A stretch of 39,984 nucleotides of DNA from NCBI GenBank assembly GCA_040143965.1, contig JASJQH010000039.1:1-39984 (forward strand), in the 5' to 3' direction. The DNA comes from Basidiobolus ranarum (lineage: Eukaryota). The notes below the pieces were generated by a model that ran no database searches, was not told where the DNA came from, and worked only from the letters and a program-made list of their open reading frames with translations. This document shows, piece by piece, positions 1 through 39,984 of this stretch (its first letter is position 1; every line of letters begins with the position of its first letter). The translations under genes were made by a program, and so were the position numbers.

Positions 1-207
1 CGTGAAAATCAAGAACACTTGATTCGTCAATCGGCTGGAAAGGACCAAACGATTGTCGAGCTACAAGAGCAAGTGCGGGATCTCATGTTCTTCCTGGATA
101 CACAGCAAAAGATTCAGCAATCACCGGAATTGGCTGAGGGAACCCTCATGATCGAACAAAATCCAAAGCCATTGGACAAGGGGAAGAAAGGACGGAGAAG
201 AAAGTAG
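1..207 (+). CDS. ETP1: 3' end of BRAP2/IMP/ETP1-family RING/UBP-ZnF ubiquitin ligase (partial; begins before the window)
   Basis: Frame open from base 1. ELQEQVRDLMFFLDTQQKI followed by a basic tail (KKGRRRK*) matches the conserved BRAP2 C-terminal coiled-coil end. Confidence 0.85.
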   Translation, partial: RENQEHLIRQSAGKDQTIVELQEQVRDLMFFLDTQQKIQQSPELAEGTLMIEQNPKPLDKGKKGRRRK

Positions 208-724
208 ATCTTTGTTGTGAGAGTAGGTGTGAGTGTGAGAGATCAACATCCTCAACTGCTGTATATTTGCACCAACCCAAGTAAAATTGTTAGATCTAAT
301 TTAATGTGATCGCCCGGTACCGGAACGGGATATAGTTAGAAGCCGAAGTTAATAAAGGTGGTGTTATTTGCTCTATCGTCAATCTTCATTCGCACCCTTC
401 ATTTGCTTAGTTGGCAGACCTAACATTGTCCAAGTTCCAAGCCACCATGCTAATCAAATTTATTTAATTTTGTTGAGAAATGTGGGGAGGGAATATGGAT
501 TCTGATTTGATTGTCTTTGATCATTCACCGATTTTTGCCACCCAAGCAAGCAAATTTTCCTTTTCGGCGTGACAACCAGTTTAGATAATTTGCTCTTTGA
601 TATCAAACTCTATACGGCGTATATTTTGCTCTTTTCGAAGCGCATTTCCCACGTTAGTTGTCCCTAGGTTTCAAGACTTCAATTATTTCGACATTCTCGG
701 CTACCTACTTCGCCAATAACGACA

Positions 725-2670
725 ATGCTGAGAACAACTTTCTTCAACCACGTTGTGAAAAATCCAACACCTTTTGTAAGTGCCTCTGGCGCTAGGATGC
801 AAGCTATTACCCGTCAACTTAAAGTATTGTTTGCTTTCCTAAAACATTCTGACCATTACCTCAGCTTACCAATTTCTCTTCTATTCTCACTTGACCGTTC
901 TATCCATAGGTTGAGAGATCTTATAGCACCATTAGCCCCAAGCAGGTACGATCAGCAAGGATTCTAACTATTCGTTTCTAATTTTACTGACTTGAACCTT
1001 CACCAGAACGAAGTCATTCATCAAAAACTTTATGGTGGTCGTACCTTTGTCTTAAACAGACCCAAAGTTTTGAATTCCCTCAACCTTCCCATGATTCGTC
1101 AGATTTATCCTCAACTTCAGGTATTTATCTGATATTATTGTACCGTCTATTCTTTACCCTAATATTTCGTCGGTTGTCATAAAGGCTTGGGAACAGTCCG
1201 ATCTTTGCAAAGTCATCCTCATGAAATCTAACAATCCAAAGGCCTATTGTGCTGGTGGAGACGTTGTTGGTTCGTAAACTTATATTTGTATCATATATAA
1301 TCACCTTACTAAACCATTCAACAAACAGAGGTTACTCAAGGGGCTAAAAACAATAACCCTAACTCTCTCAAGTTCTTCGAGGAAGAATATCGCCTCAACT
1401 ACACTCTCGCTACTTTAAGAACCCCATTCGTAGCTTTGATCAATGGAATCACCAGTAAGAAAATTCTTCATCATATTACTCATATGAAGTGTAATTATTA
1501 ATGATTATTTACCTAGTGGGTGGTGGTGTTGGACTTTCGGTTCATGCTCCTTTCAGAATTGCTACTGAAAATACCCTGTTCGCTATGCCTGAAACTCGAA
1601 TTGGATTCTTCCCAGATGTGGGTGGATCTTTCTTCCTTCCTAGATTGGACGGTGAGACTGGTACTTACCTCGCATTGACCGGTGATAGACTAAAGGGAGA
1701 AGATACTTTGTAAGAGTGGTTTCTTTAAATGTTAAATTATGTCACAATGAGAATAACATAGTATATAGGTACGCCGGTATCGCTACTCATTATGTCCCTG
1801 CCGCTCGTCTTGATGCTTTAGAAGAGAGACTCTGCGAGCTTGACACCTCTGATGCAGAGGTGATTAACCTTGCCATTGAAGACTTTGTTTCCGAACCTAC
1901 TGGACATGAATATAGTCTTGCCAAACATCGTAATGTTATTGACAAGTAAGTATAACATTATAACCTCCACCCTTACCTTTACCATTAATAACATATCGAA
2001 TATAATAGATGCTTCCGTCACGATACCGTAGAAGAAATCATGGAATCACTTGAAAAAGAAGATTCCGACTTCACCAAGAAGACTTTAGCAACTTTGAATG
2101 AGATGTCACCCACCAGCTTGAAGGTTACCCTTCGTGCACTTCGTTCTGGTCGCAAGATGAACATTGCTAATTGTTTCAAGATGGAATATCACTTGGCTCA
2201 GTCATTCTTGGTAAGTTATTCATAGATAAATATTAGATAGCATGTATCTTTTGAAACCAATCATTTCTACCTAGGCCGAACATGACTTTACCGAAGGAGT
2301 GGATAAGGCTTTAGTAAGCAAAACTAGAGATCCTAAATGGACCCCTTCTACTATCACTGGTGTAAGTGACCAATTGGTAGAACAAAAATACTTTGGTGCT
2401 AATCATCCTCACTCTCTCGAACTTCCCGACTCGTTACCTTACCTCGAATACCCCCATCGTCGTATGGCACTTCCCAGTGAAGAAGAGATTCGGAAATTAC
2501 TTACTGGAAATTTAGATCATAATGCAGGATCAGTTCAAATGAGTGAAGAATCCATCATCGAATGGTTCATGTCTGATCGTCAAGGAAAACATGGAGTCAT
2601 CGAAAAAGTACAAGAAACACTCGCCAGAAAAACTAGATCTGTATTGGGTGGACTTAGATGGATTAACTAA
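725..2670 (+). CDS. EHD3: Mitochondrial 3-hydroxyisobutyryl-CoA hydrolase (crotonase fold), multi-exon
   Basis: Basic presequence. Spliced exons give [71 protein letters not shown] and [10 protein letters not shown]...PKWTP. GT-AG introns e.g. 824-909, 946-1006, 1121-1184. Confidence 0.95.
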
Positions 2671-3116
2671 ATAACATCCATGTTATCTTGGATTTGTTGA
2701 ACTCTTAATTGCATTACTTTCCCCCTTCCTCCTCTTCTTCTTCCCTCACTTTTATCCTTTCCATCTCCCTTCCCTCAACTTGCATTTCAATAAATGGACG
2801 GCTATGCATTAAATATGGGTTAGTGTGAGAAAAGAATTGGAATTTATTGATGGAATTCCATCAATATCAGATATTACTGTTACATAGTGGATGGGGGAAT
2901 CTGAAGAGGGTACCAAGATATACTTCATCCCGAGCACATTCAAGATGGAAAAAAATAAAAGATACATATTCTGCTACTAACAAAATGGGAATACGTAGAT
3001 TAAGAAATAAAAATATCGAGGTTTCTTTCTGGTTAAAAAAAGAGAGGAGAGGAAGATTTTGTTAAAATGAAATTTCTTCGAAGCAAAATTCGGGTGGAAT
3101 ATGGATTATGATCGCT

Positions 3117-4602
3117 CTAAATGAGCCTGGTACAAATAATCCCAACAAACAGTCTAATTATCCAATGGAAGGACCCTTGAATGGTTGAACCGCTAGATCC
3201 TTGGATGGTGCCGGAAGCGCCAGTTTTTGGTAGTATCTCCAGCAGAGGCTTGGGATTAGGATTGATGGTGTATCCAAGGGATTGCAATACAAAGCCTAAC
3301 TGTGGACCAACGGGCCCACCAATATAACCACCAGTCTTATCAATGCTCGTCTTCAAGGACACACCACGGTCCTCCATGTATCTCATCAGAAAATCGGCGG
3401 TATTCGAGTATGTCTTGAAATCAAAGTGAGATATGGAGCTTCCCTGGACATATGGATTCAACGTAGTTTCAAGGATAATGGGGGTATTGGATCCTGTAGT
3501 ATTTTTGGGTAGGAAAGCGAGGGTCTTTCCAGTCGTAGATAAGTTCAAAATTCGACCGGCATCCTTGGCCTGGGGTGATAACGAAAATGTCTTGGAAAAC
3601 TCCTCCTCATTGTGGAAAATGGTCCCTGGCCCACTTGCAAAGCTATTCAACGTGTCAGTGATCTCGGAAAGTGGCTTTAATGAGGGGTATTCGACTAGGT
3701 ATTTGTCAAAAACATTCTCCACAAACCCAGCAAATACATACAGATCGGAGGAGTTGGAGATTAATATATTCGGCGTCAAATACTGAGGAATATCATTGAC
3801 ATAGTCCATCCAGGCAGAAGAAAAGCCCAACCCATGAATTAATTCATGAATGATCACAAATAGAAAATCACTCTGTGTGGATTTGATGGTACCATCTCCC
3901 TAGAAATCCCGATAAGCTACCATTGAGTATTATTCATATATCACTTGCAATTTAGACAATACCAACCTCAAACCAGAAATCCACATCAGCATTGAAAGTG
4001 GCGATAATATCATATGGGCTAAACTTGGGATGCTTCGTTAGCCCTTTCTGTTTCAAGAGCGCTTGAGGAAAGGAACGCTTTCGCCCGTCGTCATCGGTAA
4101 GAATGATCGTTCTAGCTGGTCCTGCACTTCCTATATACCAATATGCCAGTTAGGACATAGAACTTATCATGGTCGTTGTGGGAAGAAGTAGGTTACCTAG
4201 AATTTTATATTGCGTACTGCATTCATTGTATTCTTCACAGAAGCGTACATAAGAAGCATTTACAGTGAGAGGCTCCTTCAGTATTACCACGTTCGAAATG
4301 AGTTTGAAAGCAGTATCAAACGCAGCTCGGACTTTATTACACTGAGTTTTGTCCGCTGTGCAATAGAAATTTAGGTTCATATTGGTCGCCTCACCCCCAG
4401 CAGACATAACACGGTCACCTTTGATGGTTTTTATGTTCTCTACTAAACCACAATCTACTTTGACTTTGGAATTCTTAATCCATGGCGTGAGATTGTCGTA
4501 ACATATCTGGTCCCCAGTAAGTAAAGTTTCTCCTTGTACGAAAATTAATAATTGAAAAAGTATAACTGAAGCAGATACTATAAAAGGTCGATAGAAGCGC
4601 AT
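3117..4602 (-). CDS. Secreted, probably GPI/membrane-anchored zinc metalloprotease-like protein (HExxHGLGF; leishmanolysin/M8-like motif order), 3 exons
   Basis: Signal peptide MRFYRPFIVSASVILFQLLIFVQG. Introns ~4196-4131 and ~3967-3900. HELIHGLGF, downstream GSSISH and DFLM (putative third Zn ligand and Met-turn). G/S-rich linker then hydrophobic C-terminus. Confidence 0.75.
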
Positions 4603-5220
4603 CGCATTTGTAGCCTTCAAGGGAAGTTATTTCGAGATAATTAGCGAGCTCTATTGGCCGCTAGCCACTCTTTTCTTGGAAGATAAGGAGAAGCAGGAAA
4701 GAGTGGTATTTACCAGAACACAAGAATAAATTAGTTAATGATTCTTAAAAATTCGGACTTTTTGCAAGGAGGAGAGTATAAGAAGGAGAGTACAAGATTG
4801 ATTGAGGATATACGATGTATCACCCAGTTGATTAGTTAAGGGGAAGGGTTAACCCAAGCCGGTAAGCGATCACAAAAGGCCAAATCATTTACAAAGTAAT
4901 GAGAATAACGATTGTGTTGACAAATTGTTGTTGTTTCAATAGCAGTTACAACAAAGTCTTAAAATTGGAACTTGGGTCTACTTCTTGTACGGTTCAGATC
5001 TGCAGGTAATCAATATCCAATTAATAATTTAATGCAAATCCATCAAAGCGACAAACTAGAGTTCAAACTGTCTCCTATTCGATATGTGGATAAGTAATAG
5101 GCTACACGCTGTAAATTCGTGTCACAATCACAGTTGAAACCAACTGTTTCATCCTAATTTGTAACCACAATACATATCTGCTTGGTTACTTCTCAGAATG
5201 TAACAAACAACGAATAAAAA

Positions 5221-5301
5221 CATTGAGCAGAGGTTCGAACTCATGCCTCCGAATCAACTACGACCTGACTACAGCGCTTTAAGCCGCTTAGCCATCTCGA
5301 C
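5221..5301 (-). pseudogene. Degenerate tRNA-Leu(CAG) gene / tRNA-derived element
   Basis: Minus strand GTCGAGATGGCTAAGCGGCTTAAAGCGCTGTAGTCAGGTCGTAG...GGAGGCATGAGTTCGAACCTC aligns colinearly with eukaryotic tRNA-Leu(CAG). A box and GTTCGAA B box are present and a T-run follows. Acceptor, anticodon and T stems contain mismatches. Confidence 0.75.
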
Positions 5302-5337
5302 TTCCGTAGGTTGAAGGAAAATCCAAAATTATGCTAG

Positions 5338-5352
5338 TATATATATATATAT
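5338..5352. repeat. (TA)n microsatellite
   Basis: tatatatatatatat. Confidence 0.9.
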
Positions 5353-5555
5353 AGGATTAGTTTATCTTGTTTAGTATTTGATCAAAATACATATTTTGGA
5401 TTAAATCTAGATGTAAGAATTTCGAGATTAATGTATTGAGTGACATGGAATGTGACTTGATTGAAAAATTTCTTAATTCTTGATATTCCTCGAGTGTATA
5501 GAGACTATATAGTTAGCTTTACAAGTAGAAACACTCTGCCAAGTTAAAAAGCGCA

Positions 5556-7036
5556 ATGCAGAGAGTTACTCGTTTGGCACTTCGGCCTATGGTGCCTATA
5601 TCCAGCGCGGCTAAATTTCAACCTAGGATTCCCGTTAACTTGTATGTTCTGTTATATCTCTCATGATTCTAGTCAATTTACTTAACGGTACAATAATTAA
5701 ATAGCTTGCATGTTCAACGCCAGGAGTTCACAAAGTGAGTTTTCTTAGACTCTGTTCATGTTATGTTTATACTAATCCATGCTTTAGGTCTTTGGTTTAT
5801 TCTCGCGCATATTCCACTTCTAAGGCGCCTATCTCCATTCAAGATAGAATTCAAAACTGGGCGAATAATCTTAGTTGGGAAAGGATGAAAGAGCTAGCTC
5901 GTTTCTATAAAAATGGTTTAAAGCAAGTCTGGATTAATAATGAAAAAACCAAACTTTTGAAAATCAAACAATCTCAAGGATATCAATTAACTAGAAAGGA
6001 ATTTCAGTTGGTAGGTTTGTTTCTGTCGACAAGACTTTTTCACAGGATTAATAGAATTTTTTGTCCCACTTGATATAGGTTAGCAAGGCTCCGAAAGACT
6101 TTCGTAAACTTATCCCCTTCGGTTTGTTAGCTTTGGTTCTTCCTGAAGTTATCCCACTCATTATTGGCTTTGCTCCCGGTTTCGTCCCAACAACCTGTGT
6201 TACTTCTTCTCAATTGGTATACAGTGATTAATAACGCCCGTTTGTTGAAACATATTGCTGAGTTCTAGGATTTTCTAGGAAAAGCAACGCATGAAAGTCA
6301 ACCACAAGCGCTCTATCATTACTAGAAACGTGATAAAGTCATCGTTCCAGAATCAGGTCAGTGAAATCAAGTACATTGATACAGTTCCTAGTTTTTAACA
6401 GCCAGTTCTGATATCTAGATCAAACCCAAAGACTTTAAGGATGCTCACAAGGTGGCTCAGCTGGCCAAGAAATTCCCAGGTGATTTTGATTTGGCTAATA
6501 TTAATCGCAACTGGTTAAAGGGATACTGCAGGTAAGATCAAGTGGATGAAACGAATATCAATCACCAGCCTTTATTCAATCCAATCACAAGCTAACTTCT
6601 GGGTACTTTAGATACATGAGTCTCTCGGAGTTTGGTACCAAGAAGATGCTTGAAAACAGACTGAAAAAGCATTTCGATTATTTAACAGTCGATGACAAGG
6701 TTTGTGATCTACTTTCGTAAATCTCTGACCAATTTATTGACTCTGTTTGGATTCTTCGTAGTTGATCCGCAATGAAGGAGTTGAATCTTTGACAATCGAA
6801 GAGCTCGAAGCTGCTAATGAAGAGCGTGGAATGTAAGCGCTTCATCGTGACCTTTACATTGCTGTATATTCTTAACATGTTGATTTAGGCGCGGAATCGA
6901 AGTCTCTCCTGCTCAAATGCGTCGCTCGTTGGAGGATTGGATTGATCTTAACTTACAGAAAGATCCACCTATCCCTCTTGGTCTTATGGTGTTCAGTCGA
7001 GCCTTCATAATGGGACAAAAGCCTAGACTCAAGTGA
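5556..7036 (+). CDS. Mitochondrial LETM1-domain protein (LETM1/MDM38-like family), multi-exon
   Basis: Arg-rich presequence from ATG 5556. FYKNGLKQVW, LTRKEFQLV, DFRKLIPFGLLALVLPEVIPL, PTTC, YLTVDDKLIRNEGVESLTIEELEAANEERG. Stop TGA at 7034-7036. Confidence 0.85.
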
Positions 7037-7325
7037 AGACAAAACACCATTGGCATTTACCGTAATATTTTGCCATAAATCTACAAGTGTTCATTTTAGA
7101 GTCAATTCATCAGTCAATTTGGAATGCGGTATTCTTGACATTTTTTAAAAGGCTACATTTGCCAATCATGATAAATAAATACCACCACATATACTTGGTT
7201 TTATGCATAATATTTATTTGATATGATTTTGAGGATAATTACTACGAGTGCAAAATTCAAAGAATGATGGTCAAGATGCTGCAGAATTTAGGTAGTATAG
7301 AGATGCTATGTTGGCTGATTGTCTT

Positions 7326-8867
7326 CTACACGAATTTGAATATTAAGTAACCTGCGCCAGCCACCAACAAGCCTGCTGCTGAATAGATATAGAATGATTT
7401 CTCGGCTTTAGCACGCTGCTCAGCTCGGGCTTGTTTCTTCTTCTTGCGCTCCATCAGAACTTGCAATGGTTGCCAATAATGAAGCTTCCACTTATGTGTA
7501 GCTACATTGAGCTGTCCTCTAGGAATGTCTTTCTGCTGGAGATTTAGAGCTGTGCCCTCCTCAACTTCCTCCAAAGTAAGTGTGACGTTTGTGAGAACAC
7601 CTAAAAGAATGTTAGCATAGAAAATCTTAAAAACATTTAGATGCTCATTAAAGCTACCTTCAGCCCAACTAGACAAACGCCATTCCATTACAATCTTCTC
7701 CTCAGGGATCTAAATTCATTCTGGCTCAGTGTCGATTCAAACCATTTGAAATGTAATGTGATATAGGAACTTACAATTTCAAGGAACTTTCCGGATATTT
7801 CTCCATTGAAAAGTTCAAACCTACCCCCCACTTGCCCGTCGATCTTAGTGGCAGTTCGTGACCACGAGTGAACTCTTTTCTGATTCATTAGTAGGCCGTA
7901 GAGTGCTTTCTGGTTGATGGGAAATACGATACGATCCGAATAATCGTTTGTGTTCTTAACGGTGTTGATAGCAGCTGATGATGCTTGCTTGGTTATGGTA
8001 CTCGTTTTAGAGGTGGATATTGGTGGAGCTGCAGTGGCGGGTGTAGATGAGTTATTGGAAGTTGGCTGGGTTTGTAATTCAGAAGGATCAATATAAACAT
8101 CCTTCACATGAGCTAAACAAATTGTAAAGGTTTAATGTTCTACTGAATTTTGAAAGACTAGTTTTGAGCAAGTTACCTTCAGCCAAATCCTTTGAGAACT
8201 TCGAGAGTTTTTTTCGTAATTCTTGGGTTAATTTTTTGTGTACGACTTGTTTGATATCATATTTATCTGAAGTATCTTCGTGAACAGTAATGTTGAACTG
8301 AAATCACGAAGGGAATTAAGGAAGAAGGGATTTGGTAAGTTAACCAAGTTCAGTGTAGAAGTACACAATATATTCATATACTGACCACATAATCGTCAAA
8401 ATCACTATCGTGAGCAACCTCAGGAATGTGTATTTTCCCACTAGCTTGAGTTCCACTGTTATCTGACCCAGTCCAATTCAAAGTTATCTGTAAATCGAAT
8501 AAAGTGAAGATCTTTCCTTTCCTTTGATTCAAATCTACATCTCCAATAACTTCGGTCACAGAAGTGGTCTTCACGGATATTCCTTTATCCGAGGCTTCAA
8601 TATCCCTCAGCTCACGAGAAAAATACTCTTTAGCCCAAGGAGCGCAATTCTTTTCGGTCCTTTATAATAATCAGCACGAAAATGATTTATTAACTTCAAG
8701 TAAACAGAAAAGTAGTGTAGGTAAATTAGATCATACCAATGCCTATAACAAGTCACAAAGTTCAAAGTATTTGGTGGGGGCATTGTCAGTTTAAGTATAC
8801 TACAGTTTAACAGGTATTCACCGGCTTACCAGTTATTCACGTTCTTCCAATTTGCTTGAGTTGACAT
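7326..8867 (-). CDS. AHA1: Activator of Hsp90 ATPase Aha1, with atypical C-terminal hydrophobic tail; multi-exon including a 6-nt microexon
   Basis: MSTQANWKNVNNW(HW)TEKNC, GDVDLNQRKGK, ASGKIHIPEVAHD. C-domain GGRFELFNGEISGKF and MEWRLSSW. ATG at 8867. Confidence 0.93.
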
Positions 8868-9339
8868 GATCTCAACAAGCTCAGCTCTCGTCAATGTAAA
8901 GGGTTAACCTAAGCTTTGATAATGCACTTGTTTCAGAGGTGAATTTTTTGTTCGACAGATTTCTATGGTGGTGATGATTCGCCAATTAAATTATTCCCAT
9001 TCTTCCTTATATAATCGCTATGATGCTAAATTTCATCATAAAATAGCAGTCTTGTGCCTCCTTAAACATGGACGGGAGCGACTCAATTCATCGACACTTT
9101 ATTATTTTGAAGCAAAATTTTCGGCATACTCTTCATCAGCCACGAAGGAAATACCAGAAGATATGTATACGTATATATTAAATCAATGAACAAACTAAAC
9201 TCCTCAAAAGTGGGTCAACCAAAATAAACGAACCTATAAGCCAAGTATTTAAAGAAAAGAGAGTGCAGGCAATGTACAAATCAATAGTGAAACAAAAAAC
9301 AGATTATTCACCCAAAAGGCAATAATAAATGTGAAAACA

Positions 9340-11084
9340 CTAATGTTTCTTGGCCTCTTTCTTGAGTGAATCAAGTGCTCGCCAAAAGAAGAGACTCGCG
9401 TACGCTTTCTTAAAGGAGATCGCTTCATTGAAGTAACTAGGAATCTGTTCAATCAAATCAGCGTCTTTTTCTTCGTCAAGTAATGGTTCGTAATGGAAAG
9501 TTTCTGGATCGTCCAAGTCCTGTCGAAGCACATATCTCAAGGCTATCATACATTAATTTTAGCATTAGATCGATACAAAATCAAAATAATAGAACTTGTT
9601 CACATACTTCCTTTACTGCCAGTTTGCTCACACTTGAAAACTATATCTTGATCAGTTCTCTCGATCTGAACAACGGTTAGCTGAGACAGCTGCTGATAAA
9701 GCTGGAGAGATAAATCCAAGCTTGGGTTATCCTGGGCAGTTTTCACTCCGTTCATTTTTTCGTTCTTGGCCTCTATTTTCTCCACTAAGTAGAAGGACAA
9801 GGACAGTGTTAATGTATGTATGGAAAACCCACTAAAGTTGAATACTCAATGCTTACATTGCTTATTTAAGCTTTCAAGCTCTTCGGCCTGCTTTTCCAAA
9901 AGTTTTTGGTTTTCAAGTTGCTTCTTCACACTTTTTTGCTCCTTAAGTTTTGCAAGTTCCTTTTTTAATCGCTGGATGGCCTCGTCTGAAGCTTCAAATC
10001 GTTTCTCTGCATTATTTTTATACTCACTAAATGTGTTTTCGGCGTCTTGAATGCCAACTCTCTTTAACTCTTCATATTTCTTGGTCAACTCCTCCAATTG
10101 TTTGTTCGCTTTCCGTAGTTCCTCCATATTCTTTATATCCGTGGCAGTTGCCGAGGATGTAGAAGTTTTTTTTCCATTGACCATTCTAGTTGAAAGCGGC
10201 TTGTCCACTTTACTTGATTTCTTAGTAGATGGTGACTCGTCTAAATTCGACGAAGTAGCGGATATATTCAAAGCTGGAGACTCTGGTGTTTTCGTGTTAA
10301 CTCGTGTTCTAACACGTTTAGTAGGAGGCGAATTATCGTCAGATAAGGACGCTCTTTTCTTAGCCCCGCGAGTTTTGGGTTTTAGGTTCTGTTCAACATT
10401 ATCGTCCAATTCAGGATCGGACTCTAACTGACCACGAGCGGTAGATTTAGATGATTTGCTTTTGGATCCTGCGGAAAGTTTGCTCTTAGGACCGGCTCTA
10501 CTTTTGGGCTTTTCTCTACTTTCAGGTTCTGTTATATCATCAACTGACTCCGTGATTACCTTGGATTTGAGCATCTGACGAGATTTAGATTGCACTGCTT
10601 TTCTGGGATGCTCAGGTGTATTATCTGGGGTAGGCTTGGCTACTTGCTTTCTTTTTGATTGACCCTTGTTAGCTATGACATCCTTACTAGAAACATGACG
10701 AGGAGAGCGGCGTATGGGTGTTCCGTCGCTTCCAACTATAGTGGTTGTAATAAAAAACCGATTAGAACCTATAAAACGCGAATTCAAGTAGCACTTAAAA
10801 TATAAACCTACTGGCAAGTTCATCGTCATCATGATCCATGGGGGATTTAGCTACAATAAAAAAGACAAAAATTAGTTTCGATTTTGAACGTCTGTAAATC
10901 AACACCTACCTGTTTGCTTACTGTTTGTCGGACGACTGCGACTTTTAGTGGTTTTTTTAGGAGTCTAGTACGTGTTGTAAAAGTTAGCTCAAGTGTTTAT
11001 TCAAACGTTTTTAGAGTGTATTTAACCTACCGGAGAATCAACCTCCAGGACTACTTTGGGTTTGGTGGTTCTCTTGGGTGGCAT
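9340..11084 (-). CDS. CSM1: Monopolin subunit Csm1/Pcs1-like (long disordered N-terminus, coiled coil, C-terminal RWD-like domain), multi-exon
   Basis: ATG 11084 (MPPKRTTKPK). Coiled coil LTKKYEELKRVGIQDAENTFSEYK. C-terminal LYQQLSQL, FKCEQTG, FHYEPLL, QIPSYFNEAISF and FFWR fit the Csm1 globular domain. Confidence 0.8.
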
Positions 11085-11240
11085 AATTTAGTACGAAAAG
11101 CAGGGAAATGAATTTTTTATGAACTAGCTGTTTCAAGGGCTCTTCAATGTTTTGGATACAAGTATGATATATATCAAGTAGAAGGACTAAACAATCAGTC
11201 AGTTTGTCGCGTTCAACAGAAGTACGTAGAAGAGAAGATG

Positions 11241-11258
11241 ATTTCGCGACCGCGCAAG
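11241..11258. promoter_or_regulatory. Paired CGCG cores (SCB/MCB/E2F-like) upstream of the Csm1-like gene
   Basis: atTTCGCGacCGCGcaag ~160 bp upstream of the ATG, in AT-rich DNA. TTTCGCG is the reverse complement of CGCGAAA. Confidence 0.4.
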
Positions 11259-13084
11259 AAAGTTGAATTCTAAAAATTGGATCCAAATATTGATCTTTAA
11301 TTGGCAACATAAATAAGATATAAACCAATAACAATGGCCATCTGTATCTATTTAGAGGATTTTTCAAGCTCTCTACTAAGCAATATTATTTACATCCAAG
11401 GTTTGAAAATAATCGTGTATATCTTCACCAATTATCTTCACCGATATTCGATTTGACTATATGCACATTATGCTATTTGAATATAGTGAGCATAGGATTA
11501 GGTTGAATATCTCGTTTCTCATTTTATTCCGGCGCTAGTTGGGATGTTATCGTGATTATAGTTCAAGTCCCGACTTTACATTCGACGCTTAACTTATTAT
11601 CAAGACACAAGTAACTGGTAAAATATGAGAAAATTATCCCACAAGCTATGGAGTTTAATTTACGCCATGATATGTACATTCGAATTGCTTTCGAGCAGGT
11701 CCTATATTCCATTTGATAGAATAGTCATATTGGAATGCACTAAAGACAAAGAAAAGAAATTCAAACACATATGACAAAACTAACCTCAATTTGACAATGA
11801 ATGAGCTCTTGAAGCTACAAGGAAATTTTGGACTATGTATCGAGGTAATGTAGTGGCGAAAGTTACTTTTGAAACAGAAGACAGCCTTGGCTGTGAAGTA
11901 TTTGTATGAGACTGAAACTAATGCGCAGTAAATTAAATATAGTAAGTAGAGAAAGTTACTATTGACGAAGAAAGGAATGTAGCTAGCGGACCATAGATTT
12001 CCCAAATCTGCAGGTAAATCAATTCAGCTATCAAGATAAGTTTGTCATTAGGAACAGAACAGGTATGCTGATCAACTCTTGTGGATGGGAGCGAGGAGGG
12101 AACGCTGGGCATAGATGGTAATCTCATATACCAATTTCATCAACCAACACAGCAGTTAATATATTAATCAACTAGCATGCAGTTAATACAATATTGATAT
12201 ATTAAATCCATATATATCTGAATCAAGTTTGATATCTCAGCACATGTAGCAATCTTCAACCTGTGTTAAATCAGTCAACTCGTTTTTAAAGATGATTACA
12301 TCTAGGTTCACCAGATTGCTCACAAGTGGAGGTATAGGTTGCCGAAGTGGGATTACCATGCGAGGGTATATATACATATATAGGTTGACGAAGTGCATTA
12401 CCACTGGTATATGGTCACCTGCGTAGACCAATGGTGAGTCGTGATTTCACCAAGTTTGGTTCTGCCTGGTTGGTCACAGTGAGTTCATCGTTTGGCTTAG
12501 ATCTTACTAATTTTCATTACGGAAGTAGCTAAAAATGGAAAATCACATTGACACAGCAACAATTCCCTCACCACATATGGCGATGACGCTTCATAGCGAT
12601 ACAGTGGCCAATCACCGAGGAGGCTCGAGTAAGATCTCATCAGGCACAAACATCTTCAAGTTTAGCTTGAAGACATAATAGGTTGGGGTTACTGGAGGTG
12701 AGCCCATTGGATACCTCGAAGCCGATCAAGGACGAGATAAACTTGTCGTTAAGCAAACTTCGCTTTCATTTAGACAACACTTAGAGGACGCAACGCTCCA
12801 GCATAGGAGCTTTAGTATGAGAACTTGCATATAGTTGCATTCACAGTGATAGCCAGCATCTGTGAAGCATAATCAACGAATCAGCAGGTTCTCAAGGGCT
12901 GCACTAAATGTAACAGACACATCTTGCTTACACTAATAATAGAACAATCGCTCTTATTCTAGGTCACCCCAGTGTTTTGTCATCACAATCCTGAGATAAG
13001 CAAATGAGGTTAGAATTTCAACTGACAAGCGTCAACTGAGCCTAAATATGTCGATTCCTTCTGTCTGATGGTGACCAAGAGTGT

Positions 13085-13135
13085 GATGGCAGCCAAGGAT
13101 TCAAGAAATAATGCGATGGCAGCCAAGGACTCAAG
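13085..13135. repeat. 30-bp period direct repeat (2 copies)
   Basis: gatggcagccaaggattcaag at 13085 and gatggcagccaaggactcaag at 13115. Confidence 0.85.
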
Positions 13136-13706
13136 TGTAGCTGAAATAATGCTGGAATGGTGCTGCACTGAAGCTGGAATATGGCTGATATACAATGGCA
13201 GTAGTTTTGCTGGTCTGCCTTGACAAGCATCATTCGTTGGCTGCACCTCCTTACCTATTGCTGCTTACTGTTATTGTTTTCTTACCTCCTCTCTACCACT
13301 CATTCGCTGCCCTGTCCAAATGCCTGTTTCATACCCCAGCGGGATTGGTAGCGCTTCACCCTGATCTAGCCCTCGAATAAACATACCTTTATCTCCGTAA
13401 ACATTAAACAACATTAAATTGAATACCCGTCTATATGTATGGATTCAATTATTGCTTAATTAAAAAGAATCATCAAATTGACCATCTCACTTATCTTTCC
13501 ATATACGGTAATTGGCGAGTGGGAAGTCTATTCGCTCGTCATTGTCGCATATTGTAACTTTTTCTCAGAAAATCTCCTGTGCTTATATATTAATGGGAGA
13601 GATCTCTAGCTAATTTGCTTATTTTGGGTTTTGCTAATTCTTCTCCTCTTCTTGACTTCGTCGTTCCTTCTCATTACTTCCTTCGCTCAATTTTCAGTAT
13701 AGACAT

Positions 13707-15718
13707 ATGAGTGGGAACGAAGCCAACTATTGGAACCTCCTTCATTTATGTCGGTCTGTTCGCTTAGTGCAGGAGGACGACTTTTTAAGACTTTCAGAAT
13801 GGACTGATACTCCTTCTTTACCTTTACATGGCGACAGCCACTCTCAAAATAATAATAATAGCCCATTTTCTAGAAGTAATGCAAGAGGCAGGGCCACTTC
13901 AATTTCTTTACAAACCTCTGGGCCTACTTTTCAACTTACGTTTAAAGATAATGAAAGTATCGAAAAAAAGAGGGCTGATGGCCCAGTCCATGGTTTCTTC
14001 TCTAAAGAGGGCTCTCAGTTTCAATCTTTTGATATACCCCCCACCACTAAAATCCCTTTCTTGGACGAAAAAATCGATCCCAAACGGAAACAATATCGAA
14101 TTCTGGCTTTGTGGCCTTTACCTACAGTTACCCGTCACCTCATCCTACTCTCGCTCATCCTCTCATTAGTCAATACATTTGGTTTACTTACGGCAAAAAC
14201 TTGCTCGGCACCCTCCTTTGTTCTTTATCGTAAAGAGTATATCAGCTTGTTTTTGTCCCCATTTCTCATCCCTTTCACTCCTATCGGGCTTCTCATCGCC
14301 GGACTTAATTTCCTTACTCTGGGTCTTTTTGAAGAGTCTCTGTCCCACTTCTTGGGTGGTACCAAGCGTTTCCTGATCACTTTCATTGGTCTATTGTTCG
14401 GTGTTACTATAACTAGACAGTTCGTTGGTTACTTCTTTTCGCGCAGTACTGGCTGGGCCCTCCCCATGCTTTTCTTTAGTGACTCTTTACACGAGTGTAG
14501 TCAAGGTAAACATTTGATAAGATAGACCAGGATTGATGCATGAATACTGATATATATTTTAATTTAGGGATGTCTCCGTTTTTATTCTCCATGCTGGTAT
14601 TTCAGTCGGTGAATCTTCATGATAAGTACATCCTTTACTATGGTGATCAAGTCGACACACGTATCAAAGTACCGAAAGTTTGGATTCAACTGTCTCTGTG
14701 TATGTTGAACTTTCTACCCAAGAACTCCTTTTGGTGGAGTGCTAGCGGACTTTTCGTCGGTTTTGTCGCTACAATGAGATCTTATTACGTAGTCAAGCGT
14801 CAGAAAGTGACAAGACATTTCCCCAATGCATTGAAGAATTTCTCCACCGTCTACCTTAAGCAACTCTTTGTTAAAGCATTTAAGCGATGTGCATATGTTC
14901 TGGGAATTGCCGCTGTTCTTCTTGTACTATGCAATGTCTTATATACTAGACCCGTTCCAGTAGATCCTGAAGCTCTGACCTCTATTAGCGAAGATCGCTA
15001 TTTGATGACATTCTTGGTGATGACCGCACCTCGTACCGGAGAGCCAGATTTCCTTACTAACACAATAGAATCCTATCTCACACATTTTCCAGCTGAACCT
15101 GCTCTAGAATCTTTCTACTCCAGAGTGCAGATGGTAGTGTACACACATTTCAGTAATCATACTGCTTTTGATAGAGCCAAATCGAAGTTCGAAAGCACTC
15201 GTAAAGGTCAAAGATATATCAAATGGGTGCAAGAGCCAGGGTTTGAAAAGAATCAACGTTTGCATTTCTCCAAAGCCATGAAGATGGTAAGTGAGACGTA
15301 CCAGACATCTTACATCGAGATTGTGGAAGATGACTTTCCCCTATGTGAAGACACATGGCCTGAGTTCCTGAGAGTTTTGTATCATGCAAACAAGCATGTA
15401 CCCGAGCATTGCGGTGCATTTGTTGGCACTGGTGGTAGTGGACTAATCTTCAAGCGCCCTATTGTCGAGAGAGCCTATCAACTCCTTCTCTCCGAAGATC
15501 CAGCAACCCCTCCTGATATTATCCTTCAAAACTGTCTCCTGGGTATCACCCCGCAATGCCAGGAATGCAGCCAAACATTGGTGATCTCCAAGAGTTTACT
15601 GATGCATCACGTTGGCTATAATACGAGTACAAGCGACTCCAGGGCCTACAATTCCAATGAATTCCAGTGTGGTTGGAGGCATCCTTTCAACGGCGAGCAA
15701 AGCACCATTATCGTTTAA
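13707..15718 (+). CDS. Multi-pass rhomboid-like (pseudoprotease) domain fused to a C-terminal GT-A glycosyltransferase domain (GT54/MGAT4- or PGAP4-like), 2 exons
   Basis: Intron 14506-14567 joins the two ORFs in frame (CSQ-G-MSPFLF). About 7 hydrophobic helices, then FLVMTAPR...DFLTNTIESYL and YIEIVEDDFPLC. Confidence 0.7.
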
Positions 15719-16816
15719 GCTTCAGTTTGCAAGCGCCAGATTTACCGTTAGCGCTGCCTTACAGCCTTCACTCACAGTTGGTTTAGTTTTTGTTCTCTTC
15801 GCATATTTAGTTTTTGAGCCACCATTTGTAAATTTAGTTATTTCTTTATTACAGTTATGCGTATATCATTATGAATTTAATCTAATATTTACTTTCAACA
15901 TTATGAGGAAATATTTTATGTACACTTAACTCCTCATCCGATATTTCCTTTTCCTCTCGACGCATGCACCCCCTCCCTAATTCACTTCATCATATATCCT
16001 TTTATTTATTCCAATCGTCAGTCAAGATAAACTCGTTTCCGCACCTCGAATTCCTTTTCCACTCTTCTCAATAAATGCTTTTATGAAGGTAGCGCAGTAC
16101 CATGCTCAGTTAGTATAGTGTGACATTGATGTAACATTGATGTGATTAACGTCCATGCCAGCCAATGGAATCTATTCTTGGCATCTGGAAAATGAGCAAC
16201 TTATCCACAAGTAATTGGCTTCAGTGGATATTACTGGTCGTTCATTATACACAGCTGGATTTATGGTGGGTTTGTAACATTTCACTCGTTTCATGGCAAG
16301 TACATATATCCTTATTCACTTATCTCACCTCAACAGCATCAGATTTAAGCTCAGCATAGAGTAACGATTGGGGTAGGTTCGGTTCAAACAACCAAGTTAC
16401 ATATTCGTAAGGAGTGGGCAGATATCTTTATTTGTTAAAGTTACTCAATTTATTCAGCCATGTTTCAAATTCATTAACTTACTTGTTTGCACTCTATCTA
16501 CATCTACAATTACGAACGGTAGCTTGGGTATGTTGCAATCGGAGGTAATTTGGGAACTGGGGTGGATAGGGTATGGGACAATGTGGGTGGTAAGTTACAT
16601 GGTACTATTCTGAGTGAAGGTAAGCCTGTAAATGAGGTATTACATGAATCTTCTATTTCTTATCAGAAAGCTCCAAAGTCAGCCATACTTGTATTGTAGT
16701 CAGTTGCAACAGCTAAAGGTCTTCCAAAATCCCACTTTGGCGTAGTAATAATGTCCTAATGGAAACTCCAGTCTACAAATTGGATGGATAAGTTGTATCT
16801 CTTCTCAGCCGGACTG

Positions 16817-16881
16817 TCACATCAATTACTTGGAAATGTCTCGTAAACTATCACATCAATTACTTGGAAATGTCTCGTAAA
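16817..16881. repeat. 34-bp period tandem duplication
   Basis: tcacatcaattacttggaaatgtctcgtaaa identical at 16817 and 16851. Confidence 0.9.
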
Positions 16882-17410
16882 TTTCATGTTACGTGCTGTG
16901 ACTAGGTGAATCATGGATTCTAGACTGGTTGTGAAGAGTAGACTGGTTGTGGAGAGGGTGTCACCTATAGAAATTCTTCTCTTTCATGTTGGATTGGATT
17001 TGAACCCATTCCTTTGGCCGTCTTTGTTGATCCAAATTAATTCATCTATTTTGATGAATCTGACTCACCTCCGAATGGTTCCTCAATGGTTCCTCTATTC
17101 TCTCGTAGATCGAATCAATTCATGAAATTCACCGAACCTACTTTAATTCCTTGAAAGTCTCAGCTAAAGGTCTCACTCTGACTCTATTAAATTGTTAGAC
17201 TACTGGACTCAGAATAGCTAGCAAGAGACATCAAATCGATCAACCACCATGTGAGTAAAGAGAAAGGTGGTGGTTTTAATTTCCAACAAAGTAAGAAATG
17301 TCCATTGACATTGTTGGATGAACTTAGGGTTAGAACTCACAAAGTGGATATATAAACAACATCACGCTACCTTGTTCATATCAACATCCTCCCAATTCTT
17401 CATTAAAATC

Positions 17411-17722
17411 ATGTCTACCTTGTCAACAATAATAGTCGAAGACGCTGCTGCTTTCTATTCTCATATCATGTCTCGTAGACCAAATCCAATCGAATCTGAG
17501 GTGGAAACCATCCCTTCTCCTTCTCCCTCTCCATCGCCATCTCCCTCCCCTTCCGCGAAAAGAGTGGGCAATCATTGGAGTTACCAATTTCAATCGGACG
17601 AAATACTGGAGATTGCTGAGGTTTATTATGAAAACAAAAAAACTATCCGCTGTGAGTTTGATGTAGCCAGAAATCTTACGAGATATCTTAAGCGTAGAAC
17701 TCCCGGTCTCTCCCAATATTGA
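17411..17722 (+). CDS. Small orphan protein (103 aa) with (PS)n tract
   Basis: TATATAAA ~60 bp upstream, A-rich Kozak context (aaaatcATG), intronless ORF. The PS repeat uses varied synonymous codons. Confidence 0.55.
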   Translation: MSTLSTIIVEDAAAFYSHIMSRRPNPIESEVETIPSPSPSPSPSPSPSAKRVGNHWSYQFQSDEILEIAEVYYENKKTIRCEFDVARNLTRYLKRRTPGLSQY

Positions 17723-17913
17723 GGAGTCATGATCATCATCAACATTGTAAATAATCCATTCTTCCATTCATATTAATCCGATATTTTCACGAGGCGTGTC
17801 TACCTCACAATATGCCTGAAATCATTAACCGAATAAAAATCTATATCTTGAACACTTCGATGGCTTTTTATTATTTAAATGTATTGAGAAATGTTTACTT
17901 GTCAATGTCAATT

Positions 17914-20900
17914 TTAAATTTCGATTTTTTGGTCTTTCAAGTAGTCGGTTGTCAAATCCTCGTACTCCTCTTCTTTCACCTCATGCTTAGCTTTGATCTC
18001 ACGTTCGATTCTACCAATACTTTCAGACGATAAGTCTCGAGTTAAATTCGTTGCTTTATCGTCACTATCATCGTCATCATTGAAGAAGTGGAAGGAGGCA
18101 TCCGGCGATTTTGGTGACATTATCCCGGCATGTTCTAACAGATCATCCTCGTAATAATCACTCACGCCGCTAATCACTTGTGTTGGCGGTGTGTTATAAA
18201 ACACCTCATCTTGTAACCATTTCTCATAGTTCAGCTTGAAGTTTTCATCCAATACTTCGTTTTCTGTTGAGTTATGCTCTAAAAATGACTCCATAGAGCC
18301 TACTGATGAATGATTGGGTTCTTCTGACATAGTGGCTTTTTGAAATATTTGCGGATACCGAACTTCGTTATAAAATGAAGTAACCGTGCGAAGTGATTGT
18401 TCTTGGGCCTAAAGCCGATCTAATTAATAGGTTTTTAGGGCAAAAATTACGATGTATAGAACCTTACCATAGCTTCTTCAACATGTTCGCTCCCTTCTAT
18501 CAAGTACATCCAATCTTCCTTTAATTCCGGCCGACAATACATATATACGGAGGTCACTAATTTCATGTTACCTAATCATCAATTAAGATCGTTTAGTCAA
18601 TTAAATAATCTCCAACATGATCATACTGATATCTTACTCTGTCTCCATTTCTTCCCCAGGTAGGGTATCTGACTCTTTAGAAACTTCAAAGCGTAGAGCT
18701 GGAGTTGAGGTTGGGTAACTTTTAGAATTCTTTTAAATAAATTCTAAAAAATTAGACCGAAAGTTAGTCAGGGAATCTAATATATTATCATGAACTATCT
18801 ACACTCACGGTTGATTTATAGGTAAGCACAGTGAGTAAAATTCGATGTTTCTTGCGTTTCGTTAGCTTTTGCAAGATTCGGAGCAGATTTATGGCAGAAA
18901 ACATGTTCCTCCAAGAGACAACCGCATAAGTTGCCATCTGTGGACGTCCATCTCCGCTTTTATAACTGTACTTGCTTTCATTCCTTCTCTGAGATGCGCT
19001 GATTTCTTGTTTAATCGAATTGAGGTTAAGCGGCAATGTTTCCGACGAGTACCTACTATATTGCATGAAACTATAGAATGAAATATCAATATTCACACAA
19101 GTGTTAGTTCTATCTCTTACTACAAGTGATAATAAGAGATTTACCTCATCTGTTTAATATCATTACGAACGCTAGTGGTTGCTGAAACATCTTGTACACT
19201 GAAGATTTTTAGAATCAGAAGTAGACAATTGGAATCAAGCAAAAGTTGACAAAAATGCTCAAACTTCAAAATGTCTAGATACAACTATAAGATTAATATC
19301 TCAACTTTAGAAGTCCTCAATTTAGATAAATTTACGTACGGTTTAGCTTATAATATTTCAGCATCAAAAGAATAATCGCCGAAACGGCTTTGGACATGAT
19401 TTCTTTGGTACGTATGTGTTCAATTGTTTCAATTGTTTTCATATCAAACGCTTCAAGATCGTATTTTCCGGCGGTAAATCCTTCATTCACGTCAAGTAAG
19501 TCATTCAAGTAGACACCGATCATATCATATAATAGTGGTATACTAACCTTCCGTAGATGAAGACATGTCGGGTCGATTGGGCAAATCGTCACCATTTTTG
19601 GAGTTGTTGTTGCCACTAACGCCGGTAATGGTAGCTAGTAACATTTTAAGTAAAAAAACCACCACATTTTGAGCCATAGGTAAAGTCGATGTCTAAATAC
19701 AACTAGAGTTAGCGAAATAAGGATAAAGATTAGCTCTCAAGATGTTCTCACGTATAGAGCTTCAATTCTAGTTAGAATCTTCCTTGCTTCCTGAATCTGA
19801 TCTTCTTCATCTTTAATGGAGTTCTCATTTTGCTCTGAAGTTGACTTCACATTAACCTTCCAAGCTGTGTCATTTAATTGATCCATATATTCCGTGAACC
19901 GTTCATCTTTCTCTAAAAAGCCTCTTTCGTACCTACGTACGAGTTCCGTTTCCTTATGCATTTGAATCATGCCAGGACTAATGTACATAAATTTTTCGTA
20001 TGTTTCTTTAGCCTCTAATATAGAGTCAGGTACGGCTGGTGACTCATAAGATAACGGCAGTACGAAAGGTTGATTATGTGAATCTTTTTTCGTTGATCCG
20101 TAAGAAGGCTCGAATTGATGTATTAAAGGATTTTCCTCTGCGTCAGAGAAGAAAGATGGAAATTTGAGGGATGTGTCGAAACAAAAGTGATGATAATCAA
20201 ACGGAGTGGTCTTCGGCTTGTGTGCTGTTGAGTTTGATAAAGATCAGTTGCTCAGTGGTTTCTGAAGTTATAGCATATTTATGTTGCTGAATTAAACCTA
20301 CGTTGATTATAATACAAAGGTAAATTATTAAGCCACCAAGCATAGCTAGTAATGTTTTCCAAACTACAAGAACAAGCTTGGAAAATGTTAAACTTTGACA
20401 GATTTTAACTACTTAATTAGTACGTTGAATGGAAATCAGCTTACCTTTTTTACACAATAATTGCGCCCATTAGTGAATTTTATTGCCGGAAGTATTTTGA
20501 ACAGAAACTCTAGGATTGGAGTATCCAAGGCGGCTGAAAAGTTCAAAGAAAGTGTTACCATTTTATGTTTTAGAAAGTAAGCATTAAACAAATGTATACC
20601 TAGCTCATCCCCAAATTTTTTCTCTCCACAATGTGTCTCAACGAGAAAGTAGATTAACGTTAGATATAGTTCTAATTCACTATGAGCTTGGCCGATCTCT
20701 TCTAACCACTTCACATCCTCTTTGGAATCAACTGGATCTGGACGTGCATCACTTACTTGAAAGTTTAGGCGACTATCAGACGTAAAGTTATGATCTGTCA
20801 AACTCTTACCGAATTTGTTCGTAATTAGAATAAGCAAGCTTCAATCCTTGATAAAAGCTAACTAATGCCCCGCAAGATCTTAGCATTTTGTTGTTTTCTA

Positions 20901-21553
20901 TTATCCACTTTAGATGTTCATTGGGTGTACTACATTCTCCAAAAGTACCTAGTAGTAGAGAAATAAATATCCAATTAGATATACAATCGTCTACCTTCTT
21001 TGAACGTGAGGTTCACTCACCTAAGGCAATATATTGCAATTCCTTGGCAGCCAGGTATCTAATTTCGCCTATTTTAAGTTCAAGAGTCTCTAGCAATACG
21101 TCAATATAATCTTTGCGCTCAGCTGAAGTTCTTTTCGTCCAATCTTGGGGTTAATTTTGAAAGGTTGGTCAAGAAGATATCCTAATAATCCATTATATTG
21201 ATGTAAAGGATGATTTCCATCTCTCGTTACCTGTTTCCTTTACTTCGTCCATAACATGTCGTAATTGTAGAGTAGCATTCATTTCACTGTACGAAAAAAA
21301 ATCGTCAAATTCTCTAGGTAGAGCATCAGTATCACCGTACGTGAACAGATAATGAACATTCTAAATAAACACGTTGGAAATTTTCGAAGGTTAAATCTTT
21401 ATGTTGGCTATTGGTTAATTGAACAGTAAGAAAAACCTTATTTTTATTGGGAACTTGGCGAATAACTTGTTTCAATTGGGAGAGAGTTAAAGAATCAGGT
21501 GGTAAGGATTTCTTACGCCGGTTGAATGAGCCTGACCTAAAAGGAAGATCCAT
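17914..21553 (-). CDS. FAR11: STRIPAK subunit Far11/STRIP1 (N1221 + DUF3402), multi-exon
   Basis: DSLTLSQLK, YIALGTFGE, KKLVLVVWKTLL, RTKEIMSKAVSAIILLMLK, SWRNMFSAINLLRILQKLTKRK, YALKFLKSQIPYLGKKWRQS and YCRPELKEDWM. Confidence 0.92.
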
Positions 21554-22160
21554 TTGGTTCACTTCACTTGGTTTTAGTGGTAATTGCAGAGAGACCTTTT
21601 TGGGTCGATTGAGTGTATGCTGAATATATTTAATCACATTTGAAAGGGTGATTAATTAGTTTGCTATTTAGCTTTAATGCTACTAAAACTAACGTTAAAT
21701 AACTGACGAATTGGAATCAATTATCAATCATCTACTGTTTATGCTTTTGGATGGCAGAGTTGTGGAAAGAGAATGAGCATTAAATATAAAAGTAAGCGAT
21801 ATTAGTAACCATACTTTGTTGCTGATTGCTATTAACTAAAAATGTAGAGGATTTGAAGACTAGGGGGACTAGTTACTTTATGTTTATGTGCCTACAGTGA
21901 CAATATCCAGGATATCATTTATTATCCCAAGTGGAAAAATATATTCTCCATTTTACAATAACAAATCTAAAATCAGATCATTGGACCTTGTTTATAAAAT
22001 TGAATTTAGGTGAAATGCAAATAGCGTTAATGTTCAATGTACGCTCTTTGTTTATAGACAGTCCTTTTCCTCAGTGTACATACAGTACTACAAACTCGTA
22101 ACACGTATTTTGACTCACAGACAAATCGTTTATCTTCAAGCTTTTAGAGTGTGTTGAAAC

Positions 22161-25100
22161 ATGTCTTCCGAATTTGGTTTGAGAAATAGGGAGATAAAAA
22201 TAAGATTTGGAAAAAGAAACAGAAAATCCATATCAAATTTCACAAACACTACCACAGTAGAGACTGACATTTGGAACCCAGCCCCTTCCATAAAGAATGC
22301 CGAGAAAGCAACGGAGAGTAGAGGTGGTGAAGGCTCTAGAATGTGTAGTGAATATGTCTCATTGATCAAGCGTGTCAGAGAGCGTAAGCAAGTAACAAAC
22401 AGTGTTGAAAGTATTACGCCTAAAAAGTCGACCAAATCTAAGGTAGAGTTTACTTGTGCCAGCTGAACAACTAATATACCTTACTAATTGTACATTCATT
22501 ACTGTAAAGAAATCGCTTACTCCAGTAAGAACAGCCACAGGTAATACTAAAAAAACTGTGCTAAGTAGACCACGAACGAGTTCTCCTTTTGACAGAGTTT
22601 CTTCCTCTACCATGGAGTTCCATACTTCGACGGTTGAGGTGCTGGAGGATTCCCAGAGCTCCTTGGAAGACATTTTTGCAAATTTCCTTGGCAGTCCTAC
22701 TACTGGACTCTCTCCAAAGACAACCCCCAAAAGCTATCCCACTCGTTTAAAGATTGCTCATTCTCTTAAAAGAGCTCATACTGACAGCGAATATTCTATA
22801 TTTAAATCAAAGAGGACCAACTTATTTGGAGATTTCGACGAAGAGGAGGACAATGTAGAAGAGGATACTTGGACCCCGGTACTTTTTACCGATAAAATTC
22901 CTGTTCGTAATAGTGTATCTACTTCTGAAACCTCTAAACTCAGTGTCGCCGATGTTATGAAACCTGATCTGGATGTAGATGACCCCAAAGAAACGGAGAT
23001 CAATAGTGTAATCGATAAATCTAGTTGCACCGATGCTGGCATTAACTGCGAAAAAGAGGCGAAGGCTAAAGGGAAAAAATCAACGAAAACATATAGACAG
23101 AAGAAAGATGACGCCCTAGATATTTACAATTCAGCAATACCTACATTTCCTCGAGCTAAAACGGATTTGGACGCTACACCCAGGAAGTCTATTCTTGCTA
23201 GAAAGCAGCTTTTACCTCACGCTGATTCCAATGCAATGTTGAGGGCAAGAACTTTCACTGAAGGGGAAGGTGGGTGGGATGAAGATACTGTCGAAAGAGA
23301 TTTAGTTGATGATGATGACGTTGATGTGAGTCTGGTTGGCGTTTGTTTTCCAAGTCAAAAAGATATTTATCCATTCAATTTTCTATCCAGGAAAATTCTA
23401 TGGATCTTAAAAGCCAACACGAGTTGAGAGAGCTCGGCGAGAGTAAGCGGTTTAACGATGAAATGGAATATGTTTTGGATGGTTTGGATCCCACACAATC
23501 ATTGAGTGTTCGTAGGACTAGGTTTGTAGAGATATAAATTAATAATCATATGTGTTTCTAAGCTGTATATTCACATCAAAGTTGGATAGTGGTCTTGAAC
23601 TTGCACGCAAGTTACTCTCAAGTAGCTTCAGTATGAAGCTTCGCGCACACAACTGCATTCCCAAGATTTACGAACTTTTGCGTGAACAAAATGACCCAGT
23701 ATGCTTCTATCCAATCGTTCTGTTATTAAGCCCTAGAGTATTAATCAGAGTGTTAGATTGTTCTGGCGTGTAGAGCATTCATGCTTTGTCTTCTTATGCA
23801 AGACAAACGAAATCTAGAATTTTTACCTCTTGAAGATCATTGCATGGAGCTTTTGATGGAGTTATTGACCATTAAGCCTGATCCTCTTGCCCAGTTGGAC
23901 TGGGGCTCCACCAAATCTGAGAAAAGACTGGTAATGCTGATTTACTGTTTGGGCCGATAATCAGATGTTAATGACCTTTTCTCTCCATAGATCAACGAAC
24001 TTCGAGATATAGTCGTCATTTCTAGGGTTACCCTCACCAAAAATACTGTAAATTCAGCCATTTTTTGAATCCATTGTAAGAACATCATATTAACATCATT
24101 CCACAAGATTTCAGTCAAAGCACTTGCGGCACGTGCCCTCTTATCGATTGTTTCACGTAAAGCTCGCAACGAAGAAGTAATCAGAGAGAGAATGCGAGAA
24201 TCTGGAATATTAGAGGTTGTTTGCTGCATTCTTGAGGAAAAGTTAAAACCTATGGAACACGAACTTTCAATCTCAAGTCATGTGAAATTGAATTGCTCGG
24301 AATTTCTAGAGACAACACCATACCTACGAATTCTTGAAAGTGCTACTCAATTTTGTCTTGCCAACCAAGACATCGTTGCTCAAAATGAAAATATACACAG
24401 ACGACTTCTCATCCTAGCACTTTTCTTCCAAGTTGAAGCCACTTCCGAAGACTTTGAAAAAGCTATACTAGCAATGGATTCAATTAGCGGGATCTTTCGC
24501 TTGCTTATAAACTTATCCAATGAACATGAAGAATGTTCACGTTTAATATCCGAAGCTCCTGGACTTTCCATTGTTATGCAACTGCTTGCTTTTAGTCAGA
24601 GCACTCCAGTTAACTCCATCGATACTAGTTTACGTGAAGCTTTATCTGCCTCCAAATACGACATTTCTTTACTGTCCATTGGTTTATTGATTAACATTGT
24701 GGACGCAAATATTGAGTGTAAAAACACTCTACGAGAAACCGGTAAGTTGAGATGATTTCTCCATCTCAAAAGGAAATTACCTGAACTAAACTTTATTTAG
24801 AATTTTGCATCAACGATACCTGCCACACGAAGTTTTCAGTTCTTTGCCGATGTAGTAAAAAATTGGCCCTCGAATATCTAACTGAATTTTATGTTCGAAT
24901 TCAGAATGGTACAAATTCGGTAAGAGTTATTAAATGCTACAGATGCTTAAAAAGTAGCCCTCTAACATCTCTTCTATATATCATAGACAGAACACAATGT
25001 TTTGGTGGCGTATGTAGCTCTGCTACTTGGGTGTCTTATGAAGCAAAATGAACAGAATCAGAGATTTATTGTCAGCCTTCTTCCAGAACGCTCAGTTCAC

Positions 25101-25298
25101 AGCTTAATAAGCATCCTAGAAGAATTTCTGCAATTCAATGAAGTGATCGGAGGAGGCTCAGTGAGCCAAGCTTACGAATTTGCTAGTATCGCAGAATTGG
25201 AAAAGGCAGCTACTGGAGAGCCACCAGATGATAAACCAAAGTCTATAGCAGACTCATTCAACGAAATTGTTAGCTTCTTGAAAACTCTGCTGAAGTAG
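22161..25298 (+). CDS. WPL1: Cohesin release factor WAPL (Wpl1/Rad61), multi-exon
   Basis: Disordered N-terminus, then HELRELGESKRFNDEMEYVLDGL...VRRTS, LRILESAT, RLLINLSNE, LLSIGLLINIV and AYVALLLGCL. Confidence 0.88.
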
Positions 25299-25959
25299 AT
25301 CCCAAATACACTTGATCTTTTACTCTCCAAATTTCTGGCACATTACCCCTGCCATTGATGTGCTAGGAATGGAAGCTGTTACACCTGTTCGCCTGTAGAC
25401 AATTTTCGTACTTTGTATTCATCATATTCAGTTCTACCCATGTCCCGATTCTTTTACTATTTTCACATTACAACTATTCGCACATCAAAAGTGCTGTTTG
25501 ATCCTGTAACGGCCCATTACTCTCAATTAATAGAACTAGATATATTAATATCGGATTATGTATATATTTCTTTTTATTCAGAATTACAACATTTTGAGAA
25601 TTAAGTTGTTAAAGTATGAGCATATATATGTCTAAAGATAAAGGAGAAAAGATGGTTTTTCGTTTTTTCTGCAAAAAGAAAATCAACAAACCAGGGAAAA
25701 TCGAGACTCTAAACAATCTAATAAAAATAATCGAAGAAAACAATAATCACACACCAAGAGAATATAGAAATAGAGTATATGTTGAGGTAAGAATGTGACC
25801 ATGAAGTAGATTTCAAAAAATAACAAGTACAGATACTTTGGGTGAAGTAAAAATGAAAAATGGGCTGCTTAAAGATGAGATCTAAGAGTATTATACTAAC
25901 GTCTCTTTAGAGCTCTAGTACTAAGCAATTCTCATCGTGATTTCATCTAAAGATCTGGC

Positions 25960-28900
25960 TTAGTTCTTGGCGCTTTTTAAGAATTCAGCATTACGACCTA
26001 GGCGTGTCAATATTTGTTGACTTAAGGTGCGAATAGCTGGTGATTCGAAACGCTTATCAGTCACCACAGATTTGATGGCTTTTTCAAAGGCAACAGGATC
26101 CCAAGTCTTTTTGAATTGATCGTTCTTCAACTTTTTGGAAGAAGTTTGCTGTACTAGGTTTGTGAATTTAAGGATGTCCTTCAGACGAGATGTGTTCAAG
26201 GTCTTACTGCCTTGGTTATCCTCACTAACAGCAAATTCGAGTGTAGAGAGAATGGCGGACTTCACCTTTGGTAGAGATTTGATAAAGAGGTCTTCACCAT
26301 CTTTGATGTGGCTACGAATTAAGGTGGAGAGCATATTATAGGCTTGAGTTTCTCTGTATCCCTTGGCACTTACGGAGGGCTTGGTGAGTTCAAGGAGACT
26401 TTCAAAGAGTTCCCATCCAAGAGCGGGGTAACGATTAAGAAGATCCTGGAAGAAAGCAGGTTGAAGATTGCTTGATTTCTTGGTCATGTATTCACTAAGT
26501 GAAGCTTTATAAACCTCGGCAACCTTTTCGTTAGATTCCTGGTCTTCGTCAGCAACTAAGACACGAACTAGGAAGAGACTACTATGACTAAACAGTTGCA
26601 TCATAATAGAGTTAGGAGCTTTGCGGGCAAATTGATGAACTTCTTCCAAAATACTATGGGCATTCGCAGAATCCGTAATCTTTGGGTGTTCCTTCACTTT
26701 GACTAGCCTGTTCTTCAATAAGGCAACGGCCTTCTCACCAGCTTGCTTGTTGGCAGTGTTCGCAGCAGAGTTACGAACAAATCTTAACAAGGGAATGATA
26801 AGATCGAGAAGAAGTTCATTTTGAGGTTGCTTTTTGATGAAGATTTCAAGAAGATCCAAGATTTTGTTCTTGAAATGCAAAATACTTTGTTTAGCATCTC
26901 TCTTTTCAGCTTTCATCATCTTCTTGTGCTTGAATATCTCAGCCAATTTAGCGTCGAAGTCACCCATTTCATCGTCACCCAAAAGCTCTTCTTCCTCATC
27001 CGATTCTCCCTCCTTTTGACCAAAAGCAGCGGCTAATTTGGCTCTAAGCTCCTCATCAACCTCTTCGCCATCCTCTACAGCATCTTCTAGATCACTGTCC
27101 TCTTCACTTTCATCGTCATCATCATCTTCCTCTTCATCCTCTTCTTCATCGTCGTCCTCGTCGCCATCCTCCATCTCCTCGTCGTCATCCTCAAAGAGTT
27201 CTTGCTGGCCGGAGACATCTTCTTTGGTTTCAAGAATGCTAAGTAAAAGATCCAAGGCAGTCTTGGTCATTCTATCACAGAAAGTCTCGAATACTTGCTC
27301 AGTTAGATTTCTCAGCATAACAGAAGGCTTAGCGAGGAAACTGAGAAGGATATCGACGAGAACTTCAATTGGCTCAGGCTCGGCTTCGTCCTCTTCAACT
27401 TGTTTCTTCTTGGTAGACTTCAACTTCTTAGGAGCAAATACTTTTTGATAACAATCTTGTAATTCTTCCAAGACACCAGTAGCTTCTTTAGGCTCTACTA
27501 GAAGTTGTAAAATCGGGAATAGTAAAAGCAATTCGAACGCCTTATACTGGGAATCAGCTTGCTTGTCTCCTTTAGCCTCGAGTTTACGGAGTTGATCCTT
27601 GATCTTTTTGACGGTATCCAAAGCCTCCTTACGCACAGCAAGACTCTCAGGTGAGAGTTCATACACAGGTAAGAGATTTGAATCTTTCTCGAACTTAAGC
27701 AATAACTCTACAACCACAAAGGCCCAAAATTCACCACCGTCCATGGTACCATGGAGCTTTTTGCTAACTCTAGAGGTGTTGTTCTCTTTGGATAGCTCAG
27801 AAACCTTGGAAAGAGGGGGCATACGACTCAACTCGGCAAGCATACTGAAAAAGCGTTTTCGACAGAGTTCTCTGGTAGATTCGGAAATATCTGGGGTGGG
27901 CTTAACACGCGCTTCTTGAATAGAACTCTTAGAGTTGACTTTCTTGACTTCAAAGAATGAATGGACCAAGAAGAATTGAAGGATGGACAAAAGCCATGAT
28001 TCTTCACGTGGAATACGAGTATTACGAACAAGAGCAAACAATTGATCAATAGCCCAAAAGCGTTGTGCCTCTATTCCTTTCACACGATCATCCTCAGTAG
28101 CTGAGGAATCAGAGTTATTGTTGAATACATCCTTGAGATATGTAATATAAGAAGTAACTCCTTCATTATCCATAGACCCAAGAATGGTCTCAACGGCTTT
28201 GGTTTTGGTAAATTTATCAAATTGTTGATTGCCATTTTTACCTTGGAGTTGCATTACCAAAGTAAGAGCGACATCTTTGTTATTTTCAGCAACACCCAAA
28301 ATGACTGACATTGTATGTTTGGCACTCTTGTTAAGGAATCTGTCTTCAGAAGTGAGGTTGTTGATGAAACATCTCATGAAATTGGTGGTGAAAATGAGTG
28401 GCATTTGGGATGAGGGCAAACGAGGAAGAGCTTCTTCGAAAACCAGGAATCCCCAATATTTACGTTCATGGGAAGAGTTGGCATTGAAAAGTCCTTCATC
28501 AACCACAGTCTTCCAGAATTCAGGGAATGGCGCGCGCTTAGCAACTACAACTTCAGTGGCCTTGGATTTTTTGCTTTTCTTGGCACTAGGGGTAACTGGT
28601 ACTTCTGGTGTAGAATCAAGATATAAAGCCAGGACCCTCTTCCATACGGAATGGAGATGAGGGTGCCAGTTGGAGAAAAGTTGGGGATCTTCACCAGACG
28701 ATTCTTTCAAAATAAGCGCAAGCTTATGTAGGTTGGCAGAATGAAGAATTTCTCCGTGCTTCCAATTAGGAAGCAAAGCGGGCCAGTCGAGAGTGAATTG
28801 AGATTGCATAGCAAGAACAAGATCGATCTCTTCGGGAGTTTTCACCCCATTCTTGAGAGCTTCTGAAAGTATGTAACTCAAAAGTTCTTCCTTGAACGAC

Positions 28901-29539
28901 AACTGCTTCAAATGAGGAAGCATAGCAATAATGAGCTGATAGCAAGGCTCTCTCAAGTAGCTCTTAATGTTAGAATACTCAACCAGACTTTCAACCAATT
29001 TCTGTAGATCGACAAGTTCGGTTGTTTCACGAGCTAGCATTCCAGATTGAATTATGGCCATGAAGCCGAAGATTCTACCAAAGAGCATATCACGCTCTTC
29101 TTGACCTTTCATACTACTAGTTATCTCGGAATGTTTGAAAATCAGCTCAATGATAACTTTAACTGGAATGAAATCAAGGAAAGATAATAGCTGAATGTGA
29201 AAAGACATTTTTTAGTTTAACTATATTTGAAAGTCACTAATGAATTAGCATTCATACCTCGGTTAAAGCCAACGCAAAACCCTGTCTAGCTCCTTGTCTG
29301 GAACTGGGAAGACCACGAATCAGACGCTTGACAGAGTAGGATACATCCTGAGCGCAAAGAACGTCTAGACGCTCTTCAGTAACAGGTTCTTTCAAAAGAG
29401 CCTCGTATTCATCTCCCTTCTCGTCTCTAAAGGCCTGTTGGAAAGAAACTAAAGAAACTATAAGTTTTTTTACGGCTGCTTGGCGCGTATTAGCATCAAC
29501 AGCAGCAAGATCCCAAAAAAGTGAAAGGGTAGTAGACAT
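25960..29539 (-). CDS. POL5: DNA polymerase V / MYBBP1A family nucleolar protein, 2 exons (29539-29258, 29190-25960)
   Basis: FWDLA, YSVKRLIRGLPSSRQGARQGFALALTE, GQEERDMLFGRIFG, SSHERKYWGF and an acidic tract. Confidence 0.95.
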
Positions 29540-29860
29540 TATGACTGGGGTGGCGGGTCAGCACTCGACTCTCACACTTTAGGTCTTAATAGTATCTTGA
29601 TACTGGTCCAAGTCCAAAATTGGCTTTCTGAAGTGACGAGAAAAATGTAGGAACCAAAAAAAAAAAAAATAACATCCAAACATCATTTCTAAACAATTTT
29701 TTTTATTACAGGTTTTAGGAACTTTCGAACACATCCATGATTAATCAACGTTGTATGCTGATATGATATCCTCTGATCAATTAGAATAGCGGTAATTTAC
29801 CCAAGTACTTCCATGTATGACTCTGGTTTTGAAGTGGTCATGGTGTACAAGTGGTTTTGA

Positions 29861-29951
29861 TGTATGCTTTGAGGAGTATAACGCTTATAATGTATGCTTT
29901 GACGAGTATAACGCTTATAATATATGTTTCGATGCTTATAATGTATGCTTC
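29861..29951. repeat. 30-bp tandem repeat (2 near-perfect + 1 degenerate copy) just downstream of the RPS25 stop
   Basis: tgtatgctttga(g/c)gagtataacgcttataa at 29861 and 29891, partial third copy. Confidence 0.9.
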
Positions 29952-29993
29952 AAATGGAAGATTTATTGAAAGTGTGAATGAATGAAACAAAAA

Positions 29994-30557
29994 TCAAGCA
30001 GTTTCTTCAGCAGCGGTAGCACGAGTGTAGATGAGTTGGGAACCATGGGTGGATACCTTACGGATCATGCCCTGATTTTCCAATTCTCTGATAGCAGCAC
30101 GAGCTAGGGAACCGTTGATACGAAGACGGTCAACCAAAACGGAGGTGGTAACAAGTTTATATGTAGGAGTTTCCTTCATCAATTTGTCCAATGTGGCCTG
30201 ATCGAAGACGACCAAGTTGTTGGCCTTGTCCTTGACCTTTCCCTTGGACCACTTCTTTTTGGTCTTTTTTCCTCCGGAGGTGGGCTTAGCAGGAGCGTCC
30301 TTCTTAGCCTAAAAAACATCGATTTAGTTGTCATGTAACTGAACTAATTTTCATCAAAGACAACGCAATAGCAACCAGCAACCAAATATCCATGTATAAA
30401 CCAATCAGAATCGACGTAACTTGTAGCACTCTACTGTCGCAATCCCACGTTAGCATTACATCCATCCATCGTCTATCATAAAGGTTGCTGGCTCGATTTC
30501 GATGTTGACTGTTTACTATATCTAAGTAGGCGTAAATAACGCTTGTGAACGTACCAT
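29994..30557 (-). CDS. RPS25: 40S ribosomal protein S25 (eS25); coding part of exon 1 is only the ATG (30557-30555), exon 2 is 30308-29994
   Basis: [50 protein letters not shown] donor and TTTTTAG|GCT acceptor. Confidence 0.97.
30399..30486 (-). ncRNA. Candidate intronic snoRNA (box C/D-like) in RPS25 intron
   Basis: 246-nt intron. aacc-ttt-ATGATAGA ... CTGA-tt-ggtt with short terminal complementarity, plus an outer ccagcaacc/ggttgctgg inverted repeat. The C box is imperfect. Confidence 0.35.
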
Positions 30558-30656
30558 GTTGACCCTTGTTGAATGAGAGAGGAAGAAACTTGGAAATTTA
30601 AAACTCCTTTAAAAGCTTCCAAATCTGGATCATTACCAGAGGCTGACTCAGATCCA

Positions 30657-30753
30657 TATTTAGCGAACCTTGCCCATTTGGCGAACTTTACGTGATAAAC
30701 TAACCAGGATTACTATTTAGCTGCCTATTTAGCGAACATTGCATTTCGCTAAG
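30657..30753. promoter_or_regulatory. Clustered ATTTRGCGAAC motifs in the RPS25 / PY-protein divergent promoter
   Basis: atttagcgaac (30658), atttggcgaac (30676), atttagcgaac (30727) and inverted ttcgctaa (30745). TGACTCA at 30644. Confidence 0.5.
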
Positions 30754-30892
30754 CACCAGTTCAAACTCTGCTCGGTAATTTATGGCCGAAGAAACATCGT
30801 TTTACATTCAATATTCTCCAGCTATGCTGTTAAAGATAGATAAAAGTCACTTTCTCTCTAAAATCCTTGGATTCTACTCTCCTTGACCGAAG

Positions 30893-31243
30893 ATGTCGCA
30901 TACAATAGAAGCTCTAATACTCTCCATCATTGGTCTGCAGCCCTGTCTGGCTTATCCGCACACTCCACTCTCGCCTAACCCTAAGCTGCCGATATCCAAC
31001 CCTGACTTGTCACAGGGATTGTTAGCCACACTAATAGCATTTAGTATATGCTTACTCGGACTAACAATTATCAATCTTTGTGCTACTAGGATCTTTCCTT
31101 GGCAGGAGATGGAGAACGAAGTAAACGAGTCGACCTCGCTAATTACATACCAACCTATCTGGAAAGTTGACCCGGTGCCACCTTACAGTAGTGAGCGGCT
31201 CCCAAGTTACGAAGCCGCATCCATTCCATGTAGCAAGGAATGA
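30893..31243 (+). CDS. Small single-pass membrane protein with signal peptide and cytoplasmic PPY/LPSY motifs
   Basis: Hydrophobic N-terminus (PCLA|YP), TM GLLATLIAFSICLLGLTIINL, tail PVPPYSSERLPSYEAA. Confidence 0.7.
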   Translation: MSHTIEALILSIIGLQPCLAYPHTPLSPNPKLPISNPDLSQGLLATLIAFSICLLGLTIINLCATRIFPWQEMENEVNESTSLITYQPIWKVDPVPPYSSERLPSYEAASIPCSKE

Positions 31244-32744
31244 CAAACAAACTCGCATACATTTCCCCACGTTGCTATTATCAACATATAGACTCTTTCG
31301 TGGTGCATGCATCCTGTACTTAGCTCTTACAGAAGACACATCGATCCGCTTGTGTACCAATGAATTCAGGATATATTCAGTATATATTCGGTACAAACAA
31401 GTAGAATTAGAATTAGCCACATCACTAAGCATAATTAGAATTAGACACATCACTAAGCAGCCCTGGATTGATATTACTCAGTGAAACTTTACGCCTATAT
31501 TATGGTTATTAGCCTTACCACTAATCATCTCACTATAAAAGTAATAATAGTTCCATGCTAAACCCAGGTAACATGATGATTAAACAATGCATAAAAATAT
31601 TGTTAGCCTGAGTAGTGAATTGCTTCAACCACCATTTAAACTATTCAGGGGGAGCAAGAGCCAAATTGAGAATGGTAGTAGTCTACCAACCTTGGCTCTC
31701 TATCACTCTTCTCCTGACATCTAAAGAACATGTTAGCGGTTTTTCGATGCAATAGCTGTAGAAATACCATATCATATGTCCGTCTACCTTTCCAGCAACT
31801 TGGCTGATAAGTCTTTCAATACCCTCCTGAGCATATGTAAGGCCTGCATCCCAGCGACGCTTAAAGAAGTTAAAATGAAACCTGGTAGGCAGGAAGCATT
31901 GGCTAAAGTTCATTACATCCTACTTAAAATCCATGTGACCAGGGGCCAAAATTAATGAGATCATCAAGGCGCGATGTTTTAGAGCTCCATATCACAATGC
32001 TATAACATTACAGCCATAGTATAGCAATCACAAAGATCTTCAGTATGCGAAACAAAATAAACAATGTGCGTAGAAAATCCTGATCCCCCACTGTATCCGA
32101 TCAGTAAGAGAGTGCGCGAGTATTGTGTTTTGTTTTCCCAAAAGTGGTGCAGGTGGTACAGTAATTAATGACATTACATGACAATGCATCCTTCGCTTGG
32201 TTAGCTTCTTCAAGGTTGTGCAACTGGGTTTTGCAACCCAAACGGTGTACCGAAATAAATTTTCCTTCTCCAAGCACCCCTCTTTCCGATGAATAAATAA
32301 TGTATTCTTAATGCATGTTTCTATTATTTAGACTAGTACTCTAAACAATACCACCTAAACGTGTTCTTTGATCATTCTACCACACCCCCTCATTTCTCTC
32401 CCTCATTTCTCTCCCTCTACCACTTTTTTAATCCATTCGTTTTCTCTATTTTTGGTAATATTTCTGGATTGGAGTTCTCTTCTCACTTGCTAACCGAGAT
32501 ATTTCAAAGAATCCGAAAGAGTTTGCCTATATCAGTATCTTGTGCTATTGATATCTCTCACTATCTTTATCTCGCTTTCAAACACGTACTGCTTATTTCC
32601 GTACAATCAAGTTAAAGGGTGAAACGATTTGATAGCCCTAAAGTATCCGTACCATATCACACCTCTCTTCCTTACGCTATCAAATACTTGGTATCTTGAT
32701 CTAAGAGAGACCTTTCCTTTTCACAGTATCGCCTCTTCACTAGT

Positions 32745-33737
32745 ATGCGGTCTTTATTAGCCCTTTTTGTATCCACTCTATTTGCCAGCTTGGTAGTTAG
32801 TCAAAGGTCCACTGAGAATATTCCAAATAATCTTCCTCAAGTAGAATACAAGCTTTGCGCCACTACCTTCAATTATAAGCAACAAGAGTATATTGGTTGT
32901 ATTGAAGTCGACTCACCCGGAAAGCCGTGGTGTCAATTAGCCAAACCTCATGGCAAGGCTAAACAAACTCGAGGCTTTTGTAAGGTTGAGAGTATTCCTA
33001 AAGCGTTAAGTGTAGAGGTAAAAGGGGTAGCGGTGGAGTGTAACCCTTCTTCGAACACTCCCTTGGGAAAAGTTTACGGCTGTTATACGGAAAAAAATAA
33101 GAGTAAGAAATATCTGTGTGATGTCGGGAGTAAAACTGTAGAATGTGAGGGATTCAAAAACGACATTCCTGGTGGTAAGAATTGTCTTTCTTTTTATGAT
33201 TTTTTGAAATTCGAGTCTTAACTGTTTTTGTTTATCATAGGACGCCAAGTTCAAAATGAGATAGCAGAGACAAAATCAATAAAGAAATTGGAACAAGGAA
33301 AAGGAAACGAAGCTGCAGTACAAGCTTACGCTACTCAAACTAATCCAAATGGGGAAAGCGTCCCTAAAGGGCTCATTGTAGGATTGGCCTCAGCAGGCTG
33401 TGTAGGTCTTCTTGCTGCGGGCTTATTCATGGTCCGCAAACGTTCGGTTTCTCGCCAACTCAAAACCCGGTTGTACGAGAATAATACGTTGGAAAGTAGC
33501 GAGGTAGGACTCTCATTCAGTGGTCATGGACCTGTGGAGAGAAAAATACACTCGAAGGGACCTTTCCTTGTTGTTAGTACATATACTCCCACCTTGGGAG
33601 ATGAAATGGAGATTCTTCCTGGAGATATGGTGACTTTACTTCTTGAATATGATGATGGTTGGGCTCAAGGAGTCAATGAAAGTCGTGGAAAAGTCAAGGG
33701 AGTTTTCCCTAAGCACTGTCTTGAACCATGGGCTTAA
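32745..33737 (+). CDS. Type I membrane protein: signal peptide, two Cys-rich FN2-like repeats, TM helix, C-terminal SH3; intron 33175-33240
   Basis: In-frame splice G|GTAAGA...ATCATAG|GA. TM LIVGLASAGCVGLLAAGLFMV followed by RKR. SH3 VVSTYTPTLGDEMEILPGDMV...YDDGWAQG...KGVFPKHCL. Confidence 0.88.
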
Positions 33738-34460
33738 TCGCATTGATTGGATTTTACTTAGTAATACTTACATGATTTTGACTGGTCATGCCTCATATAC
33801 TTTCACGTTTATTTAAGCCAATATTCGCCTCATCAGATTTAATTTCATTTCTTTGAATATCCTCGTTTCTTATAAAAGAAGCATTATTATCGTATATCAA
33901 CAATCATCCCTTCGTTTTGATTGATTGATGACATTGCTCTCAAGTCGAATTTTGTCCGTTTCGAATAGCGATAGTAGCCCTTAATCCTTACTTAATATTG
34001 GGAATCTGAATGTCCTTGATCACCAGTTTGACTCTCATTCGCCCATCCATTGCTCACATATCTTCATAATTCGAAGACTATTCTTACACATAAAGCAAGC
34101 CTCATTACCAGTTTCATTATCTATAAGCTAGATTAATTGAGCTATAAATAAAAAATTTGTATGCCAAATTCAATGTAAACAAACGCACCAGTCATCGACT
34201 ACCAATAAAATCATATCAATCTCATTCAAAAATCGGTAAACAAATGGGATAAACATCATAGTAGTGAAAATATAGTCACCTTCGCTTCAACATATTCCTT
34301 CCATTCTTTGCAAGGTTACTTTCTCCTTTAGTCTTCCTGAGATATATCTGGTGGCTTATTGATTGACCGGATTTCTCTATTTACTGATAACACACATTTT
34401 TACTTTTCGTGGGATATCGTCATTCAGAATACTTGTAACTTTTCCTTATAATTCCCAAAT

Positions 34461-37400
34461 ATGATTGGCCATAAGCGGCGTCACACGGTTGCCGGTAGAG
34501 TAAGAAGCGCTGTTGAGTCTGATAATGAGTCCGAAGAAAACGAATCTGTGTACGTATAGTTGTACTTTAGATAAAGGCTTCCTTTTCCATTTTAACACAG
34601 AGTATTCACTAGTTTCGAATCTGAAGACGCCCAACTAGAAGGGAACGAGGTACCTGAAAATCAGTAGGTTTTTATTCACTATTTTCTCTATAAAAAATAA
34701 ACCCCTCATTTAATTCTATTCTACCAACGCAGTGATACTCTTGCAAATGTTGGAATTGATGATACCGAGGCCTATTCGGAAGATGATATTTTTTTTGGTG
34801 GAGATGAGATATGTACGGAGGAATTATCGGCTATGGCTCGCCTGCAGCGTATAGAAAAAGTTACTCCCTTACTTCAAAAGTGGTGGAGACGCATTTTACG
34901 CAGACGCAATCAGGAGAGTGCACCAAGTGGTTCATTGAATGTTGAGGAGATAAAATCTAACTCTGATGCCATATCTACTACGGACCCCGAGTCAAGTTCA
35001 TCCCTCCATTCTCTTAATCATCCTTCAACGGAACAACAGTGTAGTGAGAATGAAATCTCCGATTTACCAGTTGCAGAATGTGAACATACTGAGACCGAAA
35101 ACACTGAAGTCGACCATTCCTCTCCCGAAAGTATCCCGAAAGGCAAGCAAGCAGATGTCCCTCCTGCAGTGGATAATGAACTACACTCTAACTTGACGAA
35201 TAAGTCTACAACAACCACTGACACTCTAGCATCTGTATCACATACTTCAGCCGATATGAAGCCAAGCATTAAAAGCAAGAACAAAATCAATGGAAGTTCA
35301 AAAAGCACGATAAGTAATGTAGTAGCTCGTTTAACCTCAAAAACAAAAGCTACCCCAAAGCCGAGTGACAGTACTAGCAAACCGCTACTCACTTCTCGGA
35401 AGAAAAACTTATTGACAGACACCAATGAAGCACACGATCGAAAAAAGATTGGCGTAAATCGCGAAAAACTTGTTGACAGTAGATCGGGTATCAAATCTGA
35501 TGTGAGTCAAACTCTGAACCCACCGGTGCCAAGAATGTCCAAACCTAGAGAGACTGTCACTATTCGTAAGCCTTTAGGACCTACAGTTGCATCAACAAGC
35601 AAGAAAGTCGTTCCTAACAAAGACCCCCAAGTACTTCAAGGAGATCGTACAACAAGCAGGCAACTAACTGTTGGAAAAAAAGTAGAGAGTAATGCGGGCC
35701 TTTCTAAAGTGAACGAATTGAGTAGTAATCCAACACTGAAATCCACAATCAAGCGACCTATCTCTTCAAATTTCGTAAATACTAAGCTACGTCGTCCCGC
35801 AAATGGAACCTCCATTCAAAAAGATGAGCCAAAGTCTTCAATACCAAAGGCAAACTTGCAGAAACCTTTGTTAAAATCGTCAACATCCTCCAAAATAATA
35901 GACAGTAAAGCTCAAGCGTCGACTACACTCCACAAATCTCACATCGATGCTCTTCCAAAGAAAACGACCCCTGTTCACAAAACGGAGACAAAACCTTCGA
36001 TATCCTCAAAATTTCAAAACCCTCCTCCCAACATCACTCTTCGTAAGCCAGCTTCTATCATAAAAAAGGACGGTAAAAACTTGAATTCTGCTGCTAAATC
36101 GTCACACCTATGCGAATCCTCTTTGGCTCCTAAAAAATCGGATATCAAGTCTTCAACTGAATCAAAGCTTCAAAAACCTGACTCCAGCTTTAAACCAAGT
36201 GCTCAATATTCTCAACATTCTAAGATCCCAAAGCCGGGTCAAACACCAAAGATTGCTGAGTCTTCCAATTCTAGTACCTCTCAAGAGGTTGTCAATACTC
36301 ACTTAGATGATAATACCAAGTTATTCATAGAGCCAGTCGAGTCCTTGAAAGAGCCGTTAGAGCAGCTCAATACTACTTCAAGTACACCTCAGATTGAAGA
36401 AACAACAATGGATATCATTGAAACCCCGAACCAAGAAGATCTGGTTCCTGAGAGATCACTCGCTCCACTCTCAGAGTCAATTGAGACCTTGGAAGAATCC
36501 CTAGAGCAATCTGATGCTACTCAACATGTGCTTCAGATCGAAGAAGTAGCTATGGACATCATTGAGCATCCTGAACAAGTAGAGCTAACTTCTGAGAGAT
36601 CGCTTACTCCACCTACAGAGTCGGTTGAGACCTTGGAAGAACCATTAGAGCAGACTAATGATAATCCAAGCGTGCTTCAAATCGAAAGAGATGCAATGGA
36701 GATTATTGAACAACCAGGCCAAGAAAGCCTAATATCCGAGAGATCTACAGAAGCAGTTGGGGTCTTGGAAGAGCCGTTAGAGCAGCCTAATGCTACTCTA
36801 AATACACCTCAAATCGAAAAAGAAAAAGTGGGTATCATGGAGTATCCAGACCAAGAAGATCTAATTCCTGAGAAATCACTCACTCCACCCACAGAGCCAG
36901 TTGAAATGTTGGAAGAGCCGTTAGAGCTGCTTAATTCTACTTCAAGTGTACTTCAATCGGGTACCGTTGAGCATCCTGAACAAGTAGAGCTGGTTTCCGA
37001 GAGATCACTCACTCCACCCTCAGAACCAGTTGAGATGTCGGAAGAATCGTTAGAGCAACCTGATACTACTCAAAGTTCCCTTCAGGTCGAAGAAACAACA
37101 ATGGATATGATTGAACATCTAGAAAAAGTAGATCCGATTTCTGAACGATCTGGTACTCCACTCACAGAGCCGGTTGAGCCCTCGGAAGAGCCGTTGGAGC
37201 AGCATAATGTTATTTCAAGTACACTTCAAAATGAGGAAGTAACAGTGGGTATCATTGAATATCCACACCAAGAGGATCTAATTTCTGAGAGATCGCTCAC
37301 TCCACCCACAGAGACGATGAATACTGATCTATCTTCTATAGAAATTAACCAGAAGCCCTTGTTAGAATCTATTTGTAACCCGGTTGCTCTTGAAGGACCC

Positions 37401-38960
37401 ATTAATGTTCAAGAGAGTGATACGCAATGCGATGACGAGGTAGATGCTAAAACCATGAGAGTTGAGTATGATAATAACTCCTCTGAACCGGAGTGCTGTT
37501 TGAAAAACAAGCTCCCCCCATCGCCCATCGATGAAACACACAAAGCTCTAGCCAACTCTACAGACGAGTCATGCAATACCTTAGTTGATACTCAAGAGTC
37601 TGGAATAGATCCAGTAGTAGATGATGTCGCTGTGGAGAATTCCATTGAGATCCAGGAGAAATCTGACTCTGAGCCAACACCAGCTTTATGCGAGATAACA
37701 ACCACTGTGGAGCCTATTGAGGAACAACTTGCTGACACCTTGAAATCAGACGACCTCCACTCTAATATTCAGCCATCAAGTCCTATGAGTGAACCTATTA
37801 ATATGACCAAGGGCTCTCATACTAAAGCTTCTGAGACTGGAGATAATTTGAATAAAGACGAGAAGACTTGTATCGAGCCGCTGTATAAGCCAGACTCTCA
37901 AGTTTCGAACTCTGAACATACCCGAGCCTCGTCTTCTGTAAGTACAGATCAAAAAACACCGAGACCTGAAGTAGATCGCCCCGTCTTGAGCGACACTCCA
38001 GGAAATAGAAGACTCTCTATCCCGCGCAAGAGAAATAGTATGCTTAACCTACAAGATACGTTGAACCAGAGAAGATTATCTACTGGTAGACGTAAATCAC
38101 TAGACAGAAAAGTTGGCATCAAATCTGGTCCTCGTCGAATCTTGAGATCGTCTACGAAGACCTCACCCGAAAGCATCTCAGAGCAAAACCCTGAACTAGA
38201 TCATTCATATGATTCTAATCCTTCGAAGTCTGGCACTGAGAATCTAGAAGAGAATTTTAATACTGATTTGAATGAATGTATCACTCTAGATCCATCTGAA
38301 TCCACACCCTGTGCTAGACGCTCCCTTCGACCCAGAGCTACACCCAAAATACAATCAGAGATAACTACACATGATGAATCGAAAAAGGTAACTACTCCCA
38401 GAAGTATAGGGAAGCCGCGACGCAGTCGTAATATCACCCCTGAGCCGGAGCCCGAACCAGTTGATCCGTTTTCGGAAATCATTACTATAGAAGCAACGAA
38501 CGAAAATCCTTTGAAGCGCAAGCCCCCATTCTCGTTCGATCGCCCTCTAAGTCAAGTTAATGCTTCCTATGTGCGTGCCGTAACCAAAAATCTTACTCAG
38601 TATAACTCTGGATATCATCTGTCCACCCTTCAGCTGGTTCCTATTCGTATGGGAGTCCCTAGACCTCCCAGTCCGACTAAAAAACTCATCGATAGGATGG
38701 AGCAAAAGCGCACCATTACGGAGATTCGTGAAGAAAGATCCTCTCAAGAAGTATCACATGAGCGTGGACATAAGCGCGTAAAATGGGACCCATTATTAGT
38801 ATCGATTGCATCCAAAAAATCGACCCCTTCTAAAGCAGCCACTAGTTCAACACAAACCCCATGCCTCTCCACCGTCAAAAGAAAATACCATCAGTCTTTA
38901 GAGCACGAGGTTGTTAAGATTCAAAAGATGATCTGGTTAGAAGACGAACAAGATATTTGA
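34461..38960 (+). CDS. Large intrinsically disordered protein (~1460 aa) with SxIP motifs, acidic tandem repeats and a C-terminal RVxW motif; 3 exons
   Basis: Introns 34550-34600 and 34664-34732 join ATG 34461 in frame to the 1375-aa ORF. Confidence 0.8.
36330..37313 (+). repeat. Coding minisatellite: 7 copies of a ~144-bp (48-aa) unit, two of them shortened
   Basis: Unit EPVExLEEPLEQ...QIEE..MDIIE.P.QEDLI.ERSLTPPT is repeated. Confidence 0.92.
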
Positions 38961-39654
38961 GACTAATGTTCAAAATTGACCGGCTAATGTGTGAAACCTC
39001 AATGTTTTTTACACCTCCAATTTTGCTATGTTTCTTGGGGGATGTTTACTATGCTTGCTACTATTTGAGCAATTATTATTGACTCGGCATTTGTTTCCCA
39101 TTTTATCTCGTACATTTTTACCAGAGTTTGTTCGACAGTTTTGAAAGAGGCTTCACCCTGTATATATCCAATACATAATATATTTTCGTTTTTTAAATCG
39201 TCCCTTTGATTAATAGAGTAAAGTATATACAATATCGGATTTCTAGACCAAGTACAACTGATTGGTGAATTGTCTACTATTGACTCCTTTAAATATTTGT
39301 GGTTACCTTCTATCAAACATTTGCATTCCAAATCCTTTGAAAATGAAAATATTTTAGAATTGATGTAATGGATTACGTTACATTTATTATGACACAGTGT
39401 TAGGAAATATACGTGACAACATCTCTTCATAGCTGAAATAAAATTAGTAACAAGTATGCCAAGAGCCATATTTAAACTTTCATGTGTGCAGGATAGAATC
39501 CTTCAAAATTCACTAGGCATAGTTCTACTGATCATAGCAATGCATATATATATATAATGGGATTTCCTTTGAATTTCAGTTAAATAACAAACTTTATTTA
39601 TATATCAGTAGTAAATATTAATAATAACTCAACAAGGAATATTGAACCCTTGGT

Positions 39655-39984
39655 TTACAACAACCAACGTACCAAAGGTATAGCCATTGCAGCGACAACC
39701 ATAGGATTTACATTCACTGAGGGTGCGGCATTAACACTTCTCGCATTACCAGCCTTTACTTGAGCCTTGGTATCTTCCAAAGGTTGTTCAACAAATGGAC
39801 TAGGTGTTGGTTCTTCAGAGGAAGATTCTGAGGTTGGTGCTTCGGATGAAGATTCTGAGGTTGGTTCTTCGGATGAAGATTCTGAGGTTGGTGCTTCAGA
39901 TGAAGATTCTGAGGTTGGTGCCTCAGAGGAAGATTCTGAAGTTGGTGCCTCAGAGGAAGATTCTGAAGTTGGTGCCTCAGAGGA
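39655..39984 (-). CDS. 3' end of a Ser/Thr/Glu-rich cell-surface protein with probable GPI signal (partial)
   Basis: Minus frame reads (SSEAPTSES)n...NAAPSVNVNPMVVAAMAIPLVRWLL*. Stop at 39657-39655. Confidence 0.8.
   Translation of the reverse strand, partial: SSEAPTSESSSEAPTSESSSEAPTSESSSEAPTSESSSEEPTSESSSEAPTSESSSEEPTPSPFVEQPLEDTKAQVKAGNARSVNAAPSVNVNPMVVAAMAIPLVRWLL
39808..39984 (-). repeat. 27-bp coding tandem repeat (SSEAPTSES), at least 6 copies, runs off the window
   Basis: gaagattctgaggttggtgcctcagag-type unit repeated. Confidence 0.93.

Follow-up and report, generated by a model that had tools for sequence, protein, structure and literature searches.

A divergent fibronectin type II domain joined to a transmembrane helix and an SH3 domain in a predicted surface protein of Basidiobolus ranarum

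A gene of Basidiobolus ranarum was found to encode a protein of 308 amino acids whose extracellular head, on the profile evidence presented below, contains a true, though divergent, fibronectin type II (FN2) domain. The modules follow one another in the order signal peptide, FN2 domain, second four-cysteine module, stalk, one transmembrane (TM) helix, linker and C-terminal SH3 domain, and the same combination recurs in a family of proteins from early-diverging fungi. The gene lies in a stretch of 39,984 nucleotides that is here called the window. Its features, in window positions, are as follows.

32745 to 33737, forward strand: whole gene, defined from its open reading frames; the spliced product equals the database protein P0003
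32745 to 33174, forward strand: exon 1, residues 1 to 143 plus base 1 of codon 144; the junction IPG/GRQ agrees with P0003
32745 to 32801, forward strand: putative signal peptide, residues 1 to 19 (MRSLLALFVSTLFASLVVS), from hydrophobicity, with a predicted cleavage site
32856 to 32981, forward strand: FN2 domain, residues 38 to 79, from Pfam fn2, PDB matches, alignment to canonical modules and a canonical HMM
33039 to 33146, forward strand: second four-cysteine module, residues 99 to 134; its four cysteines are invariant in the ten-row and the 21-ectodomain alignments
33147 to 33368, forward strand: extracellular stalk, residues 135 to 186, polar and charged, interrupted by the intron; 19% mean pairwise identity in the ten-row alignment
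33175 to 33240, forward strand: intron of 66 nt, phase 1, with a GTAAGA donor, a TTAAC branch-like site and a TAG acceptor
33241 to 33737, forward strand: exon 2, residues 144 to 308 plus the TAA stop, from the sequence and its match to P0003
33369 to 33434, forward strand: TM helix, residues 187 to 208, containing the top hydrophobic 19-mers (mean Kyte-Doolittle 2.0 to 2.2)
33435 to 33566, forward strand: cytoplasmic linker, residues 209 to 252; 16.6% mean pairwise identity
33567 to 33728, forward strand: SH3 domain, residues 253 to 306, from Pfam SH3_9 and matches to SH3 domains in the PDB

Gene structure, membrane topology and the SH3 domain

The forward strand between 32745 and 33737 contains two open frames, one of 158 and one of 102 codons, which together form one two-exon gene that runs from start codon to stop codon. 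Reading through the intron leads to an in-frame stop at 33219 to 33221, while removal of 33175 to 33240 gives the exact sequence of P0003 (B. ranarum hypothetical protein K7432_001668), with which the spliced product shares 100% identity. The gene is native to Basidiobolus ranarum. Its GC content (0.39 to 0.41) is the same as that of its flanks, and the neighbouring genes are of the housekeeping type, namely DNA_pol_phi (DNA polymerase phi) and Ribosomal_S25 (ribosomal protein S25). No second copy of the gene was found by tblastn within the window, no Rfam families or tRNAs were found, and no notable repeats flank the gene.

Residues 1 to 19 constitute the second most hydrophobic 19-mer of the protein (mean Kyte-Doolittle 1.81), and a hydrophobic N-terminus was observed in all ten rows of the family alignment. 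Directly C-terminal of the TM helix lies a basic stretch, RKRSVSRQLKTR, which by the positive-inside rule indicates a type I topology with the N-terminus outside and the C-terminus inside.

A cytoplasmic SH3 domain had been proposed by an earlier, sequence-only reading of this DNA, and it was recovered C-terminal to the TM helix as Pfam SH3_9 (PF14604) with 33.4 to 34.9 bits against a cut-off of 30. The domain ends two residues short of the C-terminus, and Y258, W284 and P300 are invariant in the ten-row family alignment. Its best match in the PDB has an E-value of 2.2e-7, the nearest structures being those of p47phox, vinexin/sorbin, CIN85 (SH3KBP1), CD2AP and intersectin. In place of a tyrosine that is common among SH3 domains, the window protein has an invariant cysteine, Cys303, and the partner motif may therefore be unusual. 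The three folded modules are much better conserved than the rest, and the SH3 domain, whose conservation extends over more than one phylum, is the best conserved of all, with mean pairwise identities of 66.6% for SH3, 46.1% for FN2, 35.5% for the second module and 17 to 33% for the remainder.

Identity of the cysteine-rich head

Two sets of sequences were used for the head, an alignment and profile of 21 family ectodomains and a separate full-length alignment of ten rows, in the latter of which all eight ectodomain cysteines are invariant. Four of these, Cys38, Cys52, Cys63 and Cys79, belong to the first module and are separated by gaps of 13/10/15. The pattern C-ATTFNY-x7-C-x9-WC-x12-RGFC is present over residues 38 to 79 letter for letter as the sequence-only reading had given it, and it satisfies the FN2 spacing of about C-x13-C-x9-13-C-x13-17-C. 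The corresponding gaps in the 18 other family proteins that have all four cysteines of this module are 13/9-13/13-18. Both Piptocephalis proteins have jointly lost Cys2 and Cys4 and retained Cys1 and Cys3, as is expected if the cysteines pair C1-C3/C2-C4.

The Pfam fn2 family (PF00040) has a gathering cut-off of 22.2 bits. The window protein scores 17.3 bits at full length, 21.1 bits (E 3.1e-4) for residues 1 to 143, where fn2 was the sole family reported at E<=10, and 22.3 bits for a trimmed ectodomain of 112 residues (29 to 140). Scores of 35.3, 26.5, 25.3 and 23.5 bits were obtained for the relatives P0031, P0019, P0018 and P0010 respectively, and 20 of the 21 family ectodomains match fn2 at E<=1 with a best E-value of 3.4e-12. 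A single-sequence phmmer search of the PDB at E<=10 returned six matches, all in FN2-bearing proteins (PDC-109, Endo180/MRC2 and factor XII), with PDC-109 at E 7.2e-4. As judged from these scores, the likeness of the single protein to FN2 exceeds chance.

The family profile gave far stronger matches. Searched against the PDB, the profile of 21 ectodomains placed MMP-9 at the top with an E-value of 5.8e-23 (per-domain i-E down to 2.8e-7), followed by matches that include MMP-2, PDC-109, fibronectin, factor XII, Endo180, SEL1L, CI-MPR, PLA2R and the mannose receptor. All matches fall on the first module, and the best 28 of the 36 (E<=1.2e-3) are all to proteins that we take from their names to be FN2-bearing; below them are DEC-205 and four kringles at E-values of 0.005 to 0.09. 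An HMM derived from 41 canonical FN2 modules alone gave scores of 14.8 to 39.4 bits for all 21 family modules. The largest search was carried out with HMMER against 1.84 billion representative proteins at E<=1e-3 and returned 47 matches including the query, with canonical FN2 proteins as the main yield. Of the 46 matches other than the query, fn2 reaches or exceeds the Pfam cut-off in 41 and falls just short of it in two, while the three without fn2 at E<=0.01 are P0030 (a low-complexity repeat and thus a false match), P0012 (a family member) and P0043 (with FN2-like repeats by eye). No protein combining FN2, TM helix and SH3 was found among these matches outside the family.

The FN2-like ectodomain that had been read from the sequence is thus borne out by Pfam fn2, by the PDB profile search and by the canonical HMM. 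That residues 38 to 79 are instead a convergent cysteine-rich motif, or a known fungal cysteine-rich domain such as WSC, CFEM or CBM, might be argued from the window protein alone, which lies at or below the Pfam fn2 threshold and has the signature proline and two aromatics replaced. However, the family profile finds FN2 proteins first in the PDB, then kringles and nothing else, the canonical-only HMM is positive on every one of the family modules, and no Pfam match to WSC, CFEM or CBM/dockerin was found either in residues 1 to 143 (E<=10) or in the 21 ectodomains (E<=1). These results effectively refute the non-FN2 reading, to which we assign next to no probability.

Kringles were touched only weakly, with Pfam Kringle matching three of the 21 ectodomains at E>=0.015 and PDB kringles matching at E-values of 0.005 to 0.08. 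The FN2 and kringle folds are related, and these weak matches agree with that relationship. A kringle has about 80 residues and six cysteines, whereas the first module has about 42 residues and four cysteines and scores far higher as FN2.

The second module (Cys99, Cys113, Cys125 and Cys134; gaps 13/11/8) starts with the C-x13-C spacing that the sequence-only reading had noted, and this part of its description stands. Its proposal that the module is a degenerate FN2 repeat does not, as the module scores no better than shuffled sequences in which the cysteines are held fixed. On the FN2 HMM its mean is 1.8 bits against 0.3 +/- 2.5 for such shuffles, and hhalign aligns the two modules with a probability of only 4.7%. 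Its hhalign scores against canonical FN2 were equalled by 9 of 60 and 38 of 60 shuffles, and those against FN2 with the fungal modules included by 2 of 60 and 8 of 60. An HMM of the second module reached 10 to 11 bits on a few true FN2 modules, which is a faint hint only. A decayed FN2 repeat is therefore unsupported by the hhalign, FN2 HMM, shuffle and module-2 HMM tests. Profile and single-sequence searches gave no Pfam match and no PDB match for this module, which, from the alignments, is conserved and family-specific.

Compared with the canonical FN2 domains of MMP-2/-9, fibronectin, PDC-109/BSP, ELSPBP1, factor XII and the mannose-receptor family, the window protein has the four cysteines in FN2 spacing and keeps the F-P-F aromatic, Tyr44, Tyr49-x-x-Cys, Pro-Trp-Cys and Gly-Phe-Cys. 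It lacks the proline of the F-P-F motif and the tyrosine of N-Y-D, and its last tryptophan is replaced by arginine. Unlike the canonical domains, the module is single-copy and fungal and shares its polypeptide with a TM helix and an SH3 domain. The complete signature C-x-F-P-F-x-Y...P-W-C...W-x-[FY]-C is present in a set of metagenome proteins that have the same architecture.

The divergence extends to the ligand pocket, which in domain b of PDC-109 is formed by the aromatic residues Tyr75, Trp93, Tyr100 and Trp106 (PMC2823774). In an ungapped alignment to this domain, Tyr44 and Trp62 of the window protein match Tyr75 and Trp93, and His69 and Arg76 occupy the other two positions, so that only two of the four are retained; the claim that the proline and some late aromatics are substituted was accurate. 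The tryptophan of W-x-[FY]-C, which is Arg in the window protein, is found in 16 of the 21 family ectodomains, while the position equivalent to Tyr100, with His in the window protein, is variable across the family. Relatives of the P0031 type have all of the pocket aromatics. The aromatic pocket is a functional and not a fold-defining feature. As a result of the substitutions at the Pro, His and Arg positions, ligand binding may be altered or lost in the window paralogue. The window gene has the longer of the two branches of its duplicate pair in the family tree, 0.31 compared with 0.11.

Distribution and origin of the family

The earlier remark that FN2 is not a standard fungal domain has to be qualified, as the domain is not a one-off in this protein; it heads a family across Basidiobolus, Entomophthorales and Zoopagales that is already labelled in part by automatic annotation. 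The architecture was found in B. ranarum (three full-length paralogues and one fragment), in B. meristosporus (three full-length proteins and one fragment), in Conidiobolus coronatus, Neoconidiobolus thromboides and Entomophthora muscae, and in Syncephalis plumigaleata and two Piptocephalis species. By NCBI taxonomy these genera belong to Basidiobolomycota, Entomophthoromycota and Zoopagomycota. Precomputed PF00040 and SH3 labels are attached to eight of the 39 matches of the family search, and P0006 and P0013 are named 'Fibronectin type-II domain-containing protein' in UniRef. No named Dikarya relative was found among the 39 matches of this word-limited search. A search for homologues of residues 195 to 308 returned only four proteins, all of them within the same 39.

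What relatives from Umbelopsis, Jimgerdemannia and Paraglomus have in common with the family is limited to the TM helix and the very well conserved SH3 domain. The ectodomains of these Mucoromycota proteins are Ser/Thr/Pro-rich and lack the cysteine modules, and a relative from Spinellus has a different cysteine-rich head. The TM-SH3 tail is homologous between the family and the Mucoromycota proteins. Searches of the Protein Atlas gave sub-threshold leads only, namely Basidiomycota hypothetical clusters at 0.76 to 0.84 and, by structure, SH3 proteins of a generic kind and a bacterial cluster of PhoD+fn2 proteins with a TM-score of 0.33.

The family tree (27 rows, with SH-aLRT as the only support measure) has two clades, one of Basidiobolus and Entomophthorales and one of Zoopagales to which the metagenome rows belong, a division that fits vertical descent; the placement of the head-less Mucoromycota rows between the two clades is unresolved. 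In a tree of FN2 modules, 18 fungal modules stand opposite 41 canonical ones across a single branch, which is weak with an SH-aLRT of 88 over 41 columns. The snake sperm-binding-type modules, which share the EVDSP loop, do not enclose the fungal modules in this tree.

These trees bear on whether the FN2 head was recently acquired by horizontal transfer from an animal host. Reptile and amphibian guts are among the animal habitats of Basidiobolus. In favour of such a transfer, animal digestive systems are given as its habitat in PMC7466969, and the loop CIEVDSPGKPWC of the window protein resembles CTEVDSPNRPWC of snake sperm-binding-type FN2 proteins. Nevertheless, the head, including its second module, is common to distant fungal lineages and its tree tracks taxonomy, the fungal FN2 modules stand apart from the snake modules (a weak support of 88), and the gene has a GC content equal to that of its flanks as well as a spliceosomal intron. 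The family tree, the GC content and the FN2-module tree led us to reject reptiles and amphibians as recent donors, and we regard any recent acquisition from an animal host as very improbable. The FN2 head may go back either to an ancient transfer or to inheritance from the opisthokont ancestor.

FN2 is generally regarded as a module of the animal extracellular matrix. Its origin was placed at the chordate node in a domain-origin study of 2006 (PMC1654190), and FNII-domain proteins of a unicellular organism related to animals are listed in a 2026 paper (PMC13366479). No published description of a fungal FN2 domain or of the FN2-TM-SH3 architecture was found in the literature searched, and an apparent report of fungal FN2 (PMC6023273) was seen to concern 'Fibronectin Type III'. 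Both 'fibronectin' and 'SH3' have zero occurrences in the main text of the genome papers on these fungi PMC10079182, PMC7466969, PMC11105155, 10.1101/2023.12.22.573025 and PMC10386755, the supplements of which may list Pfam counts, and 'fibronectin' has zero occurrences in a further genome paper, 10.1101/2025.03.31.646025.

Proposed function and significance

Read as a whole, the architecture suggests that the protein is probably a surface contact or adhesion sensor-scaffold that recruits a partner through its SH3 domain. It would be a type I plasma-membrane protein with the FN2 head outside and the SH3 domain inside. The head, with its predicted disulfide bonds, would bind an extracellular ligand or surface, the strongly conserved SH3 domain would bring a conserved cytoplasmic partner to the site of contact, and the protein would act as a contact or adhesion sensor wired like yeast Fus1. 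This analogy of layout, which the sequence-only reading had drawn, was found to be apt, even to the Ser/Thr-rich ectodomains of the Mucoromycota TM-SH3 relatives, which resemble the Fus1 head; the latter is reportedly O-glycosylated. The S. cerevisiae protein Fus1p sits in the membrane with type I topology, and its cytosolic tail, which has an SH3 domain near the C-terminus, binds polarity proteins (PMC2063912). The likeness in layout lies in the type I topology and the C-terminal cytosolic SH3 domain. The Fus1 tail has 416 residues with a proline-rich region (PMC2063912), whereas the tail of the window protein has about 100 residues and no PxxP motif and its head consists of a folded FN2 domain and a cysteine module.

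The type I topology, sensing head and short cytoplasmic tail are also those of the Mid2/Wsc1-type fungal sensors. To our knowledge these sensors have no SH3 domain, and the window protein differs from them in that no WSC or other known fungal cysteine-rich domain was found in it by the Pfam searches. Mid2p itself is a sensor of cell-wall integrity with type I topology (PMC2063912).

Among the other functions considered, a host-matrix adhesin or receptor, in which the FN2 domain would bind collagen, gelatin or phosphorylcholine lipids in the gut or tissues of an animal host and the SH3 domain would signal contact, appears rather doubtful. Such a ligand is suggested by the nearest named canonical relatives, which are epididymal sperm-binding or PDC-109-like proteins of reptiles, platypus and a bryozoan, and by the alignment of Tyr44 and Trp62 with the PDC-109 pocket residues Tyr75 and Trp93. 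On the other hand, the same head is carried by Syncephalis and Piptocephalis, which are parasites of other fungi, the remaining pocket positions are His69 and Arg76 in the window protein, and its gene is the longer branch of the duplicate pair. Choline phospholipids, gelatin, glycosaminoglycans and lipoproteins are all known ligands of the FN2 domains of BSP proteins (PMC4557993), and Basidiobolus, Conidiobolus and Entomophthora are animal-associated, the lineages being parasites or commensals (PMC10386755), both of which would suit a host ligand; Zoopagomycota are described as mainly mycoparasitic or animal-associated in the same source. The sharing of the head by mycoparasites, together with the replacement of two pocket aromatics, weakens the host matrix that had earlier been suggested as a possible ligand.

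A trafficking or endocytic cargo receptor, i.e. a cycling FN2 receptor comparable to the mannose-receptor family, CI-MPR and SEL1L and tied by its SH3 domain to the endocytic actin machinery, was judged unlikely. The matches of the family profile do include MRC1, MRC2, PLA2R, DEC-205, CI-MPR and SEL1L, and the endocytic adaptors CIN85 (SH3KBP1), CD2AP and intersectin are among the nearest solved SH3 domains. However, the SH3 likeness, with E-values of 1e-7 to 1e-3, is generic and does not point to any particular function, no sorting motif could be named in the short tail, and the heads of the Mucoromycota relatives are mucin-like, which is typical of fungal surface sensors. The contact or adhesion sensor-scaffold remains the preferred reading.

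A more far-reaching proposal, to which we give a similarly small chance, is that the FN2 and cysteine-module head with its SH3 domain constitutes, in zoopagomycote fungi, an ancient receptor for contact with host or prey, and that this receptor triggers polarised growth or an infection structure. If this were so, it would recognise something that animal and fungal hosts have in common on their surfaces, such as choline phospholipids or surface proteins that are collagen-like or glycosylated. The plant-associated Mucoromycota would have kept only a generic mucin-like version, and FN2 would be a pre-metazoan recognition module used for fungal parasitism.

The claim made here is modest. Both domains are known, some of the relatives are automatically labelled and the function is inferred only. 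The databases already attach fn2 to some of the relatives, and the novelty is therefore that of a new domain combination and a new lineage for known modules and not of a new kind of module. Within these bounds, true FN2 domains head a family of receptor-like proteins that is conserved among early-diverging fungi. In our sample the FN2 head occurs in animal- and fungus-parasitic lineages and a mucin-like head in the Mucoromycota relatives. The family offers a candidate for surface sensing by poorly studied parasites, opportunistic human pathogens included, and adds a data point on the history of FN2 before animals.

Surroundings of the FN2/SH3 gene

The features annotated around the gene, together with the FN2 loop considered below, are as follows.

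Annotated features, with coordinates and strand
2275-2667, + strand: exon-sized frame matching the C-terminal end of Pfam ECH_2 (31 bits)
19740-20243, - strand: exon-sized frame matching the start of Pfam DUF3402 (35 bits)
25960-29557, - strand: large DNA polymerase phi gene (POL5/MYBBP1A-like; Pfam DNA_pol_phi)
29994-30308, - strand: exon encoding ribosomal protein S25 (140 bits against Pfam Ribosomal_S25)
32892-32933, + strand: loop GCIEVDSPGKPWC of the FN2 module (aa 50-63), compared with P0020 and P0029
34701-38960, + strand: open frame of 1419 aa with acidic repeats
39655-39984, - strand: tandem repeat with a 27-nt unit (6.6 copies, 94% match)

Apart from the ECH_2 and DUF3402 frames, the remaining eleven of the thirteen tested frames of at least 130 aa in positions 1-26000 were found to have no Pfam match at E<=1e-4. 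The DNA polymerase phi gene contains a 1083-aa frame that scores 732 bits against the Pfam family, and a 101-aa frame at 29252-29557 (- strand) looks like its first exon. Its housekeeping companion, the ribosomal protein S25 gene, also neighbours the FN2/SH3 gene.

No family was found in a Pfam search of the 1419-aa frame, whose acidic repeats of about 48 aa correspond to a 144-nt tandem array at 36448-36745 and whose units resemble ERSLTPPTE.VE.LEEPLEQ. The 27-nt repeat encodes SSEAPTSES units in a Ser/Thr-rich, mucin-like protein that extends past the window end.

FN2-like modules in other proteins

Four of the proteins matched in the HMMER scan (P0017, P0037, P0042 and P0043) form a group apart, with a common C-terminal region and repeated FN2-like modules that have an additional Cys pair (C.W.P...C..F.Y.G..Y.GC...PWC...W..C...C); P0043 has no match to Pfam fn2 at E<=0.01. 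The snake FN2 proteins of the epididymal sperm-binding type (P0020 and P0029) contain SCTEVDSPN(R/H)PWC, to which the Basidiobolus-clade loop is closely similar. Nesting of the fungal modules among those of the snake type is absent from the module tree (18 fungal and 41 canonical modules).

Cysteine replacement in Piptocephalis

The ectodomains of both Piptocephalis family members (P0065 and P0067) retain Cys1 and Cys3 of the FN2 module but carry Gly at the Cys2 position and Met or Thr-Met at that of Cys4. Judged from the sequences, this concerted replacement of Cys2 and Cys4 would be a natural case in which both cysteines of one disulfide were lost as a pair.
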